A stretch of 64,000 bases of DNA, from positions 98,210,001-98,274,000 of the forward strand of contig CM059431.1 of assembly GCA_030390025.1 (NCBI GenBank), in the 5' to 3' direction. Every line of letters starts with the position of its first letter. Within the stretch, counting starts at the first letter, position 1. Under the pieces are notes generated by a model. The model had not been told where the DNA came from. It ran no database searches and was given only the letters and a program-made list of their open reading frames with translations. This document shows, in pieces, positions 1-64,000 of the stretch. The stretch comes from Squalus acanthias (taxonomy: Eukaryota). The translations under genes were made by a program, and so were the position numbers.

Positions 1-122
1 GTGTAAGAGAGAGTGAGTGTGTAAGAGAGTGTGTGAGTGTGTAAGAGAGAGTGAGTGTGTGTAAGAGAGAGTGAGTGTGTAAGAGAGTGCGTGAGTGTGT
101 AAGAGAGAGTGAGTGTGTGAGA
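1..122. repeat. GT/GA-rich short tandem repeat (~18-20 bp unit GTGTAAGAGAGAGTGA), truncated by window edge
   Basis: Direct reading: about 6 copies of gtgtaagagag(a/t)gtgagt. Confidence 0.9.
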
Positions 123-379
123 GTTGTCTCACACACAGGGACAGATCACACTGCCGCAGAACAAGCAGCACACACTGCGATGTCATTGAAACCTTCCCCC
201 TACAGATTGCAGTCAGTCTATAGTCTAAAATATCAGACTTTAAAATCTCTTATTTAGGCAGGAAAAATATCTGTTGCAATGTTTTTTGTTAAAGTGATTG
301 TGTTTTTTTCCAAGTTGTGCAAGATGTGAAGGCTGAGTCTATCTTGGGGCTGGAATTTGTGTGTCCCAATAGCGTGGGA

Positions 380-440
380 TAGATAGACCTGTTGGGCCGA
401 ATGGCCTGTTCCTGTGCTGTACAATTCTATGTAATTCTAT
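380..440 (+). mobile_element. CR1 LINE 3'-terminal fragment
   Basis: GGGCCGAATGGCCTGTT..TGTGCTGTA followed by ATTCTAT repeats; the same tail follows the CR1 ORF2 remnant at ~6620-6660. Confidence 0.75.
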
Positions 441-499
441 CTGAGGGTTTGGGTGTTTGAGGTCTAATCTTTGGGATTGCCTCGATGGTCTGTAGAGCT

Positions 500-554
500 T
501 TCACTGCCCTTGTACTTTCCATTGTTCCCATAGAGAAATCGGGGGGGTGGGGCG

Positions 555-588
<34 letters not shown>

Positions 589-900
589 GAGACACACACA
601 CTCAGACAGAGATAGACAGAGAGAGACAGACAGAGATAGAGAGCGATAAAGACAGAGAGAGATAGTGAGAGAGAGAGAGTTGGAGAGTCAAAGATATAGA
701 GACAGAAACAGACCAAGGGAGAGAGAGAGAGAGAGAGATACAGACAGATGAAAGACAGTCAAAGACAGATAGAGAAACAGACAAAAGGGAGAGAGAGAAT
801 GTGAGAAACAGTCTGAGTGAGAGACAGTCAAGGAGAGAGAGATAGTGTGAGAGACAGAGAGTGAATGACAGACAAAGAGAGGGAGACACACGCACAGAGG
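500..900. repeat. (GA)/(GACA)-rich low-complexity microsatellite region
   Basis: Runs of GAGA/GACA; explains the spurious Ser/Leu-rich minus-strand ORFs. Confidence 0.9.
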
Positions 901-1407
901 GAGTGTGCGAGTGCACAATGTTCAGTGAAGCATTGTGGAGTAAGGGGCAAAGACAAGCGATCCCCAGTAACAGGAGCAGTCACTGGGCTGGAGCGTTTGT
1001 TGTCAAAAAATCGCCGGCGCACTGCTGCAGAGAAAGGCTTCTTTTCCAGATTAGATGTGAGGGTAATATTACAAACTGGGACTGTAGGCCAGCAGGGAGA
1101 TAGGTGGGGGATCTGGACAGGCAGCTCAGTGAGGCTGGTAGGATTGTCCTGGAGGACCTCACTGAGTTACGGATTCCCATTCCTGATTTGGGCTCCGAGG
1201 GGCAAGGTTCTGTGCGGCAGCTTGACTCCGTCCCACCCACCAATCAGGTAGATTTTACATGTTGGCTGGTCCCGATGGAAATCCGTTGGAGGCCACACAT
1301 CGGATGCCAACACCTGTGCCCGATTTCCCAGTCCGAGAGCCTGTCGCACTGAGATCTAACGGGATCACCAGATCATGAAACGTACGCCTCAGTCTCTGCC
1401 CTGTAAG

Positions 1408-1672
1408 GGGACGGTGGCCTAATGGTTACGGTACTGATTGTGAGTTCAAATCCCACCGTGGCAACTGAATTCAATAAATCTTGGTCGTTTGTGGCTGGTC
1501 TCAGTAAAAGTGACCATGAAGCTGTCGGATTGTCGTAAAAACCCAACTGGTTCACTAATGTCCCTTAGGGAAGGAAACCTGCCGTCCTTACCTGGTCTGG
1601 GCCTATATGTGACTCCAGTCCCGCACCGAAGTGGTTGACCTCAGGGCAATAAGGGAAAGGCAATAAATGCGA
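1408..1672 (+). mobile_element. tRNA-derived SINE, family B (unnamed here), internally deleted
   Basis: Pol III A-box-like TGGCCTAATGG (~1415) and B-box GAGTTCAAATCCC (~1442). Body (CTGGTTCACTAATGTCC..GGAAGGAAACCTGCCGTCC) matches copies at 13430-13800 and 22585-23040; tail GGCAATAAATGC. Confidence 0.75.
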
Positions 1673-1694
1673 CTTTTGCAGTAGTTGCCCACAG

Positions 1695-1739
1695 GCCAAG
1701 GTCAAATACAAAGAAGTGTTTGTTCCAATGCTGAGAGAG
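1695..1739 (+). CDS. candidate 45-nt exon (AKVKYKEVFVPMLRE), host gene unknown
   Basis: Acceptor ...tgcccacag, donor GAG|GTGAGC, length divisible by 3, open frame; no homology recognised. Confidence 0.2.
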
Positions 1740-1805
1740 GTGAGCTGCCCAATTGAGGATGAGATCCAAGAGTCCTCGATGTACAGAAGCATGGCCAGAC
1801 AATAC

Positions 1806-2033
1806 GGAGAGCTCGCCCACACTACCACAGCCTGTGACCAGGCCCGGGGGATGGAGAGCTCGCCCACACTACCACAGCCTGTGACCAGGCCCGGGGGATG
1901 GAGAGCTCGCCCACACTACCACAGCCTGTGACCAGGCCCGGGGGATGGAGAGCTCGCCCACACTACCACAGCCTGTGACCAGGCCCGGGGGATGGAGAGC
2001 TCGCCCACACTACCACAGCCTGTGACCAGGCCC
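1806..2033. repeat. 47-bp minisatellite, ~4.8 copies
   Basis: Unit GGAGAGCTCGCCCACACTACCACAGCCTGTGACCAGGCCCGGGGGAT; GCTCG recurs at 1811, 1858, 1905. Confidence 0.95.
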
Positions 2034-2134
2034 CCATTTCTCTCATTAAGGAGTCTGTTAGAGGCAATCTCATCTGCGATCCCAACCAAAATCGGGCAGG
2101 ATGAGGGAAAATTTGGGAGGTGGGGCCTACTGCA

Positions 2135-2582
2135 CCCCTCACTCCCCCCCATTGCCCCTTCACTGCCCCCTCATTGCCCCCTCATTGCCCCCTCATTGAC
2201 CCCCTCACTCCCCCCATTGTCTCCTCACTGCCCCCTCATTGCCCCCTCATTGACCCCCTCACTCCCCCATTGTCTCCTCACTGCCCCCTCATTGTCCCCT
2301 CATTGACCCCCTCACTCCCCCCATTGTCTCCTCACTCTCCCCCATTGTCTCCTCACTGCCCCCTCATTGCCCCCTCATTGACCCCCTCACTCCCCCATTG
2401 TCTCCTCACTGCCCCCTCGTTGCCCCCTCATTGACCCCCTCACTCCCCCATTGTCTCCTCACTGCCCCCTCATTGCCCCCTCATTGACCCCCTCACTCCC
2501 CCCATTGTCTCCTCACTCTCCCCCATTGTCTCCTCATTGCCCCCTCATTGACCCCCTCACTCCCCCCTCACTGCCCCCCAAT
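2135..2582. repeat. C-rich compound tandem repeat (CCCCCTCA / CCCCATTG modules)
   Basis: Reiterated ccccctcattg, ccccctcactc and cccattgtctcctca modules; the Pro-rich ORFs are artefacts. Confidence 0.9.
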
Positions 2583-2834
2583 CCCACTGGGACCCCCGCT
2601 AGCTCTGTTCCTGCCCACCCCATGACCCCATGCAAATGATGCCAAGGTGGGGGGCAGTGGGGGGTCTCAGGGCACAGAGGATTTCTCTCCCAGCCGCCCC
2701 ATGCACTGCCGCTCCCAGAGCCGCCATGTGGAAGGAGGGAGTCGTCCCCGGGGAGCGGCGGTAGCGGCTCTGTGTCCTCCTGTGGAGCGAGGGGGAGGAG
2801 CTTACACTCGGTCTTTGGGGCAATCTGTCCCCTT

Positions 2835-2980
2835 AAGAAAAACTTGCATTTCTATATCACCTTTCACAACCTCAGGATGTCCCAAAGCGCTTTACAGCCA
2901 ATGAACTACTTTTGAAGTGTAGTCACTGTTGTAATGTAGGGAACGCGGCAGCCAATTTGCGCACAGCAAGATCCCACACA
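2835..2980 (-). mobile_element. SacSINE1/DeuSINE-like SINE 3' fragment
   Basis: Reverse complement matches 13075-13200 of the full copy (GGATCTTGCTGTGCGCAAATTGGCTGCCGCG...AAAGCGCTTTGGGAC). Confidence 0.8.
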
Positions 2981-3431
2981 CAGGCCGGGTAGGCAGAAGT
3001 TCCGGTCCATTGGAACTCTGGCCTGGAGAGGAGTATCCCGCTGGAATCTCCTTCGTTCTCACCATTGTTGTTGTTTCTCTCTCACTGCTTCCACAATATC
3101 TCCTCCCCTCTATTTCCCGTTTTGATCAACCTCTCGGCGCGCCTCTCGCACATTCTTTTGCCGACCTTCCCAATTTCTAAGTCCAGCATGTGCAGTACAA
3201 TGTCCGTGAACACACACTGGGTTTGGAGCAGACTGTTGCAACACAAGCGGGGGGGGGGGGGGAAAGAAACTGAGGTTGGGGGCGGTGGTTGTGGGGGTCT
3301 CACAGAAGGGGGGCCGTTTGCCCTGGGGCAGGGTCTGGGATTGGAGCTGGAGGTGTGGGGCTTGTTACTACTCGAGGAAGGGAGGGTGATTCAGTGCGGC
3401 GAAGATCTGGGAGCATTCTGAATAAACATTT

Positions 3432-3532
3432 AGAAGGGTAGATGGAATTAAGATACAGATCAGCCGTGATCTAATTGAATGGCGGATCAGACTCGAGGGG
3501 CTGATGGGCCTCCTCCTGTTCCTATGTTCCTA
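3432..3532 (+). mobile_element. CR1 LINE 3' UTR fragment
   Basis: CAGATCAGCC..GATCTAATTGAATGGCGG..CTCGAGGGGCTG..GGCCTCCTCCTGTTCCTATGTTCCT, a CR1-type tail. Confidence 0.7.
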
Positions 3533-4254
3533 AGGGGCAAGCAAGGCTGGGAGGGCTTGGGAAGGGGGTGGAGCTTGGGGGGAGGGTGCTAGGGCGAGTG
3601 AATGCTCAGGGGGAGGGGATCAGACCTCACTGGGGAGCTGGAGCCAGGGGCCAGGGACCTGTGAACACTCAGCTGGAGGGCTAGGGTCAGTGAACAGGGG
3701 GAGACGCAATGAGCTCTTGGAAGGGAGGAGAGGATTAAATGCCGAGGGGGAGAGAGAATGTAATTCAAGAGCGGTGAGCAAGTGGAGCCGAGCAAGGAAC
3801 AGGGGGAGGCGGTGGCTAGGAATGGGTCGCTGGGGCAAATAGGTGCTCGGGGTGGGGAGGGGGGGAATTGAGATCATGGGGTGTGAGCAGTGAGCACTAG
3901 AGGTCAAAGTGCTTTCAGGTCATGGGGTGGGGGGGGGATCGGGAGGGAGGAGCCAGGAGCCGAGGACACCCTAGGCTCAGCAAAGGTCATGAACAGAGCC
4001 TCAGAGTGCAGCAGACAGCGACGGGGAAAGAGATTGGCAGAAAAACAGCATCCCGAGAAGCAAGAGATGTTAGGGGCCGGGGGGGGGGTGAGTATTAGAG
4101 GGAGAGAAGAAGGGAGGTCCAACACTTGGTGTTGATACTGTGCGGGACAGAGTGGGCTACAATCAGGCGGGAGAAATCAGCGACCTGGAGTTTGTATCAG
4201 GAAAGGGGGAAATGAGAGAAGTCTGGGCTAAAAGTAACTGGCAAAATTCCCCAA

Positions 4255-4760
4255 CCTCGAGTACTGTGAGCAGTTCTGGGCACCGCACCTTAGGAAGGAT
4301 ATATTGGCCTTGGAGGGAGAGCAGCGTAGGTTTACCAGAATGATACCCGGACTCCAAGGGTTAAATTATGAGGAGAGATTACACAAACTAGGGTTGTGTT
4401 TCCTGGAATTTAGAAGGTTGAGGGGTGATCTGATCGAAGTTTTCAAGATATTAAAAGGAACTGATAGGGTGGATAGTAACGTTCCCTCTGTGCAGCCCAC
4501 GGCTGTCTGGAGGTCCCGCGCAGCCCGGTACCGGCTTTTCAAATGTGAAATTCGCGCTTGTGTGAAACTGTGAATGGGCCACGCAGCCCGTTAAAGGGAC
4601 CGCGCACCCAAAAAAATTAGGGGGAACATTGGTGGATAGACAGAAACTATTCCCGCTGGTTGGTGAGTCTAGGACTAGGGGACATATTCTAAAGAATAGG
4701 GACAGATCTTTCAGGAGTGAAGTTAGGAAATGGCCTCCTCCTGCTCCCATATTCCTAATT
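4255..4760 (+). mobile_element. CR1 LINE ORF2 C-terminal fragment, interrupted by a MITE
   Basis: Translates EYCEQFWAPHLRKDILALEGEQRRFTRMIPGLQGLNYEERLHKLGL..RRLRGDLIEVFKIL..DRVD / RQKLFPLVGESRTRGH, typical of the CR1 ORF2 C-terminus; ends in a CR1 tail. Confidence 0.9.
4477..4631. mobile_element. hAT-like MITE (155 bp)
   Basis: 8-bp TSD GTGGATAG (4469-4476 and 4632-4639); imperfect TIR TAACGTTCCCTCT / CAATGTTCCCCCT. Removing it restores the CR1 reading frame. Confidence 0.8.
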
Positions 4761-4819
4761 CAGGCATGTTTCTCGCAGTTGCAAAAGGAGTGTTTCCTTC
4801 CCTTATTATGCTACTTTAG

Positions 4820-4980
4820 GGAGCAGGACAGTGAGGAGGGGCAATGGGTGTGTGCAGAACCCTCAAAACTATCGGGATCACAAGATCAAAGTCCAGCTCA
4901 ACGATTCAACCTCCAGGCTTTGTCAGGGAGCAGAGTCCTGGAGGGAAATCTTACTGGCTGGATTACCAACAGGTTCATGA
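4820..4980 (+). CDS. candidate exon (possible start exon MGVCRTLKTIGITRSKSSSTIQPPGFVREQSPGGKSYWLDYQQVH), host gene unknown
   Basis: Polypyrimidine acceptor ttccttcccttattatgctactttag, donor GA|GTAAGT, ATG in GGGGCAATGG context. Another frame is also open, and no homology was recognised. Confidence 0.3.
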
Positions 4981-5114
4981 GTAAGTTTAAATTTGTGAAT
5001 TAGTCAAATTTTCTGTACTTGTTATGACGCCAATTGGATATTTTATCTACACACGGTTAGCAAACTGAATAAGCAATGTTCGAGCCAGATAAATTCAGAA
5101 AATACTCTTTGAGG

Positions 5115-5310
5115 AACTGGTTGGTTTGTTTTGCTGCAGTTGCTTTTTCTGATTGGTAGTTTGTAAAGAAAAACGAGTGACGTGATTGGTTGGTTTTGCA
5201 TGAGTTTCCTGTTGTGGATTGGTGGCTTTTAAGAAAAAAACAAAGATTTGTTTGATTGAGTTTGTGTGGGCGGCTGGTTCCTGATTGGTAGCCTTTAAGA
5301 AAGAACGAAA
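5115..5310. promoter_or_regulatory. array of CCAAT (ATTGG) boxes at ~33-bp periodicity; possible NF-Y promoter or degenerate tandem repeat
   Basis: ATTGG at 5152, 5185, 5218, 5284 (ATTGA at 5255); GTGACGTG at ~5177; more ATTGG at 5521 and 5572 beyond a SINE fragment. Confidence 0.35.
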
Positions 5311-5324
5311 GAAAGACTCGCATT

Positions 5325-5508
5325 TCGACAAGACCTTTCCTGTCCTCAGGACAGCCCAGAGCGCTTCACAGCCAATGAGGTGTTACATTGAAGTTGTTGT
5401 AATGAGGGAAACGCAGCAGCCAATTTGCTCACAGCAAGCTCCCACAAACAGCAATGTGATAATGACCAGATCATCTGTTTCAGTGATGTTGGTTGAGGGA
5501 TAAATATT
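5325..5508 (-). mobile_element. SacSINE1/DeuSINE-like SINE 3' fragment
   Basis: Reverse complement matches 13015-13200 (AATATTTATCCCTCAACCAACATCACTGAAACAGA...). Confidence 0.8.
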
Positions 5509-5682
5509 TTGAGAGGCTTGATTGGTTGGTTTTTTATGAGCTGATGGGTCAGAACTGTCTACTGGCTTGTGATTGGTAGGTTTTCCTACCTGTCTATGTT
5601 TGAATGAATCAGCATGGTTAATTTAACAGAGAACAGTTATCTGAGCCATAGATTCATGAGCTGTTCTTCACCTTCCCACCAT

Positions 5683-5946
5683 GCGCATCCCCGATTTCCA
5701 TCGCCCCACCATTGCCGGCTGTACCTTTAGTTGCCTAAGCTCTGGAATTCCCTCCCTAAACCTCTCCGCCTCTCTCTCCTCCTTTAAGATGCTCCTTAAA
5801 ACCGACCTCTTTGACCAAGCTTTTAGTTATCTGTCCTAATATCTCCTGATGTGGCTCGGTGTCAACTGTTGTCTAATAACACTCCTGTGAAGCGCCTTGG
5901 GTTTTACTACATTAAAGGTGCTATATAACTGCAAGTTGTTGTTGTT
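5683..5946 (+). mobile_element. L2 LINE 3' end
   Basis: CTCTGGAATTCCCTCCCTAAACCTCTCCG (LWNSLP motif), 3' UTR and (GTT)n tail shared with other copies in the window. Confidence 0.85.
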
Positions 5947-6317
5947 AGCCATGGCTATTCCCGTAATCTTTTCTCTTGCAACATTGCCTTTATTTTGGAG
6001 CATTGCTATTAGATGATCGGTGTGATATTGATGGGGCGGTGCTAATGCCTGTGTTACTGGAGGGGACAAGAGACACCCCAGGATATTGTCCTTCCAGGAC
6101 TCCGTTAGAGGTGGCGGTACTAGCCATGGCAAAAATTAAGCAGCCACCGCAAGCAGTGACATTGTCATTTCTAGTGAGCTGAGCTCCCACAGTTCAGCAA
6201 TGCCCAGATGTTACCCAACCATTGGAAAAAGCCCACAGATACAACCTTTAAACAGTGATACATGCTCAACATTGTCCATGTGCCATTACTATTCAACATT
6301 TGAAGTTTACAGCACAG

Positions 6318-6660
6318 AAGGTAGACGTGGAGAAGATGTTTCCACTTGTGGGGGAGTCCAAAACTAGAAGCCATAAATATAAGATAGTCACTGATAAATC
6401 CAATAGGAAATTCAGGAGAAATTTCTTTACCCAGAGAGTGGTGAGAATGTGGAACTCACTACCACAGGGAGTGGTTGAGGTGAATAGCACTGATGTATTT
6501 AAGGGGAAGCTGGATAAACACATGAGGGAGAAAGGAATAGAAGGATATGCTGATGAGGTGAGATGAAGAGGGGCGGGAGGAGGCTCGTGTGGAGCATAAA
6601 CACCGGCACGGACCAGTTGGGCCGAATGGCCTGTTTCTGTGCTGTACATTCGATGTAATT
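6318..6660 (+). mobile_element. CR1 LINE 3' fragment (ORF2 C-terminus plus tail)
   Basis: KVDVEKMFPLVGESKTRSHKYKI..FRRNFFTQRVVRMWNSLPQGVVE..FKGKLDKHM; tail GGGCCGAATGGCCTGTTTCTGTGCTGT. Confidence 0.9.
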
Positions 6661-6814
6661 ACTGTATATTACAGAAATGCTTGCAGTGGACGTGACTGCG
6701 ATTAGCAGCACAACTGGAGGTTAGAGAAACGACCCAGGCATCTCGAGCATTTCCAGAGAGAATGTCGCTTAACACATTCGTATACAAAATACCATCCGTA
6801 ACAAGTGGGCAGTT

Positions 6815-6945
6815 AAAGCTGTGCGGGGATTGGCTACTGCATTCCTTACATTACAACAGAGTCTACACTTCAAATATAGTTCATTGGTTGTAAAGCACTT
6901 TGGGACACCTTAAGGATCTATATAAATGCAAGTTAATTTCTTTTC
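6815..6945 (+). mobile_element. SacSINE1/DeuSINE-like SINE 3' fragment, diverged
   Basis: ACATTACAACAG..CTACACTTCAAA..TTCATTGG.TGTAAAGCACTTTGGGAC..TATATAAATGCAAG. Confidence 0.7.
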
Positions 6946-7002
6946 CTTTTTCCTTATTTATCTGAAATTCCCTTGACTGCTATTTCCCTCTGTGTCAACC
7001 TG

Positions 7003-7466
7003 CTTCACCCATCACCCCCTGTGCTCACTGACCTACATTGGCTCCCGGTTAAGCAACGCCTCGATTTAAAAATTCTCATCCTTGTTTTCAAATCCCTCCA
7101 TGGCCTCGCCCCTCCCTATCTCTGTAATCTCCTCAGCCCCACAACCCCCCGAGATCTCTGCACTCCTCCAATTCTGCCCTCTTGAGCATCCCTGATTATA
7201 ATCGCTCAACCATTGATGGCCGTGCCTTCAGCTGCCTGGGCCCTAAGCTCTGGAATTCCCTCCCTAAACCTCTCCGCCTCGCTACCTCTCTCTCCTCCTT
7301 TAAGACGTTCCTTTAAACCTGCCTCTTCGACCAAGCCTTTGGTCACCTGTCCTAATATCTCCTTATGTGGCTCGGTGTCATATGTTGTTTGATAATCGCT
7401 CCTGTGAAGCACCCTGGGACGCTTTACTGCGTTAAAGGCGCTATAGAAATACAAGTTGTTGTTGTA
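7003..7466 (+). mobile_element. L2 LINE 3' fragment
   Basis: [39 protein letters not shown] (L2 ORF2 C-terminus), LWNSLP motif, (GTT)n tail. Confidence 0.9.
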
Positions 7467-7504
7467 ATATCCTTTTGGGAAGGAAATCTGCCGTTAAAAT
7501 CGGG

Positions 7505-7630
7505 GGTGTTCAAGAGGAGCGCAGAGATCTCGGGGGGTTGTGGGGCTGGAGGAGATTACAGAGATAGGGAGGGGCGAGGAGACCATGGAGGGATTTGAAA
7601 ACAAGGATGAGAATTATAAAATTGAGGCGA
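7505..7630 (-). mobile_element. L2 fragment, inverted relative to the adjacent copy
   Basis: Reverse complement similar to 7058-7185. Confidence 0.75.
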
Positions 7631-7631
7631 T

Positions 7632-8575
7632 TAGTGAACCAGTTGGGTTTTTAACGACAACCTGACAGCTTCATGGTCACTTTTACTGAGACCAGGGGGG
7701 AAAAATTGTGTATCGCCCATTTTGGGGTGCTAATATCGGCCGGGCGGAAAGTTTAGCGCCCGGCGCTATTTATCGCCTCCGACTGCAAAATTCGCCTCTA
7801 TTGCCCCTGGAGGTGATTTGAGTGCTAAATCAGGCGCTACACACCTCTCTTAAGGCGCTAACGTCGGGGAGCGAGGCGCTACCTCAGAACGCTACCGAAG
7901 CTCAGGCGATGTCCGTTACCATGGAAGCCAGACAGACTGGCGCCGTCCAGTTCTTAAAGGGAGGGGCCATCTTGCTGGCCAGCCACTCCCTGCTCATTGC
8001 AGTCTTGAATCTCAGCCTGGAGAGACCACGAAAGCAATTGTGTTGGAAGCACTAATGGATCGGCCCAGGGAAAGAGCTCGGCGCTTAGGAACCTCAAAAG
8101 TGGTGCTGAGGGCCAAAACTCCTTAGGACAGCGTTAAAACCAAATATTTTGCCGACAAGAAAAGGCAGGAAGCGCCCGCCTTTAAATAGTGCTCCCCCAG
8201 CCCCTTCCCGACTTGGAAACGTTCCCCTCCACCTGTTGTTCCTAGCGGCAGGCGCTAAGGCAGGGGGCGCGACTCAATATCCAGTCCTGGGCGCTACCGG
8301 GGCGTTGCACGCTTGACTGACATCACGATCTGCGGGCGCAGGAGATTGTGGCGGTAGTGTTTAGCGGCGCCGCAAAACGACTGGTCAATTTTGCGAGTGG
8401 TGCTAAAATCGCCGCGCCCGGGCGCTAAGTTCCTAGCGCCCCCCGGAGGCCCTGACGGGAGACACTAAGCAACCGAATTTCTCCCCCAACTTATTATTTC
8501 CAGATTTATTAAAGTCAAATTCTCAAACTGCCCACAGTGGGATCTGAACTCACATTCTCTGGATTATTGGTCCCA
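7632..8575 (-). mobile_element. SINE family B copy split by a Harbinger-like MITE (pieces 7632-7695 and 8490-8575)
   Basis: ...TTTTACTGAGACCAG | CTTATTATTTCCAGAT... rejoins to match the intact copy at ~22905-22935. Confidence 0.7.
7696..8486. mobile_element. GC-rich PIF/Harbinger-like MITE (~790 bp)
   Basis: Imperfect TIR GGGGGAAAAATT / GGGGAGAAATT; 3-bp TSD CAG / CAA; many GCGCTA/TAGCGC subterminal motifs; boundaries set by the interrupted SINE. Confidence 0.6.
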
Positions 8576-8584
8576 TCACACAAT

Positions 8585-9026
8585 CACTGCACCGCCCTGC
8601 CCCTACACACACACACACACACACACTGCACCGCCCTGCCCCTACACACACACACACACACACTGCACCGCCCTGCCCCTACACACACACACTGCACCGC
8701 CCTGCCCCTACACACACACACACACACACTGCACCGCCCTGCCCCTACACACACACACTGCACCGCCCTGCCCCTACACACACACACACACACTGCACCG
8801 CCCTGCCCCTACACACACACACACACACACACTGCACCGCCCTGCCCCTACACACACACACACTGCACCGCCCTGCCCCTACACACACACACACACACAC
8901 TGCACCGCCCTGCCCCTACACACACACACACTGCACCGCCCAGCCCCTACACACGCACACACACACTGCACCGCCCTGCCCCTACACACACACACACACA
9001 CTGCACCACCCTGCCCCTACACACAC
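8585..9026. repeat. compound minisatellite: CTGCACCGCCCTGCCCCTA core plus variable (CA)n spacer, ~13 copies
   Basis: Direct reading; spacer length varies between units. Confidence 0.95.
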
Positions 9027-9859
9027 CATGGCCTCTCACTATCAACAACAACAGCTGTTTATCAGTACAATAAACACTCAGGACATCACCAAATCCTGCT
9101 ATCAGTTTCATTCACTGCTTGCCAGTGTCTGAAAACTACCCGTTTGTAGTTGAAAGCGTTGAGACAGTGCAGACCAGACTGCTGCAGGAGTTCACTCACT
9201 CTAATACAAGCCCAGTGCTGGGGCAGTCATCACTGGAAAACCATCCCTCGGACTCTTTCCTGCAACACCGGCCATTGATTTGCTCATTGAAGAACAACAC
9301 AACACACGGCATTATGAAGCCAATCTTTACATGGTTAAATGTATCTCATTCCTCCCCACATTAATGTTTCAAATTCGGTACGAATATATTTGGGTAAATG
9401 TTCCTGAGCCTCTCCCATTGGGAATGGGTATCAGGAAATCGCAGCAGATTTTCCATCCATTAATTTTAATGGACTGAGATGCACGATCTCTGGACAAGAT
9501 TTCTCTCTGTGCTGCTGACAGTGTTGCTCCACATCTTGAACATTCCATCAAAGTATTCACCCTATTACCGAGTCCCAAAGGGGATGATTGATGGCCCATT
9601 TGTGACTCGCTTGTGCCTATGTTGTTCAATGCGTTATCAGATCCGCTCACACACGGGCTATAAATCAGACCCTTCCCAGTGCATCCTGCATGTCCCTCTG
9701 ACTTTTTGCCTTTTATTATTTTTCTTGGAATATGAACCCAACTCTTTTCTTTCCAGCTCCTTCGAACTCCGAGGTTCCACAGTGCGCAAAAGCTCCGATC
9801 TTCTTATAGAAACACACCGGCCATTTATTCACCCTCCCCAGCAGCATCATTAAGATCTG

Positions 9860-10552
9860 GGGGGGAAAATTGGATGGCACCCATTTTGGGGCGCTAATGT
9901 CGCCAGGGCGCTAATCGCCCGATAAAGTTAGCGCCCCTCCACTGTAAATTCAGTAGTAGCGCCCCCAGCAGGAGGTGGAGCGCTACTGGAAAATGCTCCA
10001 CCTCCTGCTGGGGGCGCTACTACTAAATTTCACAGCGCTACGCGCAACAGAGCCTCGCGCACCAGCACATAGCGCCGCGGTACTGCAGGCCTCCCTCCCC
10101 TGATTAAAGGGGAGGGGCCTCGCGCTGCGCGCGCCGGGGCCCTGCTGGACCACCGGGGAGCGGGGTGCCGGGAAAGCAGCCTGGCACTCGAGAGGAGCGC
10201 CAGGCTGCGCGATCGCGGCCGGCACCCCGAGAAAAATGTCAAAGGGGGTAGGTGCTGGCAGTCAGCCAAAATAAAAATGGCCGCCCGACACCTGCCCTTT
10301 AACTTGCCCCGCTGCGGCTGGAGAAACGCCCCCTGACCCTGTCGGACATATTGTCCGGCGATAGGTCAGTGGGCGCAAGGGAAGATCGCGGCTGGGGCGC
10401 TACGCACGGCGATGACGTCATTGCCGGCGGCACAGCACCGTGGGGTGCTACTGGCTACCGCCGCCGCCGCTAACCTCCCGCTGAATTTTGCCCGGGCGCT
10501 AGGGGAGTTGCGCCCTGTTAGCGAGAGGCGCAAACCAACCCAATTTATCCCC
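9860..10552. mobile_element. GC-rich PIF/Harbinger-like MITE (~690 bp)
   Basis: 3-bp TSD CTG (9857-9859 and 10553-10555); TIR GGGGGAAAATTGG / GGGGATAAATTGG; left end similar to the 7696 element (CCCATTTTGGGG.GCTAAT). Confidence 0.7.
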
Positions 10553-10616
10553 CTGGTGTTCAAGATCGTAGGTGATAGAACTTTCATTCCCAGCATGTTG
10601 TCGTGCAATGCTCCTT

Positions 10617-11052
10617 GCAACGACAACTTGCATTTATATAGCGCCTTTAACATACAAGTAAAAATGTCCCAAGGCGCTTCACAGGAGCGATTATCAGACA
10701 AAATTTGACACCGAACCACATAAGGAGATATTAGGGCAGGTGACCAAAAGCTGGGTCAAAGAGGTAGATTTTAAGGAGCGTCTTAAAGGAGGAAAGAGAG
10801 GCGGAGAAGTTGAGGGAGGGAATTCCAGAGCTTAGGGTCCAAACAGCTGAAGGCACGGCCGCCAATGGAGAGGTGATTAAAATCGGAGATGCTCAAGAGG
10901 CCAGAATTGGAAAAGCGCAGAGATCTCAGAGGGTTGTGGAGCTGAAGGAGGTTACAGAGATAGGGAGGGGCGAGGTCATGGAGGGATTTGAAAACAAGGA
11001 AGAGAATGATGGGCCAAGAGCCAATGTAGGTCAGTGAGCACAGGGTGATGGT
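10617..11052 (-). mobile_element. L2 LINE 3' fragment
   Basis: Minus strand LVFKSLHDLAPPYLCNLL..GGRAFSCLDPKLWNSLP; tail at ~10620. Confidence 0.9.
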
Positions 11053-11222
11053 CAAAAAGAAATTGATGTATGATGCTTGTGCATTTGTGGTATGACGCAT
11101 TGTTTAGGCTGTTGCATTCCCATTTATTGTAAGTAAACAGTCAGTACTGTTCACTCACACAAGATGGGATAACCTCAGATACAATTAATGTTTGTTTGAT
11201 TATGAATAAATACTATACTCAC

Positions 11223-11242
11223 CACAGTTTTAGAAACATGGA
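11223..11242 (-). CDS. candidate micro-exon (20 nt; alternative acceptor at 11249 gives 27 nt)
   Basis: Acceptor gattcttgtttgtagcttttag, donor GTG|GTGAGT; encodes (I)HVSKTV. Confidence 0.35.
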
Positions 11243-11445
11243 CTAAAAGCTACAAACAAGAATCACTGCAAGAAGCATTAAACCAGCCACAATATGAGGG
11301 TTTAGCCATTGACTAAATAAACAGTGAATTTAATCCTTCAGTCCAGTTTTAACAGTTTACAACAGTCAAGTGACTCTCAGAACAGAGATAGTTTTAGCAA
11401 ACAGTGTACGTAGGACCTTGAGAACCCTGTCAATGTGTTGCTTAC

Positions 11446-11458
11446 TCTGAGTATACGA
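11446..11458 (-). CDS. candidate 13-nt micro-exon (SYTQ+)
   Basis: ctgac branch-like motif, acceptor ttctacatcag, donor GA|GTAAGC; the 13+20 nt pair keeps frame. Confidence 0.25.
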
Positions 11459-11611
11459 CTGATGTAGAATTAAACTTGTCAGAATTAGAGGAATTCCCTC
11501 AGGCAAACATTGATCATTGATCACAACTAAAAACTTACAACGTCCTGGCATTTGTAATTTCACAGAGATTTGCCCAGTTTTATCTCCAGACTGCCCCTCC
11601 CCCACACTAAC

Positions 11612-11728
11612 CAATGCCCTGTGAGCTGCTGATTGACCCCTCGTGTCCTCCTCCTCCTCTTCATAGTCCTCTCGCTGCAGCTGCTCCGCATCAGCTCCGA
11701 TGGGAATGTTTCCATCGAGGACCATATT
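11612..11728 (-). CDS. candidate 117-nt exon NMVLDGNIPIGADAEQLQREDYEEEEEDTRGQSAAHRAL, host gene unknown
   Basis: Branch-like gctgat, acceptor ttttgtgaattttgctctcag, donor TTG|GTTAGT, phase 0-0, open acidic frame in unique sequence. Confidence 0.4.
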
Positions 11729-11775
11729 CTGAGAGCAAAATTCACAAAACTACAATCAGCTTGCCAACTCGATAT

Positions 11776-13214
11776 GTGGCTCAGTGGGCAGCACTCTCGC
11801 TTCTGAGTCAGAAGGTCGTGGGTTCGAGCCCCACTCCAGAGACTTGAGCACAGAATCCAGGCTGACACTCCAGTGCAGTGCTGAGGGAGTGCTGTAATAT
11901 CGGAGGGGCAGTACTGAGGGAGTGCCGCACTGTCGGAGGGGCAGTACTGAGGGAGTGCCGCACTGTCGGAGGGGCAGTACTGAGGGAGCGCCGCACTGTC
12001 GGAGGGGCTGTACTGAGGGAGTGCCGCACTGTCGGAGGGGCAGTACTGAGGGAGTGCCGCACTGTCGGAGGGGCAGTACTGAGGGAGCGCCGCACTGTCG
12101 GAGGGGCAGTACTGAGGGAGTGCCGCACTGTCGGAGGGGCAGTACTGAGGGAGTGCCGCACTGTCGGAGGGGCAGTACTGAGGGAGTGCCGCACTGTCGG
12201 AGGGGCAGTACTGAGGGAGTGCCGCACTGTCGGAGGGGCAGTACTGAGGGAGCGCCGCACTGTCGGAGGGGCAGTACTGAGGGAGTGCCACACTGTCGGA
12301 GGGGCAGTACTGAGGGAGTGCAGCACTGTCGGAGGGGCAGTACTGAGGGAGCGCTGCACTGTCGGAGGGACAGTACTGAGGGGGCGCCGCACTGTCGGAG
12401 GGGCAGTACTGAGGGAGTGCCGCACTGTAGGAGGGGCAGTACTGAGGGAGCGCTGCACTGTCGGAGGGGCAGTACTGAGGGAGCGCCGCACTGTCGGAGG
12501 GGCAGTACTGAGGGAGCGCTGCACTGTCGGAGGGGCAGTACTGAGAGAGTGCCGCACTGTCGGAGGGACAGTACTGAGGGAGCGCCGCACTGTCGGAGGG
12601 GCAGTACTGAGGGAGCGCTGCACTGTCGGAGGGGCAGTACTGAGGGAGCGCCGCACTGTCGGAGGGGCAGTACTGAGGGAGCGCTGCACTGTTGGAGGGG
12701 CAGTACTGAGGGAGCGCTGCACTGTCAGAGGGGCAGTACTGAGGGAGCGCTGCACTGTCGGAGGGGCAGTACTGAGGGAGCGCTGCACTGTCGGAGGGGC
12801 AGTACTGAGGGAGCGCCGCACTGTCAGAGGGGCAGTACTGAGGGAGCGCTGCACTGTCAGAGGGGCAGTACTGAGGGAGCGCTGCACTGTCGGAGGGGCC
12901 TTCTTTTCAATGAGACGTTAAACCGAGGCCTCGTCTGCTCTCTCAGGTGGACGTAAAAGATCCCATGGCAGTATTTCGAAGAAGAGCAGGGGAGTTCTCC
13001 CCGGTGTCCTGGCTAATATTTATCCCTCAACCAACATCACTGAAACAGATTATCTGGTCATTATCACATTGTTGTTTGTGGGATCTTGCTGTGCATAAAG
13101 TGGCTACCGCGTTTCCTACATTACATCAGTGACCACACTTCAGATGTACTTCATTGGCTGTAAAGCGCTTTGGGACGCCCTGAGGTCGTGAAAGGCCCAA
13201 ATCTTTCTTTCTTC
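11776..13214 (+). mobile_element. near full-length SacSINE1/DeuSINE-like tRNA-derived SINE with internal minisatellite expansion
   Basis: A box TGGCTCAGTGG, B box GGTTCGAGCCC, Deu-like core (GATGAGACGTTAAACCGAGG-like..TCTCAGGTGGACGTAAAAGATCCCATGGC..GAAGAAGAGCAGGGGAGTTCTCCCC) and L2-like tail. Family name is from recall. Confidence 0.8.
11875..12898. repeat. 33-bp minisatellite inside the SINE, ~31 copies
   Basis: Unit CAGTACTGAGGGAGYGCYGCACTGTCGGAGGGG; the 11-codon period explains the 243-359 aa ORFs. Confidence 0.95.
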
Positions 13215-13427
13215 ATCATCCCAGAACAGCCAAAGTATCGGAAACACTGTGCTATCACCCCAGATATCTGTCCCAGCCCTTACATGATTCATGTTGTAGT
13301 CCTTGTTGGCTGTAAGCATTCCACAAGCACATAGGAATCATCCACCCCTGTATCACTGTGACCTTCACTGACGAATACCCTTTCCTTTCTTTACTGGGGT
13401 CACAGATCACTGTACACTACTTCTATT

Positions 13428-13800
13428 TTCATTCTGGGGATGTGGGTGTCGCTGGCAAGGCTGGCATTAATTGCCCATCCCTCGTTGCCCTGAACTGAAG
13501 TGCCTTACTATGCTTCAGAGGGCAGTTAAGAGTCAACCACATTGCTGTGGGTCAGGAGTCACATATAGGCCAGACCGGGTAAGGACGGCAGGTTTCCTTC
13601 CCTAAAGGACATTAGTGAACCAGATGGGTTTTTACGACAATCCGACAGCTTCACGGTTACTTTTATTGAGACCGGCTTTTTATTTCCAGATTTTTTCAAC
13701 CTGAATTCAGATTCTCAAACTGCCCTGCTGGGATGTGAGCTCACGGTCTCTGGATACTAGTCCAGGCCCCTGGATTACTAGTCGATTAACCCCCGTACCC
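13428..13800 (-). mobile_element. SINE family B copy
   Basis: Matches 22585-23040; tail GCCAGCCTTGCCAGCGACACCCACATCCCCAGAATG on the minus strand. Confidence 0.8.
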
Positions 13801-14181
13801 CATTGGTAAAGGACTTTTGTTGTATTTTCAGTTTCTGCTGCTGAGAATTGTACACATCTGGCAACGTGTTTAAACAAAGCAGCTGTCACATCCTTGTTGG
13901 CCGATAGATAGCGAATTGGCCAGGTCCGAGTCTATCCCTAGAATGGCCCCATTGCTGGAAGTTCAGGGCTGTGGTAATACCAATTCTCACTGAGATTTTT
14001 GGGGCATATCTGGATCAGACGATGCATTGCCGATGTCAGCAGTCACACTGGGAGTTTCTGTACTCAGACTATACCAGCCAAGTTAGAGATCACATAACCC
14101 CATACGCTGAGGCGGGTGTGCGTGCTACCCACTCCCACCAGACATGAATATCCCGCAGGATGTCAGGCTCGAAGCCCCCAT

Positions 14182-15122
14182 CTCCCCGGCACTGTCTGGA
14201 GCTCCTGTCTCCCCGGGACTGTCTGGAGCTCCTGTCTCCCCGGGACTGTCTGGAGCTCCTGTCTCCCCGGCACTGCCTGGAGCTCCTGTCTCCCCGGGAC
14301 TGTCTGGAGCTCCTGTCTCCCCGGGACTGTCTGGAGCTCCTGTCTCCCCGGGACTGTCTGGAGCTCCTGTCTCCCCGGGACTGTCTGGAGCTCCTGTCTC
14401 CCCGGGACTGTCTGGAGCTCCTGTCTCCCCGGGACTGTCTGGAGCTCCTGTCTCCCCGGGACTGTCTGGAGCTCCTGTCTCCCCGGGACTGTCTGGAGCT
14501 CCTGTCTCCCCGGGACTGTCTGGAGCTCCTGTCTCCCCGGGACTGTCTGGAGCTCCTGTCTCCCCGGGACTGTCTGGAGCTCCTGTCTCCCCGGGACTGT
14601 CTGGAGCTCCTGTCTCCCCGGCACTGTCTGGAGCTCCTGTCTCCCCGGGACTGTCTGGAGCTCCTGTCTCCCCGGGACTGTCTGGAGCTCCTGTCTCCAC
14701 TCCCCGGGACTGTCTGGAGCTCCTGTCTCCCCGGGACTGTCTGGAGCTCCTGTCTCCCCGGGACTGTCTGGAGCTCCTGTCTCCCCGGGACTGTCTGGAG
14801 CTCCTGTCTCCCCGGGACTGTCTGGAGCTCCTGTCTCCCCGGGACTGTCTGGAGCTCCTGTCTCCCCAGGACTGTCTGGAGCTCCTGTCTCCCTGGGACT
14901 GTCTGGAGCTCCTGTCTCCCCGGGACTGTCTGGAGCTCCTGTCTCCCCGGGACTGTCTGGAGCTCCTGTCTCCCCGGGACTGTCTGGAGCTCCTGTCTCC
15001 CCGGGACTGTCTGGAGCTCCTGTCTCCCTGGGACTGTCTGGAGCTCCTGTCTCCCCGGGACTGTCTGGAGCTCCTGTCTCCCCGGGACTGTCTGGAGCTC
15101 CTGTCTCCACTCCCCGGGACAG
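14182..15122. repeat. 27-bp GC-rich minisatellite, ~35 copies
   Basis: Unit CTCCCCGGGACTGTCTGGAGCTCCTGT; stop-free, so long ORFs appear on both strands; 5-bp insertion variants at ~14697 and ~15107. Confidence 0.95.
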
Positions 15123-15577
15123 TAAGATCATTCCACTCCATGAATTCCACCAACTACATACACTGATGTCAATATTAATTTTCAATCCACTGAAGTAAGT
15201 GTCTGAAATATTATTTCACCAAAAGGATTGGTCACAGCGACTGTGTCTGATGCTTGTGTCTAATTTGGTTTTATGGATTTTGAGTTCTTGGGCTGTTTCG
15301 CATGCCCGAATTTTCATGGTCAATTCATGTATCATGCAAGTTTGAAAATGAAGCCTTTTTTCCCTCTGTAGCGAGCGGGGCCATCAGTTTGATCCCCTCG
15401 GTGTAGATGATTAAGTGGTGTTCTGTGTGCTCTCGCCTGTAGGAGCAGGATGTAATCTTTGATATCTGAATCCAAGCTTTCAAGTTTGAGGTATCATTTT
15501 GAGGAAGTTTGATTAATACCATTTCCAAACCGATCCACAGTGAGAACTCAGAGATTCCTGATATTGCAAAGACAATT

Positions 15578-17131
15578 GCCCCGAAATTTACTGGAGCAGG
15601 ATTTCCAAGAGGTGGGGGAGGAGTTCTGAAGAAGTCCAGGTTTGCCCGAATGCCGAGGAGAACTCCATGGTGTGCGTGTGTTTGTTTAAGCAGGTTCCCT
15701 GCTGGTTGCTCGCCTGATTGACAGGCTCGACTCCCTGTCGGGCGGGGAGCGCTCTGGAGGAGGCCGCAGCACCAGGAGCAGATAGGTCTCCTGCCCTTCG
15801 ATGTAGAGAGCGTGAGGGATAGGGTACAGCGTGGCTTGGAGGGTCGGGGGTGATCGTGGGGGTCAGAGAGAGATCAGGGGCAGAGATGGGGGCTCGGGGT
15901 GATTGTGGGGAGGGTCGGTGATCGCGGGGGTTTAGAGAGAGATCAGGGGCAGAGATGGGGGCTTGGGGTGATTGTAGGGAGGGTTGGAGAGAGATCAGGG
16001 GCGGAGATGGGGGCTCGGGGTGATTGTGGAGAGGGTCAGTGATTGCGGGGGTTTAGAGAGCGATCAGGGGCAGAGATGGGGGCTCGGGGTGATTGTGGAG
16101 AGGGTCAGTGATCGCGGGGGTTTAGAGAGAGATCAGGGGCAGAGATGGGGGCTCGGGGTGATTGTGGAGAGGGTCAGTGATCGCGGGGGTTTAGAGAGAG
16201 ATCAGGGGCAGAGATGGGGGCTCGGGGTGATTGTGGAGAGGGTCAGTGATCGCGGGGGTTTAGAGAGAGATCAGGGACAGAGATGGGGGCTCGGGGTGAT
16301 TGTGGAGAGGGTCAGTGATCGCGGGGGTTTAGAGAGAGATCAGGGGCAGAGATGGGGGCTCGGGGTGATTGTGGAGAGGGTCGGTGATCGCGGGGGGTTA
16401 GAGAGAGATCAGGGGCAGAGATGGGGGCTCAGGGTGATTGTGGAGAGGGTCGGTGATCGCGGGGGTTTAGAGAGAGATCAGGGGCAGAGATGGGGGCTCG
16501 GGGTGATTGTGGAGAGGGTCGGTGATCGCGGGGGTTTAGAGAGAGATCAGGGGCAGAGATGGGGGCTCGGGGTGATTGTGGAGAGGGTCGGTGATCGCGG
16601 GGGTTTAGAGAGAGATCAGGGGCAGAGATGGGGGCTCGGGGTGATTGTGGAGAGGGTCGGTGATCGCGGGAGTTTAGAGAGAGATCAGGGGCAGAGATGG
16701 GGGGTCGGAAGGGTCGGTGATCGCAGGGGTGGGTCGGTGATCGTGGGGGGAGGGGGGTTTCGATTGCCAGGGGGTTCGATTGTGGGGTGGTGCGGGGGGG
16801 AAGCTGGTTAGCTTGCGGGGTCAGGGAGAAGCAATCCTGTTCCGCCTGGCCCACAAGCAGTGCTGGAAAGGCACATACGTCTTCCATGCAGCAGTCCTCA
16901 CCTCCCGGGACTGGGAAACCCGGCCGGCCAGGGTTTAAGCCTGAAACAGATAAAATCTGAGGCACGCAGCCTGATTGAAATAGTTAAATGAGCGACCCGC
17001 CTCCTGGGAGCGGGTTGTTTGCCCACCCTCCCCCCGTCTTGCCTACGGGCGGGTTCGAGGCGCGTTGGGTTCGGATTTGAGATTTTTTACATTTTAACCT
17101 CCCACCCGACCTAGGGGGTTAAAATTACCTC
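15578..17131. mobile_element. probable GC-rich non-autonomous DNA element hosting the 69-bp array
   Basis: GC-rich block with ends GCCCCGAAATTT.. and ..AAAATTACCTC|CAG resembling the Harbinger-like MITE ends; TIR and TSD not clean. Confidence 0.35.
15865..16725. repeat. 69-bp G-rich minisatellite, ~12 copies
   Basis: GATCAGGGGC at 16131 and 16200; 23-codon period (ERDQGQRWGLGVIVERVSDRGGL). Confidence 0.95.
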
Positions 17132-17224
17132 CAGTATGTCTGCTTTGAAGAATGTTAAAGAGATTTCAGGAAGGCCATTTATGAATAACTTTGGGCTCAA
17201 GTCTATTGCCCTCCCAGGTTGCCA

Positions 17225-17430
17225 TGTTATGCTGAGTCAGGAAGTGCAGAATCTTCGCATCTTGTTCTACTATAAACTCAGTGACCTCCTTCAAATCCAC
17301 TCCATTACCAAAGTCGCTTCCATCCACTTCCGCAACATTGTCCATCTCCGTTCCCATCTCTCCCCATCGCTCCCATCTGCCACCAAACCTGTAGTCCATG
17401 TCCTCATCACCTCGAGGCTTGACTTCGCGA
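17225..17430 (+). mobile_element. older, diverged L2 ORF2 fragment
   Basis: IHSITKVASIHFRNI..LRSHLS..VHVLITSRLD, an L2 ORF2 post-RT motif. Confidence 0.7.
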
Positions 17431-17976
17431 ATGACTTTCGACTCAGCCTCCCAACATCAACTGACCACGAGTTTCTAAATTGTCTCTAAATTGTCAGACT
17501 GTTTGTCCGGCATCCAGGTCTGGATGAGCAGAAATTTCCTCCAACTACATATTGGGAAGACGGAAGCCATTGTTTTCGATCCCCGCCACAAACTCAGTTT
17601 CCTCTTCACTGACTCCATCTCTCTCTCTAGCATCTGTCTGAGGCTGAACCACACTGTTCGTACCTTGGTGTCATATCTGACCCTGAAATGAGCTTCTGAC
17701 CCCATATCCACAGCATAACTAAGACCGCCTATTCCACCTCCGTAACATCGCCCGTCTCCGCCCTTGCCTCAGCTCATCTGCTGCTGAAACCCTCATGCAT
17801 GCCTTTGTTACCTCTAGACTTGACTATTCCAACGCACTCCTGGCTGGTATTCCACATTCTACCCTACATAAACTTGAGGTCATCCAAAACTTGGCTGCCC
17901 GTGTCCTAACTCACATCAAGTCCAAAAATGAGAAGTCGCACAACACCAGGTTATAGTCCAACAGATTTATTTAAAA

Positions 17977-18016
17977 TTACAAGCTTTCGGAGCTATCCTG
18001 CCCCTTCTTCAGGTAA
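17977..18016 (-). ncRNA. minimal type I hammerhead ribozyme motif (left arm)
   Basis: Exact reverse complement of 18505-18544. Confidence 0.65.
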
Positions 18017-18504
18017 AGTTACACTGAGTGAATCTACAAAAGTTCACAATATAAACACAGATACTACAGAGATACAATCTTTCCTTACATCAAAGACACA
18101 CCAAGTAAACAGCCAAGACAATGAGATGTGTCCCAGGGGGTCCAACGTGTCAAATCCTGCTGTCTGTAGCCGATCTCTCTCCATATCCCTTCCTCTCTCT
18201 CCGTCTTTTTTGGGGTTTGTATTTTGGGCATATTGCGCATATTAACACAGACATCAAGTATCTGCAGAGATGCAAGAAAGCAGACAAGATTCCGAACCCA
18301 AAATACAAACCCCAAAAAAGACGGAGAGAGAGGAAGGGATATGGAGAGGATATGCAGACAGCAGGTTTTGACACGTTGGACCCCCTGGGACACATCTCAT
18401 TGTCTTGGCTGTGCTCTTGGTGTGTCTTTGATGTAAGGAAAGATTGTATCTCTGTAGTATCTGTGTTTATATCGTGAACTTTTGTAGATTCACTCAGTGT
18501 AACT

Positions 18505-18544
18505 TTACCTGAAGAAGGGGCAGGATAGCTCCGAAAGCTTGTAA
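18505..18544 (+). ncRNA. minimal type I hammerhead ribozyme motif (right arm)
   Basis: TTAC-CTGAAGA-A-GGGGC-AGGATA-GCTCC-GAAA-GC-TT-GTAA: stem I TTAC/GTAA, CUGANGA core, 5-bp stem II, GAAA, palindromic mini stem III (AAGCTT), UH site. Confidence 0.65.
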
Positions 18545-18794
18545 TTTTAAATAAATCTGTTGGACTATAACCTGGTGTTGTGCGACTTCTCATTTTTGTC
18601 CACCCCAGTCCAACGCCGGCATCTCCGCATCATGACATCAAGTCCAATTCATCCATTAACCCTGTGCTCGCTGACTTACATATGCTCCCGGTTAAGCAAT
18701 GCCTCGATTTTAAAATTCTCCTCCTTGTTTTCAAATCCCTCCATGCCCTCGCCCCTCTCTATCTCTATCTCTGTAACCTCCTCCAGCCCAGCTC

Positions 18795-19510
18795 TTGGGT
18801 GTAGGCCATGCTGGCAAGGCCACATTTGTTGCCCATCTTTCGTTGCTCTGAGAAGGGAGTCACATCATTAAGAGTCAACCACATATTGTGGGATTGGACT
18901 CACAGGTAGGCCAGACAGGTTACTGCTTAATCACAGTCCATCCATCAGCTTAAACACCCACTCCCTTCACCACCGGTGTACCGTGGCTGCAGTGTGCACC
19001 ATCTACAAGATGCACTGCAGCAACTCGCCAAGGCTTCTTCGACAGCACCTCCCAAACCTGCGACCTCTACCAACTAGAAGGACAAGGGCAGCAGGCGCAT
19101 GGGAACACCACTACCTCCAAGTTCCCCTCCAAGTCACACACCATCCTGACTTGGAAACATATCAGCCGTTCCTTCATCGTCGCTGGGCCAAAATTCTGGA
19201 ACTCCCTCCCTAACAGTACTGTGGGAGCACCTTCACCACACGGACTGCAGCGGTTCAAGAAGGCGGCTCACCACCACCTTCTCAGGGCAACTAGGGATGG
19301 GCAATAAATGCCGGCCTTGCCAGCGACGCCCACATCCCGAGAATGAATAAAAGAAAGGTTCCCTCAGCTGAGGGACACTAATGAACCAGTTAGGATTCAG
19401 CAAATTTTGCTTGGTTGATTAACCCTTAAACTACTGGATTTATTAAGCTCAATTTCACAACTAACCATCGTGGTATTTGAACTCATAACTCTTCGGGTGA
19501 TTAGCCCAGC
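18795..19510 (-). mobile_element. diverged SINE family B copy, interrupted by a LINE fragment (pieces ~18795-18925 and ~19358-19510)
   Basis: GCTGGCAAGGCC.CATT..TTGCCCATC, TTAAGAGTCAACCACAT, GGACACTAATGAACCAGTT and TTTGAACTCA match family B. Confidence 0.55.
18950..19352 (+). mobile_element. CR1-group LINE 3' fragment (family distinct from the CR1 and L2 copies); probable partner of SINE family B
   Basis: HHRCTVAAVCTIYKMHCSNSPRLLRQHLP..(frameshift) SFIVAGPKFWNSLPNSTVGAPSPHGLQRFKKAAHHHLL; tail GGCCTTGCCAGCGACGCCCACATCCCGAGAATGAATAAAA. Confidence 0.75.
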
Positions 19511-19653
19511 CCCATACCCTCGGCATTATGAGACACCATAGTGTGCTATATAAATGCAATCTTCGGTTCTGGCTGTGTGTCGGGGGAATGAAGAGCAAGC
19601 AATGTTGTGAAGCAATGTGAGTGGGCGGAGCAGGTCATTTCGGTTCAACCTAC

Positions 19654-19669
19654 CTCAAGGATCTCATCT
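19654..19669 (-). CDS. candidate 16-nt micro-exon ((R)DEILE)
   Basis: Acceptor ttatttgtgattttatcag, donor GAG|GTAGGT, phase 2-0. Confidence 0.3.
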
Positions 19670-20309
19670 CTGATAAAATCACAAATAATGGCTGCTCCCA
19701 GGAGGGAGTAGGGGGAGGGGTTGGGTGTAAGGCTGGAGAATTATTGACTTTCAATCTAAATCATTGGGATTTCGAATCAGGATGACAATAGTGGGTAAAC
19801 ATTTCGTCATTTCCTTTGGTGCTTCTCTCGGAGTGTTCCTCCCCACAGGTGCCATCAGTCAGTACCCTTCGGATGAAGGGAATGTTTCGTCTATACAAGA
19901 ATGGAACGTTTGCTGAAGGATATTTGGGGTCAATTCTACAATGTAGAGCTGGTGTGAAGCTGTGAGCCAGGAGCATTGAAACAGTTGCTTCATGGTGCGT
20001 TATGGTCAGTGATGTAAGTGGCACTAGAGGGCTTGTCTAGCCTGAAACAGTCCCAGACCGAGTGCTGATAGAGGCCTCCAACAGAATGTGTGAGTTAGTA
20101 AGTCCAGTCAGGCTGTTAGTGTTGTGCCATGGAACAGAAAGCCCCTCAAGGGCAGTCTGTGCTGGAGAAACTGTGAGCACATCTACATAATCATTAATCC
20201 AAAACAAGGCCTCATACTCCCATAGGCACGACTGTCCGCTAGGAGTGGTAGGGTGCAATAAATGATATGGTGCTGAGGCACACAGACCAGAATGTGCCGG
20301 GTTAAGGAG

Positions 20310-20612
20310 TATTCACTTCATCGCATCTCATGGAGCACTTCACACAAGGCACTCTTCCTGTGCTGCTGTTACAAAGGCAAGCACAGCCGCCAATTTGCAC
20401 ACAGCAAGATCCCATATACAGCAATGACAAAGTAATCTGGGGGGGTTTTTCCCCACCCTGAGGCTGAGATAAAATGATTGGCCAGGTCACTGCGCTCCTT
20501 TGAGTAACACCATGTGATTTTTAGCATGCGTAGGACAGGAGGGAGAGCCTCGGTTTAACGCCTCCCCCAAGGGGCAGCACCTCTGGCAACAGACTGAAGT
20601 CTTGGTCTGGAT
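20310..20612 (-). mobile_element. old, diverged DeuSINE-like fragment
   Basis: GCCAATTTGCACACAGCAAGATCCCA..CAGCAATG and GCCTCGGTTTAACG match SacSINE1-like motifs. Confidence 0.6.
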
Positions 20613-21632
20613 TACAACAACAACAACTTGCATTTATACAGCGCCTTTAACGTAGTAAAACATCCCAAGGCGCTTCACAGGAGCGATTATCAGACAAAAT
20701 TTGACACGAGCCACATAAGGAGATATTAGGACAGATGACTAAAAGTTTGGTCAAAGAGGGAGGTTTTAAGGAGTGTCTTAAAGGAGGAGAGAGAGGCGGA
20801 GAGGTTTAGGGAGGGAATTCCAGAGCTCAGGGCCCAGGCAGCTGAAGGCACGGCCGCCACTGGTGGAGCGATGAAAATCAGGGATGCTCAAGAGGGCAAA
20901 ATTGGAGGAGCGCAGAGATCTCGGAGGGTTGTGGGGCTGGAGGAGATTGCAGAGATAGGGAGGGGCGAGGCCATGGAGGGATTTGAAAGCAAGGATCAGA
21001 ATTTTTTAATCGAGGCGCTGCTTAACCGGGAGCCAATGTCGGTCAGTGAGCACAGGGGTGATGGGTGAACGGGACTTGGTGCGAGTTGGGACACGGGGAG
21101 CCGAGTTTTGGATCACCTCAAGTTTACGTAGGGTGGAATGTGGGAGGCCGGCCAGGAGTGCGTTGGAATAGTCAAGTCTAGAGGTAACAAAGGCATGGAT
21201 GAGGGTTTCAGCAGCGGATGAGCTGAGGCAAGGGCGGAGACGGGCGATGTTACGGAGGTGGAAATAGGCGGTCTTTGTTATGCTCCGGTATGTGGTCAGA
21301 AGCTCATTTCAAGGTCAGATATGACACCAAGGTTGCGAACAGTGTGGTTCAGCCTCAGACAGTAGCCAGGAGAGGGATGGAGTCGGTGGCTAGGGAACGG
21401 AGTTTGTGGTGGGGACCGAAGACAATGGCTTTGGTCTCCCCAATATTTAGTTGGAGGAAATTTCTGCTCATCCAGTACTGGATGTCGGACAAGCAGTCTG
21501 ACAATTTAGAGACAGTGGAGGGGTCGAGAGGAGTGCTGGTGAGGTAGAGCTGGGTGTCGTCAGTGTACATGTGGAACCTGAGTACCTGACGCTGTGTTTT
21601 CTGATGATGTTGCTGAGGGGCAGAATGTAGAT
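20613..21632 (-). mobile_element. L2 LINE 3' ~1 kb (end of RT domain to tail), frameshifted
   Basis: FHMYTDDTQLY (YADD-box remnant), [37 protein letters not shown], (GTT)n tail. Confidence 0.92.
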
Positions 21633-21764
21633 GAGAAATAGGAATTATGTGCTCAAATACAGGCTCCTGGTGTGGAGCGTCAGCCATCGGGAGTGTATAA
21701 GATCGAATGTGAGAGGTTTAGGACAGAGAGCAGGGAAACTGGTGTCATTTCTATGTATTATCAG

Positions 21765-22045
21765 AAACTTGCGGCCCTGTCACCCATTAATCCCGCCAAA
21801 CCCAACTGGCGATACTTCGTGCAGAAACCCCGCTTACACCGGACCTACGGAGAAGTAATGGAGATGGAGCAGGAGCAGCTTCGAGGAATTTCCTGGCCAT
21901 TGACTTCACTGGGGAGGTTTTCCTGTATCTACGAAACGCACCCGATCTCCTTGGGCCCGGCAAGTATTGGGATGTTGGCCTGGTTCCGATTCAGGCAGGT
22001 GTCTCGACTGTCTCCAGGACTCAGTGCCCCGGGGCAGAGACCCAG
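21765..22045 (+). CDS. candidate 281-nt exon (KLAALSPINPAKPNWRYFVQKPRLHRTYGEVMEMEQEQLRGISWP...), host gene unknown
   Basis: Acceptor tcatttctatgtattatcag, donor CAG|GTAAAC, open frame, CpG-retaining unique sequence; no homology recognised. Confidence 0.3.
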
Positions 22046-22108
22046 GTAAACCCCCGGGGTAAACAAAGGTCATTATCTCTTGACCTTTGTGGCTGTCTGG
22101 AGCTGGTA

Positions 22109-22473
22109 CAGGAAACTCTTTATTAACCGGCACCGACGGGACCGGCATGGTGCCGGTTAATCAAAAAGTCCGGATAACGGAGAGTTATATCTCCCAACAT
22201 ACGAGAGCCCCGTAAACATTGACATGCGCCTGCATTCGGAGCTCCGTCTCCCCGGGGACCAGCCAGCTGACCATCTGTCGTGTCCGTTGCCTACCCGGGC
22301 TGCACATTCCCCTCCCAATCTACACGCTCTGATACAAGGCAAACGCCTCGGGGTTTTTTTTAAAGTTAATTTTAAACGAGAGATGAAGGAAAACCCCGGT
22401 TACCTACTCAAGAATTTTGCCGGTTAAGAGAGATTTCCGGATATTTGGGTGCCGGTTAATAAAGAGTTTCCTG
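22109..22473. mobile_element. Tc1/mariner-superfamily (pogo/Tigger-like) MITE, 365 bp
   Basis: Perfect 26-bp TIR CAGGAAACTCTTTATTAACCGGCACC; TA on both flanks (22107-22108, 22474-22475); internal GCCGGTTAA repeats. Confidence 0.9.
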
Positions 22474-22584
22474 TACAACTAACATATGGTGCCTCAATCC
22501 ATTGCAGCCTAGGTTTTCTGATCGGCGTCCTACTAACAGAGGCAGTAACCTAAGGGTGGGCTCCAGCAGAACGTTTAAAAATTA

Positions 22585-23040
22585 ATTCTGGGGATGTGGG
22601 CGTCGCTGGCAAGGCTGGCATTAATTGCCCATCCCGAGCTGGTGGTGGGGGTGGGCCTTCTTCTTGAACCATTGCAGTCCGTGTGGTGAAGGTGCTCCCA
22701 CAACGGTTATTCTTTGTAGTGGTTTGATAGAAACTGCGTGGCTTGTGAGGCCACTTCAGGGGGCAGTTAAGAGTCAACGACGTTGGTGTGGGACTGGAGT
22801 CACATGTAGGCCCAGACCGGGTAAGGACGGCAGGTTTCCTTCCCTAAAGGACATTAGTGAACCAGTTGTTTTTTTTTACGACAATCCAACAGCTTCATGG
22901 TCACTTTTACTGAGACCAGCTTTTTATTTCCAGATTTTTTTAAAAACTGAATTAAAGTCCTCAGACTGCGATGGTGGGATTCGAACTCACGCTCTCTGGA
23001 TTACTGGTCCAGTGACATCACCACTACACTACCGTACCCC
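22585..23040 (-). mobile_element. SINE family B, most complete copy
   Basis: Minus-strand head GGTACGGTAGTGTAGTGG (A box) ... GAGTTCGAATCCC (B box); 3' ~120 nt matches the LINE tail at 19223-19345. Confidence 0.85.
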
Positions 23041-23246
23041 AAAGTTATAGTCACGCCCATCAGAAAATCCGAGCCTGTGTGTCTTTAAGGGTTTTAGCTT
23101 CACCTCAGGGAAAAGGAACATTCCAGAAACAGATTCCAACCAAACAGAGTTTAGTGATTAAGTATAAAACTACCAGTTGGAACGGTACTGAATGCAGTGT
23201 CACAGTTACTCGCTGTGGGATATAAATCAGGTCGTTATGTTCGTAC

Positions 23247-23325
23247 CTGATTCTAGTGGAATTTCCCAGCATCTCATAGCTTGGGATGGTCGACTATACT
23301 GTCGGGCTGCCTATACCATTGCTGT
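23247..23325 (-). CDS. candidate 79-nt exon with possible start codon at 23272 (MLGNSTRI..)
   Basis: Strong acceptor ttctatttttgctccttatttag, donor CAG|GTACGA. All frames hit a stop upstream of the ATG, consistent with a UTR/start exon or a non-coding exon. Confidence 0.3.
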
Positions 23326-23994
23326 CTAAATAAGGAGCAAAAATAGAACGAGGCTACCAATTGCAGTTGCCAGAACATTCCACGGAGCTTGCTCATATTG
23401 TGATTGCAAACACACAGCACTGCTCGAGCACCGGCTAGAAAAGTGCCAGGGAATTCTCAGACGATGGGTGTCGGCACTACATTTTCTCACCTATTCCTTT
23501 AAGCGAGAAATGTTATGATGGTGTCAAGGGTTTGGCTCCTGTGAATTTAGATTACATTTTGACCCACGCCTCCGTAAAAAAAATCCAGCTCAACTGCACT
23601 GAGACGCAAGTGGGACAGAACAGGAATTGTACCATTCACCCGAGGGAAAGCTGCCCGCCCAAGTGCAGAATTAGCAGTAACTTGGTAATCTCGCTGAGAG
23701 AGGTCAGAGATCCACTGTTCCAGCAAAACTGGACTGATCCCTTGGGCGGCAGACGCAGAAAGCATCAGTGATCCATGTTTGTATTCTCAAGAGAAACATG
23801 TTGAATGTTGTGTCTGTGACAATCATGTATCTCATCCTTTGCCAATCAAGCAGACATTGATTGAGCAGCACAGGCCATTCACAGGCCTTCCTTCGCACTC
23901 CTACTTTGTCTCACACATGTTTTTATCCTGCTTTATATTTTGGAAATATAAGTGCAGATTTTTCCTGTTCCTGGACCCGGGGCTGTCAGGTCAC

Positions 23995-24048
23995 CTTGGT
24001 ACGGCATGATGGGTCGAATGGCCTCCTTCTGTGCTGCTTGATTCGATG
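23995..24048 (+). mobile_element. CR1 LINE tail fragment
   Basis: GATGGGTCGAATGGCCTCCTTCTGTGCTG..ATTCGATG. Confidence 0.65.
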
Positions 24049-24197
24049 ACAATACAGAGGAATCAAACGCTCGCTCAATGATCTGAGGCAAGCAACAGAC
24101 AAATTTGCTCCACAAACTGCACCTAAAATGTTACTTATGTCTGGATAGAATCAATCAGTGAGGAATAATTGGAGTTAGTTTGGGAGTAACAGCAGAC

Positions 24198-27100
24198 TTC
24201 AGTGGGAGTCAGTAACTAGAATCTTCAGTGGGAGTCAGTAACTAGATTCTTCAGTGGGAGTCAGTAACTAGATTCTTCAGTGGGAGTCAGTAACTAGAAC
24301 CGTCAGTGGGAGTCAGTAACTAGATTCTTCAGTGGGAGTCAGTAACTAGAACCGTCAGTGGGAGTCAGTAACGAGGATCGTCAGTGGGAGTCAGTAACTA
24401 GAGTCGTCAGTGGGAGTCAGTAACTAGATTCTTCAGTGGGAGTCAGTAACTAGAATCTTCAGTGGGAGTCAGTAACTAGGATCGTCAGTGGGAGTCAGTA
24501 ACGAGGATCGTCAGTGGGAGTCAGCAACTAGGATCGTCAGTGGGAGTCAGTAACTAGGATCGTCAGTGGGAGTCAGTAACTAGCATCGTCAGTGGGAGTC
24601 AGTAACTAGAATCGTCAGTGGGAGTCAGTAACTAGATTCTTCAGTGGGAGTCAGTAACTAGAATCGTCAGTGGGAGTCAGTAACTAGAATCGTCAGTGGG
24701 AGTCAGTAACTAGGATCGTCAGTGGGAGTCAGTAACTAGAATCGTCAGTGGGAGTCAGTAACTAGATTCTTCAGTGGGAGTCAGCAACTAGAATCGTCAG
24801 TGGGAGTCAGTAACTAGAATCGTCAGTGGGAGTCAGTAACTAGAATCGTCAGTGGGAGTCAGTAACTAGGATCGTCAGTGGGAGTCAGTAAATAGAATCG
24901 TCAGTGGGAGTCAGTAACTAGATTCTTCAGTGGGAGTCAGTAACTAGAATCGTCAGTGGGAGTCAGTAACTAGGATCGTCAGTGGGAGTCAGTAACTAGA
25001 GTCGTCAGTGGGAGTCAGTAACTAGGATCGTCAGTGGGAGTGAGTAACTAGAGTCGTCAGTGGGAGTCAGTAACTAGGATCGTCAGTGGGAGTCAGTAAC
25101 TAGAATCCTCAGTGGGAGTCAGTAACTAGATTCTTCAGTGGGAGTCAGCAACTAGAATCGTCAGTGGGAGTCAGTAACTAGAATCGTCAGTGGGAGTCAG
25201 TAACTAGAATCGTCAGTGGGAGTCAGTAACTAGGATCGTCAGTGGGAGTCAGTAAATAGAATCGTCAGTGGGAGTCAGTAACTAGATTCTTCAGTGGGAG
25301 TCAGTAACTAGAATCGTCAGTGGGAGTCAGTAACTAGGATCGTCAGTGGGAGTCAGTAACTAGAGTCGTCAGTGGGAGTCAGTAACTAGGATCGTCAGTG
25401 GGAGTGAGTAACTAGAGTCGTCAGTGGGAGTCAGTAACTAGGATCGTCAGTGGGAGTCAGTAACTAGAATCCTCAGTGGGAGTCAGTAACTAGAATCCTC
25501 AGTGGGAGTCAGTAACTAGGATCGTCAGTGGGAGTCAGTAACTAGATTCATCAGTGGGAGTCAGTAACTAGATTCTTCAGTGGGAGTCAGTAACTAGAAT
25601 CGTCAGTGAGAGTCAGTAACTAGATACTTCAGTGGGAGTCAGTAACTAGGATCGTCAGTGGGAGTCAGTAACTAGATACTTCAGTGGGAGTCAGTAACTA
25701 GGATCGTCAGTGGGAGTCAGTAACTAGAATCGTCAGTGGGAGTCAGGAACTAGATACTTCAGTGGGAGTCAGTAACTAGGATCGTCAGTGGGAGTCAGTA
25801 ACTAGGATCGTCAGTGGGAGTCAGTAACTAGATTCTTCAGTGGGAGTCAGTAACTAGAATCGTCAGTGGGAGTCAGTAACTAGGATCGTCAGTGGGAGTG
25901 AGTAACTAGAGTCGTCAGTGGGAGTCAGTAACTAGGATCGTCAGTGGGAGTCAGTAACTAGAATCGTCAGTGGGAGTCAGTAACTAGAATCCTCAGTGGG
26001 AGTCAGTAACTAGAATCCTCAGTGGGAGTCAGTAACTAGGATCGTCAGTGGGAGTCAGTAACTAGATTCATCAGTGGGAGTCAATAACTAGATTCTTCAG
26101 TGGGAGTCAGTAACTAGAATCGTCAGTGAGAGTCAGTAACTAGATACTTCAGTGGGAGTCAGTAACTAGGATCGTCAGTGGGAGTCAGTAACTAGATACT
26201 TCAGTGGGAGTCAGTAACTAGGATCGTCAGTGGGAGTCAGTAACTAGAATCGTCAGTGGGAGTCAGTAACTAGATACTTCAGTGGGAGTCAGTAACTAGG
26301 ATCGTCAGTGGGAGTCAGTAACTAGGATCGTCAGTGGGAGTCAGTAACTAGATTCTTCAGTGGGAGTCAGTAACTAGATTCTTCAGTGGGAGTCAGTAAC
26401 TAGATTCTTCAGTGGGAGTCAGTAACTAGAATCGTCAGTGGGAGTCAGTAACTAGATTCTTCAGTGGGAGTCAGTACCTAGGATCGTCAGTGGGAGTCAG
26501 TAACTAGATTCTTCAGTGGGAGTCATAACTAGAGTCGTCAGTGGGAGTCAGTAACTAGGATCGTCAGTGGGAGTCAGTAACTAGAACCGTCAGTGGGAGT
26601 CAGTAACTAGAATCGTCAGTGGCAGTCAGTAACCAGAGTCGTCAGTGGGAGTCAGTAACTAGGATCGTCAGTGGGAGTCAGTAACTAGATTCTTCAGTGG
26701 GAGTCAGTAACTAGATTCTTCAGTGGGAGTCAGTAACTAGAATCGTCAGTGGGAGTCAGTAACTAGGATCGTCAGTGGGAGTCAGTAACTAGGATTGTCA
26801 GTGGGAGTCAGTAACTAGGATCGTCAGTGGGAGTCGATAACTAGGATCGTCAGTGGGAATCAGTAACTAGGATCGTCAGTGGGAGTCAGTAACTAGATTC
26901 TTCAGTGGGAGTCAGTAACTAGGATCGTCAGTGGGAGTCAGTAACTAGGATCGTCAGTGGGAGTCAGTAACTAGAGTCGTCAGTGGGAGTCAGTAACTAG
27001 GATCGTCAGTGGGAGTCAGTAACTAGGATCGTCAGTGGGAGTCAGTAACTAGAATCATCAGTGGGAGTCAGTAACTAGATTCTTCAGTGAGAGTCAGTAA

Positions 27101-30100
27101 CTAGAATCTTCAGTGGGAGTCAGTAACTAGATTCGTCAGTGAGAGTCAGTAACTAGGATCGTCAGTGGGAGTCAGTAACTAGGATCATCAGTGGAAGTCA
27201 TTAACTAGGATCGTCACTGGGAGTCAGTAACTAGGATCGTCAGTGGGAGTCAGTAACTAGGATTGTCAGTGGGAGTCAGTAACTAGGATCGTCAGTGGGA
27301 GTCAGTAACTAGGATCGTCAGTGGGAGTCAGCAACTAGGATCGTCAGTGAGAGTCAGCAACTAGAATCGTCAGTGGGAGTCAGTAACTAGAGTCGTCAGT
27401 GGGAGTCAGTAACTAGAATCGTCAGTGGGAGTCAGTAACTAGGATGGTCAGTGGGAGTCAGTAACTAGAATCGTCAGTGGGAGTCAGTAACTAGGATCGT
27501 CAGTGGGAGTCAGTAACTAGAATCGTCAGTGGGAGTCAGTAACTAGGATCGTCAGTGGGAGTCAGTACCTAGGATCGTCAGTGGGAGTCAGTAACTAGGA
27601 TCGTCAGTGGGAGTCAGTAACTAGGATCGTCAGTGGGTGTCAGTAACTAGGATCGTCAGTGGGAGTCAGTAACTAGGATCGTCAGTGGGAGTCAGTAACT
27701 AGGATCGTCAGTGGGAGTCAGTAACTAGGATCGTCAGTGGGTGTCAGTAACTAGGATCGTCAGTGGGAGTCAGTAACTAGGATCGTCAGTGGGAGTCAGT
27801 AACTAGGATCGTCAGTGGGAGTCAGTAACTAGGATCGTCAGTGGGAGTCAGTAACTAGAATCGTCAGTGGGAGTCAGTAACTCGAATCGTCAGTGGGAGT
27901 CAGTAACTAGAATCGTCAGTGAGAGTCAGTAACTAGATTCTTCAGTGGGAGTCAGTAACTAGAATCGTCAGTGGGAGTCAGTAACTAGGATCGTCAGTGG
28001 GAGTCAGTAACTAGAATCGTCAGTGAGAGTCAGTAACTAGATTCTTCAGTGGGAGTCAGTAACTAGAGTCGTCAGTGGGAGTCAGTTACTAGGATCGTCA
28101 GTGGGAGTCAGTTACTAGGATCGTCAGTGGGAGTCAGTAACTAGAATCGTCAGTGGGAGTCAGTTACTAGGATCGTCAGTGGGAGTCAGTAACTAGAATC
28201 GTCAGTGGGAGTCAGTAACTAGGATCGTCAGTGGGAGTCAGTAACTAGAATCGTCAGTGGGAGTGAGTAACTAGAATCGTCAGTGGGAGTCAGTAACTAG
28301 GATCGCCAGTGGGAGTCAGTAACTAGGATCGTCAGTGGGAGTCAGTAACTAGAATCGTCAGTGGGAGTCAGTAACTAGGATCGTCAGTGGGAGTCAGTAA
28401 CTAGAATCGTCAGTGGGAGTCAGTAACTAGAGTCGTCAGTGGGAGTCAGTAACTAGAGTCGTCAGTGGGAGTCAGTAACTAGAGTCGTCAGTGGGAGTCA
28501 GTAACTAGAATCGTCAGTGAGAGTCAGTAACTAGAATCGTCAGTGGGAGTCAGTAACTAGGATCGTCAGTGGGAGTCAGTAACTAGAATCGTCAGTGGGA
28601 GTCAGTAACTAGGATCGTCAGTGGGAGTCAGTAACTAGAATCGTCAGTGGGAGTCAGTAACTAGATTCGTCAGTGGGAGTCAGTAAATAGGATCGTCAGT
28701 GGGAGTCAGAAACTAGAATCTTCAGTGTGAGTCAGTAACTAGGATCGTCAGTGGGAGTCAGTAACTAGAATCGTCAGTGGGAGTCAGTAACTAGAGTCGT
28801 CAGTGGGAGTCAGTAACTAGAATCGTCAGTGGGAGTCAGTAACTAGAATCGTCAGTGGGAGTCAGTAACTAGGATCGTCAGTGGGAGTCAGTAACTAGAA
28901 TCGTCAGTGAGAGTCAGTAACTAGAATCTTCAGTGTGAGTCAGTAACTAGGATCGTCAGTGGGAGTCAGTAACTAGAATCGTCAGTGGGAGTCAGTAACT
29001 AAAATCGTCAGTGGGAGTCAGTAAATAGGATCGTCAGTGGGAGTCAGTAACTAGAATCGTCAGTGGGAGTCAGTAACTAGAATCGTCAGTGGGAGTCAGT
29101 AACTAGGATCGTCAGTGGGAGTCAGTAACTAGAATCGTCAGTGGGAGTCAGTAACTAGAATCGTCAGTGGGAGTCAGTAACTAGGATCGTCAGTGGGAGT
29201 CAGTAACTAGGATCGTCAGTGGGAGTCAGTAACTAGAATCGTCAGTGGGAGTCAGTAACTAGAATCGTCAGTGGGAGTCAGTAACTAGAGTCGTCAGTGG
29301 GAGTCAGTAACTAGAGTCGTCAGTGGGAGTCAGTAACTAGAGTCGTCAGTGGGAGTCAGTAACTAGAATCGTCAGTGGGAGTCAGTAACTAGAATCGTCA
29401 GTGGGAGTCAGTAACTAGGATCGTCAGTGGGAGTCAGTAACTAGAATCGTCATGAGAGTCAGTAACTAGAATCTTCAGTGTGAGTCAGTAACTAGGATCG
29501 TCAGTGGGAGTCAGTAAATAGAATCGTCAGTGGGAGTCAGTAACTAGAATCGTCAGTGAGAGTCAGTAACTAGAATCGTGAATGGGAGTCAGTAACTAGA
29601 TTTTTCAGTGGGAGTCAGTAACTAGGATCGTCAGTGGGAGTCAGTAACTAGAATCGTCAGTGGGAGTCAGTAACTAGAGTCGTCAGTGGGAGTCAGTAAC
29701 TAGGATCGTCAGTGAGAGTCAGTAACTAGAATCGTCAGTGACAGTCAGTAACTAGGATCGTCAGTGGGAGTCAGTAACTAGGATCGTCAGTGAGAGTCAG
29801 TAAGTAGGATCGTCAGTGGGAGTCAGTAACTAGGATTGTCAGTGGGAGTCAGTAACTAGGATCGTCAGTGAGAGTCAGTAACTAGAATCGTCAGTGAGAG
29901 TCAGTAAAAAGGATCGTCAGTGGGAGTCAGTAACTAGGATCGTCAGTGAGAGTCAGTAACTAGAATCGTCAGTGAGAGTCAGTAACTAGAATCTTCAGTG
30001 TGAGTCAGTAACTAGGTTCGTCAGTGAGAGTCAGTAACTAGAATCGTCAGTGGGAGTCAGTAACTAGAATCGTCAGTGGGAGTCAGTAACTAGAATCGTC

Positions 30101-33100
30101 AATGGGAGTCATTAACTAGGATCGTCAGTGGGAGTCAGTAACTAGATTTTTCAGTGGGAGTCAGTAACTCGGATCGTCAGTGGGAGTCAGTAACTAGTAT
30201 CGTCAGTGGGAGTCAGTAACTACAATCGTCAGTGGGAGTCAGTAACTAGAATTGTCAGTGGGAGTCAGTAACTAAGTTCGTCAGTGGGAGTCAGGAACTA
30301 GAATCGTCAGTGGGAGTCAGTAACTAGAATCTTCAGTGGGAGTCTGTAACTAGAATCGTCAGTGGGAGTCAGTAACTAGAATCGTCAGTGGGAGTCAGTA
30401 AGTAGAATTGTCAGTGGGAGTCAGTAACTAGGATCGTCAGTGGGAGTCAGTAACTAGAATCGTCAGTGGGAGTCAGTAACTAGGATCGTCAGTGGGAGTC
30501 AGTAACTAGAATCGTCAGTGGGAGTCAGTAACTAGAATCGTCAGTGGGAGTCAGTAACTAGGATCGTCAGTGGGAGTCAGTAACTAGGATCGTCAGTGGG
30601 AGTCAGTAACTAGAATCGTCAGTGGTAGTCAGTAACTAGAATCGTCAGTGGGAGTCAGTAACTAGAGTCGTCAGTGGGAGTCAGTAACTAGAGTCGTCAG
30701 TGGGAGTCAGTAACTAGAGTCGTCAGTGGGAGTCAGTAACTAGAATCGTCAGTGAGAGTCAGTAACTAGAATCGTCAGTGTAAGTCAGTAACTAGGATCG
30801 TCAGTGGGAGTCAGTATCTAGAATCGTCAGTGGGAGTCAGTAACTAGGATCGTCAGTGGGAGTCAGTAACTAGAATCGTCAGTGGGAGTCAGTAACTAGA
30901 ATCGTCAGTGGGAGTCAGTAAATAGGATCGTCAGTGGGAGTCAGTAACTAGAATCTTCAGTGTGAGTCAGTAACTAGGACCGTCAGTGGGAGTCAGTAAC
31001 TAGAATCGTCAGTGGGAGTCATTAACTAGAGTCGTCAGTGGGAGTCAGTAACTAGAATCGTCAGTGGGAGTCAATAACTGGAATCGTCAGTGGGAGTCAG
31101 TAACTAGGATCGTCAGTGGGAGTCAGTAACTAGAATCGTCAGTGAGAGTCAGTAACTAGAATCTTCAGTGTGAGTCAGTAACTAGGATCGTCAGTGGGAG
31201 TCAGTAAATAGAATCGTCAGTGGGAGTCAGTAACTAGAATCGTCAGTGAGAGTCAGTAACTAGAATCGTGACTGGGAGTCAGTAACTAGATTTTTCAGTG
31301 GGAGTCAGTAACTAGGATCGTCAGTGGGAGTCAGTAACTAGAATCGTCAGTGGGAGTCAGTAACTAGAGTCGTCAGTGGGAGTCAGTAACTAGGATCGTC
31401 AGTGAGAGTCAGTAACAAGAATCGTCAGTGACAGTCAGTAACTAGGATCGTCAGTGGGAGTCAGTAACGAGAATCGTCAGTGAGAGTCAGTAACTAGGAT
31501 CGTCAGTGGGAGTTAGTAACTAGGATCGTCAGTGGGAGTCAGTAACTAGGATCGTCAGTGAGAGTCAGTAACTAGAATCGTCAGTGAGAGTCAGTAACTA
31601 GGATCGTCAGTGGGAGTCAGTAACTAGGATTGTCAGTGAGAGTCAGTAACTAGAATCGTCAGTGAGAGTCAGTAACTAGAATCTTCAGTGTGAGTCAGTA
31701 ACTAGGTTCGTCAGTCAGAGTCAGTAACTAGAATCGTCAGTGGGAGTCAGTAACTCGAATCGTCAGTGGGAGTCAGTAACTAGAATCGTCAATGGGAGTC
31801 ATTAACTAGGATCGTCAGTGGGAGTCAGTAACTTGATTTTTCAGTGCGAGTCAGTAACTCGGATCGTCAGTGGGAGTCAGTAACTAGAATCGTCAGTGGG
31901 AGTCAGTAACTACAATCGTCAGTGGGAGTCAGTAACTAGAATTGTCAGTGGGAGTCAGCAACTAAGTTCGTCAGTGGGAGTCAGTAACTAGAATCGTCAG
32001 TGGGAGACAGTAACTAGAATCTTCAGTGGGAGTCTGTAACTAGAATCGTCAGTGGGAGTCAGTAACTAGGATCGTCAGTGGGAGTCAGTAACTAGAATCG
32101 TCAGTGGGAGTCAGTAAGTAGAATTGTCAGTGGGAGTCAGTAACTAGGATCGTCAGTGGGAGTCAGTAACTAGAATCGTCAGTGGGAGTCAGTAACTAGA
32201 ATCGTCAGTCGGAGTCAGTAACTAGAATCTTCAGTGGGAGTCTGTAACTAGAATCGTCAGTGGGAGTCAGTAACTAGTATCGTCAGTGGGAGTCAGTAAC
32301 TAGAATCGTCAGTGGGAGTCAGTAACTAGAATCGTCAGTGGGAGTCAGTAACTAGGATCGTCAGTGGGAGTCAGAAACTAGAATCGTCAGTGGGAATCAG
32401 TAACTAGGATCGTCAGTGGGAGTCAGTAACTAGATTCTTCAGTGGGAGTCAGTAACTAGAATCTTCAGTGGGTGTCAGTAACTAGTATCGTCAGTGGGAG
32501 TCAGTAACTAGATTCTTGAGTGGGAGTCAGTAACTAGAATCGTCAGTGGGAGTCAATAACTAGATTCTTGAGTGGGAGTCAGTAACTAGAATCTTCAGTG
32601 GGAGTCAGTAACTAGTATCGTCAGTGGGAGTCAGTAACTAGCATCTTCAGTGGGAGTCAGTAACTAGAATCGTCAGTGGGAGTCAGTAACTAGGATTCTT
32701 GAGTGGGAGTCAGTAACTAGAATCGTCAGTGGGAATCAGTAACTAGGATTCTTCAGTGGGAGTCAGTAACTAGAATCGTCAGTGGGAGTCAGTAACTAGA
32801 ATCGTCAGTGGGAGTCAGTAACTAGAATCTTCAGTGGATGTCAGTAACTAGAATCGTCAGTGGGATTCAGTAACTAGGATTCTTCAGTGGGAGTCAGTAA
32901 CTAGAATCGTCAGTGGGAGTCAGTAACTAGAATCGTCAGTGGGAGTCAGTAACTAGATTCTTCAGTGGGATTGAGTAACTAGAATCTTCAGTGGGAGTCA
33001 GTAACTAGGATCGTCAGTGGGAGTCAGTAACTAGAATCTTCAGTGGGAGTCAGTAACTAGGATCGTCAGTGGGAGTCAGTAACTAGATTCTTCAGTGGGA

Positions 33101-36100
33101 GTCAGCAACTAGATTCTTCAGTGGGAGTCAGTAACTAGGATCGTCAGTGTGAGTCAGTAACTAGAGTCGTCAGTGGGAGTCAGTAACTAGAATCGTCAGT
33201 GAGAGTCAGTAACTAGATTCTTCAGTGGGAGTCAGTAACTAGAATCTTCAGTGGGAGTCAGTAACCAGAATCTTCAGTGGGAGTCAGTAACTAGAATCGT
33301 CAGTGGGAATCAGTAACTAGAGTCGTCAGTGGGAGTCAGTAACTAGATTCTTCAGTGGGAGTCAGTAACTAGAGTCGTCAGTGGGAGTCAGTAACTAGGA
33401 TCATCACTGGGAGTCAGTAACTAGGATCGTCAGTGGGAGTCAGTAACTAGATTCTTCAGTGGGAGTCAGTAACTAGGATCGTCAGTGTGAGTCAGTAACT
33501 AGATTCTTCAGTGGGAGTCAGTAACTAGGACCGTCAGTGGGAGTCAGTAACTAGGATCGTCAGTGAGAGTCAGTAACTAGAATCGTCAGTGAGAGTCAGT
33601 AACTAGAATCTTCAGTGTGAGTCAGTAACTAGGTTCGTCAGTGAGAGTCAGTAACTAGAATCGTCAGTGGGAGTCAGTAACTAGAATCGTCAGTGGGAGA
33701 CAGTAACTAGAATCTTCAGTGGGAGTCTGTAACTAGAATCGTCAGTGGGAGTCAGTAACTAGGATCGTCAGTGGGAGTCAGTAACTAGAATCGTCAGTGG
33801 GAGTCAGTAAGTAGAATTGTCAGTGGGAGTCAGTAACTAGGATCGTCAGTGGGAGTCAGTAACTAGAATCGTCAGTGGGAGTCAGTAACTAGAATCGTCA
33901 GTCGGAGTCAGTAACTAGAATCTTCAGTGGGAGTCTGTAACTAGAATCGTCATTGGGAGTCAGTAACTAGTATCGTCAGTGGGAGTCAGTAACTAGAATC
34001 GTCAGTGGGAGTCAGTAACTAGAATCGTCAGTGGGAGTCAGTAACTAGGATCGTCAGTGGGAGTCAGAAACTAGAATCGTCAGTGGGAATCAGTAACTAG
34101 GATCGTCAGTGGGAGTCAGTAACTAGATTCTTCAGTGGGAGTCAGTAACTAGAATCTTCAGTGGGTGTCAGTAACTAGTATCGTCAGTGGGAGTCAGTAA
34201 CTAGATTCTTGAGTGGGAGTCAGTAACTAGAATCGTCAGTGGGAGTCAGTAACTAGATTCTTGAGTGGGAGTCAGTAACTAGAATCTTCAGTGGGAGTCA
34301 GTAACTAGTATCGTCAGTGGGAGTCAGTAACTAGAATCTTCAGTGGGAGTCAGTAACTAGAATCGTCAGTGGGAGTCAGTAACTAGGATTCTTGAGTGGG
34401 AGTCAGTAACTAGAATCGTCAGTGGGAATCAGTAACTAGGATTCTTCAGTGGGAGTCAGTAACTAGAATCGTCAGTGGGAGTCAGTAACTAGAATCGTCA
34501 GTGGGAGTCAGTAACTAGAATCTTCAGTGGATGTCAGTAACTAGAATCGTCAGTGGGATTCAGTAACTAGGATTCTTCAGTGGGAGTCAGTAACTAGAAT
34601 CGTCAGTGGGAGTCAGTAACTAGAATCGTCAGTGGGAGTCAGTAACTAGGATCGTCAGTGGGAGTCAGAAACTAGAATCGTCAGTGGGAATCAGTAACTA
34701 GGATCGTCAGTGGGAGTCAGTAACTAGATTCTTCAGTGGGAGTCAGTAACTAGAATCTTCAGTGGGTGTCAGTAACTAGTATCGTCAGTGGGAGTCAGTA
34801 ACTAGATTCTTGAGTGGGAGTCAGTAACTAGAATCGTCAGTGGGAGTCAGTAACTAGATTCTTGAGTGGGAGTCAGTAACTAGAATCTTCAGTGGGAGTC
34901 AGTAACTAGTATCGTCAGTGGGAGTCAGTAACTAGAATCTTCAGTGGGAGTCAGTAACTAGAATCGTCAGTGGGAGTCAGTAACTAGGATTCTTGAGTGG
35001 GAGTCAGTAACTAGAATCGTCAGTGGGAATCAGTAACTAGGATTCTTCAGTGGGAGTCAGTAACTAGAATCGTCAGTGGGAGTCAGTAACTAGAATCGTC
35101 AGTGGGAGTCAGTAACTAGAATCTTCAGTGGATGTCAGTAACTAGAATCGTCAGTGGGATTCAGTAACTAGGATTCTTCAGTGGGAGTCAGTAACTAGAA
35201 TCGTCAGTGGGAGTCAGTAACTAGAATCGTCAGTGGGAGTCAGTAACTAGATTCTTCAGTGGGATTGAGTAACTAGAATCTTCAGTGGGAGTCAGTAACT
35301 AGGATCGTCAGTGGGAGTCAGTAACTAGAATCTTCAGTGGGAGTCAGTAACTAGGATCGTCAGTGGGAGTCAGTAACTAGAATCGTCAGTGGGAGTCAGT
35401 AAGTAGAATTGTCAGTGGGAGTCAGTAACTAGGATCGTCAGTGGGAGTCAGTAACTAGAATCGTCAGTGGGAGTCAGTAACTAGAATCGTCAGTCGGAGT
35501 CAGTAACTAGAATCTTCAGTGGGAGTCTGTAACTAGAATCGTCATTGGGAGTCAGTAACTAGTATCGTCAGTGGGAGTCAGTAACTAGAATCGTCAGTGG
35601 GAGTCAGTAACTAGAATCGTCAGTGGGAGTCAGTAACTAGGATCGTCAGTGGGAGTCAGAAACTAGAATCGTCAGTGGGAATCAGTAACTAGGATCGTCA
35701 GTGGGAGTCAGTAACTAGATTCTTCAGTGGGAGTCAGTAACTAGAATCTTCAGTGGGTGTCAGTAACTAGTATCGTCAGTGGGAGTCAGTAACTAGATTC
35801 TTGAGTGGAGTCAGTAACTAGAATCGTCAGTGGGAGTCAGTAACTAGATTCTTGAGTGGGAGTCAGTAACTAGAATCTTCAGTGGGAGTCAGTAACTAGT
35901 ATCGTCAGTGGGAGTCAGTAACTAGAATCTTCAGTGGGAGTCAGTAACTAGAATCGTCAGTGGGAGTCAGTAACTAGGATTCTTGAGTGGGAGTCAGTAA
36001 CTAGAATCGTCAGTGGGAGTCAGTAACTAGGATTCTTCAGTGGGAGTCAGTAACTAGAATCGTCAGTGGGAGTCAGTAACTAGAATCGTCAGTGGGAGTC

Positions 36101-39100
36101 AGTAACTAGAATCTTCAGTGGATGTCAGTAACTAGAATCGTCAGTGGGATTCAGTAACTAGGATTCTTCAGTGGGAGTCAGTAACTAGAATCGTCAGTGG
36201 GAGTCAGTAACTAGAATCGTCAGTGGGAGTCAGTAACTAGATTCTTCAGTGGGATTGAGTAACTAGAATCTTCAGTGGGAGTCAGTAACTAGGATCGTCA
36301 GTGGGAGTCAGTAACTAGAATCTTCAGTGGGAGTCAGTAACTAGGATCGTCAGTGGGAGTCAGTAACTAGATTCTTCAGTGGGAGTCAGCAACTAGATTC
36401 TTCAGTGGGAGTCAGTAACTAGGATCGTCAGTGTGAGTCAGTAACTAGAGTCGTCAGTGGGAGTCAGTAACTAGAATCGTCAGTGAGAGTCAGTAACTAG
36501 GATCGTCAGTGGGAGTCAGTAACTACATTCTTCAGTGGGAGTCAGTAACTAGAATCTTCAGTGGGAGTCAGTAACCAGAATCTTCAGTGGGAGTCAGTAA
36601 CTAGAATCGTCAGTGGGAATCAGTAACTAGAGTCGTCAGTGGGAGTCAGTAACTAGATTCTTCAGTGGGAGTCAGTAACTAGAATCGTCAGTGGGAGTCA
36701 GTAACTAGAGTCGTCAGTGGGAGTCAGTAACTAGGATCATCACTGGGAGTCAGTAACTAGGATCGTCAGTGGGAGTCAGTAACTAGAATCGACAGTGGGA
36801 GTCAGTAACTAGATTCTTCAGTGGGAGTCAGTAACTAGGATCGTCAGTGTGAGTCAGTAACTAGATTCTTCAGTGGGAGTCAGTAACTAGGACCGTCAGT
36901 GGGAGTCAGTAACTAGGATCGTCAGTGAGAGTCAGTAACTAGAATCGTCAGTGAGAGTCAGTAACTAGAATCTTCAGTGTGAGTCAGTAACTAGGTTCGT
37001 CAGTGAGAGTCAGTAACTAGAATCGTCAGTGGGAGTCAGTAACTAGAATCGTCAGTGGGAGTCAGTAACTAGAATCGTCAATGGGAGTCATTAACTAGGA
37101 TCGTCAGTGGGAGTCAGTAACTAGATTTTTCAGTGCGAGTCAGTAACTCGGATCGTCAGTGGGAGTCAGTAACTAGAATCGTCAGTGGGAGTCAGTAACT
37201 ACAATCGTCAGTGGGAGTCAGTAACTAGAATTGTCAGTGGGAGTCAGTAACTAAGTTCGTCAGTGGGAGTCAGTAACTAGAATCGTCAGTGGGAGACAGT
37301 AACTAGAATCTTCAGTGGGAGTCTGTAACTAGAATCGTCAGTGGGAGTCAGTAACTAGGATCGTCAGTGGGAGTCAGTAACTAGAATCGTCAGTGGGAGT
37401 CAGTAAGTAGAATTGTCAGTGGGAGTCAGTAACTAGGATCGTCAGTGGGAGTCAGTAACTAGAATCGTCAGTGGGAGTCAGTAACTAGAATCGTCAGTCG
37501 GAGTCAGTAACTAGAATCTTCAGTGGGAGTCGGTAACTAGAATCGTCAGTGGGAGTCAGTAACTAGTATCGTCAGTGGGAGTCAGTAACTAGAATCGTCA
37601 GTGGGAGTCAGTAACTAGAATCGTCAGTGGGAGTCAGTAACCAGGATCGTCAGTGGGAGTCAGAAACTAGAATCGTCAGTGGGAATCAGTAACTAGGATC
37701 GTCAGTGGGAGTCAGTAACTAGATTCTTCAGTGGGAGTCAGTAACTAGAATCTTCAGTGGGTGTCAGTAACTAGTATCGTCAGTGGGAGTCAGTAACTAG
37801 ATTCTTGAGTGGGAGTCAGTAACTAGAATCGTCAGTGGGAGTCAGTAACTAGATTCTTGAGTGGGAGTCAGTAACTAGAATCTTCAGTGGGAGTCAGGAA
37901 CTAGTATCGTCAGTGGGAGTCAGTAACTAGAATCTTCAGTGGGAGTCAGTAACTAGAATCGTCAGTGGGAGTCAGTAACTAGGATTCTTGAGTGGGAGTC
38001 AGTAACTAGAATCATCAGTGGGAATCAGTAACTAGGATTCTTCAGTGGGAGTCAGTAACTAGAATCGTCAGTGGGAGTCAGTAACTAGAATCGTCAGTGG
38101 GAGTCAGTAACTAGAATCTTCAGTGGATGTCAGGAACTAGAATCGTCAGTGGGAGTCAGTAACTAGGATTCTTCAGTGGGAGTCAGTAACTAGAATCGTC
38201 AGTGGGAGTCAGTAACTAGAATCGTCAGTGGGAGTCAGTAACTAGATTCTTCAGTGGGATTGAGTAACTAGAATCTTCAGTGGGAGTCAGTAACTAGGAT
38301 CATCAGTGGGAGTCAGTCACTAGAATCTTCAGTGGGAGTCAGTAACTAGGATCGTCAGTGGGAGTCAGTAACTAGATTCTTCAGTGGGAGTCAGTAACTA
38401 GGATCGTCAGTGTGAGTCAGTAACTAGAGTCGTCAGTGGGAGTCAGTAACTAGAATCGTCAGTGAGAGTCAGTAACTAGGATCGTCAGTGGGAGTCAGTA
38501 ACTAGATTCTTCAGTGGGAGTCAGTAACTAGAATCGTCAGTGAGAGTCGGTAACTAGGATCGTCAGTGGGAGTCAGTAACTAGATTCTTCAGTGGGAGTC
38601 AGTAACTAGAATCTTCAGTGGGAGTCAGTAAGCAGAATCTTCAGTGGGAGTCAGTAACTAGAATCGTCAGTGGGAATCAGTAACTAGAGTCGTCAGTGGG
38701 AGTCAGTAACTAGATTCTTCAGTGGGAGTCAGTAACTAGAATCGTCAGTGGGAGTCAGTAACTAGAGTCGTCAGTGGGAGTCAGTAACTAGGATCGTCAC
38801 TGGGAGTCAGTAACTAGGATCGTCAGTGGGAGTCAGTAACTAGAATCGTCAGTGGGAGTCAGTAACTAGATTCTTCAGTGGGAGTCAGTAACTAGGATCG
38901 TCAGTGTGAGTCAGTAACTAGATTCTTCAGTGGGAGTCAGTAACTAGGACCGTCAGTGGGAGTCAGTAACTAGGATCGTCAGTGGGAGTCAGTAACTAGG
39001 ATCGTCAGTGGCAGTCAGTAACTAGGATCGTCAGTGGGAGTCAGTAACTAGGATCGTCAGTGGGAGTCAGTAACTAGGATCGTCAGTGGGTGTCAGTAAC

Positions 39101-42100
39101 TAGGATCGTCAGTGGGTGTCAGTAACTAGAATCGTCAGTGGGAGTCAGTAACTAGATTCGTCAGTGCGAGTCAGTAACTAGATTCTTCAGTGGGAGTCAG
39201 TAACTAGAATCGTCAGTGAGAGTCAGTAACTAGGATCGTCAGTGGGAGTCAGTAACTAGGATCGTCAGTGAGAGTCAGTAACTAGATTCTTCAGTGTGAG
39301 TCAGTAACTAGAATCGTCAGTGGGAGTCAGTAACGAGGATCGTCAGTGGGAGTCAGTAACTAGGATCGTCAGTGGGAGTCAGTAACTAGGATCGTCAGTG
39401 GGAGTCAGTAACTAGGATCGTCAGTGGGAGTCAGTAACTAGGATCGTCAGTGGGTGTCAGTTATTAGAGTCGTCTTTGGGAGTCAGTAACTAGATTCTTC
39501 AGTGGGAGTCAGTAACTAGAATCGTCAGTGAGAGTCAGTAACTAGGATCGTCAGTGGGAGTCAGTAACTAGAATCGTCAGAGGGAGTCAGTGACTAGGAT
39601 TGTCAGTGGGAGTCAGTAACTAGGATCGTCAGTGGGAGTCAGTCACTAGATTCTTCAGTGGGAGTCAGTAACTAGAATCGTCAGAGGGAGTCAGTGACTA
39701 GGATTGTCAGTGGGAGTCAGTAACTAGGATTGTCAGTGGGAGTCAGTAACTAGAGTCGTCAGTGAGAATCAGTAACTAGGATCGTCAGTGGGAGTCAGTC
39801 ACTAGATTCTTCAGTGGGAGTCAGTAACTTGAGTCGTCAGTGAGAGTCAGTAACTAGATTCTTCAGTGGGAGTCAGTAACTAGGATCATCAGTGGGAGTC
39901 AGTAACTAGAATCATCAGTGGGAGTCAGTAACTAGAGTCGTCAGTGGGAGTCAGTAACTAGATTCTTCAGTGGGAGTCAGTAACTAGAATCGTCAGTGGG
40001 AGTCAGTAACTAGGATCGTCAGTGGGAGTCAGTAACTAGGATCGTCAGTGGGAGTCAGTAACTAGGATCGTCAGTGGGAGTCAGTAACTAGAATCATCAG
40101 TGGGAGTCAGTACCTAGATTCTTCAGTGGGAGTCAGTAACTAGGATCGTCAGTGGGAGTCAGTAACTAGGAACTTCAGTGGGAGTCAGTAACTAGAATAG
40201 TCAGTGGGAGTCAGTAACTAGATTCTTCAGTGGGAGTCAGTAACTAGATTCTTCAGTGGGAGTCAGTAACTAGATTCTTCAGTGGGAGTCAGTAACTAGA
40301 TTCTTCAGGGGGAGTCAATAACTAGAATCGTCAGTGGGAGTCAGTAACTAGAATCGTCAGTGGGAGTCAGTAGCTAGAATCGTCAGTGGGAGTCATTAAC
40401 TAGATTCTTCAGTGGGAGTCAGTAACTAGATTCTTCAGTGGGAGTCAGTAACTAGATTATTCAGTGGGAGTCAGTAACTAGATTCTTCAGTGGGAGTCAG
40501 TAACTAGAATCGTCAGTGGGAGTCAGTAACTAGGATCGTCAGTGGGAGTCAGTAACTAGATTCTTCAGTGGGAGTCAGTAACTAGAATCGTCAGTGGGAG
40601 TCAGAAACTAGAATCGTCAGTGGGAGTCAGTAACTAGATTCTTCAGTGGGAGTCAGTAACTAGAATCGTCAGTGGGAGTCAGTAACTAGGATCGTCAGTG
40701 GGAGTCAGTAACTAGATTCTTCAGTGGGAGTCAGTAACTAGAATCGTCAGTGGGAGTCAGTAACTGGAATCGTCAGTGGGAGTCAGTAACTAGATTCTTC
40801 AGTGGGAGTCAGTAACTAGGATCGTCAGTGGGAGTCAGTAACTAGAATCGTTAGTGGGAGTCAGTCACTAGATTCTTCAGTGAGAGTCAGTAACTAGGAT
40901 CGTCAGTGGGAGTCAGTAACTAGAATCGTCAGTGGGAGTCAGTAACTAGGATCGTCAGTGGGAGTCAGTAACTAGGATCGTCAGTGGGAGTCAGTAACTA
41001 GATTCTTCAGTGGGAGTCAGTAACTAGGATCGTCAGTGGGAGTCAGTAACTAGATTCTTCAGTGGGAGTCAGTAACTAGATTCTTCAGTGGGAGTCAGTA
41101 ACTAGATTCTTCAGTGGGAGTCAGTAACTAGATTCTTCAGTGGGATTCAGTAACAAGGATCGTCAGTGGGAGTCAGTAACTAGATTCTTCAGTGGGAGTC
41201 AGTAACTAGATTCTTCAGTGGGAGTCAGTAACTAGATTCTTCAATGGGAGTCAGTAACTTGGCTCATCAGTGAGAGTCAGTAACTAGGATCGTCAGTGGG
41301 AGTCAGTAACTAGGATCGTCAGTGGGAGTCAGTAACTAGATTCTTCAGTGGGAGTCAGTAACTAGGATCGTCAGTGGGAGTCAGTAACTAGATTCTTCAG
41401 TGGGAGTCAGTAACTAGATTCTTCAGTGGGAGTCAGTAACTAGATTCTTCAGTGGGAGTCAGTAACTAGATTCTTCAGTGGGATTCAGTAACAAGGATCG
41501 TCAGTGGGAGTCAGTAACTAGATTTTTCAGTGGGAGTCAGTAACTAGATTCTTCAGTGGTAGTCAGTAACGAGATTCTTCAGTGGGAGTCAATAACTAGG
41601 ATCGTCAGTGGGAGTCAGTAACTAGAATCGTCAGTGGGAGTCAGTAACTGGAATCTTCAGTGGGAGTCAGTAACTAGGATCGTCAGTGGGAGCCATAACT
41701 AGAATCGTCAGTGGGAGTCAGTAACTAGGATCGTCAGTGGGAGTCATTAACTAGATTCTTGAGTGGGAGTCAATAACTAGATTCTTCAGTGGCAGTCAGT
41801 AACGAGCTTCTTCAGTGGGAGTCAATAACTAGGATCGTCAGTGGGAGTCAGTAACTAGAATCGTCAGTGGCAGTCAGTAACTGGAATCTTCAGTGTGAGT
41901 CAGTAACTAGGATCGTCAGTGGGAGCCATAACTAGAATCGTCAGTGGGAGTCTCTAACTAGAATCGTCAGTGGGAGTCAGTAACTAGAGTCGTCAGTGGG
42001 AGCCATAACTAGAATCGTCAGTGGGAGTCAGTAACTAGAGTCGTCAATGGGAGCCATAACTAGAATCGTCAGTGGGAGTCAGTAACTAGAATCGTCAGTG

Positions 42101-45100
42101 GGAGTCAGTAACTAGAATCGTGAGTGGGAGTCAGTAACTAGAGTCGTCAGTGGGAGCCATAACTAGAATCGTCAGTGGGAGTCAGTAACTAGAGTCGTCA
42201 GTGGGAGCCATACCTAGAATCGTCAGTGGGAGTCAGTAACTAGAGACGTCAGTGGGAGCCATAACAAGAATCGTCAGTGGGAGTCAGTAACTAGGATCAT
42301 CAGTGGGAGTCAGTAACTAGAATCGTCAGTGAGAGTCAGTAACTAGAATCGTCAGTGGGAGTCAGTAACTAGGATCGTCAGTGGGAGTCAGTAACTAGAA
42401 TCGTCAGTGGGAGCCATAACTAGAATTTTCAGTGGGAGTCAGTAACTAGAATCGTCAGTGGGAGTCAGTAACTAGATTCTTCAGTAGGAGTCAGGAGCTA
42501 GAATCGTCAGTGGGAGTCAGTAACTAGATTCTTCAGTGGGAGTCAGTAACTAGATTCTTCAGTAGGAGTCAGTAACTAGAATCGTCAGTGGGAGTCAGTA
42601 ACTAGATTCTTCAGTAGGAGTCAGTAACTAGAATCGTCAGTGGGAGTCAGTAACTAGATTCTTCAGTAGGAGTCAGTAACTAGAATCGTCAGTGGGAGTC
42701 AGTAACTAGATTCTTCAGTAGGAGTCAGTAACTAGAATCGTCAGTGGGAGTCAGTAACTAGATTCTTCAGTAGGAGTCAGTAACTAGACTCGTCAGTGGG
42801 AGTCAGTAACTAGATTCTTCAGTAGGAGTCAGTAACTAGGATCGTCAGTGGGAGTCAGTAACTAGGATCGTCAGTGGGAGTCAGTAACTAGGATCGTCAG
42901 TGGAAGTCAGTAACTAGAATCGTCTGTGGTTTTCAGTAACTAGAATCGTCAGTGGGAGTCAGTAACTAGATTCTTCAGTGGGAGTCAGTAACTAGGATCG
43001 TCAGTGGGAGTCAGTAACTAGGATCGTCAGTGGGAGTCAGTAACTAGATTCTTCAGTGGGAGTCAGTAACTAGGATCGTCAGTGGGAGTCAGTAACTAGA
43101 TTCTTCAGTGGGAGTCAGTAACTAGGATCGTCAGTGGGTGTCAGTAACTAGAGTCGTCAGTGGGAGTCAGTAACTAGAATTGTCAGTGGGAGTCAGTAAC
43201 TAGGATCGTCAGTGGGAGTCAGTAACTCGGATCGTCAGTGGGAGTCAGTAACTAGAATCGTCAGTGGGAGTCAGTAACTAGTATCGTCAGTGAGAGTCAG
43301 TAACTAGAATCGTCAGTGGGAGTCAGTAACTGGAGTCGTCAGTGGGAGTCAGTAACTAGTATCGTCAGTGGGAGTCAGTAACTAGAATCGTCAGTGGGAT
43401 TCAGTAACTAGTATCGTCAGTGGGAGTCAGTAACTAGAGTCGTCAGTGGGAGTCAGTAACTAGTATCGTCAGTTGGAGTCAGTAACTAGGATCGTCAGTG
43501 GGAGTCAGTAACTAGATTCTTCAGTGGGATTCAGTAACTAGTATCGTCAGTGGGAGTCAGTAACTGGAATCGTCAGTGGGAGTCAGTAACTAGAATCGTC
43601 AGTGGGAGTCAGTAACTAGAATTGTCAGTGGGAGTCAGTAACTAGGATCATCAGTGGGAGTCAGTAACGAGAATCATCAGTGGGAGTCAGTAACTAGAGT
43701 CGTCAGTGGGAGTCAGTAACTAGATTCTTCAGTGGGAGTCAGTAACTAGGATCGTCAGTGGGAGTCAGTAACTCGGATCGTCAGTGGGAGTCAGTAACTA
43801 GGATCGTCAGTGGGAGTCAGTAACTAGAGTCGTCAGTGGGAGCCATAACTAGAATCATCAGTGGGAGTCAGTAACTAGAGTCGTCAGTGAGAGTCAGTAA
43901 CTAGATTCGTCAGCGGGAGTCAGTAACTAGGATCGTCAGTGGGAGTCAGTAACTAGAATCATCAGTGGCAGTCAGTAACTAGAGACGTCAGTGGGAGTCA
44001 GTAACTAGATTCTTCAGTGAGAGTCAGTAACTAGAGTCGTCAGTGGGAGTCAGTAACTAGAATCGTCAGTGGGAGTCAGTAACTAGGATCGTCAGTGGGA
44101 GTCAGTAACTAGGATCGTCAGTGGGAGTCAGTAACTAGAATCGTCAGAGGGAGTCAGTAACTAGGATCGTCAGTGGGAGTCAGTAACTAGGATCGTCAGT
44201 GGGAGTCAGTAACTAGAGTCGTCAGTGAGAGTCAGTAACTAGATTCTTCAGTGGGAGTCAGTAACTAGGATCATCACTGGGAGTCAGTATTAGAATCATC
44301 AGTGGGAGTCAGTAACTAGAATCGTCAGTGGGAGTCAGTAACAAGATTCTTCAGTGGGAGTCAGTAACTAGTATCGTCAGTGGGAGTCAGTAACTGGAAT
44401 CGTCAGTGGGAGTCAGTAACTAGAATCGTCAGTGGGAGTCAGTAACTAGAATTGTCAGTGGGAGTCAGTAACTAGGATCATCAGTGGGAGTCAGTAAATA
44501 GAATCATCAGTGGGAGTCAGTAACTAGAGTCGTCAGTGGGAGTCAGTAACTAGGATCGTCAGTGGGAGTCAGTAACTAGGATCGTCAGTAGGAGTCAGTA
44601 ACTAGAATCGTCAGTGGGAGTCAGTAACTAGTATCGTCAGTGGGAGTCAGTAACTAGAATCGTCAGTGGGAGTCATTAACTAGAGTCGTCAGTGGGAGTC
44701 AGTAACTAGTATCGTCAGTGGGAGTCAGTAACTAGAATCGTCAGTGGGATTCAGTAACTAGTATCGTCAGTGGGAGTCAGTAACTAGAGTCGTCAGTGGG
44801 AGTCAGTAACTAGTATCGTCAGTGGGAGTCAGTTACTAGGATCGTCAGTGGGAGTCAGTAACTAGATTCTTTAGTGGGATTCAGTAACTAGTATCGTCAG
44901 TGGGAGTCAGTAACTAGAATCGTCAGTGGGAGTCAGTAACTAGATTCTTCAGTGGGAGTCAGTAACTAGTATCGTCAGTGGGAGTCAGTAACTGGAATCG
45001 TCAGTGGGAGTCAGTAACTAGAATCGTCAGTGGGAGTCAGTAACTAGAATCGTCAGTGGGAGTCAGTAACTAGGATCATCAGTGGGAGTCAGTAACTAGA

Positions 45101-48100
45101 TTCTTCAGTGGGAGTCAGTAACTAGGATCGTCAGTGGGAGTCAGTAACTAGGATCGTCAGTGGGAGTCAGTAACTAGAATCGTCAGTGGGAGTCAGTAAC
45201 TAGGATCGTCAGTGGGAGTCAGTAACTAGAATCGTCAGTGGGAGTCAGTAACTAGGATCATCAGTGGGAGTCAGTAACTAGATTCTTCAGTGGGAGTCAG
45301 TAACTAGAATCGTCAGAGGGAGTCAGTAACTAGGATCGTCAGTGGGAGTCAGTAACTAGGATCGTCAGTGGGAGTCAGTAACGAGAGTCGTCAGTGAGAG
45401 TCAGTAACTAGATTCTTCAGTGGGAGTCAGTAACTAGGATCATCAGTGGGAGTCAGTATTAGAATCATCAGTGGGAGTCAGTAACTAGAATCGTCAGTGG
45501 GAGTCAGTAACTAGTATCGTCAGTGGGAGTCAGTAACTAGAATCGTCAGTGGGAGTCAGTAACTAGATTCTTCAGTGGGAGTCAGTAACTAGTATCGTCA
45601 GTGGGAGTCAGTAACTGGAATCGTCAGTGGGAGTCAGTAACTGGAATCATCAGTGGGAGTCAGTAACTAGAATCGTCAGTGGGAGTCAGTAACTAGGATC
45701 ATCAGTGGGAGTCAGTAACTAGAATCATCAGTGGCAGTCAGTAACTAGAATCATCAGTGGGAGTCAGTAACTAGAATCGTCAGTGGGAGTCAGTAACTAG
45801 GATCGTCAGTGGGAGTCAGTAACTAGAATCGTCAGTGGGAGTCAGTAACTAGAATCATCAGTGGGAGTCAGTAACTAGAGTCGTCAGTGGGAGTCAGTAA
45901 CTAGATTCTTCAGTGGAAGTCAGTAACTAGGATCGTCAGTGGGAGTCAGTAACTAGGATCGTCAGTGGGAGTCAGTAACTAGAGTCGTCAGTAAGAGCTA
46001 TAACTAGAATCATCAGTGGGAGTCAGTAACTAGAGTCGTCAGTGAGAGTCAGTAACTAGATTCGTCAACGGGATTCAGTAACTAGGATCATCAGTGGGAG
46101 TCAGTATTAGAATCATCAGTGGGAGTCAGTAACTAGAGTCGTCATTGGGAGTCAGTAACTAGATTCTTCAGTGGGAGTCAGTAACTAGGATCGTCAGTGG
46201 GAGTCAGTAACTAGGATCGTCAGTGGGAGTCAGTAACTAGGATCGTCAGTGGGAGTCAGTAACTAGAATCGTCAGTGGGAGTTAGTAACTAGGATCGTCA
46301 GTGGGAGTCAGTAACTAGAATCGTCAGTGGGAGTCAGTAACTAGATTCTTCAGTGGGAGTCAGTAACTAGGATCGTCAGTGGGAGTCAGTAACTAGAGTC
46401 GTCAGTGGGAGTCAGTAACTAGATTCTTCAGTGGTAGTCAGTAACTAGATTCTTCAGTGGGAGTCAATAACTAGGATCGTCAGTGAGAGTCAGTAACTAG
46501 AATCGTCAGTGGGAGTCAGTAACTAGAATCGTCAGTGGGAGTCAGTAACTAGAATCGTCAGTGGGAGTCAGTAACTAGGATCGTCAGTGGGAGTCAGTAA
46601 CTAGGATCGTCAGTGGAAGTCAGTAACTAGGATCGTCAGTGGGAGTCAGTAACTAGAATCGTCAGTGGGAGTCAGTAACTAGGATCGTCAGTGGGAGTCA
46701 GTAACTGGGATCGTCAGCGGGAGTCAGTAACTAGATTCTTCAGTGGGAGTCAGTACTAGAATCGTCAGTGGGAGTCCGTAACTAGGATTGTCAGTGGGAG
46801 TCAGTAACTAGGATCGTCATTGGGAGTCAGTAACTGGAATCGTCAGTGGGAGTCAGTAACTAGGATCGTCAGTGGGAGTCAGTAACTAGGATCGTCAGTG
46901 GGAGTCAGTCACTAGAATCGTCAGTGGGAGTCAGTCACTAGAATCGTCAGAGGGAGACAGTAACTAGAATCGTCAGTGGGAGTCAGTAACTAGAATCGTC
47001 AGTGGGAGTCAGTAACTAGATTCTTCAGTGGGAGTCAGTAACTAGGATCGTCAGTGGGAGTCAGTAACTAGATTCTTCAGTGGGAGTCAGTAACTAGGAT
47101 CGTCAGTGGGTGTCAGTAACTAGAGTCGTCAGTGGGAGTCAGTAACTAGAATCGTCAGTGGGAGTCAGTAACTAGGATCGTCAGTGGGAGTCAGTAACTA
47201 GGATCGTCAGTGGGAGTCAGTAACTAGAATCGTCAGTGGGAGTCAGTAACTAGTATCGTCAGTGAGAGATAGTAACTAGAATCGTCAGTGGGAGTCAGTA
47301 ACTGGAGTCGTCAGTGGGAGTCAGTAACTAGTATCGTCAGTGGGAGTCAGTAACTAGAATCGTCAGTGGGATTCAGTAACTAGTATCGTCAGTGGGAGTC
47401 AGTAACTAGAGTCGTCAGTGGGAGTCAGTAACTAGTATCGTCAGTGGGAGTCAGTAACTAGGATCGTCAGTGGGAGTCAGTAACTAGATTCTTCAGTGGG
47501 ATTCAGTAACTAGTATCGTCAGTGGGAGTCAGTAACTGGAATCGTCAGTGGGAGTCAGTAACTAGAATCGTCAGTGGGAGTCAGTAACTAGAATTGTCAG
47601 TGGGAGTCAGTAACTAGGATCATCAGTGGGAGTCAGTAACTAGAATCATCAGTGGGAGTCAGTAACTAGAGTCGTCAGTGGGAGCCAGTAACTAGATTCT
47701 TCAGTGGGAGTCAGTAACTAGGATCGTCAGTGGGAGTCAGTAACTAGGATCGTCAGTGGGAGTCAGTAACTAGGATCGTCAGTGGGAGTCAGTAACTAGA
47801 GTCGTCAGTGGGAGCCATAACTAGAATCATCAGTGGGAGTCAGTAACTAGAGTCGTCAGTGAGAGTCAGTAACTAGATTCGTCAGCGGGAGTCAGTAACT
47901 AGGATCGTCAGTGGGAGTCAGTAACTAGAATCATCAGTGGCAGTCAGTAACTAGAGTCGTCAGTGAGAGTCAGTAACTAGATTCGTCAGTGGGAGTCAGT
48001 AACTAGAATCGTCAGTGGGAGTCAGTAACTAGGATCGTCAGTGAGAGTCAGTAACTAGAATCGTCAGAGGGAGTCAGTAACTAGGATCGTCAGTGGGAGT

Positions 48101-51100
48101 CAGTAACTAGGATCGTCAGTGGGAGTCAGTAACTAGAATCGTCAGAGGGAGTCAGTAACTAGGATCGTCAGTGGGAGTCAGTAACTAGGATCGTCAGTGG
48201 GAGTCAGTAACTAGAGTCGTCAGTGGGAGTCAGTAACTAGGATCATCACTGGGAGTCAGTATTAGAATCATCAGTGGGAGTCAGTAACTAGAATCGTCAG
48301 TGGGAGTCAGTAACTAGTATCGTCAGTGGGAGTCAGTAACTAGAATCGTCAGTGGGAGTCAGTAACTAGATTCTTCAGTGGGAGTCAGTAACTAGTATCG
48401 TCAGTGGGAGTCAGTAACTGGAATCGTCAGTGGGAGTCAGTAACTAGAATCGTCAGTGGGAGTCAGTAACTAGAATCGTCAGTGGGAGTCAGTAACTAGG
48501 ATCATCAGTGGGAGTCAGTAACTAGAGTCGTCAGTGGGAGTCAGTAACTAGGATCGTCAGTGGGAGTCAGTAACTAGGATCGTCAGTACGAGTCAGTAAC
48601 TAGAATCGTCAGTGGGAGTCAGTAACTAGTATCGTCAGTGGGAGTCAGTAACTAGAATCGTCAGTGGGAGTCATTAACTAGAGTCGTCAGTGGGAGTCAG
48701 TAACTAGTATCGTCAGTGGGAGTCAGTAACTAGAATCGTCAGTGGGATTCAGTAACTAGTATCGTCAGTGGGAGTCAGTAACTAGAGTCGTCAGTGGGAG
48801 TCAGTAACTAGTATCGTCAGTGGGAGTCAGTTACTAGGATCGTCAGTGGGAGTCAGTAACTAGATTCTTTCGTGGGATTCAGTAACTTGTATCGTCAGTG
48901 GGAGTCAGTAACTAGAATCGTCAGTGGGAGTCAGTAACTAGTATCGTCAGTGGGAGTCAGTAACTAGAATCGTCAGTGGGAGTCAGTAACTAGATTCTTC
49001 AGTGGGAGTCAGTAACTAGTATCGTCAGTGGGAGTCAGTAACTGGAATCGTCAGTGGGAGTCAGTAACTAGAATCGTCAGTGGGAGTCAGTAACTAGAAT
49101 CATCAGTGGGAGTCAGTAACTAGATTCTTCAGTGGGAGTCAGTAACTAGGATCGTCAGTGGGAGTCAGTAACTAGGATCGTCAGTGGGAGTCAGTAACTA
49201 GAATCGTCAGTGGGAGTCAGTAACTAGGATCGTCAGTGGGAGTCAGTAACTAGAGTCGTCAGTGGGAGCCATAACTAGAATCATCAGTGGGAGTCAGTAA
49301 CTAGAATAGTCAGAGGGAGTCAGTAACTAGGATCGTCAGTGGGAGTCAGTAACTAGGATCGTCAGTGGGAGTCAGTAACGAGAGTCGTCAGTGAGAGTCA
49401 GTAACTAGATTCTTCAGTGGGAGTCAGTAACTAGGATCATCAGTGGGAGTCAGTATTAGAATCATCAGTGGGAGTCAGTAACTAGAATCGTCAGTGGGAG
49501 TCAGTAACTAGTATCGTCAGTGGGAGTCAGTAACTAGAATCGTCAGTGGGAGTCAGTAACTAGATTCTTCAGTGGGAGTCAGTAACTAGTATCGTCAGTG
49601 GGAGTCAGTAACTGGAATCGTCAGTGGGAGTCAGTAACTAGAATCGTCAGTGGGAGTCAGTAACTAGAATCGTCAGTGGGAGTCAGTAACTAGGATCATC
49701 AGTGGGAGTCAGTAACTAGAATCATCAGTGGGAGTCAGTAACTAGAGTCGTCACTGGGAGTCAGTAACTAGATTCTTCAGTGGAAGTCAGTAACTAGGAT
49801 CGTCAGTGGGAGTCAGTAACTAGAATCGTCAGTGGGAGTCAGTAACTAGGATCGTCAGTGGGAGTCAGTAACTAGAGTCGTCAGTGGGAGCCATAACTAG
49901 AATCATCAGTGGGAGTCAGTAACTAGAATCGTCAGAGGGAGTCAGTAACTAGGATCGTCAGTGGGAGTCAGTAACTAGGATCGTCAGTGGGAGTCAGTAA
50001 CGAGAGTCGTCAGTGAGAGTCAGTAACTAGATTCTTCAGTGGGAGTCAGTAACTAGGATCATCAGTGGGAGTCAGTATTAGAATCATCAGTGGGAGTCAG
50101 TAACTAGAATCGTCAGTGGGAGTCAGTAACTAGTATCGTCAGTGGGAGTCAGTAACTAGAATCGTCAGTGGGAGTCAGTAACTAGATTCTTCAGTGGGAG
50201 TCAGTAACTAGTATCGTCAGTGGGAGTCAGTAACTGGAATCGTCAGTGGGAGTCAGTAACTAGAATCGTCAGTGGGAGTCAGTAACTAGAATCGTCAGTG
50301 GGAGTCAGTAACTAGGATCATCAGTGGGAGTCAGTAACTAGAATCATCAGTGGGAGTCAGTAACTAGAGTCGTCAGTGGGAGTCAGTAACTAGATTCTTC
50401 AGTGGAAGTCAGTAACTAGGATCGTCAGTGGGAGTCAGTAACTAGGATCGTCAGTGGGAGTCAGTAACTAGAGTCGTCAGTAAGAGCCATAACTAGAATC
50501 ATCAGTGGGAGTCAGTAACTAGAGTCGTCAGTGAGAGTCAGTAACTAGATTCGTCAACGGGAGTCAGTAACTAGGATCGTCAGTGGGAGTCAGTAACTAG
50601 AATCATCAGTGGCAGTCAGAAACTAGAGTCGTCAGTGGGAGTCAGTAACGAGATTCTTCAGTGAGAGTCAGTAACCAGAGTCGTCAGTGGGAGTCAGTAA
50701 CTAGAATCGTCAGTGGGAGTCAGTAACTAGGATCGTCAGTGGGAGTCAGTAACTAGAATAGTCAGAGGGAGTCAGTAACTAGGATCGTCAGTGGGAGTCA
50801 GTAACTAGGATCGTCAGTGGGAGTCAGTAACTAGAATCGTCAGAGGGAGTCAGTAATTGGATCGTCAGTGGGACTCAGTAACTAGGATCGTCAGTGGGAG
50901 TCAGTAACTAGAGTCGTCAGTGACAGTCAGTAACTAGATTCTTCAGTGGGATTCAGTAACTAGGATCATCAGTGGGAGTCAGTATTAGAATCATCAGTGG
51001 GAGTCAGTAACTAGAGTCGTCATTGGGAGTCAGTAACTGGATTCTTCAGTGGGAGTCAGTAACTAGGATCGTCAGTGGGAGTCAGTAACGAGGATCGTCA

Positions 51101-54100
51101 GTGGGAGTCAGTAACTAGGATCGTCAGTGGGAGTCAGTAACTAGAATCGTCAGTGGGAGTCAGTAACTAGGATCGTCAGTGGGAGTCAGTAACTAGAATC
51201 GTCAGTGGGAGTCAGTAACTAGATTCTTCAGTGGGAGTCAGTAACTAGGATCGTCAGTGGGAGTCAGTAACTAGAGTCGTCAGTGGGAGTCAGTAACTAG
51301 ATTCTTCAGTGGTAGTCAGTAACTAGATTCTTCAGTGGGAGTCATTAACTAGGATCGTCAGTGAGAGTCAGTAACTAGAATCGTCAGTGGGAGTCAGTAA
51401 CTAGAATCGTCAGTGGGAGTCAGTAACTAGAATCGTCAGTGGGAGTCAGTAACTAGGATCGTCAGTGGGAGTCAGTAACTAGGATCGTCAGTGGAAGTCA
51501 GTAACTAGGATCGTCAGTGGGAGTCAGTAACTAGAATCGTCAGTGGGAGTCAGTAACTAGGATCGTCAGTGGGAGTCAGTAACTGGGATCGTCAGCGGGA
51601 GTCAGTAACTAGATTCTTCAGTGGGAGTCAGTACTAGAATCGTCAGTGGGAGTCCGTAACTAGGATTGTCAGTGGGAGTCAGTAACTAGGATCGTCATTG
51701 GGAGTCAGTAACTGGAATCGTCAGTGGGAGTCAGTAACTAGGATCGTCAGTGGGAGTCAGTAACTAGGATCGTCAGTGCGAATCAGTAACTAGGATCGTC
51801 AGTGGGAGTCAGTAACTAGGATCGTCAGTGGGAGTCAGTAACTAGATTCTTCAGTGGGAGTCAGTGACTAGATTCGTCAGTGGGAGTCAGTAACTAGAAT
51901 CGTCAGTGGGAGTCAGTAACTAGATTCTTCAGTGGGAGTCAGTAACTAGAATCGTCAGTGGGAGTCAGTAACTAGAATCGTCAGTGGGAGTCAGTAACTA
52001 GAATCGTCAGTGGGAGTCAGTAACTAGAGTCTTCAGTGAGAGTCAGTAACTAGGATCGTCAGTGGGAGTCAGTAACTAGAATAGTCAGTGGGAGTCAGTA
52101 ACTAGGATCGTCAGTGGGAGTCAGTAACAAGGATCGTCAGTGGGAGTCAGTAACTAGGATCGTCAGTGGGAGTCAGTAACTAGATTCTTCAGTGGGAGTC
52201 AGTAACTAGATTCTTCAGTGGGAGTCAGTAACTAGAATCGTCAGTGGCAGTCAGTAACTGGAATCTTCAGTGTGAGTCAGTAACTAGGATCGTCAGTGGG
52301 AGCCATAACTAGAATCGTCAGTGGGAGTCTCTAACTAGAATCGTCAGTGGGAGTCAGTAACTAGAGTCGTCAGTGGGAGCCATAACTAGAATCGTCAGTG
52401 GGAGTCAGTAACTAGAGTCGTCAATGGGAGCCATAACTAGAATCGTCAGTGGGAGTCAGTAACTAGAATCGTCAGTGGGAGTCAGTAACTAGAATCGTGA
52501 GTGGGAGTCAGTAACTAGAGTCGTCAGTGGGAGCCATAACTAGAATCGTCAGTGGGAGTCAGTAACTAGAGTCGTCAGTGGGAGCCATACCTAGAATCGT
52601 CAGTGGGAGTCAGTAACTAGAGACGTCAGTGGGAGCCATAACAAGAATCGTCAGTGGGAGTCAGTAACTAGGATCATCAGTGGGAGTCAGTAACTAGAAT
52701 CGTCAGTGAGAGTCAGTAACTAGAATCGTCAGTGGGAGTCAGTAACTAGGATCGTCAGTGGGAGTCAGTAACTAGAATCGTCAGTGGGAGCCATAACTAG
52801 AATTTTCAGTGGGAGTCAGTAACTAGAATCGTCAGTGGGAGTCAGTAACTAGATTCTTCAGTAGGAGTCAGGAGCTAGAATCGTCAGTGGGAGTCAGTAA
52901 CTAGATTCTTCAGTAGGAGTCAGTAACTAGAATCGTCAGTGGGAGTCAGTAACTAGATTCTTCAGTGGGAGTCAGTAACTAGATTCTTCAGTAGGAGTCA
53001 GTAACTAGAATCGTCAGTGGGAGTCAGTAACTAGATTCTTCAGTAGGAGTCAGTAACTAGAATCGTCAGTGGGAGTCAGTAACTAGATTCTTCAGTAGGA
53101 GTCAGTAACTAGAATCGTCAGTGGGAGTCAGTAACTAGATTCTTCAGTAGGAGTCAGTAACTAGAATCGTCAGTGGGAGTCAGTAACTAGATTCTTCAGT
53201 AGGAGTCAGTAACTAGACTCGTCAGTGGGAGTCAGTAACTAGATTCTTCAGTAGGAGTCAGTAACTAGGATCGTCAGTGGGAGTCAGTAACTAGGATCGT
53301 CAGTGGGAGTCAGTAACTAGGATCGTCAGTGGAAGTCAGTAACTAGAATCGTCTGTGGTTTTCAGTAACTAGAATCGTCAGTGGGAGTCAGTAACTAGAT
53401 TCTTCAGTGGGAGTCAGTAACTAGGATCGTCAGTGGGAGTCAGTAACTAGGATCGTCAGTGGGAGTCAGTAACTAGATTCTTCAGTGGGAGTCAGTAACT
53501 AGGATCGTCAGTGGGAGTCAGTAACTAGATTCTTCAGTGGGAGTCAGTAACTAGGATCGTCAGTGGGTGTCAGTAACTAGAGTCGTCAGTGGGAGTCAGT
53601 AACTAGAATTGTCAGTGGGAGTCAGTAACTAGGATCGTCAGTGGGAGTCAGTAACTCGGATCGTCAGTGGGAGTCAGTAACTAGAATCGTCAGTGGGAGT
53701 CAGTAACTAGTATCGTCAGTGAGAGTCAGTAACTAGAATCGTCAGTGGGAGTCAGTAACTGGAGTCGTCAGTGGGAGTCAGTAACTAGTATCGTCAGTGG
53801 GAGTCAGTAACTAGAATCGTCAGTGGGATTCAGTAACTAGTATCGTCAGTGGGAGTCAGTAACTAGAGTCGTCAGTGGGAGTCAGTAACTAGTATCGTCA
53901 GTTGGAGTCAGTAACTAGGATCGTCAGTGGGAGTCAGTAACTAGATTCTTCAGTGGGATTCAGTAACTAGTATCGTCAGTGGGAGTCAGTAACTGGAATC
54001 GTCAGTGGGAGTCAGTAACTAGAATCGTCAGTGGGAGTCAGTAACTAGAATTGTCAGTGGGAGTCAGTAACTAGGATCATCAGTGGGAGTCAGTAACGAG

Positions 54101-57100
54101 AATCATCAGTGGGAGTCAGTAACTAGAGTCGTCAGTGGGAGTCAGTAACTAGATTCTTCAGTGGGAGTCAGTAACTAGGATCGTCAGTGGGAGTCAGTAA
54201 CTCGGATCGTCAGTGGGAGTCAGTAACTAGGATCGTCAGTGGGAGTCAGTAACTAGAGTCGTCAGTGGGAGCCATAACTAGAATCATCAGTGGGAGTCAG
54301 TAACTAGAGTCGTCAGTGAGAGTCAGTAACTAGATTCGTCAGCGGGAGTCAGTAACTAGGATCGTCAGTGGGAGTCAGTAACTAGAATCATCAGTGGCAG
54401 TCAGTAACTAGAGTCGTCAGTGGGAGTCAGTAACTAGATTCTTCAGTGAGAGTCAGTAACTAGAGTCGTCAGTGGGAGTCAGTAACTAGAATCGTCAGTG
54501 GGAGTCAGTAACTAGGATCGTCAGTGGGAGTCAGTAACTAGGATCGTCAGTGGGAGTCAGTAACTAGAATCGTCAGAGGGAGTCAGTAACTAGGATCGTC
54601 AGTGGGAGTCAGTAACTAGGATCGTCAGTGGGAGTCAGTAACTAGAGTCGTCAGTGAGAGTCAGTAACTAGATTCTTCAGTGGGAGTCAGTAACTAGGAT
54701 CATCACTGGGAGTCAGTATTAGAATCATCAGTGGGAGTCAGTAACTAGAATCGTCAGTGGGAGTCAGTAACAAGATTCTTCAGTGGGAGTCAGTAACTAG
54801 TATCGTCAGTGGGAGTCAGTAACTGGAATCGTCAGTGGGAGTCAGTAACTAGAATCGTCAGTGGGAGTCAGTAACTAGAATTGTCAGTGGGAGTCAGTAA
54901 CTAGGATCATCAGTGGGAGTCAGTAAATAGAATCATCAGTGGGAGTCAGTAACTAGAGTCGTCAGTGGGAGTCAGTAACTAGGATCGTCAGTGGGAGTCA
55001 GTAACTAGGATCGTCAGTAGGAGTCAGTAACTAGAATCGTCAGTGGGAGTCAGTAACTAGTATCGTCAGTGGGAGTCAGTAACTAGAATCGTCAGTGGGA
55101 GTCATTAACTAGAGTCGTCAGTGGGAGTCAGTAACTAGTATCGTCAGTGGGAGTCAGTAACTAGAATCGTCAGTGGGATTCAGTAACTAGTATCGTCAGT
55201 GGGAGTCAGTAACTAGAGTCGTCAGTGGGAGTCAGTAACTAGTATCGTCAGTGGGAGTCAGTTACTAGGATCGTCAGTGGGAGTCAGTAACTAGATTCTT
55301 TAGTGGGATTCAGTAACTAGTATCGTCAGTGGGAGTCAGTAACTAGAATCGTCAGTGGGAGTCAGTAACTAGATTCTTCAGTGGGAGTCAGTAACTAGTA
55401 TCGTCAGTGGGAGTCAGTAACTGGAATCGTCAGTGGGAGTCAGTAACTAGAATCGTCAGTGGGAGTCAGTAACTAGAATCGTCAGTGGGAGTCAGTAACT
55501 AGGATCATCAGTGGGAGTCAGTAACTAGATTCTTCAGTGGGAGTCAGTAACTAGGATCGTCAGTGGGAGTCAGTAACTAGGATCGTCAGTGGGAGTCAGT
55601 AACTAGAATCGTCAGTGGGAGTCAGTAACTAGGATCGTCAGTGGGAGTCAGTAACTAGAATCGTCAGTGGGAGTCAGTAACTAGGATCATCAGTGGGAGT
55701 CAGTAACTAGATTCTTCAGTGGGAGTCAGTAACTAGAATCGTCAGAGGGAGTCAGTAACTAGGATCGTCAGTGGGAGTCAGTAACTAGGATCGTCAGTGG
55801 GAGTCAGTAACGAGAGTCGTCAGTGAGAGTCAGTAACTAGATTCTTCAGTGGGAGTCAGTAACTAGGATCATCAGTGGGAGTCAGTATTAGAATCATCAG
55901 TGGGAGTCAGTAACTAGAATCGTCAGTGGGAGTCAGTAACTAGTATCGTCAGTGGGAGTCAGTAACTAGAATCGTCAGTGGGAGTCAGTAACTAGATTCT
56001 TCAGTGGGAGTCAGTAACTAGTATCGTCAGTGGGAGTCAGTAACTGGAATCGTCAGTGGGAGTCAGTAACTGGAATCATCAGTGGGAGTCAGTAACTAGA
56101 ATCGTCAGTGGGAGTCAGTAACTAGGATCATCAGTGGGAGTCAGTAACTAGAATCATCAGTGGCAGTCAGTAACTAGAATCATCAGTGGGAGTCAGTAAC
56201 TAGAATCGTCAGTGGGAGTCAGTAACTAGGATCGTCAGTGGGAGTCAGTAACTAGAATCGTCAGTGGGAGTCAGTAACTAGAATCATCAGTGGGAGTCAG
56301 TAACTAGAGTCGTCAGTGGGAGTCAGTAACTAGATTCTTCAGTGGAAGTCAGTAACTAGGATCGTCAGTGGGAGTCAGTAACTAGGATCGTCAGTGGGAG
56401 TCAGTAACTAGAGTCGTCAGTAAGAGCTATAACTAGAATCATCAGTGGGAGTCAGTAACTAGAGTCGTCAGTGAGAGTCAGTAACTAGATTCGTCAACGG
56501 GATTCAGTAACTAGGATCATCAGTGGGAGTCAGTATTAGAATCATCAGTGGGAGTCAGTAACTAGAGTCGTCATTGGGAGTCAGTAACTAGATTCTTCAG
56601 TGGGAGTCAGTAACTAGGATCGTCAGTGGGAGTCAGTAACTAGGATCGTCAGTGGGAGTCAGTAACTAGGATCGTCAGTGGGAGTCAGTAACTAGAATCG
56701 TCAGTGGGAGTTAGTAACTAGGATCGTCAGTGGGAGTCAGTAACTAGAATCGTCAGTGGGAGTCAGTAACTAGATTCTTCAGTGGGAGTCAGTAACTAGG
56801 ATCGTCAGTGGGAGTCAGTAACTAGAGTCGTCAGTGGGAGTCAGTAACTAGATTCTTCAGTGGTAGTCAGTAACTAGATTCTTCAGTGGGAGTCAATAAC
56901 TAGGATCGTCAGTGAGAGTCAGTAACTAGAATCGTCAGTGGGAGTCAGTAACTAGAATCGTCAGTGGGAGTCAGTAACTAGAATCGTCAGTGGGAGTCAG
57001 TAACTAGGATCGTCAGTGGGAGTCAGTAACTAGGATCGTCAGTGGAAGTCAGTAACTAGGATCGTCAGTGGGAGTCAGTAACTAGAATCGTCAGTGGGAG

Positions 57101-60100
57101 TCAGTAACTAGGATCGTCAGTGGGAGTCAGTAACTGGGATCGTCAGCGGGAGTCAGTAACTAGATTCTTCAGTGGGAGTCAGTACTAGAATCGTCAGTGG
57201 GAGTCCGTAACTAGGATTGTCAGTGGGAGTCAGTAACTAGGATCGTCATTGGGAGTCAGTAACTGGAATCGTCAGTGGGAGTCAGTAACTAGGATCGTCA
57301 GTGGGAGTCAGTAACTAGGATCGTCAGTGGGAGTCAGTCACTAGAATCGTCAGTGGGAGTCAGTCACTAGAATCGTCAGAGGGAGACAGTAACTAGAATC
57401 GTCAGTGGGAGTCAGTAACTAGAATCGTCAGTGGGAGTCAGTAACTAGATTCTTCAGTGGGAGTCAGTAACTAGGATCGTCAGTGGGAGTCAGTAACTAG
57501 ATTCTTCAGTGGGAGTCAGTAACTAGGATCGTCAGTGGGTGTCAGTAACTAGAGTCGTCAGTGGGAGTCAGTAACTAGAATCGTCAGTGGGAGTCAGTAA
57601 CTAGGATCGTCAGTGGGAGTCAGTAACTAGGATCGTCAGTGGGAGTCAGTAACTAGAATCGTCAGTGGGAGTCAGTAACTAGTATCGTCAGTGAGAGATA
57701 GTAACTAGAATCGTCAGTGGGAGTCAGTAACTGGAGTCGTCAGTGGGAGTCAGTAACTAGTATCGTCAGTGGGAGTCAGTAACTAGAATCGTCAGTGGGA
57801 TTCAGTAACTAGTATCGTCAGTGGGAGTCAGTAACTAGAGTCGTCAGTGGGAGTCAGTAACTAGTATCGTCAGTGGGAGTCAGTAACTAGGATCGTCAGT
57901 GGGAGTCAGTAACTAGATTCTTCAGTGGGATTCAGTAACTAGTATCGTCAGTGGGAGTCAGTAACTGGAATCGTCAGTGGGAGTCAGTAACTAGAATCGT
58001 CAGTGGGAGTCAGTAACTAGAATTGTCAGTGGGAGTCAGTAACTAGGATCATCAGTGGGAGTCAGTAACTAGAATCATCAGTGGGAGTCAGTAACTAGAG
58101 TCGTCAGTGGGAGCCAGTAACTAGATTCTTCAGTGGGAGTCAGTAACTAGGATCGTCAGTGGGAGTCAGTAACTAGGATCGTCAGTGGGAGTCAGTAACT
58201 AGGATCGTCAGTGGGAGTCAGTAACTAGAGTCGTCAGTGGGAGCCATAACTAGAATCATCAGTGGGAGTCAGTAACTAGAGTCGTCAGTGAGAGTCAGTA
58301 ACTAGATTCGTCAGCGGGAGTCAGTAACTAGGATCGTCAGTGGGAGTCAGTAACTAGAATCATCAGTGGCAGTCAGTAACTAGAGTCGTCAGTGAGAGTC
58401 AGTAACTAGATTCGTCAGTGGGAGTCAGTAACTAGAATCGTCAGTGGGAGTCAGTAACTAGGATCGTCAGTGAGAGTCAGTAACTAGAATCGTCAGAGGG
58501 AGTCAGTAACTAGGATCGTCAGTGGGAGTCAGTAACTAGGATCGTCAGTGGGAGTCAGTAACTAGAATCGTCAGAGGGAGTCAGTAACTAGGATCGTCAG
58601 TGGGAGTCAGTAACTAGGATCGTCAGTGGGAGTCAGTAACTAGAGTCGTCAGTGGGAGTCAGTAACTAGGATCATCACTGGGAGTCAGTATTAGAATCAT
58701 CAGTGGGAGTCAGTAACTAGAATCGTCAGTGGGAGTCAGTAACTAGTATCGTCAGTGGGAGTCAGTAACTAGAATCGTCAGTGGGAGTCAGTAACTAGAT
58801 TCTTCAGTGGGAGTCAGTAACTAGTATCGTCAGTGGGAGTCAGTAACTGGAATCGTCAGTGGGAGTCAGTAACTAGAATCGTCAGTGGGAGTCAGTAACT
58901 AGAATCGTCAGTGGGAGTCAGTAACTAGGATCATCAGTGGGAGTCAGTAACTAGAGTCGTCAGTGGGAGTCAGTAACTAGGATCGTCAGTGGGAGTCAGT
59001 AACTAGGATCGTCAGTACGAGTCAGTAACTAGAATCGTCAGTGGGAGTCAGTAACTAGTATCGTCAGTGGGAGTCAGTAACTAGAATCGTCAGTGGGAGT
59101 CATTAACTAGAGTCGTCAGTGGGAGTCAGTAACTAGTATCGTCAGTGGGAGTCAGTAACTAGAATCGTCAGTGGGATTCAGTAACTAGTATCGTCAGTGG
59201 GAGTCAGTAACTAGAGTCGTCAGTGGGAGTCAGTAACTAGTATCGTCAGTGGGAGTCAGTTACTAGGATCGTCAGTGGGAGTCAGTAACTAGATTCTTTC
59301 GTGGGATTCAGTAACTTGTATCGTCAGTGGGAGTCAGTAACTAGAATCGTCAGTGGGAGTCAGTAACTAGTATCGTCAGTGGGAGTCAGTAACTAGAATC
59401 GTCAGTGGGAGTCAGTAACTAGATTCTTCAGTGGGAGTCAGTAACTAGTATCGTCAGTGGGAGTCAGTAACTGGAATCGTCAGTGGGAGTCAGTAACTAG
59501 AATCGTCAGTGGGAGTCAGTAACTAGAATCATCAGTGGGAGTCAGTAACTAGATTCTTCAGTGGGAGTCAGTAACTAGGATCGTCAGTGGGAGTCAGTAA
59601 CTAGGATCGTCAGTGGGAGTCAGTAACTAGAATCGTCAGTGGGAGTCAGTAACTAGGATCGTCAGTGGGAGTCAGTAACTAGAGTCGTCAGTGGGAGCCA
59701 TAACTAGAATCATCAGTGGGAGTCAGTAACTAGAATAGTCAGAGGGAGTCAGTAACTAGGATCGTCAGTGGGAGTCAGTAACTAGGATCGTCAGTGGGAG
59801 TCAGTAACGAGAGTCGTCAGTGAGAGTCAGTAACTAGATTCTTCAGTGGGAGTCAGTAACTAGGATCATCAGTGGGAGTCAGTATTAGAATCATCAGTGG
59901 GAGTCAGTAACTAGAATCGTCAGTGGGAGTCAGTAACTAGTATCGTCAGTGGGAGTCAGTAACTAGAATCGTCAGTGGGAGTCAGTAACTAGATTCTTCA
60001 GTGGGAGTCAGTAACTAGTATCGTCAGTGGGAGTCAGTAACTGGAATCGTCAGTGGGAGTCAGTAACTAGAATCGTCAGTGGGAGTCAGTAACTAGAATC

Positions 60101-63100
60101 GTCAGTGGGAGTCAGTAACTAGGATCATCAGTGGGAGTCAGTAACTAGAATCATCAGTGGGAGTCAGTAACTAGAGTCGTCACTGGGAGTCAGTAACTAG
60201 ATTCTTCAGTGGAAGTCAGTAACTAGGATCGTCAGTGGGAGTCAGTAACTAGAATCGTCAGTGGGAGTCAGTAACTAGGATCGTCAGTGGGAGTCAGTAA
60301 CTAGAGTCGTCAGTGGGAGCCATAACTAGAATCATCAGTGGGAGTCAGTAACTAGAATCGTCAGAGGGAGTCAGTAACTAGGATCGTCAGTGGGAGTCAG
60401 TAACTAGGATCGTCAGTGGGAGTCAGTAACGAGAGTCGTCAGTGAGAGTCAGTAACTAGATTCTTCAGTGGGAGTCAGTAACTAGGATCATCAGTGGGAG
60501 TCAGTATTAGAATCATCAGTGGGAGTCAGTAACTAGAATCGTCAGTGGGAGTCAGTAACTAGTATCGTCAGTGGGAGTCAGTAACTAGAATCGTCAGTGG
60601 GAGTCAGTAACTAGATTCTTCAGTGGGAGTCAGTAACTAGTATCGTCAGTGGGAGTCAGTAACTGGAATCGTCAGTGGGAGTCAGTAACTAGAATCGTCA
60701 GTGGGAGTCAGTAACTAGAATCGTCAGTGGGAGTCAGTAACTAGGATCATCAGTGGGAGTCAGTAACTAGAATCATCAGTGGGAGTCAGTAACTAGAGTC
60801 GTCAGTGGGAGTCAGTAACTAGATTCTTCAGTGGAAGTCAGTAACTAGGATCGTCAGTGGGAGTCAGTAACTAGGATCGTCAGTGGGAGTCAGTAACTAG
60901 AGTCGTCAGTAAGAGCCATAACTAGAATCATCAGTGGGAGTCAGTAACTAGAGTCGTCAGTGAGAGTCAGTAACTAGATTCGTCAACGGGAGTCAGTAAC
61001 TAGGATCGTCAGTGGGAGTCAGTAACTAGAATCATCAGTGGCAGTCAGAAACTAGAGTCGTCAGTGGGAGTCAGTAACGAGATTCTTCAGTGAGAGTCAG
61101 TAACCAGAGTCGTCAGTGGGAGTCAGTAACTAGAATCGTCAGTGGGAGTCAGTAACTAGGATCGTCAGTGGGAGTCAGTAACTAGAATAGTCAGAGGGAG
61201 TCAGTAACTAGGATCGTCAGTGGGAGTCAGTAACTAGGATCGTCAGTGGGAGTCAGTAACTAGAATCGTCAGAGGGAGTCAGTAATTGGATCGTCAGTGG
61301 GACTCAGTAACTAGGATCGTCAGTGGGAGTCAGTAACTAGAGTCGTCAGTGACAGTCAGTAACTAGATTCTTCAGTGGGATTCAGTAACTAGGATCATCA
61401 GTGGGAGTCAGTATTAGAATCATCAGTGGGAGTCAGTAACTAGAGTTGTCATTGGGAGTCAGTAACTGGATTCTTCAGTGGGAGTCAGTAACTAGGATCG
61501 TCAGTGGGAGTCAGTAACGAGGATCGTCAGTGGGAGTCAGTAACTAGGATCGTCAGTGGGAGTCAGTAACTAGAATCGTCAGTGGGAGTCAGTAACTAGG
61601 ATCGTCAGTGGGAGTCAGTAACTAGAATCGTCAGTGGGAGTCAGTAACTAGATTCTTCAGTGGGAGTCAGTAACTAGGATCGTCAGTGGGAGTCAGTAAC
61701 TAGAGTCGTCAGTGGGAGTCAGTAACTAGATTCTTCAGTGGTAGTCAGTAACTAGATTCTTCAGTGGGAGTCATTAACTAGGATCGTCAGTGAGAGTCAG
61801 TAACTAGAATCGTCAGTGGGAGTCAGTAACTAGAATCGTCAGTGGGAGTCAGTAACTAGAATCGTCAGTGGGAGTCAGTAACTAGGATCGTCAGTGGGAG
61901 TCAGTAACTAGGATCGTCAGTGGAAGTCAGTAACTAGGATCGTCAGTGGGAGTCAGTAACTAGAATCGTCAGTGGGAGTCAGTAACTAGGATCGTCAGTG
62001 GGAGTCAGTAACTGGGATCGTCAGCGGGAGTCAGTAACTAGATTCTTCAGTGGGAGTCAGTACTAGAATCGTCAGTGGGAGTCCGTAACTAGGATTGTCA
62101 GTGGGAGTCAGTAACTAGGATCGTCATTGGGAGTCAGTAACTGGAATCGTCAGTGGGAGTCAGTAACTAGGATCGTCAGTGGGAGTCAGTAACTAGGATC
62201 GTCAGTGCGAATCAGTAACTAGGATCGTCAGTGGGAGTCAGTAACTAGGATCGTCAGTGGGAGTCAGTAACTAGATTCTTCAGTGGGAGTCAGTGACTAG
62301 ATTCGTCAGTGGGAGTCAGTAACTAGAATCGTCAGTGGGAGTCAGTAACTAGATTCTTCAGTGGGAGTCAGTAACTAGAATCGTCAGTGGGAGTCAGTAA
62401 CTAGAATCGTCAGTGGGAGTCAGTAACTAGAATCGTCAGTGGGAGTCAGTAACTAGAGTCTTCAGTGAGAGTCAGTAACTAGGATCGTCAGTGGGAGTCA
62501 GTAACTAGAATAGTCAGTGGGAGTCAGTAACTAGGATCGTCAGTGGGAGTCAGTAACAAGGATCGTCAGTGGGAGTCAGTAACTAGGATCGTCAGTGGGA
62601 GTCAGTAACTAGATTCTTCAGTGGGAGTCAGTAACTAGATTCTTCAGTGGGAGTCAGTAACTAGATTCTTCAATGAGAGTCAGTAACTTGGATCATCAGT
62701 GGGAGTCAGTAACTAGAATCACTAGTGGGAGTCAGTAACTAGAGTCGTCAGTGGGAGTCAGTAACTAGATTCTTCAGTGGGAGTCAGTAACTAGGATCGT
62801 CAGTGGGAGTCAGTAACTAGGATCGTCAGTGGGAGTCAGTAACAAGGATCGTCAGTGGGAGTCAGTAACTAGGATCGTCAGTGGGAGTCAGTAACTAGAA
62901 TCACTAGTGGGAGTCAGTAACTAGAGTCGTCAGTGGGAGTCAGTAACTAGATTCTTCAGTGGGAGTCAGTAACTAGAGTCGTCAGTGAGAGTCAGTAACT
63001 AGATTCTTCAGTAGGAGTCAGTAACTAGAATCGTCAGTGGGAGTCAGTAACTAGATTCTTCAGTCGGAGTCAGTAACTTGAATCCTCAGTGGGAGTCAGT

Positions 63101-64000
63101 AACTAGATTCTTCAGTGGGAGTCAGTAACTAGGATCGTCAGTGGGAGTCAGTAACTAGGATCGTCAGTGGGAGTCAGTAACTAGGATCGTCAGTGGGAGT
63201 CAGTAACTAGATTCTTCAGTGGGAGTCAGTAACTAGAATCGTCAGAGGGAGTCAGTGACTAGGATCGTCAGTGGAAGTCAGTAACTAGAGTCGTCAGTGA
63301 GAGTCAGTAACTAGGATCGTCAGTGGGAGTCAGTAACTAGGATCGTCAGTGGGAGTCAGTAACTTGAGTCGTCAGTGAGAGTCAGTAACTAGATTCTTCA
63401 GTGGGAGTCAGTAACTAGGATCATCAGTGGGAGTCAGTAACTAGATTCTTCAGTGGGAGTCAGTAACTAGAATCGTCAGTGGGAGTCAGTAACTAGGATC
63501 GTCAGTGGGAGTCAGTAACTAGGATCGTCAGTGGGAGTCAGTAACTAGGATCGTCAGTGGGAGTCAGTAACTAGAATCGTCAGTGGGAGTCAGTAACTAG
63601 ATTCTTCAGTGGGAGTCAGTAACTAGGATCGTCAGTGGGAGTCAGTAACTAGAATCATCAGTGGGAGTCAGTAACTAGGAACTTCAGTGGGAGTCAGTAA
63701 CTAGAATCGTCAGTGGGAGTCAGTAACTAGATTCTTCAGTGGGAGTCAGTAACTAGATTCTTCAGTGGGAGTCAGTAACTAGATTCTTCAGTGGGAGTCA
63801 GTCACTAGATTCTTCAGTGGGAGTCAATAACTAGATTCTTCGGTGGGAGTCAGTAACTAGATTATTCAGTGGGAGTCAGTAACTAGATTCTTCAGTGGGA
63901 GTCAGTAACTAGGATCGTCAGTGGGAGTCAGTAACTAGAATCGTCAGTGGGAGTCAGTAACTAGATTCTTCAGTGGGAGTCAGTAACTAGATTCTTCGGT
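24198..64000. repeat. 26-bp satellite, consensus TCAGTGGGAGTCAGTAACTAG(A/G)ATCG, ~1,530 monomers, continues past the window end
   Basis: Period 26 (AGTGGG at 24201 and 24227); uninterrupted and single orientation for ~39.8 kb; no ORFs because TAA/TAG cycle through all frames. Confidence 0.99.

Follow-up and report, generated by a model that had tools for sequence, protein, structure and literature searches.

A palindromic insert with a hammerhead motif on each strand, probably a head-to-head insertion of a shark Penelope-like element

Within the window, a stretch of 64,000 nucleotides from Squalus acanthias, a decayed LINE fragment that we take to be of the L2 type is split by a palindromic insert. 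The two arms of the insert, 306 nt (17923-18228) and 302 nt (18297-18598) long, are separated by 68 nt and are identical in 295 of 306 aligned columns, in agreement with the inverted repeat of about 305 bp around a 68-nt loop described in the original prediction. The 11 columns that differ are all within right-arm positions 18348-18473, and seven of them form one cluster (18348-18354 and 18366). The right arm outruns the left by 36 nt (18599-18634); this one-sided tail falls within the 30-40 bp described for the tails of Penelope-like elements (PLEs). The direct repeat ACATCAAGTCCAA flanks the insert at 17913-17925 and 18635-18647 and corresponds to a target site duplication (TSD) of 10-13 bp, as the last three nucleotides of the left copy pair equally well as the end of the left arm. 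In silico excision of the insert together with one repeat copy leaves the host element with one uninterrupted open frame, consistent with the earlier report of an 11-13-bp direct repeat at the insertion site. The host frame has no match in Pfam, and the host fragment has a very high contig depth in shark sequencing runs. The features of the locus are:

17400..18790, plus strand: host, a decayed high-copy LINE fragment split by the insert (outer limits approximate)
17913..17925, plus strand: left TSD copy, 10-13 bp, the last 3 nt of which may belong to the arm; host frame regained on excision
17923..18228, minus strand: left arm, an inverted tail-less pLTR copy that ends on the outside at the equivalent of 18598, the inner tail boundary
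17977..18016, minus strand: minimal type I hammerhead, identical to the one in the right arm
18229..18296, plus strand: loop, codons ~20-41 of a shark PLE ORF, probably of Neptune type (18232-18294 are codons 20-40)
18297..18598, plus strand: right arm, a sense-oriented pLTR whose source is probably a non-autonomous derivative
18299..18361, plus strand: weak similarity to ORF codons 44-64, suggestive of a continuation that may be degenerate (shuffle tests)
18444..18472, plus strand: segments complementary to the loop, pairing with 18239-18251 and 18262-18275
18505..18544, plus strand: minimal hammerhead of type I, predicted to cut after U18540; a stem III would form in trans only, via a palindromic AGCU
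18599..18634, plus strand: one-sided PLE tail, 36 nt, the last bases of which are the ORF start ATG (18632-18634)
18635..18647, plus strand: right TSD copy

Loop and tail originate from the start of a shark PLE ORF, and the insert is thus Penelope-derived, as predicted. A HMMER search with a 30-residue loop query returned four matches: the top three (P0001-P0003) are repetitive proteins whose scores add up from weak stretches and which were set aside; the remaining one, P0004 of the whale shark, is identical to the translation of 18232-18294 in 19 of 21 residues. Four other shark proteins share 17-18 of the 21 residues with the loop peptide and P0007 shares 13. A search started from P0004 identified 19 longer proteins, mostly from sharks, in which the loop corresponds to ORF codons 20-40. 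P0007 is a full ORF of 881 residues with a loop-like N-terminus, a reverse transcriptase (RT) domain (RVT_1), DKG, YIDD and a CX4CxxC linker (residues 743-751); its C-terminus is GIY-YIG-like by atlas neighbours and features and by predicted structure, with the Pfam scan silent there. A CX2-5CxxC linker between RT and endonuclease is described as a mark of Neptune that is common to Nematis (PMC8557442), and the parent ORF would accordingly fall into the Neptune clade, a label taken from the linker of P0007 rather than from an RT tree. The translation of the tail (...RHLRIM) corresponds to RHLHIM right before the start methionine of P0004 and P0006, and for this reason we place the end of the tail on the ORF ATG.

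The insert agrees with the shark Neptune ORFs (P0004, P0007, and P0006 and P0011 of Heptranchias) in that the loop equals codons 20-40 and the tail reads as the residues preceding the methionine, but it leaves the ORF after codon 41, while other copies continue in frame: in run X2, the loose end of one contig continues beyond 18296 with the next ORF residues. Identity drops from 90% in the loop to at best 43% in the next 21 codons. When the placement of 18299-18361 is fixed to the collinear position (ORF codons 44-64), its score is reached by none of 600 shuffles; with unrestricted placement it is reached by 15 of 1000 and equalled by an antisense match of the left arm, and a degenerate continuation of the ORF is therefore suggestive only. 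Loop peptides had no match in Pfam, the 49-aa and 122-aa frames of the window retrieved nothing in word-based searches of proteins and hence no record spanning either arm/loop junction, a sequence search of the PDB with P0007 returned 0 matches, and no loci emerged from metagenome, viral or prokaryote collections scanned with DNA patterns and proteins. The longer of these frames (18109-18477, plus strand) is 122 codons in length, crosses both arms and the loop, and shares its reading frame with the PLE ORF fragment; it has no homologue in the word-based protein search and is probably a product of chance. Three Heptranchias gene models, annotated as chitinase-3-like (P0011), an epsin-2 isoform (P0014) and an Ig-domain protein (P0021), include pieces of the PLE ORF, either by annotation artefact or by exonisation.

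According to Craig et al. 2021 (PMC8557442), PLEs are typically arranged with an inverted 5'-truncated copy and a 30-40-bp tail at one end, and rotifer Pen2a is described with an inverted pLTR, a 31-bp tail and a 9-10-bp TSD (Arkhipova et al. 2013, PMC3846280); inverted pLTR arrangements, which the original prediction had named as known, are indeed a published PLE pattern. With the complex insertions of EN+ PLEs the shark insert shares the head-to-head copy, the 36-nt tail at one end, the 10-13-bp TSD and a tail that reaches the ORF start; it differs from them by having no RT or endonuclease coding sequence, only ~21 central ORF codons, and arms that start at the same base. In its inverted copy, one-sided tail, variable TSD and PLE ORF homology, it has the structure of an insertion of this kind.

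The best explanation, to which we assign a probability of roughly 0.8, is a single insertion by a shark Neptune-type PLE in the usual head-to-head form. The GIY-YIG nuclease would cut both target strands 10-13 bp apart, and each cut end would prime reverse transcription inside a PLE RNA: one cDNA, begun at an outer start site (18634), would provide tail, arm and loop, the other, begun at an inner start site (18598), would provide the tail-less inverted arm, and the two 5'-truncated cDNAs would be joined head-to-head. The palindrome would be the product of the insertion and not the mobile unit. The template is probably non-autonomous, because the ORF start is fused to the pLTR with neither RT nor nuclease, and it would be an internally deleted, retrozyme-like derivative that probably keeps the ORF start and the hammerhead pLTR. 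Of the non-autonomous family originally suggested, the parent thus remains plausible, as a linear or tandem pLTR derivative rather than as a palindrome.

The two-primer mechanism is modelled on the biochemistry of PAc, a Poseidon element of Anolis and thus of a different clade, for which Frangieh et al. 2024 (PMC11167929) describe a tail that spans the distance from one internal RT start site to a second, and a protein that cuts and extends both strands and needs sequence downstream of the RT start. Like PAc, the shark insert has two end points flanking the tail and a hammerhead in the pLTR, and both strands would have been extended. The two differ in that the PAc ribozyme overlaps the start codon and the PAc RT starts are located within the ORF, whereas the shark ribozyme lies ~90 nt upstream of the ATG and the insert has its outer end at this ATG. 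The PAc ribozyme is reported to need the protein and to be dispensable for insertion in vitro (PMC11167929).

Other copies were studied in the contigs of four runs (X1, X2, X6 and X19) among 20 public runs containing part of 18229-18640. Contigs were compared at 85% identity with a reference of 18229-18760, which extends from the loop rightwards and has the left arm outside; the runs may come from other individuals or species, and summed depths are not used as copy numbers. All parts of the insert within this reference are multi-copy in X1, X2 and X6, and X19 is without the loop. The core of ribozyme and tail exceeds the loop in depth by a factor of ~90-1900, and the single contigs listed mostly have depths of 3-22. 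The family ends at both tail boundaries: of the best 15 of 38 joints, 13 exit the element into other host-repeat positions, nine of them at 18586-18598 and four at 18632-18635, with joint sides of only 20-30 nt. The two exit clusters correspond to both ends of the insert, as the two-start-site model would predict. One contig has a head-to-tail junction at which 18626 is followed by 18367, and a loose end of four contigs joins a CATG-containing stretch to the element body; head-to-tail forms thus appear to exist among the relatives. In the loose ends listed before 18365-18367, which represent the main family, by far the more abundant one, the upstream sequence differs and starts with CGACACC. 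These seven bases could represent ORF codons 4-6 (I-D-T), in which case the main family would be a ~310-nt unit with no loop.

The contigs also bear on the possibility that arm, loop and arm together make up a non-autonomous family whose members are transcribed and inserted anew as intact palindromes, as proposed in the original prediction of a 'hairpin-plus-ribozyme' family moving as a unit. Such a family would agree with the start of both arms at the same loop-adjacent base, with the roughly similar depth of left- and right-type variants at 18348-18354 in X6 (~228-273 of 527), and with depths of loop and inner arm that are of the same order in three runs (ratios of 0.64, 0.77 and 1.39). However, no strand-changing (fold-back) joint is among the best 15 of 38 joints obtained with a reference that begins at loop base 18229, though single-locus joints of depth 13-43 ranked there, and the depth in X1 and X2 drops from 18348 to 18350 by 65-77% and not by half. 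Moreover, the left end is the inner tail boundary, as predicted by fresh priming at two ends, the RT would have to unwind a duplex of ~300 bp, and the sequence downstream of the RT start, which the Anolis protein requires, is host LINE here. As the layout is that of a normal PLE product, we consider a mobile palindrome unlikely on the evidence of these contigs.

If the insert arose by priming at two ends, the two cDNAs could have been copied from different RNAs, and the arms do appear to represent two different multi-copy variants. The left-type state of the cluster at 18348-18354 is found in X6 (four contigs, depth 228) and X2 (one contig), and the right-type state is that of the loose ends of the main family; two RNA templates are for this reason favoured over a snap-back, in which one cDNA or RNA primes itself by folding back and the arms diverge later, by mutation or gene conversion. 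At the inversion point (18228-18243), a repeated GCATATT surrounds the palindrome TGCGCA, and three bases misfit the ORF. Palindromes at such inversion junctions were remarked upon by Arkhipova et al., and the two repeats would suit a snap-back, as was proposed there for rotifer Penelopes (PMC3846280). The concentration of seven of the 11 differences in one cluster speaks against it, as do variant states shared with other copies, which private mutation does not predict and conversion could produce. On balance a snap-back is unlikely; the arm variants could also stem from gene conversion or from a tandem template.

Near-perfect palindromes can further arise as fold-back chimeras in library preparation or assembly, and among the rows listed no contig crosses the exact flank junction, in runs that may stem from other individuals or species. 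Against this stand the 11 differing columns, with variants known from other copies, the one-sided tail, and the clean TSD with its regained host frame, and we regard an artefact as extremely improbable.

Several observations count against the best explanation, the single head-to-head insertion: the left arm ends at the very base at which the ORF-like loop passes into the right arm, contig depth dips at the junction of loop and right arm, and the ribozyme has no match in Rfam and shows no two-sided covariation among the contigs. By a rough estimate, random truncation would place the end of the left arm there in about 1 in 100-300 cases. The coincidence could reflect either a shared cDNA stop followed by one jump, or a continuous unit and chance, or a palindrome family. 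The first of these is a sub-question within the single insertion and means that the loop was absent from the template: both cDNAs would have stopped near 18297, at an RNA 5' end or a pause, and one would have jumped at a homologous position to an ORF-start RNA and copied 68 nt. A jump explains the coincident end of the left arm, the dip in summed contig depth at the loop-arm junction to 0.29-0.72 of the neighbouring values, and the fall in protein identity beyond the loop (from 90% to 43% at best over the next 21 codons). In contrast, the weak collinear ORF similarity crosses the junction, the arm contains segments complementary to exactly the loop, and the depths of loop, inner arm and antisense segment are alike, while that of the main family body differs from them 3-130-fold. 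Collinearity, complementarity and similar depths fit one linked subfamily unit; a jump is possible, but we lean against it.

The complementarity between the loop and 18444-18472 takes the form of two helices, with 27 pairs of a probability >0.5 and a duplex energy of -47.4 kcal/mol. Shuffled loops attain this energy in 13 of 1000 cases and shuffled arms in 1 of 1000, and 36 of 2000 shuffles equal the local alignment; weaker pairing of the loop is present at ~18400-18417. Position 18455 is a C in 79-97% of the depth in X1, X2 and X6, which turns a G.U pair into G-C, and a G>T exchange at 18457 (19% in X2 and the sole contig in X19) breaks an end pair of the helix. Loop, arm and tail together do not fold better than shuffles (z +0.2, 35/60), which counts against a strongly structured RNA, and the pairing between pLTR and ORF start, noticed post hoc, may be the relic of an older inversion. 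A more elaborate model, which we put forward tentatively and regard as somewhat unlikely, is that a PLE dimer primes both ends on two retrozyme-like Neptune RNAs, in which a retained helix between the pLTR (18444-18472) and codons 22-34 encloses hammerhead, tail and start codon and serves as RT-loading structure. Conservation of this helix would name a cis element for the Neptune RT. No description of the shark family or of a pLTR-ORF-start helix was found in the literature covered, with subscription papers, Repbase and the supplements of the retrozyme preprint outside its scope. A 9-nt match between TSD and loop (18251-18259) was dismissed as chance, as 16 of 512 host 13-mers equal it.

Each arm contains one hammerhead motif. 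On the plus strand, stem I is formed by 18505-08/18541-44 and stem II by 18517-21/18528-32, with C3 at 18509, GAAA, the palindromic AGCU at 18536-39 and U17 at 18540; the core (CUGANGA/GAAA/UH) and helices I and II are all present. In the whole window of 64 kb, a descriptor of minimal hammerheads matches just two sites, 18505 on the plus strand, in agreement with the coordinates given in the original prediction, and 18016 on the minus strand; it matches none of 5000 dinucleotide shuffles of the arm. Rfam, the other half of the model check that had been suggested, gave no hammerhead match at E<=10 and only matches to generic miRNA hairpins or by chance, a silence that is unsurprising for a hammerhead that has no helix III. 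The motif is of the minimal type I form of PLEs, with a predicted cut after U18540, as had been recognised. Like metazoan PLE hammerheads as they are described, it has a full core, a helix I of 4 bp, an unpaired base before helix II, G10.1-C11.1 and palindromic helix III positions; it differs from the Schistosoma families in a helix II of 5 bp instead of 7-8 bp, and its cleavage is a prediction. Schistosoma has pairs of minimal hammerheads on opposite strands, 100-700 bp apart, and for hammerheads of this type Cervera and de la Pena 2014 (PMC4209133) report no cleavage as monomers and weak cleavage as dimers.

Among the contigs of the four runs (at least 85% identity), two of 32 listed substitutions fall into 18505-18544 and both are tolerated: one changes G.U to A-U in helix II and the other U17 to C. 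In other copies, loose ends and indels reveal variation at position N7 and in loop II, and no two-sided covariation was seen in the stems among these contigs. The arm differences do lie nearer the loop and leave the outer 125 nt clean, as was noticed originally, yet with about five clusters this has P ~0.07 and is not significant; the identity of the ribozymes across arms was, at the same P ~0.07, discarded as a sign of selection.

Helix II has a pair probability of 0.99 and helix I of ~0.25, and the folding stability of the hammerhead region is no better than that of shuffles (z -0.45). In an in silico dimer, with tertiary contacts excluded, the double-hammerhead fold has -17.3 kcal/mol and the best dimer fold -28.5 kcal/mol, so that pairing in trans also places the double hammerhead 11 kcal/mol above the best alternative. 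The whole hairpin folds at -567 kcal/mol. A competition between dsRNA formation and self-cleavage had been proposed. It is probably one-sided, as transcription of either strand produces the antisense arm before the ribozyme, which then probably ends up within the duplex. Both ribozymes are probably silent in read-through RNA, given this order of synthesis, the energy of the hairpin, the absence of helix III from the monomer and the inability of motifs on opposite strands to dimerise in cis. Host transcripts that contain such insertions may readily supply double-stranded RNA of 300 bp.

Animal retrozymes are argued to be non-autonomous PLE derivatives, with a chondrichthyan average of 363 bp from one species (bioRxiv 10.64898/2026.07.22.740005). 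The insert resembles non-LTR retrozymes, as described there and in PMC7229834, in being short (near 363 bp), non-coding and pLTR-related, in its type I hammerhead and long TSD, and in the head-to-tail junctions among its relatives. Unlike these, it is head-to-head, is without two ribozymes on the same strand, would not release a circle and has a hammerhead of the minimal PLE form; retrozyme tandems have at least two head-to-tail units with ribozymes on the same strand, and the locus has one ribozyme per strand.

The insert is one more fold-back PLE stump, and both the combination of inverted pLTR, tail and TSD and hammerheads on opposite strands are already published. The origin of the inverted half of PLEs is accounted for in two ways, by snap-back on an antisense template (PMC3846280) and by extension of both strands as seen in vitro (PMC11167929). 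Young shark palindromes that have different subfamily variants in each arm could decide between two templates and snap-back by counting: if two templates are used, the arm mismatches across shark palindromes would be a genome-wide readout against snap-back self-priming.

Just right of the host element, 18797-18856 and 19277-19337 are 80-85% complementary and are apparently two copies, in opposite orientation, of one LINE-like 3' end. To the left of the host are three very homogeneous minisatellites with units of 69 bp (15849-16749), 27 bp (14181-15108) and 33 bp (11875-12899), and 24199-63991 is occupied by ~1530 copies of a 26-bp satellite with a strong G skew and a recurring internal irregularity that suggests a higher-order repeat.
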